Positions 1 through 64,000 of a stretch of DNA of 64,000 nucleotides are shown here, one piece after another. The notes beneath the pieces were generated by a model. The model made no database searches and had not been told where the DNA came from. It saw nothing but the letters and a program-made list of their open reading frames with translations. The DNA lies in contig NW_018408883.1 in NCBI RefSeq assembly GCF_002113885.1, forward strand, positions 235,933 through 299,932, in the 5' to 3' direction. The stretch is from Mizuhopecten yessoensis (Eukaryota). The position numbers and the translations under genes were made by a program. Numbering within the stretch: the stretch's first letter is position 1; each line of letters begins with the position of its first letter.

Positions 1-780
1 CCAGTATCAACACAGTTGACGCACCAAAAGCACACCGTAACAACGATTAGAATTAAGGAGAAATCAAATCAACAGCAACTTTAGAGATAGATATTTTCCT
101 TGAATATTTACATTTGAATTCCTTATAAATTGTTGTTCAAATGAACACTGTCGGCCATTAACCTTCATGGCATAGCTGCAATTAGCAGATATAGCAACAG
201 ATAATCAGCATACACGACCGACAACAAAAATAGTCGAATACGCCGTAGCTGATGAGTAGTCTAAAATGTCACAGAGCAGGAGACGACTCCCAGATCCTTA
301 TTTGTTGCTCACAGATACATTGAGATATGGAAAGAAAGTATGTTTTCCGATACATTTCAATCAAACCTCTCTGAAAAGTATGTTCTGCACAATGTAGCTG
401 CCACACGACGCAGCTGAAGTGCTTTGATATTTCTCCAATGTTTCTCTATATATTTAAAGAAAAAAAATAGCCATATTTCCTTTAAACCCTTATTTTTAAA
501 TCATGAAATTCTCTTGACCACAGCTCTGTCATCACACCCACATTCTGCATGTTTTTGTTAATGTCATTAGTTACAATAACGTCGAAGAAATGAACATTTT
601 AGAATATTTTGCTCACCATAAAAGTACATGTATGTGACCTTTTCATTTTCTCCATCTACGAACCTATCCTTCAAAATATAAGTATGTTGATAAGACAGTG
701 ACGCCTCAATGAAACAGTTTATCAGGAAACAGGAACTCACAGGAGTTCGTAAGGTCGTTTATAATACCGATACCGGGAAA

Positions 781-1292
781 ATGAGACAACCTGATACGTG
801 GTGGCTTGACGTGAGACAACTGGATAAGTGGTGGCTGGACATTGACTGTCAGACAACCAGATTAGTGGTGGCTGGACATTGAGTGTCAGACAACCAGACT
901 AGTGGTGGCTGGACATTGACTGTCAGACAACCAGATTAGTGGTGACTTGATAGTGGGGCAACTGGATTACTGGCGACTTGACGTGAGACAACATAAAATA
1001 TATATACGTTATAAAAGTTGGGCCTGACAGTGAGACAACCGGATTACTGGTGACTGGACAGTTAGAAAATCAAAAAAAATCTTGTTTGACTGTTAGCAAA
1101 CCAGTTCAGCGGTCACTTGATAGTGGGGCAACTGGATTTCTGGTGACTTGACAGTGGGACAACCGAAACGGTTGCTTGACTGTAAAACAACCGGATTAGT
1201 GGTGCCTTTATAGTGGGACAATTCTAATAACTGGGAGATTGAGGTAGCTGGATAACAGGACAATTTGATTAATGGTGCTTGGACAGTGAAAC
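781..1292. repeat. Degenerate minisatellite, ~31-36 bp unit
   Basis: Recurrent GTGAGACAACCGGATTAGTGGTGGCTGGACA-like units, interrupted twice by A-rich stretches. Confidence 0.8.
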
Positions 1293-1305
1293 AACCAAAT
1301 ATGCG

Positions 1306-1560
1306 GTTTTGTTTTGTTTTGTTTAATTTGTTTAACGTCCTATCAACAGCTAAGGTCATTTAAGGACGTGCCCCTGTGTGTGTTGTGCATTCGTACATGT
1401 GTGTTTGTGTGTGTGTGTAGGAGGCAGGATAGTATGGTGCATTTGCCTCCTTGTGATATCGCGGAACTGTTGCCAACTTTATACTGCTATCTCGCTGAAA
1501 TACCATTCCGAAGGCAACCATCAAAGCATCCCGCTCGGTCACATTATGCTGACAACGGGC
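1306..1560 (-). mobile_element. 5'-truncated SINE with Meta/MESC-like core
   Basis: CCCGCTCGGTCACATTATGCTGACAACGGGC resembles the Meta/MESC SINE domain (from memory); internal (TG)n; tail at 1331-1372 shared with the SINE at 5028-5240; GTTTT-type end. Confidence 0.6.
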
Positions 1561-2994
1561 TATGAAATTAAATGTACATGAAGTTAGAAGTAGGGAGAAA
1601 TTAAAAAATCCCAAATATTTCACTAGGTCTAGCAGAGTTATTTTGTCTACATTATCTGTCCCCAAGTAGAGGGCACAAACCGTTATACGGTATCAGTATA
1701 ACAGGGCAATCAGATAAATGGTGACGTGATGGTTTGACATCCGGGTAAGTGACGACTTGATTAACCAGACACAACTGTTCATTACAATATACAAATACGA
1801 TACGGAAACAAGTCTATCATTAATCCATATCCAATTTAAAATAATCTTCGCAAATAGGATGAAATTTTATATATCAAAGTGGTCCTTGATTCATTAGAAT
1901 AATTTTAAATAAAATTAAAGCTGATAACTGATCAAAATACAAATGAAATACGAATATGAATACTTGCATGTAGATTAAAAGAGGAGATAAGCGTCAAGTC
2001 TAACGTTCTCTTGCTCAAAAAAAAATAATTTGGGGTCGATTGTTATTTGATATCGAAGTGCACGTGCAACACGTGGCATTTCCATTGTTCTAGTCAGCAG
2101 CAAAATGCTAGTTCCGGTGGTCACAGGTTGTCATTGGACGTAAATATTGACACTAGGTTACATCTGTAATGATAAACAGTGGCAGTGGGAGTGGATTACA
2201 CAACGCGGTCATCAAATCAATTAGTGCATTGTCTCCACACAGGAATGTGAGGGGCCTTGCTGGGGCAGCAATCGTCACCGCTTCTGCTGATTTATTCTAT
2301 TGTTATGTGGTTACATGTGATATCCCACAGTACATGTAAATACTATTGCTTTTGTTTGATTAAAGGGAGCTAAATTTTGTAAATATGACTGAACAAACTT
2401 TGCACTAATTATGCTAAAAAAATTTTTTTACTTGTCTCCCTTCAGAAAAGAAAGCGTAATGATGCGTACAGCCCTATGTGTATATATATAACATAAATCA
2501 CTGTGGTGGGATGTATCGTCATGTAATGTATGAGAACGTCGAAATATTCTTTAGAAGAATAGTTCCGGTATTAGACACTATACCGTACGATGAGTAGTGA
2601 AACAAGGAGAAAAACTGCTACCACATTGCGCAGTAGATCCTATTTCTGTCATTTTGTCTTGAGAAATTTGGTGCTAAAGGGATCAGGCGATATTTTGACA
2701 AGGGTGTTGAAATGATAGTAAATTAGTTACAACAAAAAAGGCCTACATGAAATATCTTGCAGGTTTTCTTAACTAAGAAACCATTTTTTATAATCACCAT
2801 TAATTTCATTTTCATGTCAGAATATTCGGCGCACCAATGTCTTAAGGATGGATTCCGTTTTGTTAGGTCTACCTTAAAGTCCTTTGCTGGGCCGCCGTAG
2901 GCGCCCGAGATCTACACTTTCATCACAAAGGTTACCAAACTATGTGCGCTCGCTTATAGGCAGTGCCTATTTCATTTAAACTTTATCTTGCAAG

Positions 2995-3828
2995 TTTAAC
3001 CCAGGTTATACTAGTGGATATGATTGTAACCAACGATATATATGTAACTTTGGTTAAGCAACTTCCGGTTTATCTGATAGATACAATAATAAGTAATTTA
3101 AGCCACGAGTGAAACTCTGGTTACACAAATGGGCGTGATTGCAACCACTAATATAACCTGGTTATAATACTTCTAGTTTATCTAATAGACACAATAGTAA
3201 GTAACTTCAGCCACGAGTTAAACTCGGTTATACTAGTGGGCGTGATTGCAACCACTAATATAACCCTGGTGATAATGCTACTAGTTTATCTAATAGACAC
3301 AATTGTAAGTAACTTCAGCCATTAGTTAAACTCGGTTATACTAGTGGGCGTGATTGCAACCACTAATATAACCCTGGTGATAATGCTACTAGTTCATCTA
3401 ATAGACACAATTGTAAGTAACTTCAGCCACTAGTTAAACTCGGTTATACTAGTGGGCGTGATTGCAACCACTAATAAAACCCTGGTTATAATGCTTCTAG
3501 TTTATCTAATAGACACAATTGTAAGTAACTTCAGCCATTAGTTAAACTCGGTTATACTAGTGGGCGTGATTGCAACCACTAATATAACCTGGCTATAATA
3601 CTTCTAGTTTATCTAATAGACACAATAGTAAGTAACTTCAGCCACGAGTTAAACTCGGTTATACTAGTGAGCGTGATTGCAACCACTAATAAAACCTGGT
3701 TATAATGCTTCTAGTTTATCTAATAGACACAATTGTAAGTAACTTCAGCCACGAGTTAAACTCGGTTATACTAGTGGGCGTGAGTGCGAACACTACTATA
3801 ACCCTGGTTTAAGACTTCCGGTTTATCA
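2995..3828. repeat. Tandem array, 107-108 bp unit, ~7.5 copies
   Basis: GTTAAACTCGG recurs at 3217, 3325, 3433, 3541, 3648, 3755. Confidence 0.95.
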
Positions 3829-4726
3829 ATACAAAGGTCGGCAGAAAGATCACCTTACCCCCGCGGACGTACATTTATCCAAGATGTCTACACTTCCGAT
3901 TCCTCAATATCTTTTAAATGCTATGCGGATTTTGTTTTTGATAACTATTGTTGGTGTAATTTTGGTGTCAGTTAGAGCGACTCCTACAGCGGACACGGAG
4001 GTCCAAGAGCACTTCCGTTTTTACTTGACGTCTATATCGTTTCAACATATTAAAATCTCCTGGTTGAATATTTAAAATAAATTTTAGCCTCACTGATACA
4101 CTGATACCATATCCAAGTAGTTTTAAACTAACGAAAATCTTCATCCCAAATCTTCAAAACACTTAATGACAAAACTAAATACCATTCAAGGGTGCAACAT
4201 TTCCAGAAGATACTTGATGTTTCACAATTGTCTTTTTACTAGCTACTAATAAGACATTGCCTTGTAGAAGTGTTATGTCAACCGACTCCCACGGTGTTTG
4301 CTTGTCTGCGCCGTTTCCGACACGAACACCAATTACATGACGGTCGTATGACGGCACTAATGAACCTTGTGTCTCATTCCTCGGATATTATTGTCAACGC
4401 CCGCAGCATGAGAACTTCACCCGCAATTAAACTGGTCAACGACCATCTCCTTTTTTGCATTATTAACGATTTGTGCCTTTTATTTGACCAGATATGGTCA
4501 TTTGGATATATCTGACCACTAGGAGGGCGGTACAGAGGATTGTTTTTTGTCATATTGATCTTGGAACTCGGAAACATCATGAGTGAGAGCGTTATTACCT
4601 TCATCAAACGGAGTATTGGATAAGAACGAGTGTTTAAAGAACGACTGTTTAAAGAAGAAAGTGTTTATATATGATATAATGAAAATATGTACCTAGAAAG
4701 ATCCAAGTCTGGTTCTTATTAAAGTA

Positions 4727-4909
4727 CATTAAAACCTCGATATAATATCCATCCTTTCATTTGCTTACCGCCAATTTATTTCACGGTCCATTATTCTCTC
4801 TTTTTTTCTGAATAATTTCTTTATATGCTTTCCTCAACTTGTTGCCGAACCCATCTATAACGCCAAACTTCATCTGGACAAATAGTGACAGTATAACGAG
4901 GTTTTACTG
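4727..4909. mobile_element. Tc1/mariner(pogo)-type MITE
   Basis: TA|CATTAAAACCTCGATATA ... TATAACGAGGTTTTACTG|TA: imperfect terminal inverted repeats flanked by TA. Confidence 0.7.
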
Positions 4910-5027
4910 TACCGTACTTTCGTCACACATATGCTTGCAAAGTAATTGTATACAATGAACAAACCCCGCCACCTGTCGGTATATGAAATACACAATATCA
5001 TAACTCAAGATATGTATCAATCATTTG

Positions 5028-5240
5028 GTGTGTCTGTGTTTTACGTCCTTTTTACAGCTATGGTCATGTAAGGACGTGCCAGGTTTTGTTGGTGGAGGAA
5101 AGCCGGAGTTCCCAGGGGAAAACCACCGACCTACGGCCAGTACCTGGCGACTGCCCCACGGAGGCCTCGAACCCGCGACCCAGTGAGGACTAGTGGTAGC
5201 AGAATGTCAGACGCCTTAACCACTTGGCCTCCGCGGCCCC
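5028..5240 (-). mobile_element. Near full-length tRNA-derived SINE with V-type core
   Basis: Minus strand: head GGGGCCGCGGAGGCCAAGTGGTTAAGG (A box), GGGTTCGAGGCC (B box), core GGTTTTCCCCTGGGAACTCCGGCTTTCCTCCACC, then tail. Confidence 0.8.
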
Positions 5241-6414
5241 TAAATCAATCAATCAAATCATCAGGCATTCTCATGGAATTAAAATATTTTTTAAATCTGA
5301 TCACTATTCGTTGTACGCTTTACCAGGACCATGCTTTTTTTCTGCGTGAATACATGATGATTTTACTTCGATATTGCTGTGTTCAAAGAATTACATTGAA
5401 GTTACATGTAATTACAATGACTACATATACCAACTGGAAATCTAGAGATGACTATTTTTCGAATTATAACTTGGTAGTGAATTAATGTTAAAAACAAATT
5501 ATTTGATCCTAGAATAATATTCATAATTTAAAAATACTGAACGGAAAGACCTCTTTTTATTGAAGGATCGAACTATCTCAACATATTTTAAACATATTTA
5601 TCGCCAATAAAATTGAACAAGGGATTGGGCACAAGTTATTACAAATTATCAAAGCCTTCTCCCGTCATACATTTACAATTACATGACAACAATCATAATA
5701 GGCATAAACATGAACTAGATATATATAATATTGACACAGGTACAAATACACAACTTAAAAAACACCGTTCAAAATCTTTTGCTGCATTTGATGAAGTGAT
5801 GCAGTTCTAAAAACAAAAGAAGCTCTAAATTTAAATATATACCCAAGGCATTAAAATTTTGAAACAAAATACGCCTTTCATTGTTAAAAAGTTAACACTC
5901 AGAGAAAAAGGGAAAGGCATCTCACATGGGTGTACACAGGTGCAAAATGTACTTTCGACAAGATTAACTCTTAAAAGGTCAGACTTAAGGGAAATATGAC
6001 CTATTCAGAGTTAATCTGTTGAAAGTTGATATACGATTTAAGCCTATTTTCTTTTGAAAATCCTTTATTATCGTTTGTGTATGCCCTTATCTGTGTAATA
6101 TTTATATTTTAATCTTTGTTTAAATAAACTAAGGCAGGGATCCGGGAAAGACATCAACCTTCGATACATGGTCAAGCAAACAGAAAATAGAAAGAGGTAG
6201 ATTGTCTTAATATGTAGATGATCAGCCATCATCAAATCGAATATTATAACGTTATCCAGACAGAGGTAGAGAATCAGAAATTCTTCCAACATTTTTTGGG
6301 GATTTGACAAACATGCATCGATACACTTTGATGTGGAAAACAATAATCCAATTTCCCCAGAATTGTGAATGTGCTACAATCACGACAGGTTTGTATCGTG
6401 ACCGAAGACTCCAT

Positions 6415-7812
6415 ATACATGCTCTGTTACAAGGGGGCTCACATGCACTGTTACAAGGGGGCTCACACGCACTGTTACAAGGGGGCTGACATGCTCTGTT
6501 ACAAGGCGGCTCACATGCTCTGTTTCAAGGGGGCTCTCATGCACTGTTACAAGGAGGCTCACATGTACTGTTACAAGGGGGCGCACATGCTCTGTTACAG
6601 GGGGGCTCACATGCTCTTTTACAAGGGGGCGCACATGCTCTGTTACAAGAGGGCTCAAATGCACTGTTACAAGGGGCCTCACATGCACTGTTACAGGGGG
6701 GCTCACATGCTCTTTTACAAGGGGGCGCACATGCTCTGTTACAGGGGGGTTTACATGCTCTGTTACAAGAGGGCTCAAATGCACTGTTACAAGGGGGCAC
6801 GCATGCACTGTTACAAGGAGGATCACATGCACTGTAACAAGGGGGCTCACATGATCTGTTACAAGGGGGCTCCCATGCCCTGTTACAAGGGGGCTCCCAT
6901 GCACTGTTACAAGGAGGATCAAATGCACTGTTACAAGGGGCCTCACATGCACTGTTTCAAGGGAGCTTATATGCTCTGTTACAAGTGGACTCACATGCTC
7001 TGTAACAAGGGGGCTCACATGATCTGTTACAAGGGGGCTCCCATGCACTGTTACAAGGGGACTCACATGCTCTGTAACAAGGGGGCTCACATGTACTGTT
7101 ACACGGGGGCTCACATGCACTGGTACAAGGGGGCTCACATGCGCTGTTACAAGGGTGCTCACATGCTCTGTTACAAGAGGGCTCAAATGCACTGTTACAA
7201 GGGGGTTCACATGCTCTGCTACAAGGGGGCTCACATGATCTGTTACAAGGGGGCTTACATGCACTGTTACAAGAGGGCTCAAATGCACTGTTACAAGGGG
7301 CCTCACATGCACTGTTACGAGGGGGCTCACATGCACTGGTACAAGAGGGCTCACATGCTCTGTTTCAAGGGGGCTCTCATGCACTGTTACAAGGAGGCTC
7401 ACATGCACTGTTCCAAGGGGGCTCACATGCTCTGCTACAAGGGGGCTCACATCCACTGTTACAAGGGGGCTGACATGCTCTGTTACAAGGCGGCTCACAT
7501 GCACTGTTGCAAGGGGGCTCCCATGCACTGTTACAAGGAGGATCAAATGCACTGTTACAAGGGGCCTCACATGCACTGTTTCAAGGGAGCTTATATGCTC
7601 TGTTACAAGTGGACTCACATGCTCTGTAACAAGGGGGCTCACATGTCTTGTTACAAGGGGGCTCAAATGCTCTGTTACAAGGGGGCTTACATGCACTGTT
7701 ACAAGGGGGCTCACATGCACTGTTACAAGGGGTCTCACATGCACTGTTACAAGGAGGATCACATGCACTGTTACAAGGGGGCTCACATGAAGCACTGTTA
7801 CAAAGGGGCTCT
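6415..7812. repeat. 24-bp minisatellite, ~58 copies, stop-free in one frame on each strand
   Basis: Unit GCTCACATGCACTGTTACAAGGGG; ORFs 6365-7999(+) (GAHMHCYK)n and 6380-7795(-) (HVSPLVTV)n. Confidence 0.95.
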
Positions 7813-7969
7813 AAATCATATTATAAGAGTTGTGTTCTCGTTGGGTAAAGTCATTCTATTTTTCAGTTACCCACATTCTGGTTTCACAGCACACTGTTGC
7901 AAATGTCACGTTTCGGTTATTTCCGGAAAACATCGGTATCAGACCGATCATTGCCAACACATAACGACT

Positions 7970-7996
7970 GGGGGGGGGGGGGGGGGGGGGGGGGGG
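7970..7996 (+). repeat. Poly-G tract (27 G)
   Basis: Direct read; could form a G-quadruplex, length may be unreliable. Confidence 0.85.
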
Positions 7997-8941
7997 TAGT
8001 GACATGTATTATAGTAAAACATTGACAGGTGACTTTAAACCCGATTACTGCTTTTAACAAAAGTCTGTACTGATTGTGCTCTTTTTAATTTTCAGCTTTT
8101 ACTTGATCATCCTTAAAATGTCCCGGGCGAGCTATAATAATGCAGAACTCAGTATAAAGCATTTTACATTTACGCTTGTTGATGTTAACACGTGACAATA
8201 TTTTAGAAAGTTGTGTACTGCTGTGATCTAAGGACAATAACGGGGAGATTTAAATGCGTCAAGCCAATCGATTTGTCTTCTATTTCATACTTTACAATGT
8301 TAGAAACCTTAATCTGAAAACGTTTAGCACAATTTATAATCTTTAAATTTCTTAAAATCAATGAGCTAGTCTATTAAGCGATCCATTAATGGATAGAAAA
8401 CTAAAAGTGTTACGCCGAATGCGTATTGCGAGCGAAAGTTAAGCGATAAAAAAAAGCGCACAACACATTGTCAATAACATCAACGTGAAGTTGGTTACTT
8501 TTTCCGTGAAATAAAAGTATTTCATTTTTATATTGGATTCTTAATAATATTTAAATCATTAACAAAAAGAGAACGTATGGAAATTGTGAGGAGAAAAATA
8601 CTGTCATCAATTGAATATTAACCTGCTGTTTCTAAAACATAGTAACACCGATTCAATATCCGGAATTACCGACCTCCACGTGTTTATGAGCCAACCAATC
8701 AGGATGTGTAGGGAAAATGTGCGTCATCTTATATACCGAAGTAATGTCATCTTATATACCGAAGTAATGTCAACTAATTTGTAGCAGCCCATTAGACATC
8801 AAAACAAATACACTGAAGACAATCACTGGTACGGTTCTGTCAATGAGTGGGATTTATAAATAACGTGTACATTGTCAACAACAACATAAGCTCTGTAGGA
8901 CTTTTATTACGACGCCGCTTAGGGATCAAATGTTGTTTTCA

Positions 8942-9179
8942 TTTCAGTAATAATTGCCATAACTTTAGTATGCATAATCAATACCTACACCCGTCTTTGT
9001 AGCCCAAAAACAAAAGATTCAAATATCCCGACCTCCCTACCGTGACGTAACACATATCCCGACCTCCCTACCGTGACGTAACACATATCCCGACCTCCCT
9101 ACCGTGACGTAACACATATCCCGACCTCCCTACCGTGACGTAACCCATATATCGACGACATAGCCATGGAGTGATCTCC
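8942..9179 (+). repeat. DIRS left inverted terminal repeat (contains 4 x 31-bp expansion at 9023-9146)
   Basis: 8957-9179 is the reverse complement of 11851-11979 once three extra 31-bp units are removed. Confidence 0.93.
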
Positions 9180-9499
9180 TCGTTCTTTTATGGCGCCTGC
9201 TTTTTACCCATCTGCCCTTGTTACTACAATTATTTGTTGTTGAAAATTATTTTTGTGCCTTTTTCGGCCGGTTTTTTTACTTCACGTGTGCCGGTGTTGT
9301 GCCACGCGGTCCGCCATTATTGTGTGTAAATTTCCGACCTCTGTTTATTTCAGTAACGGTTGTTTGTTTCGGCAAACTTTATTTATTTCACCGTTTCGGA
9401 TATATATTACTGGTGAAATTCTTTCTACGTTGCGTACTTTGTACTATCGTAATACATATTTTTTCCCCCGTGTTTGTCTGCTTGTAAACTTTGGAGGGT

Positions 9500-9663
9500 A
9501 TGTCTCAGTCGGGACAGCGACGGGGGCAGCTCATGGGTGTTCCCATTTCTTCGTGGAACCCGACCCTCATGATGCTTGTCCCCAGTGTCTTTCTTGCAGT
9601 GATTTTTCGCCTTCTGAATCACAGACTGAATTTCAGGACAAGCCCTTTATTGTTCCCAAGTGA
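9500..9663 (+). pseudogene. DIRS Gag N-terminal zinc-finger remnant
   Basis: ATG at 9500 (MSQSGQRRG), then after a frameshift GCSHFFVEPDPHDACPQCLSC, a C..DPH..CxxC pattern seen at the start of DIRS Gag. Confidence 0.6.
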
Positions 9664-10234
9664 CCTTCAGCTTGCCGTAAGAGAGATTCGTCTGCTTCTA
9701 CCGGAAAGCGAGAGAAGCAGAGAGGTAGGGGTGGTGCCACCAGCTCTCTGGGGTTTTGTGGTACTGTCTCTGTTCCTGTCTCGGTGGGTCTCGCTTCGGC
9801 GAGTCCCTCTCGTAAGCATGGGTGGCCCTTCCTGTTCAGGAACTCCCTGGAGTAGGAGCGGGGCAGCCCAACCCTGGCTTGGCACAGCCCAGGGTCGAAT
9901 TGACCGGGAACGCCCGTAAGCTTTCGCGCTTGTCTTCGAGTAGTGACTAACGGCATTCCAGGTTGTGCTGTCGTTTTGGACAGTCTTGTTGCTGGGCCTG
10001 TTCTTTCGGTTTCATGTCCTGGTGTGACTACAGACCTCTTTCGGGATTGTCTGTGTCTACCGGGATTAGTGACGCGCAGCTCACTAATCCCAGCACGAAT
10101 GCTGGTCAGGCTTACCCTCCCGGTCAGTTCCCCGAACCCGGTCATATAAGGTCCGGCCCGGAGTGTCATTTGACCGGGAACCTGGGAGGTTTCCCCCATG
10201 TGTTTGGTTTGCTGGACAGGGGCCCTAGGGCTTA

Positions 10235-10650
10235 GAGTGGCAACAGAGTGGCAACTGAATCCCTCGATATTCGAGGGAATTTGTCAGGTGTGGGACAGGC
10301 CCCACATAGACCTGTTCGCCACTTCACTGGAAAATCAGTTGCCAACGTTGTCTCTCCGGTTCCAGATCAAATGGCTTTGGCTGTGGACGCTCTGTCTCTG
10401 GATTGAGTGGGAATGCATATGCCCGCCCTTCAATCTGGTGGGCGGGGTGCTGCAGAAGTTTCGGGAGCATCAGTGTTCCTTCCTCCTGATAGCGCCCCTG
10501 TGGCCGAGGCAGCCTTTGTTTCCGGAGCTTTTGTCGCTTCTGGTGAAAGCGCCCCTGTCTCTTCCTCTCAGAGCGAACCTCCTTCGCCAGCCTCGGTTCA
10601 GGACGATACACTCCCGTCCGGAGATCCTCCACCTTCACGCGTGGAAGCTA
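10235..10650 (+). pseudogene. DIRS pol C-terminal N6-adenine methyltransferase-like domain, frameshifted
   Basis: EWQLNPSIF..W..PHIDLFAT, AVDALSLD, NAYA/PPF, LLIAPLWPRQPLFPELL motifs across shifted frames. Confidence 0.85.
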
Positions 10651-11469
10651 TCTCAGGAGGCATCGCTCAGGCGGGCTTTTCTAGGGACGTGTCAGATCGC
10701 ACCGCTCGATCAATTAGGTCTTCCTCGTCTGCCGTCTACCAGTCACGATGGAAGATTTACTGTGATTGGTGTGTCGGCAGGAAGGTTGATCCGATCATGG
10801 CTACTGTCCAGGTGATTGCGGACTTCCTTATTTGGCTGTTTAGGGACCGCAATCTTTCCCATGGCACTATTGCTGGTTATCGCACGGCCATTGCTAGTTC
10901 TCTCTATTCATGGTAGGCCGGAAGTAGGCTCGTCCTCCTCTCTTTCTGACTTGATTAGGGGGTTTGGGTTGGACAGCCCTAGGGTCCGGCAGTTGGCTCC
11001 GCAGTGGAATTTGCCACTGGTGCCCGAATCGCTGATGCTGGCACCTTATGAGCCTATAGCGTCTGCCTCCTTGAAGGTTTTTTTTTTTACCTACAAGGCG
11101 GTATTCCTGATTGCCCTTGTCTCCGGTGGTCCAGGAATTACTCTGCCGTTACCCTTCTCACTGATCCTGCCTTCATGGCTAAGATTCAGGTTCCTGATTT
11201 CTCGCCCGATCCTATTAAGATTCCGTCGTTGACTGCTTTCGTTGGGTCTGAGGAACGGGATAGGTTTCGCTGTCCCTGTCGGGCGCATAGGTTTTACTTC
11301 GATCAGGGCCCTTGCTGCTTCATGGGCCCTCCTCAATGGGTCCCCCTTTCAGGGGGTCATGTCCCCGGCTATCTGGCGCGTACAGACTACCTTCATGGAT
11401 TTTTATCTCCGGTCCTTGGCTTCTCATTCCGATGGATTGTATTCCCCTGGACTGGTGGTGGTTGCATAG
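10640..11469 (+). pseudogene. DIRS tyrosine recombinase (integrase N-terminal plus catalytic domain), frameshifted and partly deleted
   Basis: RSSSSAVYQSRWKIYCDWC..IADFL..LSHGTIAGYRTAI; PQWNLPLV..PYEP..KAVFLIALVSG; CPCRA; SIRALAASWA..W...TTFMDFY. Confidence 0.9.
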
Positions 11470-11698
11470 TCTGTGGCTGTTCCTCCACAGTAATTCAGTG
11501 ATTTTTAAATAGTATGCTATCAGGCACCAAGGTGTTACACCTGCTCGTTTTATTGGGAGGTCTTCCCTTTTTTAATTACTCTCGGGGCTTTATTAGGGGG
11601 GTTCCTTGAACCTTTTCCCTACCTTGAGCATGTCTCGAGTTTGTTCCGTCAGCCTGGTCTGCCTGGATTCGAAGCCTCCACTACGGTAAGACGAATTC

Positions 11699-11772
11699 GC
11701 ATACTAAAGTTATGGTAATTATTACTGAAAAGTAAAACCAATTTCCATGATGTAATACTTACCTTAACTTTA
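11699..11772 (+). repeat. DIRS internal complementary region (ICR)
   Basis: 11699-11730 is the reverse complement of 8942-8973 (31/32); 11731-11772 is the reverse complement of 11969-12010 (37/42). Confidence 0.93.
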
Positions 11773-11850
11773 TGGAGTCCCACCCTGTATTCCTCCCCTT
11801 GCCTCCTCATCCCGGCTGCCTTTAGGCTCCATAAAAATGGTTTAAGTATG

Positions 11851-12011
11851 GGAGATCACTCCGTGGCTCTGTCGTCGAGATATGTGTTACGTCACGGTAG
11901 GGAGGTCGGGATATTTAAATCTTTTGTTTTTGGGCTACAAAGATGGGTGTAGTTATTGATTATGGTACTAAAGTTATGGTAAGTATTACATCCTGAAAAT
12001 TAGTTTCACTT
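11851..12011 (+). repeat. DIRS right inverted terminal repeat plus unique right extension
   Basis: Reverse complement of the left ITR with a single 31-bp unit; the last ~30 bp match the ICR, not the left end. Confidence 0.93.
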
Positions 12012-12024
12012 CAAAAACCTCAAG

Positions 12025-12217
12025 TTCGTTGTGGAGGAAAGCCCACGGAGGAAAACCACCGTGCCATCGGAGGGAAAAAAACTAACCCTATCAGACATCA
12101 CTCTCTTTTTCCGCCACCGCTGGGGATCGAACTGAAATTCTTGGGAGAGTGAGTGGTTTGAAGCTCACGCTTGATTGCACATAGTAGTAATGACGATCAC
12201 GGCTACCGAGGCACCTG
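12025..12217 (-). mobile_element. Degraded V-type SINE fragment
   Basis: GTGGAGGAAAGCC..GGAAAACCACCG and GGGATCGAAC resemble the SINE at 5028-5240. Confidence 0.5.
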
Positions 12218-12703
12218 AATTAGGGGATATTCCTAGCCTACTATACTGAGTTAAAACTGTAAACAATATACACATGTCCTGGAATTCAATAAGATCCATG
12301 TCGGATATACACAATATACGTTCGTTTCTAAAGATAGACATTGTAGGATGGTCAATATCAGCTTGGCCGATGACCCTTGGGAACTCTGTTTTCCTCAAAT
12401 ATGTAGTTCTTCGCGTTTCCATCCGGAAAGTCATTATATGGATCGAAATTGTTTTTACATTTATACACTGCGGATTCATTCTTTTGTTATCAAATTAAAA
12501 TAGGAGAGATAAGGCAGCGCAGACAAACACTAGCATGGCTAGGAGGAGGGCAGAGACTACAAGCTGGTTATTGATAAAACTGAAAGCTATGTACAATGTA
12601 AGTTTAAGGTAGAATTAGATCACTGATAAAATAATGCATAATATATATATAGGTTTCAAAAGTTTGAAAGTCTGTATCAATTTAACCAATTAACCTTCAT
12701 ACA

Positions 12704-12802
12704 ACCTCGGGGTTTCTCTATGTTCTCCGGTTTCCTCCAACACACGACCCCCGCTCCGCCATCCAGGCCAACAATAGTGATAAATATAAGTTGGAAAAAA
12801 AC
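12704..12802 (+). mobile_element. V-type SINE 3' fragment next to the gap
   Basis: GGGTTTCTCTATGTTCTCCGGTTTCCTCC core followed by an A-rich end. Confidence 0.55.
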
Positions 12803-13070
12803 NNNNNNNNNNNNNNNNNNNNNNNNNNNNNNNNNNNNNNNNNNNNNNNNNNNNNNNNNNNNNNNNNNNNNNNNNNNNNNNNNNNNNNNNNNNNNNNNNN
12901 NNNNNNNNNNNNNNNNNNNNNNNNNNNNNNNNNNNNNNNNNNNNNNNNNNNNNNNNNNNNNNNNNNNNNNNNNNNNNNNNNNNNNNNNNNNNNNNNNNNN
13001 NNNNNNNNNNNNNNNNNNNNNNNNNNNNNNNNNNNNNNNNNNNNNNNNNNNNNNNNNNNNNNNNNNNNNN
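12803..13070. other. Assembly gap (N run)
   Basis: 268 N. Confidence 1.
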
Positions 13071-15719
13071 TACACTTCCGTATGTGTGTTTTTTCCAGCG
13101 TTTGAACCACATGTGCTGACGGCCGACATTTGCCATTAAACCAGGAGTCTTTCCCTAGAAAACGCCTTAGGGGGATTATGTCGTGCCTGATTAGACGTAA
13201 ATTTTACCATATAAAAAGGTAGAAGATACTGTAAGTAATGTATTTTTTGCGGGAAAAAATCGTGTTAATTAACAACTAGACACAAATTTTTATTTCTTGT
13301 TTAAATAGATGCAATAACGAAGGCATACTCGTTAGAAATAAAGCAGAGTCGTAAATTTTATAAATGAAAAGGAATGATTTTTTTTTACGTTCTACATACA
13401 GTGTAATGTCACGCATGCGCGGACACCTATCATGTAATGGCGACGTCCATGCTAAAACGTGGGCGACGAAACAGGCGGACAGAATTGGCGATAAAAAGGA
13501 AAACAAATGGAAGCCGATCGACAGCGCAATAAATGTTACGCGATACCCGAGTCAAATGGAAGGTGCTCAAGGAGGAAAATGGGTGTCTCCACCGCTAAGA
13601 GTTGCGAGAATTTTACTTGACATGTGAGAACTGAATCGGCTAATAGTAACACTCAGTACGTTTATTTTGTAATCATTTCCTCTGACCCAGTCAAAGACAT
13701 CGTCGCCAATCGCTGAAGATGCAGAATAATGACATAAACATGGCTTCAACACAACGCCTTGTAAAATAAGTAGCATTCGGGAAAATGCCTAACGCTTAAA
13801 ATTGACAAAAGTCATTGACATTTTCAGCCCTTTCATACCAATATTCTTGTACTATGATGATATTTATAGAATTGAATTAATTTATTTCAAGCACAGTTTT
13901 CAAAAAAGATTGCGGCATGGTAACTTATAAATAGTTTCGGAATAGCGATTGAAAGATCACAGAAATGTTCCTATCGTTGATTACCGCGAAAATGAATATT
14001 TCTCGCTAAAATCAATACTTTACAGTATTACGAGCGACACGAAAGCTTGAACAACCCTATGGGGGTTTCCTGATATATACATGTAGCTTACACCGTCACC
14101 TTACCGGCGCCAGGGGAAGATAATACTGTACGGTATTATTTTTGTCTTTCAGACGCTTGTTCGTTTCCGACATTAACTACCGATCAATGTGATTTAGGAG
14201 ACACAGATTGCGTCAGACGTTGAAGCAATATGATATACGGAAATGAATATAAATGTATTTCATGTTGCGTCATTTCAGATTTCCTGATCCTGGCACCAAT
14301 CACCACATTACGTCACGAAGGGAATAAAGTTGTTCGTATTCATCAAGAACAAAACACACCTAACATATCTTAAAAAAAAATCATTTGCGTGGATAAAGAC
14401 CTTGCTTTTAAAACCTCTACCCGGTCAAAATGTTCAGTTGTTTATAAGCCAATGTAAAGCATACCAGTCTATACCGAGAAGGAGCTTGACCCCAAACATG
14501 TGTAACGCTGACCACGTGACCATCGATTAACACTTTTCTCTGTTAAACTCTCATATTTTTCACTAAAAGTGTTATTCTGAAAGCTTAGATTTTTTTAACT
14601 GTTTCACCCCATGCTATCGGGTCGTATATGAAGTATATGGTTAAGGAGTTTAACAATTATTGTCTGCATTCTTCCCCTGAAGATTAAAAATGGGATCTCG
14701 GCTGTCTTTTATAGACAGGTATTTAAACTGTGTTTGACGTGACAAAAAGCAATTATTTAAATGGAAAGTTGTGACACAAAAGTAATGGTATCTGGGAGGA
14801 AAAAAAGACATGAATGAATAATGCATCCTTTACCGGCGTAAATGTGAATTGACATTTTACTGTCGCCTTCAGTATGATGTGATGTGCGATGCGGACTTGA
14901 AGGCGATATCAAAGTCACACTTGTCCACGAGTATAAGATAACGAGGGTCTCCAGCTGAGATTCAAAACAACAGTTTCATATGTAGATTACACTCCAAAAA
15001 AGTTTTATGGTTTTAAGAAACACTGTGAGAATATGACGATGCGAAGTGGCTTAAGTGGATAATTTGATCTCGTGACCACGAGATAATTACGATTGGCCAC
15101 GAGATTGTAAATCTACAATGTTTTTATTTGAATATTTTTATAATACAAAATTATCATCATGTTGTTTTAAATTTTATGGTATTTTCTTTTTCTTTTCCAT
15201 CAACTCGTAGCCATGTTCTTACTTAAATCAAAGCGTCTCCTCGACGCTGGACACCGTACCAAATTATAAAGGAGACACGACAGGCGGTTCTCCGGGGTAC
15301 AGATGTAATATAAGAAATGTAATGGAGTAAATTACGTAAGTTTCGGTACGGCTGTGTCATATTGGTGTAATGACCGTGTAGGTACAGTGGGTTGTCTCGT
15401 CAAGGATGCATGCAGCCTTATAAATGTAACGTCTTTGTTCACTCCTAAAAAGGGCACGTAAGCGAAGGAATTGGGTTATAGCTGATGAAAACCGAAAACA
15501 TTTAAGACCGAGTATGGTAGTCTTTAACGAAGCCTTAATTCTAAACATGAACGTAAATGTTGAAAACTAATTTATAAATGGTTAATGATAGTTTGACGCA
15601 ATGCTAAGTCATATACAATGACATCAGATCTATAAGCTTGTCTATGTCGATAAAGTCAAGGAAACAGAACAGTGCCCACTATGGTGATTTCTATACGACT
15701 TTTCGCTTTGTCGCCCGCT

Positions 15720-15925
15720 AAATAACGCCAAGCGAAAAAAAGAAATAACGAAAAGACGAAAACACGCCAAAATGAATAACGCGAAAAAGACGGAGACTTT
15801 AAAAAGTCGCCAATTTATTTCTGTGTTTTGGCGTTATTCTCACTTCGGTGTGGCATTATTTCGTTATTTCGCTTTGGCGTTTTTTCGTCTTTTCGTTATT
15901 TCGGTTTTTTTGCTTGGCGTTATTT
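15720..15925. mobile_element. Foldback/MITE-like inverted repeat
   Basis: AAATAACGCCAAGCGAAAAAAAGAAATAACGAAAAGACGAAAA (from 15720) pairs with 15873-15925; built from short sub-repeats. Confidence 0.7.
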
Positions 15926-17154
15926 CGCCACAAAATGGTGGTGGCAACGCTGACGTCATTTTAAAGTGCCAAAACATTGAAGTGTCACAAATTGGATGAC
16001 ACATCTGTCCCAATTTTCTGATAATAGGCTGACAGGAGGAGCATTGGAAGACTACAATATAAGGCGCCGTGGACACTCGTCTCCTACAGATACACACAAT
16101 ATAAGGCGCCGTAGACACTCGTCTCCTACGGTTACACAGTAGCGGCAGCCTAACTGGTGTTATCATTATTTGGCATATGTTAGGCATTACGTAAAATAGT
16201 TTAAAAAGGTAAATAATCAGGGTTTTTTGGGTTTTTTTTTAATATTTTATGTTCACACAACACCCCAAATCATACAAAAATTGTTTCCAGACACTCAAGG
16301 GCCATTTCATTATTCCTTTTACTGGCCATTTCTGTTGCAAACACTGATTGCATTTTACATCTATAAATCATCTCCCAGATTTGTTCAGCATGAATGAGCC
16401 GAACGTCTTATATCCGATTTAAGATTTAATGGGTTTTTTCTGATATCACTCTTACACGTAAAAATCACCAACAACAAGTCGTAATTTATAGATTTAGATA
16501 GCAAAAATGGTGGGACAGTTAGCGTAAACGAGATACCCCAGGTACATTAAACGCTTGGCATGGAGAGTCAATCGCGATTACAGGAATTCTGTTCATCTGG
16601 ATATCTACATATGTAAATAGCTTTTTGCTTCTTTGAAAGATTATAAATAGTACAGGCACTTATGATGTGATAGTTCCATGTAAACATGGAGTCGCCGTTC
16701 GAGATAATCCCGGACCATACTAATTACAGTCGGTATTGCAATCGGACGGGATTCATCACGAACGCATCCATTAGGCTTCGGGACGTCAGCGGTTCACTCA
16801 ACTTTACGTACAACACAATACGGAGCTGATAAATGTACAGCATCATATGAGATTTACCAAACGAGTCTAGACGGTTTGTTTAGTGAGACATTCAAGGTTC
16901 TTTCTATAACTCAGAATTCATTTGAATGTCATGTCATTGTCACCCCAACGTCAACTTTGTAATGACCCGATTCGGAAATAGATTACGCCACAATTAGTTT
17001 CCTTAATGTGACGTCGTGATAGGAAAAAATCTCTGACGTCATATTTTAAAGGTCAAATACTAGAATTCCCTGCATAACAGAAAGAGGGAATAGACTTATA
17101 AAGGCTATGCCTGTTGTCCAATTCATTTGTTTTTGAAACAATAAAATATGTAAG

Positions 17155-17310
17155 TAATGAATGTTTAAGTAAATGGTGTTATGGTCCAATAACACACATT
17201 GCTATTGATGACAGACTTAATAAAGCGCCCGGTAGGGCTTTATGTAAGTTTGTGAGCAATACAATTGTGTGTTATAGGACCATAACAATATTTGCTGAAA
17301 CATTCATTAT
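17155..17310. repeat. Long imperfect palindrome (~72-bp arms, GC-rich loop)
   Basis: TAATGAATGTTT..TGTTATGGTCC..ATAACACACA..ATAAAGC arm mirrored around GCCCGGTAGG. Confidence 0.85.
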
Positions 17311-17399
17311 ATATATTAACATTATAATAGAGTAGTTACTCATTATTTAGTTATTTCGAACAGTTCTTTGAACAGCATATTAACTGTTGACAACAATGA

Positions 17400-17482
17400 A
17401 ATTGATGACGTCACAATATAGATTGATGACGTCAAAATATACATTGATGACGTCACAATACAGATTGATGACGTTACAATAG
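17400..17482. repeat. 21-bp tandem repeat x4 containing TGACGTCA
   Basis: ATTGATGACGTCACAATATAG units. Confidence 0.85.
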
Positions 17483-18934
17483 CAAATGTTATTATTAAGG
17501 GATTTAACGGCGTTTTTGTTTAATTTTCATGCCGGTAACATCCATATTGCGTAAAACCCGCTATTTATACTATAGAACAATTGTTAAATATTATCCATTT
17601 GTTCTTAAATAGTTCTTTTATTAACCGCGTTTGAATATTTTTAAAAATAAGATCGGCGCCAATAATTAACCGTTGTCATTTGAGTGTTTAACGCAGGGAC
17701 ATTCTCCATGTTATCCGAAGCGAAGCGACAAGACTCTCATTGAATACGATGTATCCATGACGTCATAAGTAATTATAAATCACGTGTTCTTTCACGAGAG
17801 TTTTTGCTTTCATACTCAAATAAAATGCATTTTTGTTGGTAATGTGAATATAGTGGGTTGCCACGCTAATGTAAATATAGTCTCATAACAACATTGTCTT
17901 CGCAATGCAGGATGCAGAGCAAATGTAAATATCTTGAATTGAATTGAATTGAAAACGGTTATGATTTGACACATTTTTCAAGAATTTTAACAAGTTCCCG
18001 ATTCATATGATATTTCTGAAACAGGTGTTTTGAGTTTTTCACTTAATCACGGTATATCTGAAGCCAAATTAGAAACTTCGGGACGAGAATCATAGATCTA
18101 ACATGTAAATAATGATACTCACGGTCTTTTTGTCGTATTACCAAGCATGTATCCGACCATTCGTGAAAATCAACGTCACAATGCCGTGACGTCATGTCGT
18201 TGTCTTAAATGTTATGTAACTATTGGTAATTGTATGAGATCTTTGAGTCATCCTCTGTGGGAACCTTGAAGTTTCATCGTTTTTATCAAGTTATTCATAA
18301 GCCGGCATTTGTCATGCCCTTTAACTTTTGCAGAAATTGTTTTTATTTTATAGATTAATTCTATTAATAAATGTTTTGTATCAATGCAATTATGTTTCAA
18401 TGAGAAATATTATCTAAAACCTGTTGAACGTTTTTGTTGTCAAATATCTAAAATATAATCATTATACACGTACATCATTATTTCATTGCTTGATCTAGAA
18501 AATACGCTTGTCTCCCTTTGACTAGTTTTGACATAAAAGACATTCGCAGGAGAGCAGAAAAAAAGGAAAAAAACTAATTCAAAGACCCTTATACATATCT
18601 TTAAAACTGATACATATTATACATGATAAATGTCAAAGAAAAAAACGCAACACGTAAAACTGTTTTGCGTTGTAAAATAGTGTTTGTGTTCTTATGCCAA
18701 ATAAATAAAGGTATATTATCGGCGATGTAGTATAAACTGATAGCAGTCTGTTGAGAGAGACCATCCAGTGTATCTTCAAACCAAGAATGACACCATGTGA
18801 TATACTTGTTCGAGCTTGGGGGGAAACACATGCAGCTACTCAAAAGCTGGTGCAAATGATATTGCAATACATTTTAATTACGTATATTTTATTTTTATAC
18901 CGAACCACATGAATCGGAGCTGGATTGTGTTGAT

Positions 18935-19040
18935 GCCGGCGACAAAGTAGCTCAATTGGTAGAGCGTCCGTCTAGAGTTCAGAATGTCCCGGGTTGAAGC
19001 CTCGGTCCGGCCGTACATTTCTCTTTCCTATCCTGTTATA
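18935..19040 (+). mobile_element. tRNA-derived repeat fragment
   Basis: TAGCTCAATTGG (A box), GGTTGAAGCC (degenerate B box), then pyrimidine run and CCTGTTATA; homologous to 19440-19527. Confidence 0.65.
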
Positions 19041-19345
19041 AATGAAAATCACATTATCAGTTGTATTGGTAATTGTGAGATATTTACAAAATAATTTGCT
19101 GTGGCAATATTGTCTATCTGAAAAGTAAAGTAACACAATTCACTTTGCAAAGCTGGGGATACCGATGCAAAACAGTTATGTTGACGTGTCAGGCCAGTCG
19201 ATCTTCACAGGAAATTTAGACACTTCCACTAATTCTTCACTGTACCATCATACAACATAATTAGAGGATCTTATTGATCAACCATAATATTTTTTTGTGA
19301 ATACTTGAGTTCAGAAAATCAAAAGAAGCTGCAACGGTTTATTTT

Positions 19346-19527
19346 TGACGTCCTGGTATAATATACCTTGTGATGGGTGATAACGGGCACACGTACAAGC
19401 GTATGGGAAATGGACTTGGTCGATTGCCGTCGACCAAGAAACTCGATTGGTAAAACGTCCATCTTGAGTTCGGAGGGTGCGGGGTTCGATTCTGGTCTGG
19501 ACGTGCATTTCTCTTTCTTCTGCTACA
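19346..19527 (+). mobile_element. tRNA-containing repeat with TG...CA ends (solo terminal-repeat-like)
   Basis: tRNA-like part at the 3' end (CTCGATTGGT..GGGTTCGATTC), then CATTTCTCTTTCTTCTGCTACA. Confidence 0.55.
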
Positions 19528-20056
19528 ATATGGAGGCAAGAGTTTTAATATATTACAATGATATAATATATTCTATCAAAATAGGTATGATCAATAAAAA
19601 GTCATCGTTACTTGTCACGAACATTTCTTTGTTATGTATCGCCGATCACTGTACGCCTCCCAAAGAGTTAAAATATTATATTATACTGAAAAACAATGTA
19701 TGCCCTTAACCGGAAGATTCATCTCCAGTGAAATGGTTTACATATTGTGCAAAACCCCTATTAGCTGAGTGGTCGGTTGGTCCTTCAGGATGGATTTCTC
19801 ATCTCTGTCACGTTGCATTGCATTCGTAAAAGAAGTTGAAAAGAATAAAAATGCGACAAACATTTCCCCCGTTTTCATAGTAATTCAATACTGCAATCAA
19901 ATTATCCTAAAGAGTGTTTACAATGCTAGAGAGAACTCAATATTTTCACTGACATTATTTCGCTCGGAGAGTCTGCATTTCGTGGACCAGCGCGACACGA
20001 TACTGTGCCTTGTGCCTGACACCATCATCAGATTTAACATAGTGTCTTAACGAAGA

Positions 20057-20556
20057 GTCTAAATTCAATGTGACGGTTTCTCGATAGGACAAGGAGAATA
20101 CATTTATCTAAGAGATGCCATCACAGTTCATCCTGGTCAGCTGTAAACCTTTCACCTATCGAACAGATCGTATTTGTATAAAAATCACTGTATATTTCGA
20201 TTATACTCCAACCAAAGATGAAATTTGCATAGACACATGTCAACACCACGCCAACATGGAAACGGTCATTGGAAATCTCCGGGGATACCCTGACCACAAA
20301 TTGAGCACGAGGTGGACACTAAACCCTATTATGTACAAATCAGAAATGACGACAATGTATGAGGCACGGTCAGGACAGCTACACATTCCAACTGTCTCAT
20401 ATGTACTGTAATTGACACATGGGACTTACACGTGTGGGTTAAAAAAACTGAAAATAGACTAGTCGGAGGATAAATTTATTTCTAAAATACATTTTGCATT
20501 TATTCACGCCATTCAACTATTCTAATTAATCGGTGCGTGAAAGAATAACCTTCATC
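20057..20556 (-). repeat. Left copy of a diverged inverted duplication (promoter-like)
   Basis: Colinear reverse-complement similarity to 23280-23783, including a 21-bp identical block at 20276-20296. Confidence 0.85.
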
Positions 20557-21836
20557 GAAATTTATTACCTATGATAAACCGTTTATTTTAAAATGTGCTC
20601 CCGAGAAACATACCTGTCCGCTGTCAAAAACATCTTTAAATATTGATTGCATGCACGACGGAATGAACAGGTTCTTGTTTGTATAATTTATAAATAGGAT
20701 CCCGAAATAATATCCCTATTGGCCCTTAAGACACTATTCGTGTGTACAAAGCTAAATTCCCAAGTACATTGGTATCTATGTGATAGAAAAAACACACCGA
20801 TTGAGGACATCGATGAGAAAGCCGGAAAAGAGCCATTTCAGGCAAATTGGAAAATTGGCTATTTTGTCCGCTGAAAACATCTAATGAGATTTGGAAGGAA
20901 AAGAAAGATAACTTCTGCCATTTTGTAGGATATTTTTTATTGTATAGAGTAGATGCAGTATGCGTCCATTCTAACGCTTGAGTCAGAAGTATGATAATAA
21001 ATGATGTACAATTCTCCATTGGATTCCAGCAATGCCGCGATACGTTAACGTTTATCGTCAGTAAGCGTATCACTAAAAACTGATAGAAAAATTGACCAGA
21101 ACTTTGTACGATAATATTCTCCATGGATCTTTTTCGTATTTACTTTCTTCTTTGCCAATACACATGCATATCCCAAGAGTAACCCTTTCCTTAGAAACAG
21201 TCGGGAGTCGCGCCCGCTGCCTGTACCGGCAGTTGTATAAAGGGCAGACACATCGTGTCAATAAATGTACATATCAAAACACGCATGCGTATTGAGTGGA
21301 AAGAATCTCTCAAACTTTATTACCTAATATGGTAAATAAATAGAGAATATTAAATGGTTTCTCGTTAAATACCATAGTTTCACAAGTATATAGGACGAGA
21401 AATATATTAGGCGAAGTAAGATCATATTCACGTTGAGGTCAGTTTACAGCAGGTCAATATTCACTTATGACGTCATTATAATTGTAACGTCACAACAGCG
21501 AATTAAATATCGCTAAATCCATTCGCATGGAGAAAGACCGATATGCATTTTTACACTATTTGTTGCTTTGGAGGCAGATATCATCCTTCATACATCTCTC
21601 TCTCTCTTTCTCTCTCTCTTACTTTCGATATAGAAATAAAAGCATTGAACAATGAAAAGAAAAGTGTATATATGTATATTAATGAAGTCTGCCATCTTGT
21701 CATATTGTAAATATATGCTTGTAATTCGCTGGGAAATATGTTAAATAATAGTTTAATAACTTGTGCCCAAATCATTTGCAAAACAATAGAACATGTTTAG
21801 TCTAATTTAAGGACTGTTATGTCAGTGATTATGAGA

Positions 21837-21908
21837 TTATATGGACCTGAGAAAGTGATATTGGCCTCAACTTCTCCCTGATAATATCACTTTCTCAGGT
21901 CCGTATAA
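21837..21908. repeat. Hairpin of the same design as those at 59590 and 60372
   Basis: 26-bp arms TTATA(T/C)GGACCTGAGAAAGTGATATT around a degenerate GGCCTCAACTTCTCCCTG loop. Confidence 0.75.
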
Positions 21909-23279
21909 CCACATATTTACCACATCAGAAATTGTTAAATACATACTTGGTTTTACATTCCACTTGGTAGCATTCATATGGAAGTTATTCTAGGGGACTT
22001 TGGACACAAGCAAACAGGAGCATACATTATTTTCAATATTAAAAAAAATGTAAACTGATGTAAAATAAGATCAATAACTAGGGAGTTGGGTTACCTGTTC
22101 GATTTTGTCCACCTGGTCACATTAGATAATTGTTCTAAAAATAGCGACCAGTTACGTTGTGTGGTATGTTTTCTGTATACATATGTACGAGCGATGCTAG
22201 GCGTTTATACGTGCTAAAACACACAAGGAAACAGTTTGTGTTGAAGTTCATTACTTGTCACACAAACGATAATCTATAAATGTATTGTTGTTTATAATCT
22301 GAGGAAGTTGAAGACATTTAACTGGAGCAGACGTTTTTGATCGGACTTCTGTAAAAAAGTACAGCAAGACGCCATTTTACTTTCCATCAACATTTGATTA
22401 TCGTGCAAATTATATGGTTTGGTGCAACATTCGACAAATGTACAGCATGAATAAATGAATAAATATACAATGTTTACAGGGTAACCAAGTACATCGTCTC
22501 GAAGATTCGGATGTATTTAAACTTAAAATAGAATGGCACTTAATACCTAAATAATACTAGATGTTTTAGTGCTGATACATCAATACAGTATTTACAGTAA
22601 CTCTGATGCGGATATTCACCTACAATTTAACAAGAGATACATAAAGGGCGAAAACGAGTAGTGTGTGGAAGAGAAACAAAATGACAAGAGTTTCCAAGTT
22701 GGATATAAATCACTTTGTTTTCTCCAGGAGGAAGAAAAGAGACACATCTTTGAATAAAGCCGTGGTAAACACCAGCTCAGTTATTTACGTTCTCGACCCT
22801 GCAGGTTAAGAGGGATGACAGATATTTGTATACTCGAAAAGACAAAAAACGACTTCATCTACGCAATATAAAAATCTCTAAAACGACAGTAGTTTACGTT
22901 CCTTCCCTTCAAAATTATATATGTTGTCATGAGTTAACGAAACGGGTAGTATTACAATTTAGCGGAAAGGAATCATTGGCTCCTTTCTCAACATCTATGT
23001 CCTTTAGCTGTGCGCTTTCCGTGGTTATCGATGCTATATATCCTTACATTAACAGAAAGAAACCGTAGTGTCGTATACAGCTAGTCAAGGATCTTACACA
23101 TGCCTGTTTGTTTAAATACACAAACAAATATTTTTGTTATCCTGGTTTTAAATTGCACAAATGGAATCCATTGTTTCATTCGTGCAAGCAATCAATATTT
23201 CAATTAATTATTAACCGTTGGAAAGTTTATGATTCGGGTAGACATTTCCGTGTACATTACATAAAGGGATATTATGAAT

Positions 23280-23783
23280 GAAGGTGAAGGTCGTTCATGC
23301 AATCGTTATTTATTAATATTATCAGATTTAATGGATACACATGAAAAATGTCTTTTCGAAATAGAATTATCTGTTAAATATTTTCGCTAAGGGTTTTTTT
23401 CGGTAACACGCGCATGCCCCATGTGTCAATCAAATATAAACGGACAAGAAAGTTTTAATTGGATTGTTCGTGACCGTGCCTCATTCATAAGTACCTAATG
23501 GTGTAACATTAACCAGTGTCCACCTCGTGGTCAACTTGTGGTCAACCTATGGTCAGGGTATCCCCGGAGAATTTTAAAGACCATGTCCATGTCGGCGAGG
23601 CGTTGACAGGGTTCTATACAGAATCCATCTCACGCCGGGGTATAAAGGGAAAATACAATTAGGATATACCAACACAATATGTTCGATAGGTGAAAAGTTT
23701 ACAGCTTATCAGGATGAACTGTATTCACGTAGATAAAGAAATTATGTTTGTCCTATCAAGAAAACGTCACACTGAATTTAGAC
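23280..23783 (+). repeat. Right copy of a diverged inverted duplication (promoter-like, TATAAAG at 23641)
   Basis: Matches the reverse complement of 20057-20556. Confidence 0.85.
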
Positions 23784-24419
23784 GCTGGTTATAAATAGAC
23801 ATTCTGAAGATTTTCATTTATAAGGATATAGGTTCGGCTAAAAAAGCTGAATTCTCACTTGGATTGAAATACTCAAATAAAAAGGCAGTACTGAATCACT
23901 GTATACTACGATGCTAGCAGGTCCATTTCGAATGACCAACTTTACACTGAGATATGACGGTTGTCAGTAAAACTATATTTCCACTAACATTAATATACTG
24001 TTAAGCAAAGGAAAGCAAACGGATGTGATCATTGAAAACTATTTATTAAACTGATATAGGATAAACTGGAACCAAAATGTCCAATAAATCAAAATGAACA
24101 GGGATCTCTTATTAAACTTGAAATCAGTGGGGGGTTTCTGTGAAAAATATAAATTTAACCCCCAAAGTGTTCAGTAAGTTATAGTTTAATTGATTGGTGT
24201 TGACAAGTTTCATACAGCTACTGTATATTATGAAATTAATCACAGATGACGACTCATTGGTTACATTGAATGAAAAATAAGAATTCAGAAAATGGGCGTG
24301 ACGTCATGGCATTATGACGTTACTTGTCAGGAATATTTGAATACATACCTAGTGATATGTTAAAAACTCGTTAATGCTTTTCCTTTTAAATATCAGTTTT
24401 ATGACACTCGTCATAATTT

Positions 24420-24558
24420 ATATTAAAGATTAGTCAACTTAACCTGAACGGATAAAAAAATTAATTGACCTCCTTAAAAAATATATTGCAATATATGTTT
24501 CTATTAAAATACTTTATATTCATAATGTTTTGAAATAAGCTTGACTGAGCCTCCTTAA
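24420..24558 (-). mobile_element. TTAA-ended dispersed repeat terminus; second copy inverted at ~27960-28085
   Basis: AATAGAAACATATATTGCAATAT..TTAAGGAGG..CCGTTCAGGTTAAGTTGACTAA present at both loci; this copy ends GAGCCTCC|TTAA. Confidence 0.6.
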
Positions 24559-24821
24559 ATGAAGTTTTCCAATATGATCGGAAACCTATTATAGATCCTC
24601 CTACTCCCGTACCGTGTAGTGATCCCTAGAATATACAAGTATCATTTGATTTCCAAATGGTCACGTGACAGAAAATCATTTTTTTACGTCAAATAAGGAA
24701 ATATTTTGACGTTATGTACTTCAAAAGACGTCGTTATGCAAGCTTACTATGGTTCGACAACGTTTTACGTTGTTCATGTTTTGATAATTTTGGTCTTAAT
24801 TCTTTCTCTGACCCTCATTAA

Positions 24822-25461
24822 GGTCATAGGAGTGTATTGCTAAACGGAAATAGGAAGTACATCCCTAGTTGAAAATCCAATGTAGGGAGACAGTATCACA
24901 ATTTCCGCATATTCTAATGTTTAATATTAAACTGATGAATATTGTATGCGTATTATTGACAGAACAGTGTGTTCTTTCAATATAAAAGTATTGCAAAGCA
25001 ATCCAGGCATTAATTCAGTTGTTTTTCAATAAATGAGTCACATGTGTCCATTTTTCTGTACATCAGGAAACCGGCTACCTATTTCACTACTGTGAAGTTT
25101 TTCAAGAACGATAACTCTTGCATGCAATTACTATGTGTATATGGTGTTATTATAAAATGTTAATTTTTAATCATTTATAGATGATTAATTTTACACAATT
25201 TCAGCATTTATGAAATTGATATACATTAATGCAATACTAATCTATGCTAGTATCATTTTTATTGACATCATTTTGCAAAAAGAATGTGTGTTCAATTTTT
25301 TTTCAAAATTCAATCCTTTTTACATAAATTTCCATTTAAAATCCTTAAAATTCTGACAACCTATATTTTTTTTGTGGCAGAAAATTTTCTTTACTTCAAA
25401 GCAATATAACTACAAAATTTGAATAAATTCTACTGAGAAATGGCGACACAATCCTATTACC
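24822..25461. mobile_element. Kolobok-like non-autonomous DNA transposon
   Basis: TTAA|GGTCATAGGAGTGT ... ACAATCCTATTACC|TTAA: imperfect TIRs starting GG, TTAA on both sides. Confidence 0.65.
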
Positions 25462-28400
25462 TTAAATCCTGACCAACCGGTCGGCTCACTCCGCAGCTGT
25501 ACGATGAGCGAGACATGAGCGAGACGATTTCGTTTTTCCGATCTGAACTTTCCCTTTGTTGATAGTTTAACCTATATCCCTTCGATGTTTACATGGCACA
25601 GTTGATTCCGTATTCAAACGTTGCTTCGAATTTCATGATTTCCGTGATAGATGAGGTGACGGAAAAACTAACAGCACAAAGTTACCAGAAATGCAGGCTT
25701 ATGAAGACTATGAAAATGTTTCATTGCCATTTTATCATGATCCAAATGGAAAATATGTTTTTTGTACGTGCGACCATAAAATTCGACTTATACTCATTAA
25801 GTTGTTTGGTGTTTCATTGTCACTTCCGCTGTTCTCGCTTTGGCATCACATTTATTTAATTTGAGCTAGATTCACTTTCGGAACACCTGCTCTTTTTCTC
25901 CTTGTGCTTTTTCAAGGGTCTCCATGTCCATTTCTATGATCAAAATATTTTCCCCATTTCATCGATTTTTTATAACCAATATTACTGCGAAATTTATACG
26001 TTTTTAGTATCTAATTTAGTGAAAATGCTAACCCATTAGTATTATATAGAGTTTAAAAGCAAATATATGTGGTATTATTTTGACAGTAAGTACTCGTCCT
26101 TATTTACAATATTCATTGTAATCTATACGAGTTTTCGTCTGTCCTAATAATCTTTGGTTTTACCCGGATAAATTATGGAATGTTGACTTCAAGTACATGT
26201 TGGTAGGGGGTAAAATCTATTATCTTAAACATGACTTTGAATGGCCTTTGTAAACAACCCGAAATAGGTCCTTACTTAGTGCAAACATGTGTTCGACCCT
26301 TATTACAGACAAGCTGATACTTTAAATAGTTAATTTCGATAGAACAATGTACAGAGAAAGCAACATAGTTTACAGTCTTCAAAACAAATTTGTACACAAA
26401 TGAAGTAATTTACCCGCGGGGAGGTGATATAGGGGATCTTAACCTGAGGGAGAATATACCTAAGTTATTAACACCAGGATTGCCAACTGATCAGCGAATT
26501 AAAACTCTCCCCAAAGTCATCCAATCACACCTCCAATCGGTTTTCTACAGCATAAACTCCCTCAGATTGCTTCCACCCGGGCTAAAACAAGTCATAAAAA
26601 AATATATAATCTCGTATTATTTGTAGAATATAATTAATTTTATCTTTATTTGGGCTCCTTTATTATCTAGACGCATCGGTGCAGCTCCTTGTAATAACTA
26701 CACCAATCAGTAGACGTATCAGTGTGACAGTTCCTCCACCAATTACACTAGAACAAAAGAAAACAAACTTATTTTGGGAAAAAACATAATTGTCTGACCT
26801 TTCAGATCGATTGTCATAAATATACAGAGGAATAACATAAACAGTGATAATTTCTCCCCCGCCAAGTTGTCATCCTCCTCAGGTCCTTGAAAATATTTTA
26901 TCAGCATTCAATTTCGTCAAATATGTTGACAGATACTGTCATAGTAACTGTATCTATGATAAGTTATCCCTCAAAAATCAATTCTGCTTATCATTACGAA
27001 ATCTCTATTTCAAGTATTCAATAACTGTTACAGCCTCTTCTCTAGTTTCACGTCCTTGATTTATTTATTTCGTTAATTTTGAAAAAAGATATTGATTTCG
27101 GGTAGCAGGCTAATTACGTATCATGTTGTCAACCTTGGTGGACTTGTAAACGAAATCTGATCCCTGAGTGTTCGTCCGCTGTTGTATTCGCTCTCTAATC
27201 AATGACCAAACTGTTAAATAGATCGGGTTGTCATCTGCCCGTTTTTCAGTATACTTTAAATGATGCTGTCATCTTTTCGGTCAGACACACGTGAAATGAA
27301 TAGAGAGATAGCGTCCGCCTCACCCATAATGGACATATAAAACACAACCTGCTGGATGAGAATTAAACATTTCCTAGCTAAAACGTTTATTCTAAATTCT
27401 TGTTTTGGTACTCAACAAATCAATTCATTGACAAAATACTTTGAGAGTTTGGCCATGCTGAGCAAGAAGGATATATCTTATTTAATATATCACTCACATA
27501 AGCTATGAAGTAACAGACCACGTACACTTAACCAGACGAAATAAGCTATCAACCGGGAACATGTAGTTATTGATTCTGCAGGGAAAACAAAGCCGATAAT
27601 GCAACGCTTGAAATATATCAGTGAAAATACACCGACCTTCAATTACACGAGAACAATTAGGTTTTGTTTCGTAAGGAAACAATTGTTATTGTACGGTGAA
27701 GGATTGGTCAAACCTCATAGTTCACCGTCAGGGTAGGAACATGACGTGTGGTCTTTACAGGGAAATCAATAGTACCGTTCATCTGCTCGCTTTTTCACAT
27801 GTTGTAATCCACCCAATACACGGCTCCTCTAATACCGTTATAACGTTATGTGTATTATACTATGTATATACCGGGGATTGAAGGCCTAGTCAGCTTAACG
27901 AAATTACATATAAGTATTAGACATTTGTAATGTTTGTTAAAATCAAAAGAAGACGATCGTCATTGAGCTTATATCAACTTTATGAATAGAAACATATATT
28001 GCAATATAATTCTTAAGGAGGAAATATATATGGCGAATTAAAAAAATGTTACCGTTCAGGTTAAGTTGACTAAAGTTTATATAAGTCAGCCTTGTCAATC
28101 ATTGATGTGAGCTTAACTTTCCGCTTTTGCCTGATTTAGTTGTAAGGTGAGGTTTACAGTTACAGGCAGTGTTAAACTTGGCGTCCCATTTGTTTTAAAC
28201 CGTGAATGGGTTTTTACCTATCTAACTCGCAAAGGGCTTTGACATCAAATTAGTACTCGAGGCCATGTAAATCCGGATTGTTAAACTATTCGGATTTAGG
28301 AATTAACCCTCTAATCGTTGTTTAACAAAGGATTTGTATTTAACAGAATGGCTGTTTCTTTACAGGTATGTAATATTGTATATACTATAAATACCTTCAA

Positions 28401-30847
28401 GTATGCAATGCATTAAAAAGTTAGCTAGCACAACCGGTGCTTTATACCTACATGTGGAAAGTTGAACACCTTATGATATTATGATTCTTCATGCATGCCT
28501 CGATACGTTGATGTTATTACACATGGGGTCCTCGAGTTATAACATCATGCTATCTTTTACTTTAATTCACTACACATTTAACATAACAAATCTATTAATG
28601 GCCTCAATTTTCCTTTTAATGTATCAAATGACCGTAATGGATGTTTCAACTTAGTAATGTACAAAAGTGTTAATTTTGTGTATCACGTCTCTATTCATGC
28701 GTAGTTAATAAGAGGCTTTACAAACACAAAACTGTGTACATGAGTACGGTTGTTCATAGGGTCCCAGTACATCAAGACAAGTGTCGATGTTTACTACAAC
28801 AATGGTTGTAGGTCTGTCGTGTGTGAAGTACACAAAGCACTATCTTGTTTTTGGTGTAATGGTACCACCACACAGCTCGTAACGGGAGCTGTATAAGTCT
28901 GTGTTAAATTTATATGTGTATTTGGAGGATTTTACAAAATCATGATGGATACGATGTCAATAGTTGACGAGACCCGAGGGGTAAGTCAAGTCAACTTTCT
29001 TGTATTTACAATACTATAAAACATGGAATCAATATATATAAACATTTCTATTATTTACATAATTGTTCAACTCATCAAGATGTTTTAATATAGTTTGTGT
29101 GAAATGTATACATTATATTTATTTCTTAGACATTTAATTAAGTAGTAATACCTTTATTTGTTTGCGCATTTTCAGCAGATTGCATATTATTTTTCATTTG
29201 TTCCTTTTCCAAACTCGAATAAAATTGTACATAACTAATATCAGATCAATATCTCACGTGAAACATAACAACATTCTTTACGATTTAAAAATAAATAAAA
29301 AATATTGATGTTTAAATATTGATAATATAAAAAGACATAGACATGTTACGTAATTAATTGAAACATTTTTTTTAAAACAAATGCCAGTAAAGAGACGATA
29401 ATTCTTTTTGTCAAAAAAAATACACTATTTAACTTTAGTAAATATATCAAATGTTTGAACACCTGTCTGCTGTAGATATACAGGATGTATATTACACGTG
29501 TCTCCTGCTATTGTCTGCCTTGCTGCGTCACGATGTGTTAACAAGATTAGTTTAATGTTTGGACAGCTTTAGTTCCCACTGATAAGAAGATATTTTTCAA
29601 AGGCAACCTCGTAAACGTAGTATCTCGGCATCTGTTAGTACATACGTGTGTTGTGTAGGTGTGTAGACATGCCATCAAACTTATTGAAACATGGAAGATA
29701 AATTGTCTGTTTTATTAGCAGTATCTATACAGACATCAATGTTTACCTATTGTCATAGTTTATTTACTGGCTTACAATCGTATGTAAACATATGCTTAGA
29801 TTTATTTGTGATACTTTGTAAATTTAAAATGACAAACTAAAGGGAATCATTATTACTGGAATGTTACAGAAAAAATCAGATTTTATTTAAAAATCAAAAA
29901 CATTATTATTCATCTTCGTTATTAGTGTGTCAATGCAATCAGGTACATAGTGTTGTGTCTATGTATGCACTTCAGTCATGACAGTAGAAATGACAGTGAA
30001 TATCCTACGTTAGTAAAGTATTTTAATCTGCTGCTAAACCACATATCGAAGGTGTCTATTTCAGATGTAAATCAACAGTTGCCTGTATACATACATATCA
30101 CGTATACATGAGTAACGTAAACTGTTTCATTTTGCCATTACATGCAGGTAGCCTGTCAAATATTTGATTGTCATTCGTGCAATTATCAAAGCCGGTATTG
30201 CACCTCCACGTAAAAGATTAGGTACAGTGCCTACTTCTTTCACTTTAATCCATGTACGTCATACATGTAGCTTATCCATAACAATAAAATTATTGTCGAT
30301 CCCTCTCCCTCCCCACAAGGAAAGATAAAATCGTACGAGTCGAATGCCAATTCTGTTTGTATCGTGTGAAAATCTCTTTTGACAAAAAGGGCCGTTAAAT
30401 CATGAATCTCTGTGTAAGTAAGTGAACGTATCCTCTGTTGGCTACCTTTTATTGTTAGGTCTATATGTGACGATTACTAAAGGCACCATGCCGAGTGGAT
30501 TTTAGCAGGGACAGTATACCATGGCTTACAGATTATAAGCAAACCGACCTCTATGGCGAAAATACTGACAGCTTACAAAGACACTGACCTGTGTTACGTC
30601 TCAATGACAGATTACATAAACACTGACCTCTATCACGTCTATACTTACCCACAGGTTACGATTTTGTCTATGGTTTTGCTGATTAGGAGCTGTATTGTTT
30701 TGCTGTGATTTTCCGGTTCTTGCTTTGAGGAAGCAGCATACTTGGACCTACAATGTAGCAGATTTCGCTTACCCTTCTGGAAATGCGGTCTTATCATATC
30801 TGGCCGTAGATTTATCGAGATTAAGATCGCAGTTTGTTAAAACTACA

Positions 30848-31041
30848 AACTCACCCAACTCATACCCAACTCACACCCAACTCACACCCAACTCATACCC
30901 AACTCACACCCAACTCACACCCAACTCATACCTAGCTCACACCCAACTCATACCCAACTCACACCCAACTCACACCCAACTCATACCCAACTCACACCCA
31001 ACTCATACCCATACCCAACTCATACCCAACTCACACCCAAC
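30848..31041. repeat. 11-bp tandem repeat (YACCCAACTCA)n, ~17 copies
   Basis: Direct read. Confidence 0.95.
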
Positions 31042-34000
31042 TTACACGCGCGCATACATACACTCGTATTTTATTTTTATACAAGTCAATATGATAGTTT
31101 TTATTATCCTTTAAATCAAAAGTAGAAAAATCCTTTTTCTCTAAAACGTTATTGATATGCCATTGTAGCGTATATATCATCAATGTAATATTTCTAATAT
31201 TTCTAATATTTTGTTAATACCACAAGTATACATTAACATCTATCATCCGTAGTCATTGAACTATCATTATATATTCCCACGTGACATAATGTACGTATCT
31301 TACATTCTTTCTACTGACACCTATATTAACTAGAGCAATATACACAAATCAATATCTGTTATTATCTACTTCTGTCAATATAATCTGGGGCAGTTATCCC
31401 CATATATGGGATGAACGAGCTAATGTATAGACAGGGTGTAGATACATGTATTGTATCGTCAGTGGTGGTACACAAAACGTTATCTTTATCGCGAGAAATT
31501 ATTTGTTTACCAAACCTTCGTATTCGACATTTTCTAATCTGTTGGCATGACATGAGTATTAATGATACCGCTTTATTATGTATACATCATGATTCGTTAT
31601 ATCAATTTAAAGATATATATTTGTAACATAATGCGTAATAAAAGAATGATACATGTACCTTATTAGGAAATTCAAACAAATGACACTCTAATATTTAAAC
31701 TAGGGTTTGCAAGATTTGAAAGGTATTAAAACAAGTAGCAACAACATTAATACCAATAAAACATGCAAAACACCATCGATGGCAGGCTCTAATCCCTGAC
31801 AGTAACGATCAGGAAAGCTTGTTATAAATCATAGTGATTTAATAATCACAGATTACAAAGAATGCTGCAGACTGTTGGAAGTGAACAATGGACCTGGATC
31901 AAAAGTAAACCATTTGGCGACACAGGTGCCATTTAAATGCATTTAGCATTAAGGCAAATCTTTAAACTGTTTTTCCTTTTTTACAATGCATTTATTTATT
32001 TGATTTGAATGTCACAATCTCCTTTAAGACTTTAAAAATCGCTAGTGAATGTAAATGATTTCGAAAATATAGTTTGCCTCACGAAAACGCTAACATTAAA
32101 TTATGTTACAGGTGTGTTTCCGATATTATTTATTAGTGTTTTTTATTTGTGTCAAAACGAATCTTGAAAAGACTCAATAATCAAATGATCGGATTTTGAC
32201 TAGACAATGTGCATTGAAGGTACACAGAATGCGTGCGGATACTTAGGTTTTGTATGTTAAAATGTTTTCTTAACAACCGAACATCAATACGTTTGTAGGT
32301 CTACATTGGTGCTATTGAAATATTGTTATGTGGTTGTTTGCTCTTTTTCGTTAAGGATAGAATCCTTGTAGGCCTGTCGTGTAGGCGATGGAGTCAGTGA
32401 TGTTCTGGTCTGACGTGTTAAGTATTGGAATGTATTGACCCCTCATAGGATCTATTCCTGGACAAACGTCTGTTTGTTTGAGTTTATTTGACACATTCTA
32501 ACACATATAAAGACCAAACAATCTCATAATACGTATGCTTATATAAGTGTACTTGTATAACATTAGACCTTAGGCCGATGTTCTTAAATCATATTGACCT
32601 TCTTATTCTTCTTCCAATTAAAGTGCAGGCCCTTAATGTATTCTCGCGCTGGATCCTCACTCAAAGTAAGAATCGCTTTACTAAGAATGACGTAAGAAGC
32701 TTAACATATTGTTATAACAGATTCTTATTGCACGGTTTTGGATCAACCTCACCTTACATCACTAAAAGTACATCATAGACAGCATTCATTTTCTTCTCTT
32801 TTATTTCCAAGATTCCAATGCTTTCCTTAATAGTTTAAATTTCATAATGGTACTATTATTTCTTAAAATAACCATTTATGAATAATAAATGTACTCCCAA
32901 TTAGTAAAGTTCGTGTCATTTCTATTTATGAAATAGTAATACTCCAGTCTACCACCGGCACTGCCAAATACAATTATCCGATACGTCAATAAATACTTCT
33001 ATCCAATAATACGCTATACATTACTTGCTGCTATCACAAGAAATAAGAAGTAATGACAGTTAATTTTGAACATACAATGATTGTTTATCTGACTGTGTTA
33101 AATGTATACACTTCATAGAAATTAATACAAGCAATCAAGATGATGATGGGATGACTCAAAAACATGTTCCGAATTTTAAATGTTATATTCATATTCGTTT
33201 GGAAATACCATCCGGATGTAGCAGGTAAAACTCCAATGAGCTGAAATCTTATGAATGAAAAGGTCACTCAATATTACTTCCCAGAGATATCAGACGTTAG
33301 AAACTGATTAGCTGTGTGTGGTGCAGCAAAATCTTTTGTTCATTGACTCGACATGCCTTAACAAAATACAAGGGATGTATTCAAACTAAAATAAAGGATA
33401 TTCACAGAACGTTTGTGACAAAGTTCGGTATTGGTTTCAATACAGCCCTGCCAAATTAATACGATGTAAGTCGCTAATTGCAATTCACATCCAAAGTACT
33501 ACAGGGTACGTATATGCTTACACGGCTTGTACTAAAGAACTAGCGAAGTAAAACGTGGGATAGAAGTATGTGTGTTGGCAGTTGCTAGGAAATGTATTTT
33601 TTCTTTCGTTGTTAATGAAATGGAGGAGTGAGAGGCTGAGTCAGGTGATATCGGAACCTCACGCGGGGCATTGATTTGTTGGTGTATTTCATACAACTGC
33701 TGTTTTGTTAGTATATAAACATATAAAAATATATGTCGATACTTCGATGAAAGGTTGAATAGCATATTGCACGGGGCAATCATTTTCTGTTCATAATTAT
33801 CTATGATTCGTTTTTGACATGAAAACCTGCATGTCACGTTTTAAATGATGTGTCATGAAACGCATAATATTTATAAAATGTAAACAAATTGACATCATTC
33901 CATATGTTGACCGTATGATGTCCATCGTCTGCATAAGATACAATGGAAATATATATATATCTGTATTTCATCTATCCAGGGCAGAGGCCATAACCAGTAT

Positions 34001-35169
34001 TACCCTAATGTCTAGCAATTATTTTGTTACGTTAATCCGGATCTAAACATATTTCTGGATTAACAAACTGGATCTCATCGATTGTTTTTGTTGGCATGTT
34101 TCAGATGTGCATTAGCTTTAAATCTGTTTACCTATTTTATTATAGTTTCAACTTCGTGACCGACATTATCGTCGGAATCGATACATGTAGCTATATTTAT
34201 TCGTTAAGAGAGCAATTTGTTCGTCCGAGAACGCTTACACGTCGCAGAACCTTAACACTCGAAATTTTGTTATCCAGATAAATGAAGTTTTTCTTCTTGT
34301 TAAGTTGTCTATTCCTGACTGTGCCCCTTTTGTTACTTTTCATTTTAATATTTCCTATCATGTAAGCGCCGTCGTGCACTAATCACCAGCGCATGTTATT
34401 GATATATTAATATAAATATTTATAGAATACCAGACATTGCCGACCACATGTGTTTTAACGGGCTTCGTTTTGATAGACATACATTGATCAGCTTAGTGCC
34501 GCTCAAGAGTCGATATTCCAGAACAGAGTACACTAGCACTTTAGGTGTTCCAATATCAGGTGTCGCTTGTTGTGTAATCCCCATACGTAGGATGTCTCTC
34601 ATCGATTCGGCAACCAACGATTCCTCTGTTGCGTAATCGAAATAAAAGAGAAAATAGCAGTAACGCAATACCATGTCCCACAACACTTAGAATCTCGAAT
34701 AGTTTACTTTTTATGTTCTGAAATAAATCTATGTTCACGCGTTTAAGACATACAAATGTTTCAAGTAGAGAATTCTTCCACAAGAAAATATTTATTTGAG
34801 AATAATCTAAAAATTCTTGCCAAATCCTGACATGAAAAAAAAATACAATTCATGAAACAAAAAGGTATTGAAAGATATATTTTGGCATTTTTGAAAAGGC
34901 CTGCTATACCTATTGCATGCGCGCGAGGAGCGACTTATGTGAGACCTCCTGTGGAATCGGGGGTAGTGGAGTTATTAAGGGGCATTGGAAAGTTCCAGTT
35001 AATTTCTTGATACAAATTAAATACTTAAAATGACATTTTTGTTAAATCATATTTATCAATATTTCCTTATATATGAACAATATGTACAGAGTATTTCGTC
35101 TAAACAATGAACACTGACAGCCAGACCGACACTCTTCATTACGATTAAACAGGTACTGAATCAGTTATG

Positions 35170-35592
35170 TTTGGTTTTATTGTTTGAGTGGTTTTACGTC
35201 TGCTACACTGCCGAGTAGTTCGGCTATCCAACAGATGAATAAAAGGGGAAAGGGAGATGAATGGGTGAAGTAGGTAGTGAAGGGAGATAGGGAAGGATGT
35301 AAGAGGAGAGAACGAGTCGTATCCTACATGTACTAATTTACAATGCTAACTTTTGCAAGATGACCCCTAGGCCTAATATTTGCCTTATCCTATCTATGTT
35401 TGACCTGAAAACACTAGTGGTTGGGCAACGCAACGCCACGAGGGATAACGACAGCTCCACACTAACATACACATATCCTCTTGGTCGGCGTTAGCACGTC
35501 TACTCTTCTTCGAAAAACCCAGAGGGGTCTTTATCGTGCAAGGTTGGAAGTTCTCACACGGGCCATCATTTATAGTCCCATCTAACGGACTA
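35170..35592 (-). mobile_element. 5'-truncated SINE with Deu/Nin-like core
   Basis: CTCTTCTTCGAAAA..GGGGTCTTTATCGTGC..ACACGGGCCATCATTTATAGTCCCATCTAACGGACT resembles the Deu/Nin domain (from memory); purine-rich tract and GTTT-type end to the left. Confidence 0.55.
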
Positions 35593-36561
35593 TATAAATC
35601 AGTTACAAAAACGTACACATTTATACCATATGAAAGTAGTAAGAGGCGTGTGTAATATAACCTTCTGCTAGGTTAAAGGTATGGAGAGATGATATAGTAT
35701 TAAAAGTAGAAATTGAACAAAGTTTTCCTGTGCATACTTTTCTGTTTTCATTCGTGACAATGTTACATGTATATATATATTTCATTAGATGCGATAGGTT
35801 ATGGCCACAGAAACCGGTCATTTCAGAGTGCTTAGCCTAGCGTTCACAGATCATACCAAGCACAATATCCAACAAACCAATCACATTTAGGTTTAAAGTA
35901 AATAGATTTCAGAGAGTTTCACTATGTATAATATCAACGGCAAACACATTTGCTTAATCCAACTTACAATTTTAATAGAATTGTATACTTCAGCCCGCTG
36001 GAAATTACATAACAATAACACAAAGCCCTATGTGGTCTATTAAATTGTCTACAATGGAGGGATTTGCTGATAATTTGGTTAGCCTTTTGGTGTATTCAAA
36101 TCGAGGTCTGCTAATCTCTCGTCGATTGATCGGAGTCAACTAGTGTTAACTGGAGTTCTGATGTAGAGCACAAATATACTCGTCCCTTAAATCAGGCAGG
36201 GAGTTAAAAAATATATTGATATGTATTACATGTATCAACAATAAGGGTACAGATAAAGCGTGTTCCTATGGAGAAATATATATATAACTATGCATATCCT
36301 TTTTAGATTTAACCTCGTGACAAAGTCCAGGGATATTCTATCGGTAACTTTTATATTCTTTATAACTTATATTTATATATCAGACCACATACATACCTAA
36401 TAATGTCTTTGATGTTTTGTCACGTTCTCTTGACTGACTTCTAATTGCCTATTCAGTTGATATCGATAGTTTGATTACGACTAGTATGGACGGTAATATC
36501 CGTTGGTGATTTATGTGACGTATTTTTTATGCATACAAATTTCCCAATAGCCAAAACTACC

Positions 36562-37608
36562 TAAGTGGCCTCCTTAAACCACAGCCAGAACTACTCGTGT
36601 GGGTATACCTTTAGTGGCCTCCTTAAACTACAACCAGAACTACTCGTGTGGGTATACATTAAGTGGCCTCCTTAAACTACAGTCAGAACTACTCGTGTGG
36701 GTATGCATTTAGTGGCCTCCTTAAACTACAGCCAGAACTACTCTTGTGGGTATACATTAAGTGGCCTCCTTAAACTACAGCCAGAACTACTCTTGTGGGT
36801 ATACATTAAGTGGCCTCCTTAAACTACAGCCAGAACTACACGTGTGGGTATACCTTAAGTGGCCTCCTTAAACTACAGTCAGAACTACTCGTGTGGGTAT
36901 GCATTTAGTGGCCTCCTTAAACTACAGTCAGAACTACTCTTGTGGGCATATCTTAAGTGGCCTCCTTAAACTACAGCCAGAACTACTCTTGTGAGTATAC
37001 CTTAAGTGGCCTCATTAAACTACAGCCAGAACTACTCTTGTGAGTATACCTTAAGTGGCATCATTAAACTACAGCCAGAACTACTCTTGTGGGTATACCT
37101 TAAATGGCCTCCTTAAACTACAGCCAGAACTACTCGTGTGGGTATGCCTTTTGTGGCCTCCTTAAACTACAGCCAGAACTACTATTGTGGGTATACCTTT
37201 AGTGGCCTCCTTAAACTACAGCCAGAACTACTCGTGTGTGTATTCCTTTAGTGGCCTCCTTAAACTATAGCCAGAACTACTCTTGTGGTTATACCTTAAG
37301 TGGCCACCTAAAACTACAGCCAGAACTACTCTTATGAGTATACCTTAAGTGGCCTCATTAAACTACAGCCAGAACTACTCTTGTGGGTATACCTTAAGTG
37401 GCCTCCTTAATCTACAGCCATAACTACTCTTGTGGGTATGCCTTTAGTGGCCTCCTTAAACTACAGCCAGAACTACTCGTGTGGGTATTCCTTTAGTGGC
37501 CTCCTTAAACTATAGCCAGAACTACTCGTGTGGGTATACCTTAAGTGGCCTCCTTAAACTACAGCCATAACTACTCTTGTGGGTATGCCTTTAGTGGCCT
37601 CCTTTAAC
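36562..37608. repeat. 49-bp tandem array, ~21 copies
   Basis: GTGGCCTCC recurs at 36565, 36614, 36663, 36712 and onward. Confidence 0.95.
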
Positions 37609-39506
37609 TTCACTCACTTACTGTATATCTAGCATAGAATAATATGCAACATATCTTAAGCTTTTAATTGTTTATGCTATTACTTTTAAGTCACAATGAA
37701 AATGTCTATATGTTTAATTTGACTAAATGGACACATATTAAGTGGTCATTTTATTCCTAAGCAGCTACACGTGTTTAGTGGCCACATGTCTTATGTTTTT
37801 CAGCAAAAAGTAACTTACTGTGTACTTAAATCTGACTTACAATTCACTATGTCATTTACTAGGTATTACACTAAGAAGTCAATTGTATTGAGGTACATGT
37901 ATCACGCTGCTTTCAAGGCTAATTAATATAATTAAAAACAAAACGCACTTGCCGATTTAATTAAATATGATTTTTTTGGCACAACCTTTCAATGACACAG
38001 CCATATCAAATGCCTAAATGTTTATGTCCATCACTAAGGAAGCTACCTTATGACGTCATAGATGGCATTTTGACGTCATATTTTTCCTTACTTATCTAAA
38101 ACAATTCTGCATAAGTATGTTTATGCTGTTAAAGGGCTAAGCATCCATAATATAGAATATCAAAGTATCATTCAAGTATGCAGATAGAAGAATAAGCCCG
38201 CTAAGTATATTACCGATTTACATATTTACGATGTGTAAGGGATGACTACATATAAAGAGTAGTACTAGGATAAGTGTTGATGGTCCGATTGTAATACAGT
38301 CACTGTTATAATACTATTTTACATTCCGAATTAATTGCCTTTTCATGTCACCTTAAATAACACGAATGTCAATTTCATTCAGGAAATGAACATAGATTCA
38401 ATTATTGTTGTTTCTAACATCATTAATAAATACATTACTGTTTGATACATGTGTCACCTCTCATAAGTTATATTATTCTTTAATGAAACTTGACGCTAAA
38501 GAAACCATAGGAGTCACTCTTAATGTCAATAAAACATATCAAATAACAACATAGAATAATAAAGTTATCCACAAAGAAACGACTGAGATTAAGGATAAAC
38601 CAGTAATTTGATGTTTATTTGAATGTACAGCGACGACATTATTTTGATTTCCTTTCAATTATCTTTTAGAAAGCCTTTCCGTTATGGACACTGTTAGCAC
38701 AAATGTTATTGACACACTTTTGTAAACACTTAAAGTTGGAATACAGTGATAATGTACGTCGTTTTTGACTCATTGTAATATTTCTTAATTTATTAATATG
38801 CATCAACAACAATAAAAAAGAATGATAAGCATAAATGGATTAACATTTTTTTGGCGTGGCTCAAATCCGAAGATATTCCGTTTTATGAGCTTTTTAAGCT
38901 TAACGAATCGAAGATCGAGCGATATTTAGGTGCACAATATCAGATAGACCGTCATGATTTCCAATTTTGGTCTGAATTCCAGGTTTCGTTTACCGATTGT
39001 GATGATAATTATTTTTTCAAATCTTGGTACAAGCATTTTTGTGTCATGTAAATACATTACACAACTTCATTGATATGGTAAAGCACAAGAGAAGAAGTAT
39101 GAATAAAACTACAATTCGGAACTCAAAATATATAAAACTTGAGTAAAATATGAACAAAGTAAAGTTTTACGCTGAGGTTTTTGAAATGGTACAATGATGA
39201 TAAGACTATGTATTTTGTAAGGGAAAGCAACTGCTTCGTCAGCGACAACTGCCATATACATTTCGGTCAAATATGAAGTTACATCACGCACTCAAAATGA
39301 TAACCAGGGAGGAGACAATGGAAAAAGGGAAACGCTGATTAGCATAAAAGACAATGAAATGTATGCTGCACAAGGAAATGTAATATTTCCAAAATGAGAT
39401 ATTGATGATCAAATCTATGTATGTCGAAGAAGCTGCGACACGTTCCACGAATCACTTTTCTTGTCTCCACATCATTTTGAGACTGATGTGTAATGTTATG
39501 AATTCG

Positions 39507-39675
39507 GATAAATGAGATAATAAATGTGATGATAAATGTTACGATAAATGTGATGAAAACTGTTACGATAAATGTTATGATAAATGTGATGATAAATGTG
39601 ATGATAAATATTACGATAAATGTCATGAAAACTGTTACGATAAATGTTATGATAAATGTTACGATAAATGTGAAA
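39507..39675. repeat. 12-bp tandem repeat (GATAAATGTKAY)n
   Basis: Direct read. Confidence 0.9.
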
Positions 39676-40751
39676 ATATATGTTAAAAACAGATTCCCAC
39701 AGTTATTCCCATTCCATCTAAATACATAAAATTTTAAGAATCTTGTTGAGAATAGACATGGTCATTTGTTGGCATTTGCTTTGTATTTTTATGCTGTGGA
39801 TGACCCGTGAGTGCAATATGTAGGTCACCCGTCATATAACATATGTACACATTTAACACTCCAAAAGTCAAGCTTGTTTGTTCTTTAATGACCATTTTGG
39901 TAATACAAATAGCTAATTATACAGCAAAATTGAGCGAGCTTCGTATTCGTATAAAACATGATAAACATCGGACAGATCTATCTAAGTTCAAAACACACAC
40001 TGCTGTTTATTTTACCCACATAGCCTAGGGGTCATAGACTATTTTATCAATATCATCCTAGTATCTCTATTTAAAACGAAATATAATTAACTTCAAAGTC
40101 TGCCCAGATAAATAGAAAGGTCAACAACTGATAATGCAGTGTCTGATACTTTCACGTTGTTTGTTAACGCTAAGATCCGACAGGGTGAGAGTGCAGAGAT
40201 ACTATGGAAGTCATACTCTAGTCTTTTTATCTATATTTTGTTCGGACGGGAAACAACGCAAAGAGCAAATAATAAAACCTCACTATATTTCCATCATCTA
40301 TCTAGTGGAAATGTTGTGTTATAAAGGGATGTCGCGATATTTTGAAGGAAATTCCGAATACTATCGATTTGAATAATACAAAAATGGCATCATGTCATCT
40401 TGGCAAATTAAACAAAAATCATTACCTTTAAACGTTACTGACAGTATTATGACAATAAACACACTTTTATTACAGTTTAAAATGATGTCATTCGATGTTT
40501 CCTCTCCACCTGATTAAAACTATTTTGAGAATGATGTGACTACGCCTTGACTGTACTGTACAGATTCGTTGTTTGTTTATTTGTGTACATCTTTTCTGTT
40601 TGGTTTGTGTTGTAGTTTGATTATAATGTATATTTGACTTATAGTTTAGACCTTTTACTTTTATGTTATAGTCACATGGTGACAAAGCGGTAGATGTTGT
40701 TTAATTTGTAGATGTTTTAATGTTAGTACAGGATAAAAAGGTATAGCCTAG

Positions 40752-42035
40752 GGTTTGTGTCTATGTACGTCAAGCAGGTCTAGTTTAGTTTTGTGCCTAT
40801 GTACGTCAGACAGGTTTAGTTTTGTTTTGTTTGTCCTGTGCCTATGTACGTCAGGCAGGTTTAGTTTTGTTTGTCCTGTGCCTGTGTACGTCAGGCAGGT
40901 TTAGTTTAGTTTTGTTTGTCCTGTGCCTATGTAAGTCAGGCAGGTTTAGTTTAGTTTTGTGCATATGTACGTCAGGCAGGTTTAGTTAAGTTTGTTTGTC
41001 CTGTGCCTATGTACGTCAGGCAGGTTTAGTTAAGTTATGTGCCTATGTACGTCAGGCAGGTCTAGTTTAGTTTAGATTTGTGCCTAGGTACGTCAGGCAG
41101 GTTTAGTTTAGTTTTGTGCCTATGTACGTCAGGCAGGTTTAGTTTTGTTTTGTGCTTATGTACGTCAGGCAGGTTTAGTTTAGTTTTGTGCCTATGTACG
41201 TCAGGCAGGTTTAGTTTAGTTTTGTTTGTCCTGTGCCTATGTACGTCAGGCAGGTTTAGTTTTGTTTTGTGCCTATGTACGTCAGACAGGTCTAGTTTAG
41301 TTTTGTGCTTATGTACGTCAGGCAGGTTTAGTTTAGTTTAGTTTTGTGCCTATGTACATCAGGCAGGTTTAGTTTAGTTTTGTGTCTATGTACGTCATGC
41401 AGGTTTAGTTTTGTTTTGTGCCTATGTACGTCAGGCAGGTTTAGTTTAGTTTAGTTTTGCGCCTATGTACATCAGGCAGGTTTAGTTTAGTTTTGTGTCC
41501 ATGTACGTCATGCAGGTTTAGTTTTGTTTTGTGCCTATGCACGTCAGACAGGTCTAGTTTAGTTTTGTGCTTATGTTCGTCAGGCAGGTTTAGTTTAGTT
41601 TAGTTTTGTGCCTATGTACGTCAGGCAGGGTTAGTTTAGTTTTGTGCCTATGTACGTCAGGCAGGTTTAGTTTAGTTTAGTTTTGTGCCTATGTACATCA
41701 GGCAGGTTAAGTTTAGTTTTGTGTCTATGTACGTCATGCAGGTTTAGTTTTGTTTTGTACCTATGTACGTCAGGCAGGTCTAGTTTAGTTTTGTTTGTCC
41801 TGTGCCTGTGAACGTTAGGCAGGTTTAGTTTAGTTTTGTGCCTATGTACATCAGGCAGATTTAGTTTAGTTTTGTGCCTATTTACGTCAGGCAGGTTTAG
41901 TTTAGTTAAGTTTTGTACCTATGTACGTCAGGCAGGTTTAGTTTAGTTTTGTTTGTCCTGTGCCTGTGTACGTCAGGCAGGTTTAGTAAAAATGTGTGCC
42001 TATGTACGTCAGGCAGGTCTAATTAAGTTTTGTTT
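40752..42035. repeat. Minisatellite, ~36-46 bp units with variable numbers of GTTTW pentamers, ~30 copies
   Basis: Constant TGTGCCTATGTACGTCAGGCAG followed by (GTTTA/GTTTT)n. Confidence 0.95.
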
Positions 42036-43840
42036 GTCCTGCATGTTGTACCTATTTTACTATTTACTGTTAGGTTCCCGCGTTCTGTGTCTCGTGTTGT
42101 TAGTATGGGGAAAATACGATTGTCACGTGACAGTGTGTACCTGATGTTTGTGACCACGCTACCCGTTGACCGTTACATTTATCACTGACTGGTGAGGATG
42201 TATATAGTTAACCTACACTGTACATCTACAGGCTGACCGCCCCGATGACCAGAGGAATTATAAAGTGCTTTGAAATGACAGAAAGTCTTCGTATTTTATT
42301 GCCTTATACAAGAGTAATTGACCACTGTCCAAGAGATAGGGATCACTTTGGAGGCAAATTAACGAAGAAAACCAGTTCAAGTTGTCTGTATTTAATGGGC
42401 AGGAAAGAACACCTTGTCACCCAACTACATATATATTTTAAGTTTTATTAGTATTATATATACTTTATCAGTACTTGTATTACTACATATACTTCATGTG
42501 TACGTTGTATGTACTTTATATAAAAAAAACACACATTGATATGCATTGTAATAAAAACCTGCTGACACGTAACTGATTGTAATGCTGTAAATCTAATGAC
42601 ACGTATATCATTGTAATATTTGTCGAGTCAAAATCTTAATTCATGTCTACCCCTTCCGGTGCCCCCGAAGAAATTTGTAGAGCGCGTGGACGACCAATTA
42701 CGACCCGACGTATCCTATTGTCAAACCTGGACAATAAGGTATATCAGTTGGAACAAACGGTTATTATATTCCTTTGTATAGAGCTGTAGTATAGGTATGG
42801 TAGCAGAGCTCTCCGGTCATTTAAAGCCTGCATTGGTTAACCTGATATGCAACACGTATTGTTTAAGCTATACTGATGAAAATGTAGGCAAAACATTTAT
42901 TTTGAGAAATATAATTTTGATATTATCAGGATTAAGAAAACGTTAAAAACAATATTCTATTTGTCAGTTTCTAATCATTCCGATTACGAATTCAATGTAG
43001 TATGCACCTGTGTAAGTCAAAAGTTCATTTTCTTTTTCTTTTGAGAAAAGGTCTAGATGACTGCAAGTATACCATTTGTTATGGTCGTTCAAGATCATTT
43101 TTAGTTTTAAGATGATTTTTGTAAGATTTTATAGTTCTCTACAGAGCTATATAATGCCTGAGTTGAACGACTGTCATTTAGTTTGAAGTGCAATATTCTA
43201 ACTTATCAAACCGTACCCTAAACAATGGTAGATAATTGAATGTGTCACAAACTAACGATACACACAGTATGGCAAAGGTCACCGCTGTTGTTTTATACAC
43301 TGGATCAGATATCTACATGGTGTGCTGGTTTATAGTACATCGTCATATAATCATGAATGGTTCCACACACATCATGCAGACCGTTGTAGGTCAGTTAGGA
43401 CCTGTACTTGGCACATACATTTATAATGATATCAAAGATCATAATTTTTCAATTAACAAAGTATGATATTTATACAGAGATAGATATGTACCTGGGGTTG
43501 ATCTAACATGTACCTGTAGGATATTCAAAGCTGTGAAATCGTTCAATGTTTAAAGTTATCAGTTTAAAAGCATTGAACTTAGAGACACTGTTTTATTCAA
43601 CGAATATCTTGTTGATTGAATATGTTAACTGCAATCCGTCAGGACATTGAGGACTGTTTTCTTCGTGTAATGTGAAGCTATGCTTTGTTGCCTAACTATT
43701 GGACGTGTGTTGATTATACCACATTACTGAGCTGTCCATCTGTTATGAATTAGTCCAGTTCCTCTCGGAATTATATTTCTACCGTGTCGGATATTATTAC
43801 AAGGACAACGAATATTGACCAGCATCACGAACCTGCAGCC

Positions 43841-43915
43841 ATGATGGAAACACTTTCTTTTCGACCACGGTCGCTCAAGGCCTATAATCTGAAGGCGTAC
43901 CAGCTATCATTAACG
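43841..43915 (+). CDS. Uncharacterised coiled-coil protein, probable first coding exon (MMETLSFRPRSLKAYNLKAYQLSLT)
   Basis: GCAGCC-ATG context; donor ACG|GTAAAA; 75 nt, phase 0, compatible with the next exon. Confidence 0.6.
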
Positions 43916-46609
43916 GTAAAACGCTGTACGTGTGTCATGATTAGACTGAGGGTTGGTATGGGTGCTTCATTCTTTTGTTATTCAACTGATCTTTTACGTG
44001 ACAAGGTGGGTGACTCTGCTGGTGATATATCCGTTCCCGTGCTGAGTTTGGCTGTAGCCGTGCTGCTTGAATTTTTTCTGGCAGTGTCTATGGGTATAAC
44101 TATCTGTTGTAGTTACAATTTGTAAATTTTGTAACGTTATGAAGCGTTTTATAGGTATATTTCTATTTTCATTATATTTTATATGTTTCTGAACACTTTA
44201 GATATAGATGTTCATTCTGTTAACCTTAAGTACCACTGATGAACCCTCAATAGAAGAAATGACCTTATCGTGTGAAAGGTTCGTTTTGTTCACACCGTCT
44301 GTTTATACACAATTTAGTCCCCTTTGCCCAAGGATGCCCAGGGCAAAATCTAGTTTCAATCCCTCTAAGGGTACATAAGAACAAGGTCAACTCAACTGGA
44401 TCTTTATGTCTATTTAAGGTAAAGCTTCTGGAATAAAGTAGCCCTGTGTTACAAACCTGGTAATGGAAACTTTACCCAAATTTTGTATTCAGTAAACAAA
44501 ACTTTAACCAAAAACTTAGCATTGTGTCGAAATATGTCTGTAGAGATCTACAGGAAAGAAACACACAACAGAAAGGTTTATCTCGAGGATTTTTCACACT
44601 TGGATTTTTTGTTAATCAGGCTTTGAATAAATGGTCCATGACTTCATTTCTGGATTTTTAATTGGGAATTATTGGTCTTTCCTTTTCTTAACTTTTAGAT
44701 GCTTGCTTGAGGTGTTTTTGTTGTCTTTCGTATTGCACTGCATATACGAAAATATATGTAAAGTCAAAATTGACACAGCTCAAATAGTGGATGTTATTAT
44801 TTAAATTGTTTTTGTCTTGGAATAAGACTTTATTGTATTTGATGTATTTTAATATATCTTCACTGTCGTTAGTGTAAAACTAAAATCAATCCATACACCT
44901 TATGAATATAGGATAAATATCTATTTTCCAAAACGTACAACAGTGTAATTTATTTCTAATATAAGTCAATAGTGGAAATAGGTTGGTCATATTGACATCA
45001 GGCATAACTGTAGAGAACACAGGTAAAACAAACCTAATCACCACTTCAGGGGGTCTAGCACTACGGGATTACCTGTACTCTAAACGTATTACACTACCAG
45101 CTTTAACGTACTGAATACCTAGTGCACTGACAAGGCTGTAACCTCTATTCACAATTGGGGAGTGGGCTTGGGGAGGGGGGTCGCGGTGACAATTCGCCTT
45201 TTATTAAAATAAAGCAGCGCTTGTTAGCTTTGCCGACGAAACAAAGCGCCGTTATGAATGTAAAACGGCGTGTTTTCTCTCTCTGCCTTGGTGAAAATTG
45301 GAAAAGCTAAATTATCCCTAATCAGGAACCCATATACATTTGAAAGGGGTTTTTTTCCGTTTATATAATAGACCTTTCTCCTACACTTTAGTCGGTCCCA
45401 ACACAATGTTACTTTTGTGATTTCACGGAGTAAAGAAATATCATTCTTCAACGCCATGCCATAGTATTTAATTTGTAATATAGTAGAAATTGAATTCATG
45501 ATCAGTTATGAATCATTGTGTTACTTTATACCACTTACCAGTTACGTTATACTTCTGTATCAGTTACCATAGATTATCAGTTCGGTAATGCTCGTGAAAA
45601 AGTTAAGAACTGTCAGTGCAGCAAAGCTTTTTTTGAGTCAGTGAAGTAACACTATTGCTTGAAGACTTCATCAGTCTTTCGTGGGTCAAACATCATTGTT
45701 ACTATAAGTCGAGTACGAATCGAACTTATTTTATTATCAATACGTGGTTATGGTCATAACATCTGTTCGACGGTCGTAGTAAATATGATGCTGCAACTTG
45801 AAGTTTGATGTTGTTGTCTGAATGTTTAAACTGTAAATTCTAGTACACTCACCATACGAAGCAAATATAGAAATGGTATTGGACCAAAATAGTGTTACAC
45901 ATAGAAGATTTCAGCAATAATAATAAAGCTGACTTGACAACCATACCAATAGATACACCAAACAAGAACAGTTTACGGGGAAAAAAATGGTTGTGTTCTT
46001 GGGTGTGGAATACCGCGATTGTATGTCTAAATAATAAATGTATATTTGGTTACAAATGAAGAGGCTGTTTTCAGGGAATCTAGTTTGTTGGCCATTGAAA
46101 TAAAACAAGTTTTAAAAAATATGTTAATTTACAATAGAGATTTAGAACCAAATCAGAGGGTCAAATCTCATGTAAAAAATACTCCAGAGGGTCTACACCC
46201 AAGGGTCTACACCCAAGGGTTTACACAGGAAACCCTATTGTTCACCAGGTGCACCAAATAAATGTGTTACAACATCGACTAACACGATACTTAAATGGTC
46301 GCATCATTGCATCGTTCAAAAACGTGAGGGTGACAGTTACAGTGATTATGCAAAATTAAATAATAAAGTTTCTGACATGTTTTCTGTATCGTTTTAATCA
46401 AGACTAAAGTCTAACAACAGCCGATCACGTTTCTATTCCATAAGGCGGTTCAGCACTGTTTATTTAAAAGTGCTCCCCATATGGGAACATCTAATTAAAA
46501 ATTAAAAAAAAGTGATCATGTATTTATGTATATATCTGAAAAAAGTATTGTTCCTAAATCTTGCTTGTGACGTAGCATCGAGACTACAATGTGTATCATA
46601 CAAACTGAC

Positions 46610-48975
46610 TGGTGACCGTCACAGTCTACCTTGTACGTGTATCACAGAACATGTATCGTGGGACCTGTCTAGTGATCCGTCACAGTCTCCCTTGTACGTG
46701 TATCACAGAACATGTATCGTGATACCTGTCTAGTGATCCGTCACAGTCTTCCTTGTACGTGTATCACAGAACATGTATCGTGAGACCTGACTAGTGATCC
46801 GTCAGTCTACCTTGTACATGTATCACAGAACATGTATCGTGGGACCTGCCTAGTGATCCGTCAGTCTACCTTGTACGTGTATCACAGAACATGTATCGTG
46901 GGACCTGACTAGTGATCCGTCAGTCTACCTTGTACGTGTATCACAGAACATGTATCGTGGGACCTTTCTAGTGATCCGTCACACTCTACCTTGTACGTGT
47001 TTCACAGAACATGTATCGTGGGACCTGTCAAGTTATCCGTCAGTCTACCTTGTACGTGTTTCACAGAATATGTATCGTGGGACCTATCTAGTGATCCGTC
47101 ACGGTCTACCTTGTACGTGTTTCACAGAACATGGATCGTGGGACCTGTCTAGTGATCCGTCAGTCTACCTTGTAAGTGTTTCACAGAACATGTATCGTGG
47201 GACCTATCTAGTGATCGGGCACACTCTACCTTGTACGTGTTTCACAGAACATGTATCGTGGGTCCTGTGTAGTGATCCGTCACAGTCTACCTTGTACGTG
47301 TTTCAAAGAACATGTATCGTGGGACCTGTCTAGTGAACCGTCACACTCTACCTTGTACGTGTATCAAAGAACATGTATCGTGAGACCTGTCTAGTGATCC
47401 GTCACAGTCTGCCTTGTACGTGTTTCACAGAACATGTATCGTGGGTCCTGTGTAGTGATCCGTCACAGTCTACCTTGTACGTGATTCGCAGAATATGTAT
47501 AGTGAGACCTGTCTAGTGATCCGTCACAGTCTACCTTGTACGTGCATCACAGAACATGTATCGTGGGACCTGTCTAGTGATCCGTCAGTCTACCTTGTAA
47601 GTGTTTCACAGAACATGTATCGTGGGACCTATCTAGTGATCGGGCACACTCTACCTTGTACGTGTTTCACAGAACATGTATCGTGAGACCTCTCTAGTGA
47701 TCCGTCACAGTCTACCTTGTACGTGTTTCAAAGAACATGTATCGTGGGACCTGTCTAGTGATCAGTCAGTCTACCTTGTACGGGTTTCACAGAACATGTA
47801 TCGTGGGACCTGTCTAGTGATCAGTCAGTCTACCTTGTACGGGTTTCACAGAACATGTATCGTGGGACCTGTCTAGTAATCCGTCAGTCTACCTTGTACG
47901 TGTTTCACAGAACATGTATCGGGGGACCTGTCTAGTGATCCGTCACAGTCTAACTTGTACGTGTTTCACAGAACATGTATCGCGGGACCTGTCTAGTGAT
48001 CCGTCACAGTCTAACTTGTACGTGTTTCACAGAACATGTATCGGGGGACCTATCTAGTGATCCGTCACAGTCTACCTTGTACGTGTTTCAAAGAACATGT
48101 ATCGTGGGACCTGTCTAGTGAACCGTCACACTCTACCTTGTACGTGTATCAAAGAACATGTATCGTGAGACCTGTCTAGTGATCCGTCACAGTCTGCCTT
48201 GTACGTGTTTCACAGAACATGTATCGCGGGACCTGTCTAGTGATCCGTCACAGTCTAACTTGTACGTGTTTCACAGAACATGTATCGGGGGACCTGTCTA
48301 GTGATCCGTCACAGTCTAACTTGTACGTGTTTCACAGAACATGTATCGTGAGACCTGTCTAGTGATCCGTCACACTCTACCTTGTACGTGCATCACCGAA
48401 CATGTATCGTGAGACCTCTCTAGTGATCCGTCACAGTCTACCTTGTACGTGTTTCACAGGACATGTCTCGTGGCACCTGTCTAGTGATCCGTCAAAGTCT
48501 ACCTTGTACGTGTATCACAGAACATGTATCTTGGGACCTGTCTAGTGATCCGTCACACTCTACCTTGTACGTGCATCACCGAACATGTATCGTGAGACCT
48601 CTCTAGTGATCCGTCACAGTCTACCTTGTACGTGTTTCACAGAACATGTATCGTGGGACCTATCTAGTGATCGGGCACACTCTACCTTGTACGTGTTTCA
48701 CAGAACATGGATCGTGGGACCTGTCTAGTGATCCGGCAGTCTACCTTGTACGTGTTTCACAGAACATGGATCGTGGGACCTGTCTAGTGATCCGTCAGTC
48801 TACCTTGTAAGTGTTTCACAGAACATGTATCGTGGGACCTATCTAGTGATCGGGCACACTCTACCTTGTACGTGTTTCACAGAACATGTATCGTGGGTCC
48901 TGTCTAGTGATCCGTCACAGTCTACCTTGTACGTGTATCACAGTACATGTATCGTGGGACCTGACTAGTGACCCA
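46610..48975. repeat. 59/61-bp tandem array, ~39 copies (intron 1)
   Basis: Unit CTAGTGATCCGTC(AC)AGTCTACCTTGTACGTGTTTCACAGAACATGTATCGTGGGACCTGT. Confidence 0.95.
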
Positions 48976-51599
48976 CATAGTCTACAGCCTATTCGTTTAA
49001 GATGCATTTCAAGACAAACATTTCCTTTAAGTTTACAAGCGTTTTAAACACTGACATAGCAGATTTATGTATTCTTCAATTTGTTGTTTTGTTGCGTCAA
49101 AATAAACAAATACATTTATTACAATCACTTTTTACCTAAAGGTAGCTTATGTGTGAGATGCATGTCAAAATGTTTGCATATAATCAGCTGATCTTAGCAG
49201 CCGATTATATATTGCTGTCAAACTGTCTCGCACTAATTTGTATTCTATTGTAGCAGTGATGCTGTCAATCAGCTGCTATACCGTCACTACACCATAATAT
49301 CGCTATAATAATCAGACTTGTCTCGTCTCTATAACAAACAAACAATTGATTACACTTGATAACAAATTCCCGTGTGTTTGTTAATACCTCCTTGTAGATC
49401 AGATAGGGACGGTTAATAAAGTGTTATTTTTGAAGGGTTCATGCTCCTTTTTTTGTTAGGATACATCTAAACTATTCGTTTTTCTTGTTTGGTTTGAAAA
49501 TCTTTCAAATAAAACCAGTTCCTTTGGTTTGGTTTGGTTTCGACATGAAGTTTGGACATTTTTCTTGATTATTGTCAATGTGATGTAAATATACTATAAC
49601 TTGCTATTCTATAACAAGCATTAAAAACATTAAAAGTTCCAAAAATAATATACATGTTATTCGATAACAAATATCCCACATATTCATTCGAATGAAAAGA
49701 TACAGATACATTCTTACCTCCAAACCTCAGCTAAAATTAACAAGGAGTTAGGAACAATATGTTAATAGGACTACAATAAAATAACAAACATCTGATATAA
49801 TTTAAATGCTAACGAGTGGTTGAGACAAATAAAATTATGTGTTTTGAAGATTTATTTTGCTTTAAAAACCTATGCTTCTCATTGGCAGCACTTTGAATGA
49901 TTCACTAACCATTGTCTAGGACGACCAACCTGGTGATACCGGAGGCCTGGATTTCTAAATAAAATATGATGTAATTTTATTTTTAACAGACTATTGGGTA
50001 GGATTAGAGTTTTAGTTTATCAGTCCAGAATTTTGTGTGGTACAAGTACGTTGTAGTGTTTGCTTTGATATGATCTATAGAACGGGCGCGTCTTTTCTTT
50101 GATTGGAACAAAAATGAGTAATATTTATTTTAAATAAAAGTTCTTATCGTTGGATAAAATACATTTTAGATTTATCAAGGAATATACCTACATAGATTGC
50201 GCTTCACAGTTGTCGTTTTGTTCTTGTAATTGTTACAAATTACCTTTAAATTTGTACCTGCCAGTATCAGATAAAAAATCTGTTGATATATATTCAGACA
50301 AGACGAGGTCTATTTTCATATCATATTTCCAATAAATTCATTCTTACATTGATCAAAAATAATAAATCCATGATCAAATGACCGATTGGAAAGTCTTGAT
50401 ATGGATCCATGATATTCGATGAGAATTCCTTAAACGTATTACGATATATAATTTGAAACATCAAATATATATTTTTATCACTACTTTGTTTGCTGTATGA
50501 GACAAATTTATCTTCGTGCAAACATTTTTAATCATCTAAACTTTGGTTGAAATATATATATAATATATCATATGTAATAAGATACGTATTTATTTTTGTG
50601 TGACATTCTCTTTTTTTCTGTTCGAATGCGACGACGTTTATTTGGAGCAGGAGTCATATTTGAGTTTAAGTCGATACAGAATAGCGCCCAGAAGTGCACG
50701 TGATGCTGATATTTTGATATAAAAGTTACATTAAGTAGTGTATATTATAATAACATATGTATTAGTCCTGAGACTACCAATAGCTTTCGAGTGTATTTGT
50801 TTTAATGTTAAGACAATATATAACCATTTTTTATCTTCCACATTTGATTTTGCAACACAAGCAAACAATGGGAAGTATGACGTGACAATAAGACAATAAT
50901 TTACATGACGTTATTATTCTACAATAAAGTGAACTCACATTTTATTTAGTAGGTAACATAATGCAAGTCATATGTTAAATAAAGACACAAAAAATCAATC
51001 AGGTTTCTTAACGATTGATTAGTCCATCCTTAGTAGAGAGTCGGGGTTGTCTTCAATCCAGATCCCTTACGGGTAGATTCCCTATCTCAAGCCAAACATA
51101 TTCTTACATTATGATTGAACGGTACCTTTATGCAAAATTACCACATATATTATGTACTTAAGCGTTGCCATCTGATATTGGCTTGCCAATGAACATTCTT
51201 AAAAGGCGTTTACCTATCAGAAAACTGACTGAGTTCTATAATAATGACTGTGTGTCGTCGATGAAACAATATTGATGAAACATAACTCAAAAAATGTACC
51301 TTTTGAGGAATGATTTTTCGAAATCAAACCCGTGAACTGAGGTGAAATGTGAAATGTAAAAAAAAACCACCAATGGCGTCATGAAGTAGATAAAGTGTGG
51401 TTGGGTGAAATAATGTACAATCAACACTCAGACATTGAATCTTTCCTATGTTGACTCTGTGTTAGTTTATTTATGTTTAGTGGGTTCTTTTTGCATTTTT
51501 TTCCGTTTATTTGTGTTCTTTTGCAGTCAGTCAGTCGATGGACAAACTTATGCCTATTAGATCATCAATGATTGAATTAATTGTTTTTCCTTTTTTCAG

Positions 51600-51821
51600 T
51601 CAATCCACGAACAACACGACACATATACAGACAACGATAACGATGACAAATACACAGTGGCCAGTACAGGCTCTACGGCCTTTACCCTGGGGTCTAATTA
51701 CACGACCGGAACAGACAACTTCATCCCTGTGTCACGGCTGAGTAAACATAGTTTTAAACTACGGACCACATCAAGCTTTCCCAGTATACTGAACCTCTAT
51801 CAGCATCCGATACTGGAGGAG
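51600..51821 (+). CDS. Same gene, exon 2 (SIHEQHD...QHPILEE)
   Basis: Acceptor TTTTCCTTTTTTCAG, donor GAG|GTAACT, 222 nt open, phase 0-0. Confidence 0.85.
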
Positions 51822-53971
51822 GTAACTACACACAAAGTACAATGTTTAAAGGGAGACTGAAACCTTCATTAGAATTAAAAAGTTATATAGCTAAATCACA
51901 TATGAAGCTAAGACTATACCATTTTTAAATACGCAGCCCTTCTTTCCTCCGTATCCCTCTTGCACCCTCCCCTTTATTTTCTTTAAGTCTTAATGCATCG
52001 ATACTCTGTACTTATTTTCGAATCCTTGCATTATGAATATCATTTGTATCACCTGTAATATATTTACAATATAATAAAGTTTAAACTGAATATGTTAACG
52101 ATATGCACTGGACTGTTACACGATTTAATGTGATTTAGAAGCAGTTTAACCATTAGCACAACTGTACACTGCTAACGATGTAGTCAATGTACCCGAGTCA
52201 AATAAAATTACCAAAATGATTTGAGCTGACTGTGTTTATCCTGATGTCGGCTACACATAAATATGTTAGTTTTATAACAGTATGCAATGAGTAATAAAAA
52301 AAGCCTTAGTATTTTATATGCATTGTTTTGTTAATAAGGGAGGCGATAAAAACGACCTTATCGTCAAAAGACATGGCGGGCGTCGACGACATATGCAACA
52401 GTCAAAGAGAGGTACAGAAAAAGGAAAGGTGGACTGGGATCAAGTCATAGAATCACGCACAAAACAGGAAGTATGTATATCGTGATTGATGTTCTGAATA
52501 CTACCATGCGCCAAAACCTTAATTGTTGTGTTGTCGATTTGCACTCAGATATATGACATATATTATTAGTTAAACCAGTCGCTTTTGCTCTAAAGAAATA
52601 CTTATGTCTCAGTTATTGTCAAACTGAATTCTTAAACAAATAATACATGTCTTAAAAATAAGTATCAAACTATTGATCAGTAAATTTACGTCAAACTATA
52701 GTCTCACTATTGCCCTGAAAATGGTTATAATTTAAACGAGGGGAAACAAAATCGGTTTGTTTTTTGCGATAATCGTACAAAAAGTCTCAGATATTTCAAT
52801 ATGCCATTAACGATCTTGGAAATAAACGTTAACATATCTATGGAACGAGGCATAACTCAACTTCAGTGTATGTCTGCTTACATTTAACATAAACTACATT
52901 GGTTACAGCTGCTAGGTTATTGTCAATACAGATTATATCATTGTCCACGCCTTAATCAAATTGTATAGAGTGTTGTCCTGCCTTTCTCATTTTATGAAAG
53001 TAACAATTGTATATTGCTTTCTTCTATAAATACTTGTTTATGATAATCATTTTATGATCTTTTTGGGTCGTTATTGTAATGATTTGCTTTATGTTTGACG
53101 TTAAAACAGCTTCCTGGAGAACAATAATGCATTACAAATATATTATAGTATAGTTATTTTGAGTACGAGTTCCTTTCAATATTTTATGTCAACGTATCTG
53201 TGTTGCTATGCTATTATTTTCCTAATCGTTCGAAGGATGTGTGCAGACTTAACCTATAAGTTGATATATGTATGTTTATAGGGGTACAATATAAAAGTAA
53301 GTTGTCCTAACGCTTTTTGTCTTTCCTACTTTAACATGTATTTTATAGATATTGGCTATGATGTGGCTGTGTGAATGTTTACGTCAATATTTCTCTGTTT
53401 TACTCTTCCAGTCCAAGTTAAGGAATGATAAAAAGGGGGTTTAAAAAGGGGACTGGTATAAATTTTGACAAAATTTCTCCAAATTAAATATTCATACCGA
53501 GATACGTCATTGACTAAAAGACTCCAACCTTATAGAGAATGATGACTCTGTCGTACATTAAAAATATAGGAGATTTTGTAATGTTATTAAGCAGAAATTA
53601 TGAAAGGTTTTTGTATAACTCGTTAATGATCATTAGCAGGCATAATCAACCTCACGTATCTGCTAGTCTTGATAAGTTGTATTGGAAAACGGTAGGATGT
53701 TTTTAAATGCTATGATGCTGATTTTGTCCAAAGCATTTGCGATAATTTAGTTAACGATCAAATATTCGCAACTTTAACATACTGATGATGAATAATTCCT
53801 TATCAAACACGTAACATGCATTAAGCTGACATTACAATGCCAGTTTTAAGTACTTATAGTATTAAAGAAGGAAATCACGTGAAATTTATAATCAAAGAAG
53901 TAAGAATATCTTAAAAGGTATTTAATGTTAATGAGCAAGTTAAATATGTTTACCTAGTATATGCGACACTT

Positions 53972-54482
53972 TATAAATTGTTTCCATATGATACAAGGGT
54001 ACACTTAGCGCCCTATAAATTGTTTCCATATGATACAAGGGTACACTTAGCTTCCTATAAATTGTTTCCATATGATACAAGGGTACACGTAGCGCCCTAT
54101 ACATTGTTTCCATATGATACAAGGATACACTTAGCGCCCTATAAATTTTTTCCATATGATACAAGGGCACACTTAGCACCCTATAAATTGATTCCATATG
54201 ATACAAGGGAACACTTAGCGCCCTATACGTTGTTTACATATGATACAAGGATACACTTAGCGCCCTAGAAATTGTTTCCATCTGATACAATGGTACACTT
54301 AGCGCCCTATCCATTGTTTCCATATGATTCGAGGATAAAATTAGCTCCCTATAAATTGTTTCCGTATGATACAAGGATACAGTTAGCGCCCTATGCATTG
54401 TTTCTATATGATACAAGGGTACCCTTAGCGCCCTATAAATTTTTTCCATATGATACAAGGATACACTTAGCGCCTTATAAAT
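53972..54482. repeat. 42-bp tandem array, ~12 copies (intron 2)
   Basis: ATAAATTGTTTCCATATGATACAAGGGTACACTTAGCGCCCT. Confidence 0.95.
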
Positions 54483-54553
54483 TAATAACGATGCGAGGAT
54501 TCCAGTACCACTGTACATGTTATTCTATAAAGAATCAACAACAGGACTCTGAG

Positions 54554-54688
54554 TGTTAAACTGAAATAGGACCGGACCAAGATTCGAACCGTGGACATCC
54601 AGTCGTTATAACCTAACTCTAACTTACTGAGCTTCTCGGTCGAGTAGTCCCCTTGCCAAGTCGCCTTACAGTTCCTTGTATAACATCA
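54554..54688 (-). mobile_element. tRNA-containing repeat with TG...CA ends
   Basis: Minus strand: TGATGTTATAC..AGCTCAGTAAGTTAGAG..GGTTCGAATCTTGGTCCGGTCC..TTTAACA. Confidence 0.5.
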
Positions 54689-55347
54689 AAAGAAGTTAAG
54701 GGGAAGTTACTGTGTGTGCGGGACCGTCAGTAGAACTCGCTAGTGTTTTGTCTGCAGTGGTATGGGGATCCTTAACTTAATGGTGAAGGCTGTTATCTAA
54801 CTATTTATCTCCAACCCTTCAACTATTGTGTTTTATCTCCGTGTATTATTGGGCAAAGGGTATTGTATCGTTCTGGTGGAAGGTCTGGTGACGGATTAGA
54901 TGTACCCACTCGTTACTCTGTGGCTTACTTCAGCTTGTATATATGTTAACTATTTTCTTAAAACGTTAAGTATTATGTAATTTCTGATAACCAACTTTAA
55001 AGGATCATTTGAAACATGAAGCAAGAATTTAAATTTTATCACATATATTTCATTATTAAATTTATTAACGAATCATGTGTTGATAAATAAAATACGGGTT
55101 CAGCACCAAACCTTCCTTTTCTATTCTTTAACTCGTATATATATCTATTGATGAAATCAAAACATGTTTAAAACACTAAAAATGGTGTTTTTGTTTTGTT
55201 TTATTACCACACGACAACATGAAGTACCGACAATATTCTTTATGTAATTTTCATACAATACTATCTTTATGATAATCTTTATATCGCAATAATTATAACA
55301 TAATGTTTGTATAATAATATTTATATAATAATATAAAACTTAGAAAA

Positions 55348-55795
55348 CGTGATGTGATCGATTAAAGTGGTTACATACGCGATGTGATCGGTTATAGTGG
55401 TAACATACATGATGTGATCGGTTATAGTGGTAACATACGTGATGTGATCGGTTATAGTGGTAACATACGTGATGTGATCGGTTATAGTGGTAACATAGTG
55501 ATGTGATCGAGTATAGTGGTAACATACGTGATGTGATCGATAAAAGTGGTTACATACGCGATGTGATCGATTATAGTGGTAACATACGTGATGTGATCGG
55601 TTATAGTGGTAACATACGTGATGTGATCGGTTATAGTGGTAACATACGTGATGTGATCGGTAATAGTGGTAACATACGTGATATGATCGGTTATAGTGGT
55701 AACATACGTGATGTGGTCGGTAATAGTGGTAACACACGTGATGTGATCTGTTATAGTGGTAACATACGTGATGTGATTGATTATAGTGGTAACAC
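55348..55795. repeat. 30-bp tandem array, ~15 copies (intron 2)
   Basis: GATGTGATCGGTTATAGTGGTAACATACGT. Confidence 0.95.
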
Positions 55796-56706
55796 GCATG
55801 TTGTGGTTGTGAAAATTTGTTTGAAAGAAGTGAATATGTTTGATAGAACTTAACAAGGTATGATTATATGATGATTGCATTCTAAGGCATATTGTGATGG
55901 TCAAGCTGTTGTTATACTTTTTACGTGCTAGTATGAACATCATGCATTTTCATATCAAAGGTTCATACAATATACAGTGTATATTTCGCTACGGTTGGCA
56001 TGTGCATGTATAATTACGCTACTGTAAGATACACATTCCTTGTGTATTCCCAATACTTATCTTCTGTATGATCGAACGTATATCAGCTACACCATAGGCT
56101 ACGTGTAATGATATATTTACACTGTACATGTATATGAATTCAAAGCGTATTAATATAACCAAGCGGTCACTATAGCCTCAGTTAATACACTACATTACTT
56201 CTTTAATTTATTATATTATTATCAATAGTATCCAAATAACTAAACCATTTCTAACGATGTAAATAACTTTCACCACAAAGTTTAGCTTATAAACACTTCT
56301 AAAACTAAATATAGCGGTTAACGTCATTTTAATGGAATGCATCACTTTTTATACATTTTCGATAATATTTTAAACATTCATTTTACATTTTCTTTGAATT
56401 TAAGAATTTTATTGGGTAGCTTTTTGGATGAATTCATACATATAAATAGGTAAAATATTAAATTAATTCCGATTTTTCTCATAAAATCAAATATCAAACC
56501 TCATAATACTTTCCTTGAACTTAAAAGTCTCTTTCATTTACATGTTGTTGACGTGTCCTTGTTTTAAATAATTCAAAAAACATTTCGAATTAACAAGGTT
56601 TCACCGATTTTAGTAAATTTAGACATATCTTAAAAACAATTCACTCTACACTAAATGACTTTTCAAAAGTAGAGCATTGTATTAATTTAGTATTATATGT
56701 TTTCAG

Positions 56707-56862
56707 CAAAGAGCTATACGAATCGAGGCAGTCGCTAGAGATCAAATGGAAAAATATGAAAAATACATAAAAAATTTGAAAGCTAAAGTCGAGATTCAAC
56801 GAGAAGCACGCAAAAAGCAATACGAGGATCTAACAGAACGTCTGCGACAGAAGGAGGAAGAG
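56707..56862 (+). CDS. Same gene, exon 3, charged coiled coil (QRAIRIEA...RQKEEE)
   Basis: Acceptor GTTTTCAG, donor GAG|GTACTA, 156 nt, phase 0-0, E/K/R/Q-rich. Confidence 0.9.
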
Positions 56863-57558
56863 GTACTAGTATTGTTTATTATAGCTTGTCAACAATGGGT
56901 AGTTGATTGTAAGTATTTATCTAACTCCAATTAATCTATTCCATGTGTTAGGATACATCTATACATTAAGGGTTTTTAAATGGGTCATAGTATATTGTAA
57001 ACGTATCTCTCCAACAGCCACGAAAGGTTTCCTCACCTCAGACTCATTAGATCAACCTGCTGGGAGTTGGTAAACCTTGTTGGTTACCTACTAGTGGGTA
57101 ACACCCTGGGCGTGATTTCATTGGTCAATCTTCTAGTTATGAAGTCATGTAACAATGCCTTGCGACGTCATCTTCCATTGTGACGTCAATGAACATGAAA
57201 ATTGTTTCCAGGATGGGAAACGCGAATAACGTATTCCTAAAACGAAACATATGATTTTCTATATATATATATTGACGTTGTGGGAGAAAAAAGGTCCCCA
57301 AACTCGATGAAATAAACACCATGTCTTTATACATTTTGAAAATCAACTTACTCGAAATAGATAAACATTATAATCAACCACAACTCATTCATCTTATCAC
57401 ATTGATAGTACACTATACACATATTTAGAAGTAGAATAAAGTTATCTTTTACAAATGCAGCTGTAAAATTTTCTAAAACATAATAGCTGCTTAATGAAGT
57501 ACATTTATGTTGACAAATGTGATAAATTTAGGAACTTGTTTCACTTGACACTCACATA

Positions 57559-57784
57559 CTGTGAAATCAGATATTTTCGTGGGTCCAAATTTCGTGTTTT
57601 AAAATTGCAATTTTTTTTAAATAAATCGTGGGTTCATGAATTCGTTGGTTACGAGTTCAAACTCAAACGGAGAATTGCTTGAAGTCAAACTTGTAACTAT
57701 TTCGTGGACCTATGAATTCTTGGATGAAGATTTTCCACGAAATCAACGAAATTAAAACCACAACATAAATTAGGGATTTCAGAG
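57559..57784. mobile_element. Tc1/mariner-type MITE
   Basis: TA|CTGTGAAATC ... GATTTCAGAG|TA with internal TTCGTGG/CCACGAA sub-repeats; a related degraded copy lies near 62400-62580. Confidence 0.65.
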
Positions 57785-57997
57785 TATATCAATGAAATTA
57801 TTACCGTTGTAAACTGTGCATTTACCTACTATCCAATAAATTATAATGCCTTGAATATATATATGAATAATGGCATCACGAAGTTTTCCAACGTGACGTC
57901 CGTCAGTATATTCCAATGAGGACACTTCACGAGTATTACGTTTATACGGTTGATAAGATATTTTTAAGATTTTCTAACTTTGGTTCTTTCATTCCAG

Positions 57998-58096
57998 GAT
58001 AAAAAACGGCGATATCTTGTATTAAAAAGGCCTAAGATGGAATACGTCCATGACAGAAAATATCTCAAGAAACTTCCAAAATCTAAGTTTACAAAG
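57998..58096 (+). CDS. Same gene, exon 4 (DKKRRYLVLKRPKMEYVHDRKYLKKLPKSKFTK)
   Basis: Acceptor TTCTTTCATTCCAG, donor AAG|GTTTGT, 99 nt, phase 0-0. Confidence 0.88.
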
Positions 58097-58506
58097 GTTT
58101 GTTAAATAACACAAGTTGTCATATATTCCCGTGTTATTGTCGTTTGATTAAGAAGTTCATACATGTAACAAGGACGTATGATATTTCAAAACTTAAATGA
58201 CATCAGGATTACATTTGAGTTATTTTTACTTACTGTGTGCAGGGTTTTAAATTTATGAACCTTAAACAACGGGGGAAAAAATAAAAAAAAGGATTTATAT
58301 TTAAAACAATTTTGATGCTAGCTATATATTGATGCATCATTGATCTCTGAAAACGTAGTGGAAGTGTGTGTGTGTAGTTGAAGAAATGGGATGCATTTAT
58401 GTTCTATTTAATGATTTAATTTATGTATCTATTTTTGATGTCTATTTATTTATTTTGTAAACCTGTAAGCTGATATAGTTGTAATATAATGTAATTTTGA
58501 TTGAAG

Positions 58507-58642
58507 ATGGTGCTGTTATCGGATGATCTTCAGAAGAAGGGAGTTTTACACACCAGAACAGATGTGGACCGATTTTGGAACGATTTCGGGAAATCTGGAA
58601 TGGAAACCGATATTTTCGCTACAAAAGATCCCCTGAAAGAAG
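58507..58642 (+). CDS. Same gene, exon 5 (MVLLSDDLQKKGVLHTRTDVDRFWNDFG...DPLKE)
   Basis: Acceptor TTTTGATTGAAG, donor AAG|GTAGGG, 136 nt, phase 0-1. Confidence 0.85.
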
Positions 58643-59266
58643 GTAGGGCATTCTGAACATATAAAATATGTTTTGTCTAATGACGTTATATGTGCTGTCT
58701 AATGACGTTATATGAATTGTCTAACGTCGTAATATGTATTGTCCAATGGCGTTATATGTATTGTCCAATGGCGTTATATATATTGTCTAATGACGTTTTA
58801 TGTGCTGTCTAATGACGCAATATGTATTGTCTAATGTCGTAATATGTATTGTTCAATGGCGTTATATGTATTGTCTAATGACGTTATATGAATTGTCTAA
58901 CGTCGTAATATGTATTGTCCAATGGCGTTATATATATTGTCTAATGACGTAATATGTACGATCTAATGATATAAATTGTACTGTCTAATGACGTTATATA
59001 TATTGTCTAATGACGTAATATGTCCTATCTAATAACGTATTATGTCCTGTCTAATGAAGTAATATGTCCTGTCTAATGACCTTATATGTATTGTCTAATG
59101 ACGTTATATGTACTGTTTAATGACGTCATATGTACTGTCTAATGACGTAACATGTTCTGTCTAATGACGTAATATGTTCTATCTAATGATGTAATATGTA
59201 CGGTCTAATGACGTAATATGAACTGTCCAATGGCGTGATATGTACGGTCTAATGACGTAATATATA

Positions 59267-59732
59267 TTGTTACACCTCAAGTGAATTTCTAGCTATTTGA
59301 TTGGTTGGGAGAAAATTAAACAAAAATCTCTGTCACCTTCCCAAAATACATTGGTTTAAAATTTGATATTGCCATGAGACAGTGAAAAATATCACATGCG
59401 CGAAAAATGTGCGTTCACCGCTCCGTTTCCCCACCGTGATGGTCACAAGAACGTTTGACGGCAACAGCCAATATTATCAAGCGCCGGTGCGATAGCGATT
59501 GTAAACAGCAGACTATCAACAAACAGGATGTCATTATCGAGGTTTGCTGCCGTTTCTGAGCTACAAAGACTTTTGGTGTAAAAAAATAGATATGACATTC
59601 ATTAGCAGGTGACAGTGATTATTGTCAACCCTCAAACACCCATTGTCACCCTCTGCTTCGCCTCGGGTGACAATGGTTTTCTCGGGTTGACAATATTCAT
59701 TGTCATCTGCTAATGAATGTCATATTTATATA
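59267..59732 (+). mobile_element. Crypton-like non-autonomous element, copy 1
   Basis: No TIRs; 6-bp direct repeat TATATA/TATATA; 136-bp subterminal palindrome at 59590-59725; mini-ORF MSLSRFAAVSELQRLLV* at 59528. The family label is inference. Confidence 0.7.
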
Positions 59733-60041
59733 CTGTCCAAAGACGTAATATGTACGGGTCTAATGAAGTAATATGTACTGTCCAATGACGTAATATGTAC
59801 GGTCTAATGACGTAATATGTTCTGTCTAATGACGTAATATGTACGGTCTAATGACGTAATATGAACTGTCCAATGGCGTGATATGTACGGTCTAATGACG
59901 TAATATATACTATCCAAAGACGTAATATGTACGGTCTAATGACGTAATATGTACTGTCCAATGACGTAATATGTACGGTCTATTGTCGTGATATTTACTG
60001 TCTAATTACGTTATATGTACCATCTAATGACGTAATATGTA

Positions 60042-60514
60042 TTGTTACACCTCAAGTGAATTTCTAGCTATTTGATTGGTTGGGAGAAAATTAAACAAAA
60101 ATCTCTGTCACCCTCCGAAAATACATTGGTGTTAAGGGGCGCGGGTGATATTGCCATGAGACAGTGAAAAATATCACATGCGCGAAAAATGTGCGTTCAC
60201 CGCTCCGTTTCCCCACCGTGATGGTCGAAAGAACGTTTGACGGCAACAGCCAATTTTATCAAACGCCGGTGCGATAGCGATTGTAAACAGCAGACTATCA
60301 ACAGACAAGATGTCATTATCGAGGTTTGCTGCCGTTTCTGAGCTACAAAGACTTTTGGTGTAACAAAAAAGATATGACATTCATTAGCAGGTGATAGTGA
60401 ATATTGTCAACCGGAGAAAACCATTGACACCGGAGGCGAAGCGGGGGGTGACAATGGGTGTTTGGGGGTTGTCAATATTCACTGTCACCTGCTAATGAAT
60501 GTCATATTTATATA
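60042..60514 (+). mobile_element. Crypton-like non-autonomous element, copy 2
   Basis: Same termini as copy 1; flanking hexamers TATGTA/TATATA; palindrome at 60372-60507 with inverted centre. Confidence 0.7.
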
Positions 60515-61007
60515 CTGTCTAACGACGTAATTAGTATTGTCTAATGCCGTCATTAGAGGTTATTTCTCAAATAGTATTCCTACTCCCATATTATTTCACA
60601 AACAGGTGTAAAATAAAGTGCATATTAAGCATTCGATTAGTAATGGTCCATTTGAATTTACGTGACGTGTTACCAATGAAAAACATAGTGTTCATCAGAA
60701 CGGGTTTTGTAGGTATGTTGAAGATAAAAGCGAGATACAGAACGTTTAACATATGTAAACAATGTTAATCCACAAACTGATTCTGTTTGTAATTAAGTCA
60801 AACTACAAACAAGGAAAGTTAATGTTGTGTGTTTCTGTTGTGCTTATACCACGTTTTATCTAAACAATTCATGTTTTGTTTCATCATTATAAGCCGCATT
60901 TGAGAATCCCTTTAACGTAATAACCTGATTTGAAAATTCAGCTGGCTTAGTAATGTTCAAAACTTTAATGTATAAATGTTATTGCAAGCATTTGTTTTCT
61001 CTCTCAG

Positions 61008-61222
61008 TTCAAGAATCAAATGAATGGATAGGGCGACGACTTCCGGGCCCGCCCCCTCCCAGGAAGGACACATATGGAAATAAGGGCTATCCCCTTCCAC
61101 CTCTCATCAGCAAAAAGAAAAAGAAAAAACAAAAGCCAATGGAAGAATCAACAGGGCAAGGAGGAACTATGAACGCGCCAAGCATTCACATAGAGGGTGA
61201 CGCTGAGGATACCGAGAATTGA
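61008..61222 (+). CDS. Same gene, probable terminal exon (VQESNEW...PGPPPPRK...KKKKKK...EDTEN*)
   Basis: Acceptor TTTTCTCTCTCAG; phase 1 matches exon 5; TGA at 61220-61222. Confidence 0.82.
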
Positions 61223-61276
61223 ACTAGCAATGTATAACGTTATTAAATTGTAGACTCAGACTTTTTTCTTGTATAG

Positions 61277-61282
61277 AATAAA
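61277..61282 (+). terminator. Candidate polyadenylation signal AATAAA
   Basis: 55 nt after the stop codon, followed by T/GT-rich sequence. Confidence 0.45.
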
Positions 61283-62689
61283 GCCTTTTGGTAATGGTGA
61301 CATTGCTGATTTTGCATTCAGCATCTCACACGATCGGACCGGATTATCAAAGTTGTGGGAAATATTGTGGAAGTGCTTAACAATACAAAACACAGTCAAC
61401 CCCACTCGTCTATGACCTTTATTCAAATTATTCGACTACCAACAAAAACTGGTCAAACATCATTATCTTGGTATGTTATTACTGATGTCCTTTTTGTTTT
61501 GTAAAAACTTTTTACAAGTGTTTAATTGAGACAACTTTGAGATTGTCATGATGCGAGAGGATTATGATAACATTAAAAATGTAATGATATAAAATCTTGG
61601 TACATTATATGACATAAAGATATAATAATCCACGCTGGTCCTATCAAAGAAATAACACGTATAATGCTGTGGTAAGACCATTGTTTCCTGTGAGTACAAT
61701 GTAAATCATTAGTTCTGGTAGGTACTTGTTTCTGTAGGAACAATATCTACAACTTAATAAATCTTATATTTTTCAAAGATACTCGATATAGGCGCATGCT
61801 TTGAACAACTTTAATTTATCCATTTATATATTTTTTTAATTTCACTGTTTCTTATAACTGATTTATTAACATTTAATTGAAAGTTCTCAATTTTTTATAG
61901 TAAACGTATCATAAACGCGATGTATATTTTCAGTTTTTTAATTTAATATTGTCAAAAATCGACGGCAATGTATATAATAATCATTCGTATGGTATAGTGA
62001 ACAGGGCTGCGTTTCTCGAGTGTCTTTTTTCGACTACATGTATAGCTGTATTGTTATCGTACAGCGCTGCCACAGCCGTAAGGTATTATTGCAGTAAGTA
62101 CTGGACTAGCTACGGACCGATCGATCTTTGGGAGTATTAACTGTCTGTTGTCAGTATCGGTCACACTGTCGTATTTATTAAAGTTAAATAATAAAAATAT
62201 TGTGTGTTTTCTCGACTCTTTTTATCCACTTTTGCTATAATGTCACATCTGACGATATGCTACCCTTGTGACAAATAAATTGAAACCCCCAACGTAAAAA
62301 AATGAAGTCGAATGTCAGTCTTAACTAAAAAGTATCGTACAAGGAAATAGCTCTTTGAACCTTGAGGATGCATGTATAAGGACCTACAGGTACTTTGAAA
62401 CAAAATATTTTCGTTCGTGGAGCTCCAATTTCCGACGAATTCCCATGTGGGAACATGAGTTCGTGGACTATGAGTAACCACTAGAACGGAGAATACCTTT
62501 ATAACAAATCTGTAAAAATATGAAGATTTCCCACGAAATTATTGAAATCAAAAAACCACGAAAATTCATTATATATCTTACATTTGGAGTCAGGCCCTAT
62601 ATTTTTATACTTAAAGTGCTTTGCAAGGGATTACTATACCTTTATTGTCGGCTAATTGAAGTAAGGGGATACTTGTTATATTTGAGTTT

Positions 62690-63540
62690 AGGGGAAATTT
62701 CTACAAATAGTCCCTGGTTTGTAACGATTCATCATGTTTAGTCATGGCTTACTGCGGCGCTACATTCCGTGTGGAAAATATATCCAAATACCATTTAAAC
62801 CATGACAGTTTTCTAGCTTTTGGCTACCACAGATTATTCATACTTTTATCAGTATTTCATGTGTAAACTGTGTCAGAATAAATTCCATCTTCAAGGCTAC
62901 GGGGGATTAATAGTCCACCAGCAACACACCAAAACCTGAATCTCACTTTCCAAGTTATCTCCCTTTAATAGATTGCGATACACAAATTCCCGTTGTCGCG
63001 TGTCGTTTTTATCATTTGACCAGATATTTGTTGTATTTGAGGTGAGGGAAAATTTCTACAATTAATAGTCCCTGGTTTATAACGATTCATCAGTCATGGC
63101 CTATTGCCGCGCTACAGTCCGTGTGAAAAGAAAACCGAAAATGTATCAAAAAAACAAAGTTAGCCAAAATTACCAAAGTTAGCCAAAATTAATAAACAAA
63201 ATAATGCGGAATGCAGCAAGCAAAATTGAATATTTTACAGCATCATATGGTAATTTCGTCCGTTTAGGTATCCTCTGTGACAAATTCAGACAAAACAATG
63301 AACAATTAATGTCTTAACTGAACCGAATAATATGTAGAATACAGCAAAAACGTAAAGGTTCTTATGAAAAGCTTTAAAACGCTACACATTTATAACGTTT
63401 TGCTGGCACAGATAATTTATATTGTAATTAGTATTTCATATGTATATACCTAAACCGGAACCTCATGGATATCCGAGTTACCTCCCTTTTATCGTTTGCG
63501 ATACACAAATTCCCGTTGTCGCATGTGGTCTTCATTTCTC
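62690..63540. repeat. Diverged direct duplication, second copy with an internal insertion
   Basis: 62691-62778 matches 63046-63130 and 62950-63020 matches 63473-63540. Confidence 0.8.
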
Positions 63541-64000
63541 AGCTTTTGATGAGACATTTTTGAAAAATCGAACCACTTTAATATGATAATCTCTACTTTG
63601 TTAAAGGAAAATCACACGAAACTCACATTTACCTGATCATGAGGTATTGTGTAAGCATTCAAAGGCAGAATATAACCAACCCCTCTACCGTCTAAACTTC
63701 TGGTGAGTTTTCTATGATAGTTTTAAATGGAATAAACTGTGAACAAATTGTTTGTTTAAATGTACATTTCAATGAGTGAAATTCATACTATAAAATAAAT
63801 TTCACAGCACACATACGAAGTTGTTGATATTAACATCACATCCATCATGTTTAAGTTATCATACCCTCGTCCTACCCCGATCAGCTGAGTCAGTCTATTT
63901 GTTGACTATCCAGCTAAACGTTTCTGGTGATTATATTATATAAAACATTGATATGAAGATTATTTCGGCTTTACACTACTGCAGTAATTATCGCATTACA

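Follow-up and report, generated by a model that had tools for sequence, protein, structure and literature searches.

A 22-bp minisatellite at positions 58665-60558 of the window, the whole stretch of 64,000 nucleotides analysed here, is interrupted twice by a non-coding element (array delimited with TRF). The two interruptions probably represent separately inserted, non-autonomous deletion derivatives of a CryptonA-type transposon, and their family may well move as a folded single-stranded circle through one strand exchange; taken as a whole, this account has in our judgement about an even chance of being correct. The satellite itself matters little, and the value of the case lies in what the copies reveal about the ends and the insertion of CryptonA. 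Animal CryptonA transposons are the source of the ZMYM, QRICH1 and KCTD genes. Their ends, their target and their junction rule are now defined from 91-114 junctions, and the plan of the ends is repeated in seven families. In its available text, the 2011 paper by Kojima and Jurka on Cryptons left the ends of the animal elements undefined (PMC3212892).

The interrupted array and its two inserts

The left block of the minisatellite occupies positions 58665..59266 (all features here are given on the + strand), and each of its units holds one near-target site in one register (TRF, unit parse, target matrix). Its last six bases, TATATA at 59261..59266, are the host spacer of site 1 and equal the end of the element by chance. 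Copy 1 follows at 59267..59732, with a length of 466 bp, the common hairpin orientation and a divergence of 3.2% from the family majority. It contains a splint, the term used here for the left end of the element repeated in inverted form at the foot of the hairpin (59569..59584), the long terminal hairpin (59590..59725) and the fixed terminal hexamer (59727..59732). The middle block (59733..60041), covered by contigs of X1, X5 and X7, includes a duplicate, 8 units or 176 bp long, of the array around site 1 (59800..59975), in which an empty target site lies at 59899..59914 as arm, hexamer (59904-59909) and arm. The block closes with the host spacer of site 2, TATGTA (60036..60041), in the usual letters of the array.

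Copy 2 (60042..60514, 473 bp) differs from the family majority by 3.4%. Its splint (60351..60366) is separated from that of copy 1 by one substitution, its long hairpin spans 60372..60507, and its fixed hexamer TATATA stands at 60509..60514, before the last two, decayed array units (60515..60558, unit parse). The predicted fold of the whole of copy 2 has a z of -8.1. Its hairpin core is flipped: the inner hairpin agrees with that of copy 1 at 89.7% as aligned and at 91.4% against the reverse strand. Both inserts share one register of the array, after ...GACGTAA-TATRTA and before CTGTC, as an earlier note on this DNA had described. The same note had seen the flanks of copy 1 rejoined without the element around the hexamer 59904-59909, and unequal hexamers beside copy 2 (TATGTA and TATATA); both observations hold, the rejoined flanks with 2 mismatches in 132 bp and 5 in 176 bp.

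Elsewhere in the window, two more long hairpins occur at 17148-17316 and 21825-21920, with arms of 72 nt and 38 nt, and may be the ends of related non-autonomous elements. The segment 9000-12000 is GC-rich (47-55%) and T-skewed, and Pfam gave no match for seven frames in it. The sole Rfam match in 58500-60700, to mir-43_2 (E 0.18), was set aside as a weak chance match.

The family and its junctions

The family was collected from the genome assembly (G000). The host genome is rich in AT, and its Atlas neighbours are mostly Mollusca, in line with a mollusc. A DNA search with the element returned 418 candidates, of which 40 were scored, and the 23-base left end occurs exactly 254 times (reversed control, 0), which puts the family at a minimum of 254 copies. 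The sample comprised the window, 29 top-scoring loci and 80 regions from the first 100 of the 254 left-end places; of the 116 left ends that it yielded, 95 could be paired with a right end, and both flanks were clean for 91. Most often a copy measures 473 bp (39 of 93), and 65 near-full copies lie a median of 2.6% away from the majority sequence. Flipped hairpin cores were seen in 4 of the 64 copies that could be scored (3 of 34 in the pattern-picked set), and the core is deleted or altered in 29 more of the 93. At L061:1473-1956, a hairpin arm switches into the reverse of the copy's own first 120 bases, and this copy has two left ends, each with a host arm and six bases alongside.

The two sides of the junctions behave differently. 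On the right, the hexamer is TATATA in 84 of 91 junctions, the remainder having 1-2 substitutions; on the left, 114 ends carry 89 distinct words, and TATATA appears in two of them. The same hexamer stands on both sides in 3 of 91 junction pairs. A count of 82 to 0 between junction types is biased, since the right-end finder took in the hexamer with up to two mismatches, so that only the left-end count is a fair test. In the array sites whose neighbouring units could be compared, removal of the element restores the unit spacing in 11 of 11, and the left hexamer equals that of the neighbouring unit in 8 of 11. It is off by 1-3 bases in the other three (L015, L030 and L120), each of which ends its hexamer in T instead of the A of the units, and for this reason the crossover may sometimes be other than a single clean point. 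At each length of 3-6 bp, exact flank repeats were counted in no more than 3 of 91 junctions; none of the 91 has one of 7-12 bp, and no long flank duplications are present at the family's non-array sites.

From the hexamer counts, the unit spacing and the flank-repeat counts, it follows that the element enters without target duplication and without a shared core. The 6-bp direct repeat proposed in the earlier note is thus not borne out: on the right the hexamer is the fixed end of the element, on the left it is host DNA under no constraint, and copy 1 has TATATA on either side by chance. The same note had preferred a recombinase crossover to a target-site duplication. The tyrosine-recombinase type and the lack of duplication stand, whereas crossover within a shared core fails on the three identical pairs in 91.

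Two insertions and an empty site

The empty site is not an assembly artefact, as contigs of X5 and X7 span it (59834-59948) with 0 differences (four public runs); in run X10 the middle array is hardly covered, if at all. Among the joints listed for four runs at the window, none skips the whole element. A second 8-unit duplication lies at the left end of the same array and contains no element at all. An ordinary duplication of 8 array units includes the empty site, and because the second duplication lacks an element, the precise excision entertained in the earlier note is superfluous, the array duplicating in such blocks anyway. The site could have arisen by duplication before insertion or by unequal crossover between filled and empty alleles, and less likely by excision; excision after duplication is possible inasmuch as the divergence of the duplicate (2.8%) is not above the age of copy 1 (3.2%).

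Copies 1 and 2 differ at 26 sites, with about 14 private changes apiece, and in closeness to each other they come 31st and 27th among 64 neighbours. Together with the differing flanking units and hairpin orientations, these figures make separate insertions likelier than a single duplication, as previously proposed, although a common local source is possible. That the copies might instead derive from one insertion, through duplication in place or a short hop nearby, with later divergence, we regard as unlikely. Such an origin would account for one variant exclusive to the two copies and one found in 4 of 65 copies, sharing that only 29 of 1035 comparable pairs equal with two or more such variants, and for their proximity in a FastTree tree of the whole element (weak support, 0.74). 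Set against it are the 26 differences, the flanking units that differ on both sides, the opposite hairpin cores and the failure of the copies to group on the hairpin-free part; copy 2 also shares two rare variants with L114 and two with L079. A local hop would agree with the separate insertion favoured here; a duplication would not.

Target site and array preference

A matrix built from 89 sites outside the window describes the target as a loose palindrome, RWYAW-N6^HTRTY, of 8.4 bits, with the insertion point at the right border of the 6-bp spacer. At the crossover itself (positions -1 and +1) the motif is asymmetric, T being as frequent as A at -1. The filled sites of the window score 8.9 and 8.4 and the empty site 7.1, against a training median of 8.7. 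When this target was compared with the 22-bp unit, as the earlier note had suggested, a single register on one strand gave clearly the best match, and this accounts for the common register and direction of the two copies. Per kb, good target sites number 10.7 in the array, 2.3 in the flanks and 1.5 elsewhere in the window, a density in the array 5-7 times the background.

This likeness to the target does not translate into a preference. Array junctions make up 13 of 91, or 11 of 89 without the window, and 78 of 91 lie outside arrays; 11 of 89 against a background cover of 10-15% is no enrichment (p 0.28-0.80). The units of the arrays that hold junctions all differ, except for the two junctions of the window. 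None of the remaining 89 junctions falls in this 22-bp satellite, and the look-alike arrays in the genome (L033-L060), of weak likeness (65-76%), have no element copy inside. The earlier proposal of a satellite that mimics the target and serves as a landing pad therefore keeps its first half and loses the second.

Four close pairs were present among the first 100 listed left ends. As double insertions, L063 was rejected as a duplicate across an assembly gap, and L061 and L062 as rearranged copies, and all three were set aside. The other, L064:1496-2559, is a double insertion in a 43-bp minisatellite, in opposite orientations at the same palindromic site and 394 bp apart. The window and L064 give two double-insertion arrays, where uniform placement predicts about 0.05 close pairs per 100 copies. 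In view of this second case, target-rich arrays can collect copies, perhaps helped by local hopping.

The model of the earlier note as a whole, with crossover at a shared 6-bp core, a dedicated landing pad and maybe precise excision, thus appears quite unlikely. It draws on the fit of the unit in one register, the raised site density, the two double-insertion arrays and a duplicate young enough for later excision; it conflicts with the rarity of identical cores, by which the shared core was already refuted, with the lack of any other junction in this satellite and of enrichment in arrays, and with the element-free 8-unit duplication in the same array. The satellite story is mostly ordinary: a loose target was met twice in a target-rich, block-duplicating array.

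Parent element and recombinase

Matched lists of left ends and right ends pinpointed a 2.3-kb parent element, L171 (contig C1928 of the genome). It consists of the window element's first 306 and last ~165 bases, at 85-90% identity (shared segments, element bases 1-306 and 307-468), around an interior of 1.85 kb. Judged by this alignment, the inserts in the window are gene-less copies, and the family is an internal deletion of the 2.3-kb element. Other deletion derivatives of an L171-type parent, about 620-700 bp long, are found at L196-L207 and keep ~420-490 bases of the left part. A candidate autonomous form, L172, with a left-to-right-end span of 6.4 kb, was rejected as a copy interrupted by a LINE; this LINE, at L172:2408-6223, has an open endonuclease/reverse-transcriptase frame of 1272 aa.

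The interior of L171 holds recombinase remnants in broken frames, and recombinase matches and an intron-like stretch span its 1.85 kb. Pfam gave no recombinase, reverse transcriptase or DDE transposase match for its three plus-strand frames of at least 100 aa, and a sub-threshold match to Tuberin was rejected. The recombinase signal comes from the sister copies L192 and L193 and from tblastn. These partial sisters have open frames that match Phage_int_SAM_5/QRICH1 (L193) and Phage_integrase/DUF3504 (L192), with E-values of 4.6e-05 for Phage_integrase, 5e-04 for DUF3504 and 7e-04 for QRICH1, all below the curated cut-offs. Compared by tblastn with DUF3504 proteins that exceed the cut-off, L193 and L192 gave E-values of 2e-11 and 2e-17. 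Aligned to intact proteins, L193 has the catalytic R, and L192 has H-x-x-R, H and Y. None of 31 candidates yielded an intact recombinase for this family, L171 being broken and L192 and L193 partial.

Because the ends of the parent are shared, the sisters match DUF3504 and the catalytic residues are in register, we assign the window element, on sequence grounds, to the non-autonomous CryptonA-type transposons, presumably mobilized by a DUF3504/phage-integrase tyrosine recombinase. A HUH enzyme of the Helitron/Helentron type as the mover is highly improbable. Its proponents could cite the insertion without duplication, the hairpin near the end and the asymmetric inverted repeats, which resemble those of type-2 Helitrons as described in the available part of PMC8969392. 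Against this, the both-ended long form has remnants of a tyrosine recombinase and of nothing else recognised, and the target is an 8-bit two-armed palindrome and not a T or AT step.

The genome contains 383 DUF3504 candidates, of which 150 were scored. They include several families with near-identical copies and open frames of 344-645 aa, and the set represents a large, recent CryptonA expansion. The young DUF3504 families have no sequence in common with the ends of the window element, and they are for this reason parallels and not a demonstrated partner.

Hairpin-and-splint ends across families

The end of each copy follows one plan: a hairpin of ~136 bp with the inverted copy of the left end at its foot, then one T and the fixed hexamer. 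Copy comparison fixed the ends of six more recombinase families, seven with the parent; L232-235 and L236-237 (DUF3504), whose ends were not fixed, were excluded from the end test, and a hairpin stands close to the aligned edge in L236 and L237. All seven families (7/7) have a terminal hairpin of 110-165 bp at one end. When the script searched over 2.1-2.7 kb, the best match to the reversed far end lay within 25 bp of the hairpin foot in six of the seven. The reference copy of the seventh carries a substitution, and the far ends of its other two copies match at the hairpin foot. Five aligned proteins are 26-31% identical to the parent fragment, and two of the families share 63% DNA identity; being kin, the seven are not fully independent. 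In predicted folds, the joined left end is paired with the splint; relative to the host flank, this adds a modest ~3-6 kcal/mol.

One family is very young, with 98-99.9% identity between copies and an open frame of 506 aa, and is polymorphic between individuals. At L179:2518-2581, an exact 64-base joint links a right end to a left end, the last 24 and first 40 bases of this same family, with nothing between them and inside a rearranged hairpin. The joint fits a circle, or it could reflect a head-to-tail landing before another copy's left end. Among the 116 left ends of the window family no head-to-tail joint was found, and no circle joint is listed in contigs from four runs at the window and four runs at the young family, which is weak evidence because contigs drop rare forms.

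A further copy of the young 506-aa DUF3504 family, at ~3226-5373 of L173 (contig C143), has a direct duplication of 49-51 bp alongside; its intact 506-aa recombinase frame is located at L173:3376-4893. An empty allele with a single copy of the duplicated flank is present in contigs of X5 and X11, so that this insertion is polymorphic, and the long flank duplication may have been made by the insertion. One of 11 copies of the young family has such a duplication.

A proposed mechanism

The combination of hairpin and splint with one-sided junctions and the L179 joint points to a folded single-stranded circle. In the proposed route, one strand would fold, and the splint would bring both ends together into a recombinase site of arm, bulged spacer and arm. 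The recombinase would then close the folded strand into a circle, the circle and the target would exchange one strand at the border of the spacer, and replication would resolve the junction. The swapped strand would here be the minus strand, a choice that rests on the usual cut geometry of tyrosine recombinases. We regard this integron-like single-strand route, with its folded circle and single strand exchange, as evenly poised between right and wrong. Its extension to animal CryptonA in general, by which a splint-folded strand would form a single-stranded circle and insert by one strand into loose palindromes with neither homology nor duplication, we place slightly short of even.

Several exchange schemes can be weighed against the junctions. 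Tn916-type elements make a two-strand swap of unmatched cores. Such a swap is disfavoured because it predicts the element hexamer at about half of the plain-side junctions, where 2 of 114 were seen, and because host hexamers should over time enter the element end, which they do not. A single exchange at the spacer border explains both hexamer patterns. The junction pattern fits one strand exchange, and ordered duplex exchange with biased repair fits it too.

The main competitor is a double-stranded circle, in which ordered strand exchange with biased repair or replication would produce the one-sided junctions, and hairpin and splint would serve replication, protein binding or circle copying instead of forming the recombination site. 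We judge it possible but on the doubtful side. At the junctions of bacterial SE elements, one side has donor bases and the other retains those of the target (PMC9345347, in the part available), and these one-sided junctions, for which the same part reports no hairpin, speak against the single-strand route. A duplex circle is also assumed in the published Crypton model (PMC13565253, available text), and the two-armed palindromic target with its 6-bp spacer resembles duplex sites. What it leaves unexplained is why the far end recurs in inverted form at the foot of the hairpin in 7/7 families, and why the terminal hexamer never gains host bases (84/91 unchanged, a count subject to the bias of the finder). 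The single-strand route is directly testable, because the young family has an open 506-aa frame and is polymorphic; the substrates would be shorter than 200 bases.

Comparison with known systems

In the Crypton literature (PMC3212892, PMC9977147, PMC13465315 and PMC13565253, as far as their available text goes), the elements lie between short direct repeats that match the target. For animal Cryptons, the available portion of PMC3212892 found no terminal repeats, and two rows of its supplement give the termini as 'n.d.'. A 2026 review (PMC13565253) describes Crypton transposition, in the text available, as without experimental demonstration and assumes a double-stranded circle in its model. In the titles and abstracts searched, neither hairpin-plus-splint ends nor a single-strand Crypton model was found; Repbase entries may show hairpins.

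The closest relatives are CryptonA and its non-autonomous derivatives (PMC3212892; CryptonA-1N1_OL; salmon Crypton-N1_SSa and the Eulor5/6 repeats, PMC5753468). To judge from the available parts of these sources, the window family shares with them a DUF3504/QRICH1-type tyrosine recombinase as the only gene, an autonomous length of ~2.1-2.7 kb, abundant both-ended deletion derivatives and insertion without target duplication. It is unlike the published CryptonA in that the ends are resolved here as hairpin, splint, fixed hexamer and palindromic target, which Repbase may already show.

CryptonF (CryptonF-1_cRei, PMC9977147), CryptonS (TATGG, PMC13565253) and the Goodwin model have the tyrosine recombinase in common with the present family. 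As described in the available text, CryptonF and CryptonS also resemble it in a fixed short motif at one end, sequence-preferring insertion and a gain in copy number. Their terminal motif matches the target as a 4-6-bp direct repeat, whereas here the hexamer matches the spacer in 2/114. The lack of such 4-6-bp repeats does not exclude CryptonA, because PMC3212892, in its available part, found none either. The Goodwin model involves no target-site duplication, and the window family has none. CryptonV, which targets microsatellites (PMC8869645, available text), likewise comprises Cryptons inside tandem repeats; the window family differs in not being repeat-specific, with 78 of 91 junctions outside arrays.

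DIRS elements also combine a tyrosine recombinase with an internal region complementary to both the first part of the left end and the last part of the right end (PMC6681497, in the part available). They are marked by reverse transcriptase/RNase H and long inverted terminal repeats; the parent and sister families have no reverse transcriptase or gag and no long inverted terminal repeats, and their recombinase belongs to a different clade. The marks of Helitrons and Helentrons, a HUH Rep-helicase partner and insertion at an AT or T step, do not describe this family.

Among prokaryotic systems, integrons and CTX phage perform one strand exchange that is resolved by replication and needs little core homology. 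According to the available text of PMC9345347, integron cassettes (attC x attI) and CTX phage at dif rely, like the route proposed here, on a tyrosine recombinase acting on a folded single strand. The strand-biased circularizing integrative (SE) elements of Vibrio, covered in the same text, are alike in their tyrosine recombinases, in keeping the 6 bp of the target on one side and 6 bp of the donor on the other, and they form strand-biased circles. Unlike the window family, their donated 6 bp vary and come from the donor flank, they carry four core genes, and the authors of that text detected no inverted-repeat structure (PMC9345347). Integrons differ from the present family, which is a eukaryotic transposon with its own enzyme and dispersed, loose targets, whose folded site would comprise both element ends on an internal splint, and whose use of a single strand is putative. 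If the single-strand route is true, the family would provide an equivalent of integron chemistry in eukaryotes and a means of scarless insertion.

What the first reader, a model, noticed from the sequence alone, without database searches (positions are those of the whole stretch)
59590..60507. Two sibling elements carry flip and flop isomers of the same terminal palindrome
Seen: both ~470-bp elements lie in the same orientation and end in a ~136-bp palindrome, but the asymmetric centre is reversed. Copy 1 reads CCTCAAACACCCATTGTCACCCTCTGCTTCGCCTCGGGTGACAATGGTTTTCTCGG. Copy 2 reads CGGAGAAAACCATTGACACCGGAGGCGAAGCGGGGGGTGACAATGGGTGTTTGGGG, essentially its reverse complement. Established: flip/flop termini result from hairpin resolution in parvoviruses and poxviruses, and tyrosine recombinases can invert DNA between inverted sites. 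Inference: this family may pass through a hairpin-ended or cruciform-resolved intermediate rather than only a simple excision circle.
Basis: partly seen in the sequence, partly recalled or inferred. Interest (0 to 1): 0.8.

Follow-up and report, generated by a model that had tools for sequence, protein, structure and literature searches.

The report
Transposon end hairpin occasionally flips
Two neighbouring copies of a small non-coding mobile element really do carry the middle of their 136-base end hairpin in opposite orientations, but across the genome the flipped form is a roughly 9% minority that fits ordinary instability of an imperfect palindrome better than a virus-like hairpin replication cycle.

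Summary
Copy 1 (59267-59732) and copy 2 (60042-60514) lie in the same orientation. Each ends in a 136-nt imperfect palindrome, and the two asymmetric centres are reverse complements: 47/54 identical reversed against 33/54 direct.

The element is a dispersed non-coding repeat of about 470 bp, with at least 417 candidate copies. Its architecture is Helentron/HINE-like: a 5' terminal repeat complementary to a 3' subterminal repeat, then a 3' hairpin and a short tail, with no target-site duplication. The hairpin is far longer than usual. No autonomous partner was found.

Counted genome-wide with the centre tied to the element's 3' end:
- 92 flip copies and 9 complete flop copies.
- 6 loop-only inversions.
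- Several symmetrised palindromes and many deletions at the hairpin tip.

The young subfamily is 33 flip to 1 flop and the older one is 14 to 5. Flop-type left halves occur on three body backgrounds, and complete flops carry either of two bubble alleles.

The best reading is sporadic inversion and arm homogenisation, by template switching or recombination between the inverted arms. Most events probably happened after insertion, and a few flop copies were then propagated. A parvovirus-like obligatory hairpin transfer is rejected (p about 1e-18).

The orientation calls rest on the assembly, because the public read contigs could not span the arms. The scan noted a similar flip/flop hairpin elsewhere in this genome (s1-549987, not checked).

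The parts
59267..59732 (+). Element copy 1 (466 bp), flip isomer, which is the majority form in the genome
   Evidence: Limits were set from the paralogous empty site and from 30 or more other loci where homology stops at TTGTTACACC on the 5' side and at CATATTTATATA on the 3' side.
59267..59282 (+). 5' terminal inverted repeat of copy 1 (TTGTTACACCTCAAGT)
   Evidence: It is complementary to the subterminal repeat just upstream of the palindrome. In the family consensus the 18-nt form with its leading Ts matches 16 of 18 (I4/I5, 23).
59569..59585 (+). 3' subterminal inverted repeat of copy 1 (ACTTTTGGTGTAA...)
59590..59725 (+). 136-nt imperfect palindrome of copy 1. Outer arms 59590-59631 and 59684-59725; bubble 59632-59639 and 59677-59683; inner stem 59640-59651 and 59665-59676; apex 59652-59664.
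   Evidence: Fold; alignments.
59726..59732 (+). Conserved 3' tail (TTATATA) after the palindrome; the element ends here
   Evidence: The last six bases (TATATA) are invariant in 90 copies chosen for carrying the exact end motif, and the next base is variable.
60042..60514 (+). Element copy 2 (473 bp), flop isomer
60351..60368 (+). 3' subterminal inverted repeat of copy 2
60372..60507 (+). 136-nt palindrome of copy 2. Arms 60372-60412 and 60467-60507; inverted centre 60413-60466.
   Evidence: (I3).
58665..59266 (+). 22-bp satellite array upstream of copy 1
   Evidence: (27.5 copies).
59733..60041 (+). 22-bp satellite array between the copies. It contains the paralogous empty site of copy 1 at 59869-59938.
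   Evidence: The 40 nt upstream plus 30 nt downstream of copy 1 are found joined there, with 1 substitution and 1 one-base deletion in that 70-nt span. This shows there is no target-site duplication.
60515..60558 (+). Last two satellite monomers after copy 2; unique sequence follows
   Evidence: A single-copy contig covering 60490-60900 is present in 4 runs from 4 studies.

Best explanation
The two copies belong to a family of about 470-bp non-coding rolling-circle-type elements. By architecture it is Helentron/HINE-like: a 5' terminal repeat, a complementary 3' subterminal repeat, then a 3' hairpin and a short tail, with no target-site duplication. The 3' hairpin is an unusually long (136 nt) imperfect palindrome with three nested asymmetries: an 8x7-nt bubble, a 2-nt mismatch and a 3-nt apical loop. 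The source copies are in the 'flip' state, and that is how almost all young copies arrive (inferred from the 33:1 ratio). The 'flop' state arises now and then when the DNA between a pair of inverted arms is inverted. The most likely route is polymerase template switching, or recombination or repair in reversed register, between the 42-bp outer arms or between the 12-bp inner arms. The same process also homogenises the arms and deletes around the apex. Most of this happens to copies after insertion. A few flop copies seem to have been copied further. In this window, two related copies sitting at the same register of a 22-bp satellite ended up in opposite states. What is shown: the element anatomy, the counts, the nested partial forms and the link with copy age. 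What is inferred: the template-switch mechanism and that it acts in place.
For: 1. Both isomers exist genome-wide but unequally. Anchored to the body, 96 copies have a flip-type left half and 15 a flop-type left half. Anchored to the 3' tail, 92 have flip loop plus flip bubble, 9 have flop plus flop, 6 have flop loop with flip bubble, 3 have a half-symmetrised loop (GGCGAAGCCTC), and none has flip loop with flop bubble.
2. The full spectrum expected of an unstable quasi-palindrome appears in 120 classified copies. There are 68 intact flip and 8 intact flop entries. One of those flop entries is the palindrome of an intact flip copy read from the opposite strand; one further flop copy is cut short after its right bubble. 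There are also 2 loop-only inversions, palindromes symmetrised in both directions (L035 and L036 one way, L079 and L089 the other), many apex-centred deletions, and a deletion between two TGTCACC direct repeats seen 6 times.
3. The young subfamily A has 33 flip, 1 flop and 10 rearranged copies. The older subfamily B has 14, 5 and 18. Fisher p = 0.018. Body divergence from consensus is 1.9% for flip, 3.5% for flop and 2.6% for rearranged copies (Mann-Whitney p = 0.027 and 0.007).
4. There was not one event. Flop-type left halves occur on three body haplotype backgrounds. Both bubble alleles occur in both orientations: CAAAAAC in 96 flip and at least 8 flop copies, CAAACAC in 6 flip and 2 flop copies.
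5. The two window copies share the rare CAAACAC allele and a body variant seen in only 3 of 97 copies, yet differ in orientation.
6. Copies with a flop-type left half whose right half is deleted (L034, L037, L038, L039, L043) are no longer palindromic. Their orientation therefore cannot be a graph-assembly ambiguity.
7. Template switching between imperfect inverted repeats is reported to give exactly these two outcomes, arm homogenisation and spacer inversion (PMC8604942). Hairpin-linked recurrent microinversions are established in chloroplast DNA (reviewed in PMC3123225).
8. The HINE-like architecture follows, compared with the definitions in PMC4067079 and PMC7492417.
Against: The body tree is star-like. 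An AU test cannot reject a single flop clade (p = 0.18), so the case for several events rests on haplotype and allele combinations that recombination or parallel mutation could also produce. Five flops share a GGGGGAC-type inner-stem variant (L033, L040, L041 and L045, and C1728). That variant occurs in only 3 of 92 flips. This argues that part of the flop class is a propagated lineage rather than independent events in place. No read-level evidence shows a flip at a fixed locus. Orientation of intact palindromes depends on an assembly that has gaps exactly at these elements. Template switching cannot be told apart here from arm-to-arm recombination or from reversed-register break repair. Helentron membership is unproven because no autonomous partner was examined and the one empty site is not a TT site.
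Confidence: 0.6

Rival explanations
1. Orientation is a lineage marker. One or very few ancient inversions occurred in a source copy of the older subfamily, and the flop source then transposed. Present flop copies are its descendants, and nothing flips in place.
For: Flops are concentrated in subfamily B (5 of 7; Fisher p = 0.018). The AU test does not reject a single flop clade (p = 0.18). Five flops at different loci share a GGGGGAC-type variant that is present in only 3 of 92 flips.
Against: One complete flop (L041), one flop-loop copy with its right arm deleted (L043) and two other copies with a flop-type left half (L035, L038) lie on the two young haplotype backgrounds. Both bubble alleles occur in both orientations. 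Six loop-only inversions and palindromes symmetrised both ways need further independent events anyway. The two window copies share rare variants but differ in orientation. On the tree, flop needs 7 changes for 7 copies, the same as shuffled labels.
Confidence: 0.2
2. Flipping happens during transposition at a low rate. The single-stranded rolling-circle intermediate folds its 3' hairpin, and second-strand synthesis or end processing occasionally copies the centre in reverse. Flop copies would then be born flopped. This is a weak form of the first reader's idea.
For: The element has the anatomy of a single-strand (HUH-type) transposon with a very stable hairpin of -50 kcal/mol. Flop copies have intact ends and distinct flanks, as new insertions would. 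A 1-in-34 rate in the young subfamily is compatible with a low per-event rate.
Against: The flop and rearranged fractions rise with copy age, as expected for change after insertion. The palindrome is followed by a conserved 7-nt tail, so it cannot self-prime as a terminal hairpin without trimming. An obligatory hairpin transfer is excluded: 92:9 against 1:1 gives p about 2e-18, and 33:1 gives p about 4e-9.
Confidence: 0.12
3. Assembly artefact. A palindrome and its flop are exact reverse complements, so a k-mer graph with k shorter than the 42-bp arm cannot orient the centre, and some copies were written the wrong way round.
For: The assembly has N gaps starting exactly at element ends or in the palindrome centre (L005, L013, L024). 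Independent short-read contigs break inside the arms at 60490 in all 4 runs, so nothing independent confirms the orientation of copy 2.
Against: Random orientation would give about 1:1, not 92:9. Flop calls correlate with subfamily and age and carry their own variants. Loop-only inversions sit between 12-bp stems and are fully determined by ordinary k-mers. Apex-deleted copies with a flop-type left half are not palindromic at all. In copy 2 the two arms differ at two positions, which links body, arm and centre within 31 nt.
Confidence: 0.06

Closest known systems
HINE / DINE-1-type non-autonomous Helentrons (Helitron superfamily), including Cg_HINE of oysters (PMC4067079, PMC7492417)
   Same: Non-coding and a few hundred bp long. 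A 5' terminal or subterminal repeat is complementary to a 3' subterminal repeat, which is followed by a palindrome and a short tail. Termini are T-rich. There is no target-site duplication. The element is closely associated with short tandem-repeat arrays and has hundreds of copies.
   Different: The 3' palindrome is 136 nt with an internal bubble, against stems of about 5-20 bp in the described families. The tandem arrays flank the element, which is inserted at monomer boundaries, rather than forming its core. The one empty site is TATATA^CT, not TT. No Rep/helicase partner with these ends has been examined.
Flip/flop hairpin telomeres of parvoviruses (AAV ITR, MVM right end) and poxviruses
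   Same: An imperfect terminal-region palindrome with an asymmetric bubble exists in two orientations that are reverse complements of each other. In parvoviruses the hairpin is read by an HUH-type nuclease; for this element such a nuclease is only inferred.
   Different: The ratio is about 10:1, not 1:1. The palindrome is not at the extreme end. Nested parts invert independently. There is a hairpin at one end only, no coding capacity, and the copies are chromosomal and dispersed.
Template-switch mutagenesis and microinversion at imperfect inverted repeats (quasi-palindrome correction; chloroplast hairpin-loop inversions) (PMC8604942, PMC3123225)
   Same: The spacer between inverted arms is inverted, the arms are homogenised, the events recur at the same structure, and they accumulate with time.
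   Different: Here the substrate is one sequence present in hundreds of genomic copies. The whole spectrum can therefore be read within a single genome, and the structure is probably a functional transposon end.
Invertible segments driven by site-specific recombinases (2-micron FLP, phage and bacterial invertases, Crypton-type tyrosine recombinases)
   Same: DNA between inverted repeats is found in both orientations.
   Different: No recombinase gene is associated. Inversions use at least two different nested arm pairs. Deletions and symmetrisations accompany them. One state strongly predominates.

Membership tests
Helentron / HINE (Helitron superfamily) | 12-15 bp subterminal inverted repeats, the 5' one within a few nt of the terminus and the 3' one internal to a 3' palindrome | tested here: met
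   The consensus 5' end TTTTGTTACACCTCAAGT matches the reverse complement of ACTTTTGGTGTAACAAAA at 16 of 18 positions. The 3' repeat ends 3 nt before the palindrome.
Helentron / HINE (Helitron superfamily) | Stem-loop-forming palindrome close to the 3' terminus | tested here: met
   The palindrome ends 7 nt from the 3' end and folds at -50 kcal/mol, z = -14. At 136 nt with a bubble it is far larger than the 5-20 bp stems described (PMC4067079).
Helentron / HINE (Helitron superfamily) | No target-site duplication | tested here: met
   The paralogous empty site at 59869-59938 joins the two flanks of copy 1 with nothing duplicated. Flank logos of 82 and 90 copies show no repeated bases.
Helentron / HINE (Helitron superfamily) | Insertion within a TT dinucleotide or T-rich target | tested here: inconclusive
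   The upstream flank is T-rich, and T is 96-98% at the second base inside the 5' end and at the second base after the 3' end. However, the single empty site reads TATATA^CT, with a 6-nt ambiguity and no TT.
Helentron / HINE (Helitron superfamily) | Autonomous partner encoding Rep/helicase (with or without endonuclease) and sharing the termini | not tested
   The genome has 56 Helitron_like_N matches, one in a 2064-aa open frame. None lies within 10 kb of the listed element copies.
Parvovirus/poxvirus-type hairpin telomere (rolling-hairpin replication) | Flip and flop in about equal amounts | tested here: not met
   92 flip to 9 flop genome-wide and 33 to 1 in the young subfamily; binomial p about 2e-18 and 4e-9.
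Parvovirus/poxvirus-type hairpin telomere (rolling-hairpin replication) | The palindrome forms the extreme terminus and inverts as one unit | tested here: not met
   A conserved TTATATA tail follows the palindrome. Six copies have only the inner loop inverted, and at least four in the classified set are symmetrised.
Recombinase-driven invertible segment (tyrosine or serine recombinase) | Associated recombinase gene and one defined crossover site in each inverted repeat | tested here: not met
   There is no ORF of 150 aa or more in or beside the copies, and no Pfam hit in the three window ORFs of 150 aa or more that lie outside tandem arrays. Inversions use at least two nested arm pairs. A recombinase encoded elsewhere and acting in trans was not searched for.
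Template-switch / inverted-repeat-mediated microinversion | Spacer inversion bounded by inverted arms, together with arm homogenisation, recurring at the same structure | tested here: met
   Whole-centre and loop-only inversions, palindromes symmetrised in both directions, and apex deletions. Flop-type forms occur on three body backgrounds, and both bubble alleles occur in both orientations. Frequency rises with copy age. The enzymatic route itself cannot be tested from sequence.

The most novel reading that the evidence does not exclude
The asymmetric bubble hairpin is the strand-specific termination or recognition signal of a rolling-circle (HUH) transposase. The rare flop and loop-only forms are then footprints of a fold-back or template-switch step taken by the single-stranded transposition intermediate itself, so flop copies are born at insertion. 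That would make this family a natural record of hairpin handling during eukaryotic Helitron-type transposition. It would also be a mechanistic bridge to parvoviral Rep-hairpin systems.
Probability: 0.12. Interest if true: 0.65.

Novelty: new variant of a known kind. Interest (0 to 1): 0.35.

Why it matters
The family provides, within one genome, more than a hundred classified copies of a single long imperfect palindrome at different ages. The relative rates of whole-centre inversion, loop-only inversion, arm homogenisation and apex deletion can be read from them directly. That makes it a useful natural data set on palindrome instability in an animal genome.

The element is also an unusual Helentron-like variant, with a 136-nt bubble hairpin at its 3' end. 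The strong flip bias among young copies suggests that the transposition machinery reads the hairpin's asymmetry strand-specifically. This could be tested with a Rep protein once the autonomous partner is found.

It does not, on present evidence, reveal a new replication mode. In my one library search no paper combined Helitron with flip and flop, but the underlying mutational process is known.

Tried and rejected
- Read support. Only k-mer contigs were available. They break inside the arms at 60490 in all 4 runs and are laid on either strand, so they say nothing about orientation or about mixed isomers at one locus. They do show that the 3' junction of copy 2 is shared by 4 runs from 4 studies.
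- Tree of the body against orientation. The tree is star-like, with 1 starred branch of 94. Flop needs 7 changes for 7 copies, equal to shuffled labels, but the AU test cannot reject one clade (p = 0.18). The tree alone is inconclusive.
- Autonomous partner. I did not try to read them out by other tools.
- Tyrosine recombinase partner. Nothing was found in the window: no ORF of 150 aa or more near the copies and no Pfam hits.
- Rfam. Only a sub-threshold miRNA-like hit on the hairpin (20.9 bits against a cut-off of 90). Rejected as chance.
- SINE or retroelement origin. Considered because 13 of 120 copies are 5'-truncated. There is no poly-A or tRNA-like head, and the inverted-repeat-plus-hairpin ends fit a DNA element better.
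- DDE-type MITE. Rejected because there is no target-site duplication.
- Slips. One search failed on a length limit. One search used a gap range that was too long and returned 0; it was corrected.

Full report
**Observation.** The stretch 58665-60558 is a 22-bp satellite array interrupted twice, at the same monomer register, by a unit of about 470 bp. Copy 1 is 59267-59732 and copy 2 is 60042-60514, both on the + strand. Each consists of a body of about 320 bp followed by a 136-nt palindrome (59590-59725 and 60372-60507) and a 7-nt tail. The bodies are 96% identical over 267 nt. The palindrome of copy 1 aligns better to the reverse complement of copy 2 than to copy 2 directly (scores 114 and 81). 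Within the asymmetric centre, direct identity is 33/54. That equals the centre's own self-complementarity (34/52). Reverse-complement identity is 47/54. As single-stranded DNA both copies fold into a 42-bp outer stem, an 8x7-nt bubble, a 12-bp inner stem and a small apex. Energies are -50.5 and -48.2 kcal/mol, with z = -14 and -13.

**What the unit is.** It is a discrete dispersed repeat. A search of the window's own genome (988 Mb, 82,659 contigs) gave 417 first-look candidates, and the 40 that were scored are 90-100% identical over the full length. In 45 loci with flanks, homology begins at TTGTTACACC and ends at CATATTTATATA, with unrelated sequence outside.

- The 5' end is the reverse complement of the sequence ACTTTTGGTGTAACAAAA that lies 3 nt before the palindrome (16 of 18 positions in the consensus).
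- A paralogous empty site for copy 1 survives at 59869-59938. The 40 nt upstream and 30 nt downstream of copy 1 are found joined there with 1 substitution and 1 one-base deletion, so nothing is duplicated on insertion.
- There is no ORF, no Pfam hit in the neighbouring ORFs tested and no Rfam family.

The combination of a 5' terminal repeat, a complementary 3' subterminal repeat, a 3' palindrome with a short tail, T-rich ends, no target-site duplication and close association with short tandem arrays is the published definition of non-autonomous Helentrons. These are the HINE or DINE-1 elements, including Cg_HINE of oysters (PMC4067079, PMC7492417).

Three things differ from the described families. 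The palindrome is 136 nt with a bubble rather than a 5-20 bp stem. The arrays flank the element rather than fill it. The one empty site reads TATATA^CT rather than TT. The genome encodes at least 56 Helitron-like Rep matches.

**Genome-wide census of orientation.**

Anchored to the body by an exact pattern:

| Left half of centre | Copies |
|---|---|
| Flip type | 96 |
| Flop type | 15 |

Anchored to the 3' tail:

| Loop state | Right bubble state | Copies |
|---|---|---|
| Flip | Flip | 92 |
| Flop | Flop | 9 |
| Flop | Flip | 6 |
| Half-symmetrised (GGCGAAGCCTC) | Flip type | 3 |
| Flip | Flop | 0 |

I fetched 116 loci and classified 120 copies. The main classes were:
- 68 intact flip entries.
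- 8 intact flop entries. One of them (in L108) is the palindrome of an intact flip copy read from the opposite strand. One further flop copy, L041, is cut short after its right bubble.
- 2 loop-only inversions.
- Palindromes made perfectly symmetric in one direction (L035, L036) or the other (L079, L089).
- Many deletions with a breakpoint at the apex.
- One deletion between two TGTCACC direct repeats that occurs 6 times.

Of the 15 copies with a flop-type left half, 5 have lost the right half (L034, L037, L038, L039, L043). These are no longer palindromes. Their flop-type left half, joined to the body, therefore cannot be an orientation ambiguity of a graph assembler.

**Does orientation track phylogeny?** The body tree is star-like, with 1 starred branch of 94. 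Flop needs 7 changes for 7 copies, as do shuffled labels. An AU test does not reject a single flop clade (p = 0.18), so the tree does not decide the question.

Linked diagnostic sites define three body haplotype groups, B, A1 and A2.

| Form | Group B | Group A1 | Group A2 |
|---|---|---|---|
| Complete flops | 5 | 1 (L041) | 0 |
| Any flop-type left half | 9 | 2 | 2 |

One more complete flop, L044, has an intermediate haplotype and is not assigned to a group.

In the pattern-ascertained set:

| Subfamily | Mean body divergence | Flip | Flop | Rearranged |
|---|---|---|---|---|
| A (young; A1 and A2 combined) | 1.5% | 33 | 1 | 10 |
| B (older) | 2.9% | 14 | 5 | 18 |

Fisher's test on flip against flop gives p = 0.018. 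Flop and rearranged copies are more diverged than flip copies (p = 0.027 and 0.007).

The bubble has two alleles, and both occur in both orientations. CAAAAAC is found in 96 flip and at least 8 flop copies. CAAACAC is found in 6 flip and 2 flop copies. The two window copies share the rare CAAACAC allele and a body variant seen in 3 of 97 copies. They are therefore specifically related, yet opposite in orientation.

Against fully independent events, five flops share a GGGGGAC-type inner-stem variant: L033, L040, L041 and L045 and C1728. That variant is present in 3 of 92 flips. Some flop copies have therefore probably been propagated.

**Mechanism.** A rolling-hairpin or terminal-resolution cycle predicts 1:1 and inversion of the whole palindrome as a unit. 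The data give 92:9 (p about 2e-18) and 33:1 in young copies (p about 4e-9). Parts of the palindrome also invert independently, and a conserved tail follows it. That model is rejected as an obligatory step.

The set of products seen here is what polymerase template switching between imperfect inverted repeats is reported to produce: spacer inversion at either of two nested arm pairs, arm homogenisation in both directions, and apex-centred deletion (PMC8604942). It parallels the recurrent hairpin-linked microinversions of chloroplast DNA (reviewed in PMC3123225). The rise with copy age argues that most events happen to resident copies.

I therefore favour sporadic palindrome instability with limited propagation of flop copies (0.6). 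The rivals are:
- A pure lineage marker (0.2).
- Low-rate flipping during transposition (0.12).
- An assembly artefact (0.06).

Recombination between the arms, or break repair in reversed register using any other copy, would give the same products. These routes cannot be separated from template switching here.

**Limits.** The public runs are k-mer contigs. They break at 60490 inside the right arm in all four runs, and they match either strand. They confirm only that the 3' junction of copy 2 is shared by four studies. The orientation of intact palindromes is thus an assembly call, and the assembly has gaps exactly at some of these elements. The taxon was not determined.

**Comparison and novelty.** My one library search found no paper that combined Helitron with flip and flop. 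Another first-stage note in this genome reports a flip/flop terminal hairpin on a different piece (s1-549987). A neighbouring note mentions a Helentron (s1-549984). I could not check either.

The element is best described as a new structural variant of a known kind: HINE-like, with a giant bubble hairpin. The flip/flop is a known mutational phenomenon seen in an unusual and informative substrate.

Noticed in passing
Flanks of about 90 copies (L001-L116); window 59250-59266 and 59733-59745, 60025-60041 and 60515-60527: The insertion flanks are not random. Upstream there is a G-T-G-A-Y-A-T-like motif (A is 95% at one position), followed by about 9 T-rich nt before the element. Downstream the sequence reads N-T-R-T-C-A-C, with T at 96% and 84%. 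Together the flanks resemble a 3'-end/5'-end junction of the element itself and form a small inverted repeat (GTGACAT ... ATGTCAC). This suggests the target is chosen because it mimics the element's own cleavage sites.
   Followed up: partly
L014, L020, L023, L028, L029, L036, L101; window 58665-60558: In at least 7 other loci the element sits inside a tandem array, each with a different monomer (about 22-40 bp). It is always at a monomer boundary, and the monomers begin N-T-R-T and end AT-rich. Either every monomer offers a target-like site or the arrays are generated from end-like sequence. L023 and L024 hold two copies in one array, as this window does.
   Followed up: partly
window 59869-59938: A paralogous empty site of copy 1 lies inside the array between the two copies, with 1 substitution and 1 one-base deletion over 70 nt. 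This could reflect a duplicated array segment that predates the insertion or, less likely, a precise excision.
   Followed up: yes
L048, L051, L059, L091, L094, L099: The identical internal deletion, joining CCCATTGTCACC to TGCTAATG between two TGTCACC direct repeats, is present in 6 copies at different loci. It is either a propagated deletion derivative or recurrent slippage.
   Followed up: no
L108 (G000:C5577:162515-163789): The palindrome is extended outward. At least 107 bp of the body is repeated in inverted orientation on the far side, giving body, palindrome, then reversed body. It looks like a fold-back inverted duplication, but it abuts an N gap, so it may be an assembly chimera.
   Followed up: partly
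L089 (G000:C4644:66090-67364): One copy is inserted tail-first into the left arm of another copy's palindrome, next to CTGTCACC. The element's own arm therefore contains a target-like motif.
   Followed up: partly
L005, L013, L024, L023, L068, L108: Runs of N in the assembly start exactly at the element's 3' end, at its 5' end or in the palindrome centre. These elements seem to be break points for the assembler.
   Followed up: no
Thirteen of the 120 copies (for example L061, L066, L072, L087, L096, L098, L103, L032): These copies are 5'-truncated, starting at consensus positions 17 to 307, while keeping the 3' subterminal repeat and the palindrome. L032, a flop, keeps only 16 nt of body.
   Followed up: partly
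window 16880-17481: A second large palindrome (72-nt arms, 17148-17316) lies about 85 nt upstream of a 21-bp tandem array (17401-17481). At 16884 a GTGAGACATTCAAGGTT motif resembles the upstream flank seen at L010 and L027. This may be a related hairpin-plus-array family.
   Followed up: no
window 1-64000: The window holds about 20 distinct tandem arrays with periods of 11-113 bp (for example 6417-7811, 36558-37609, 40754-42033, 46605-48985). This is an unusually array-rich landscape, of the kind described for HINE-carrying bivalve genomes.
   Followed up: no
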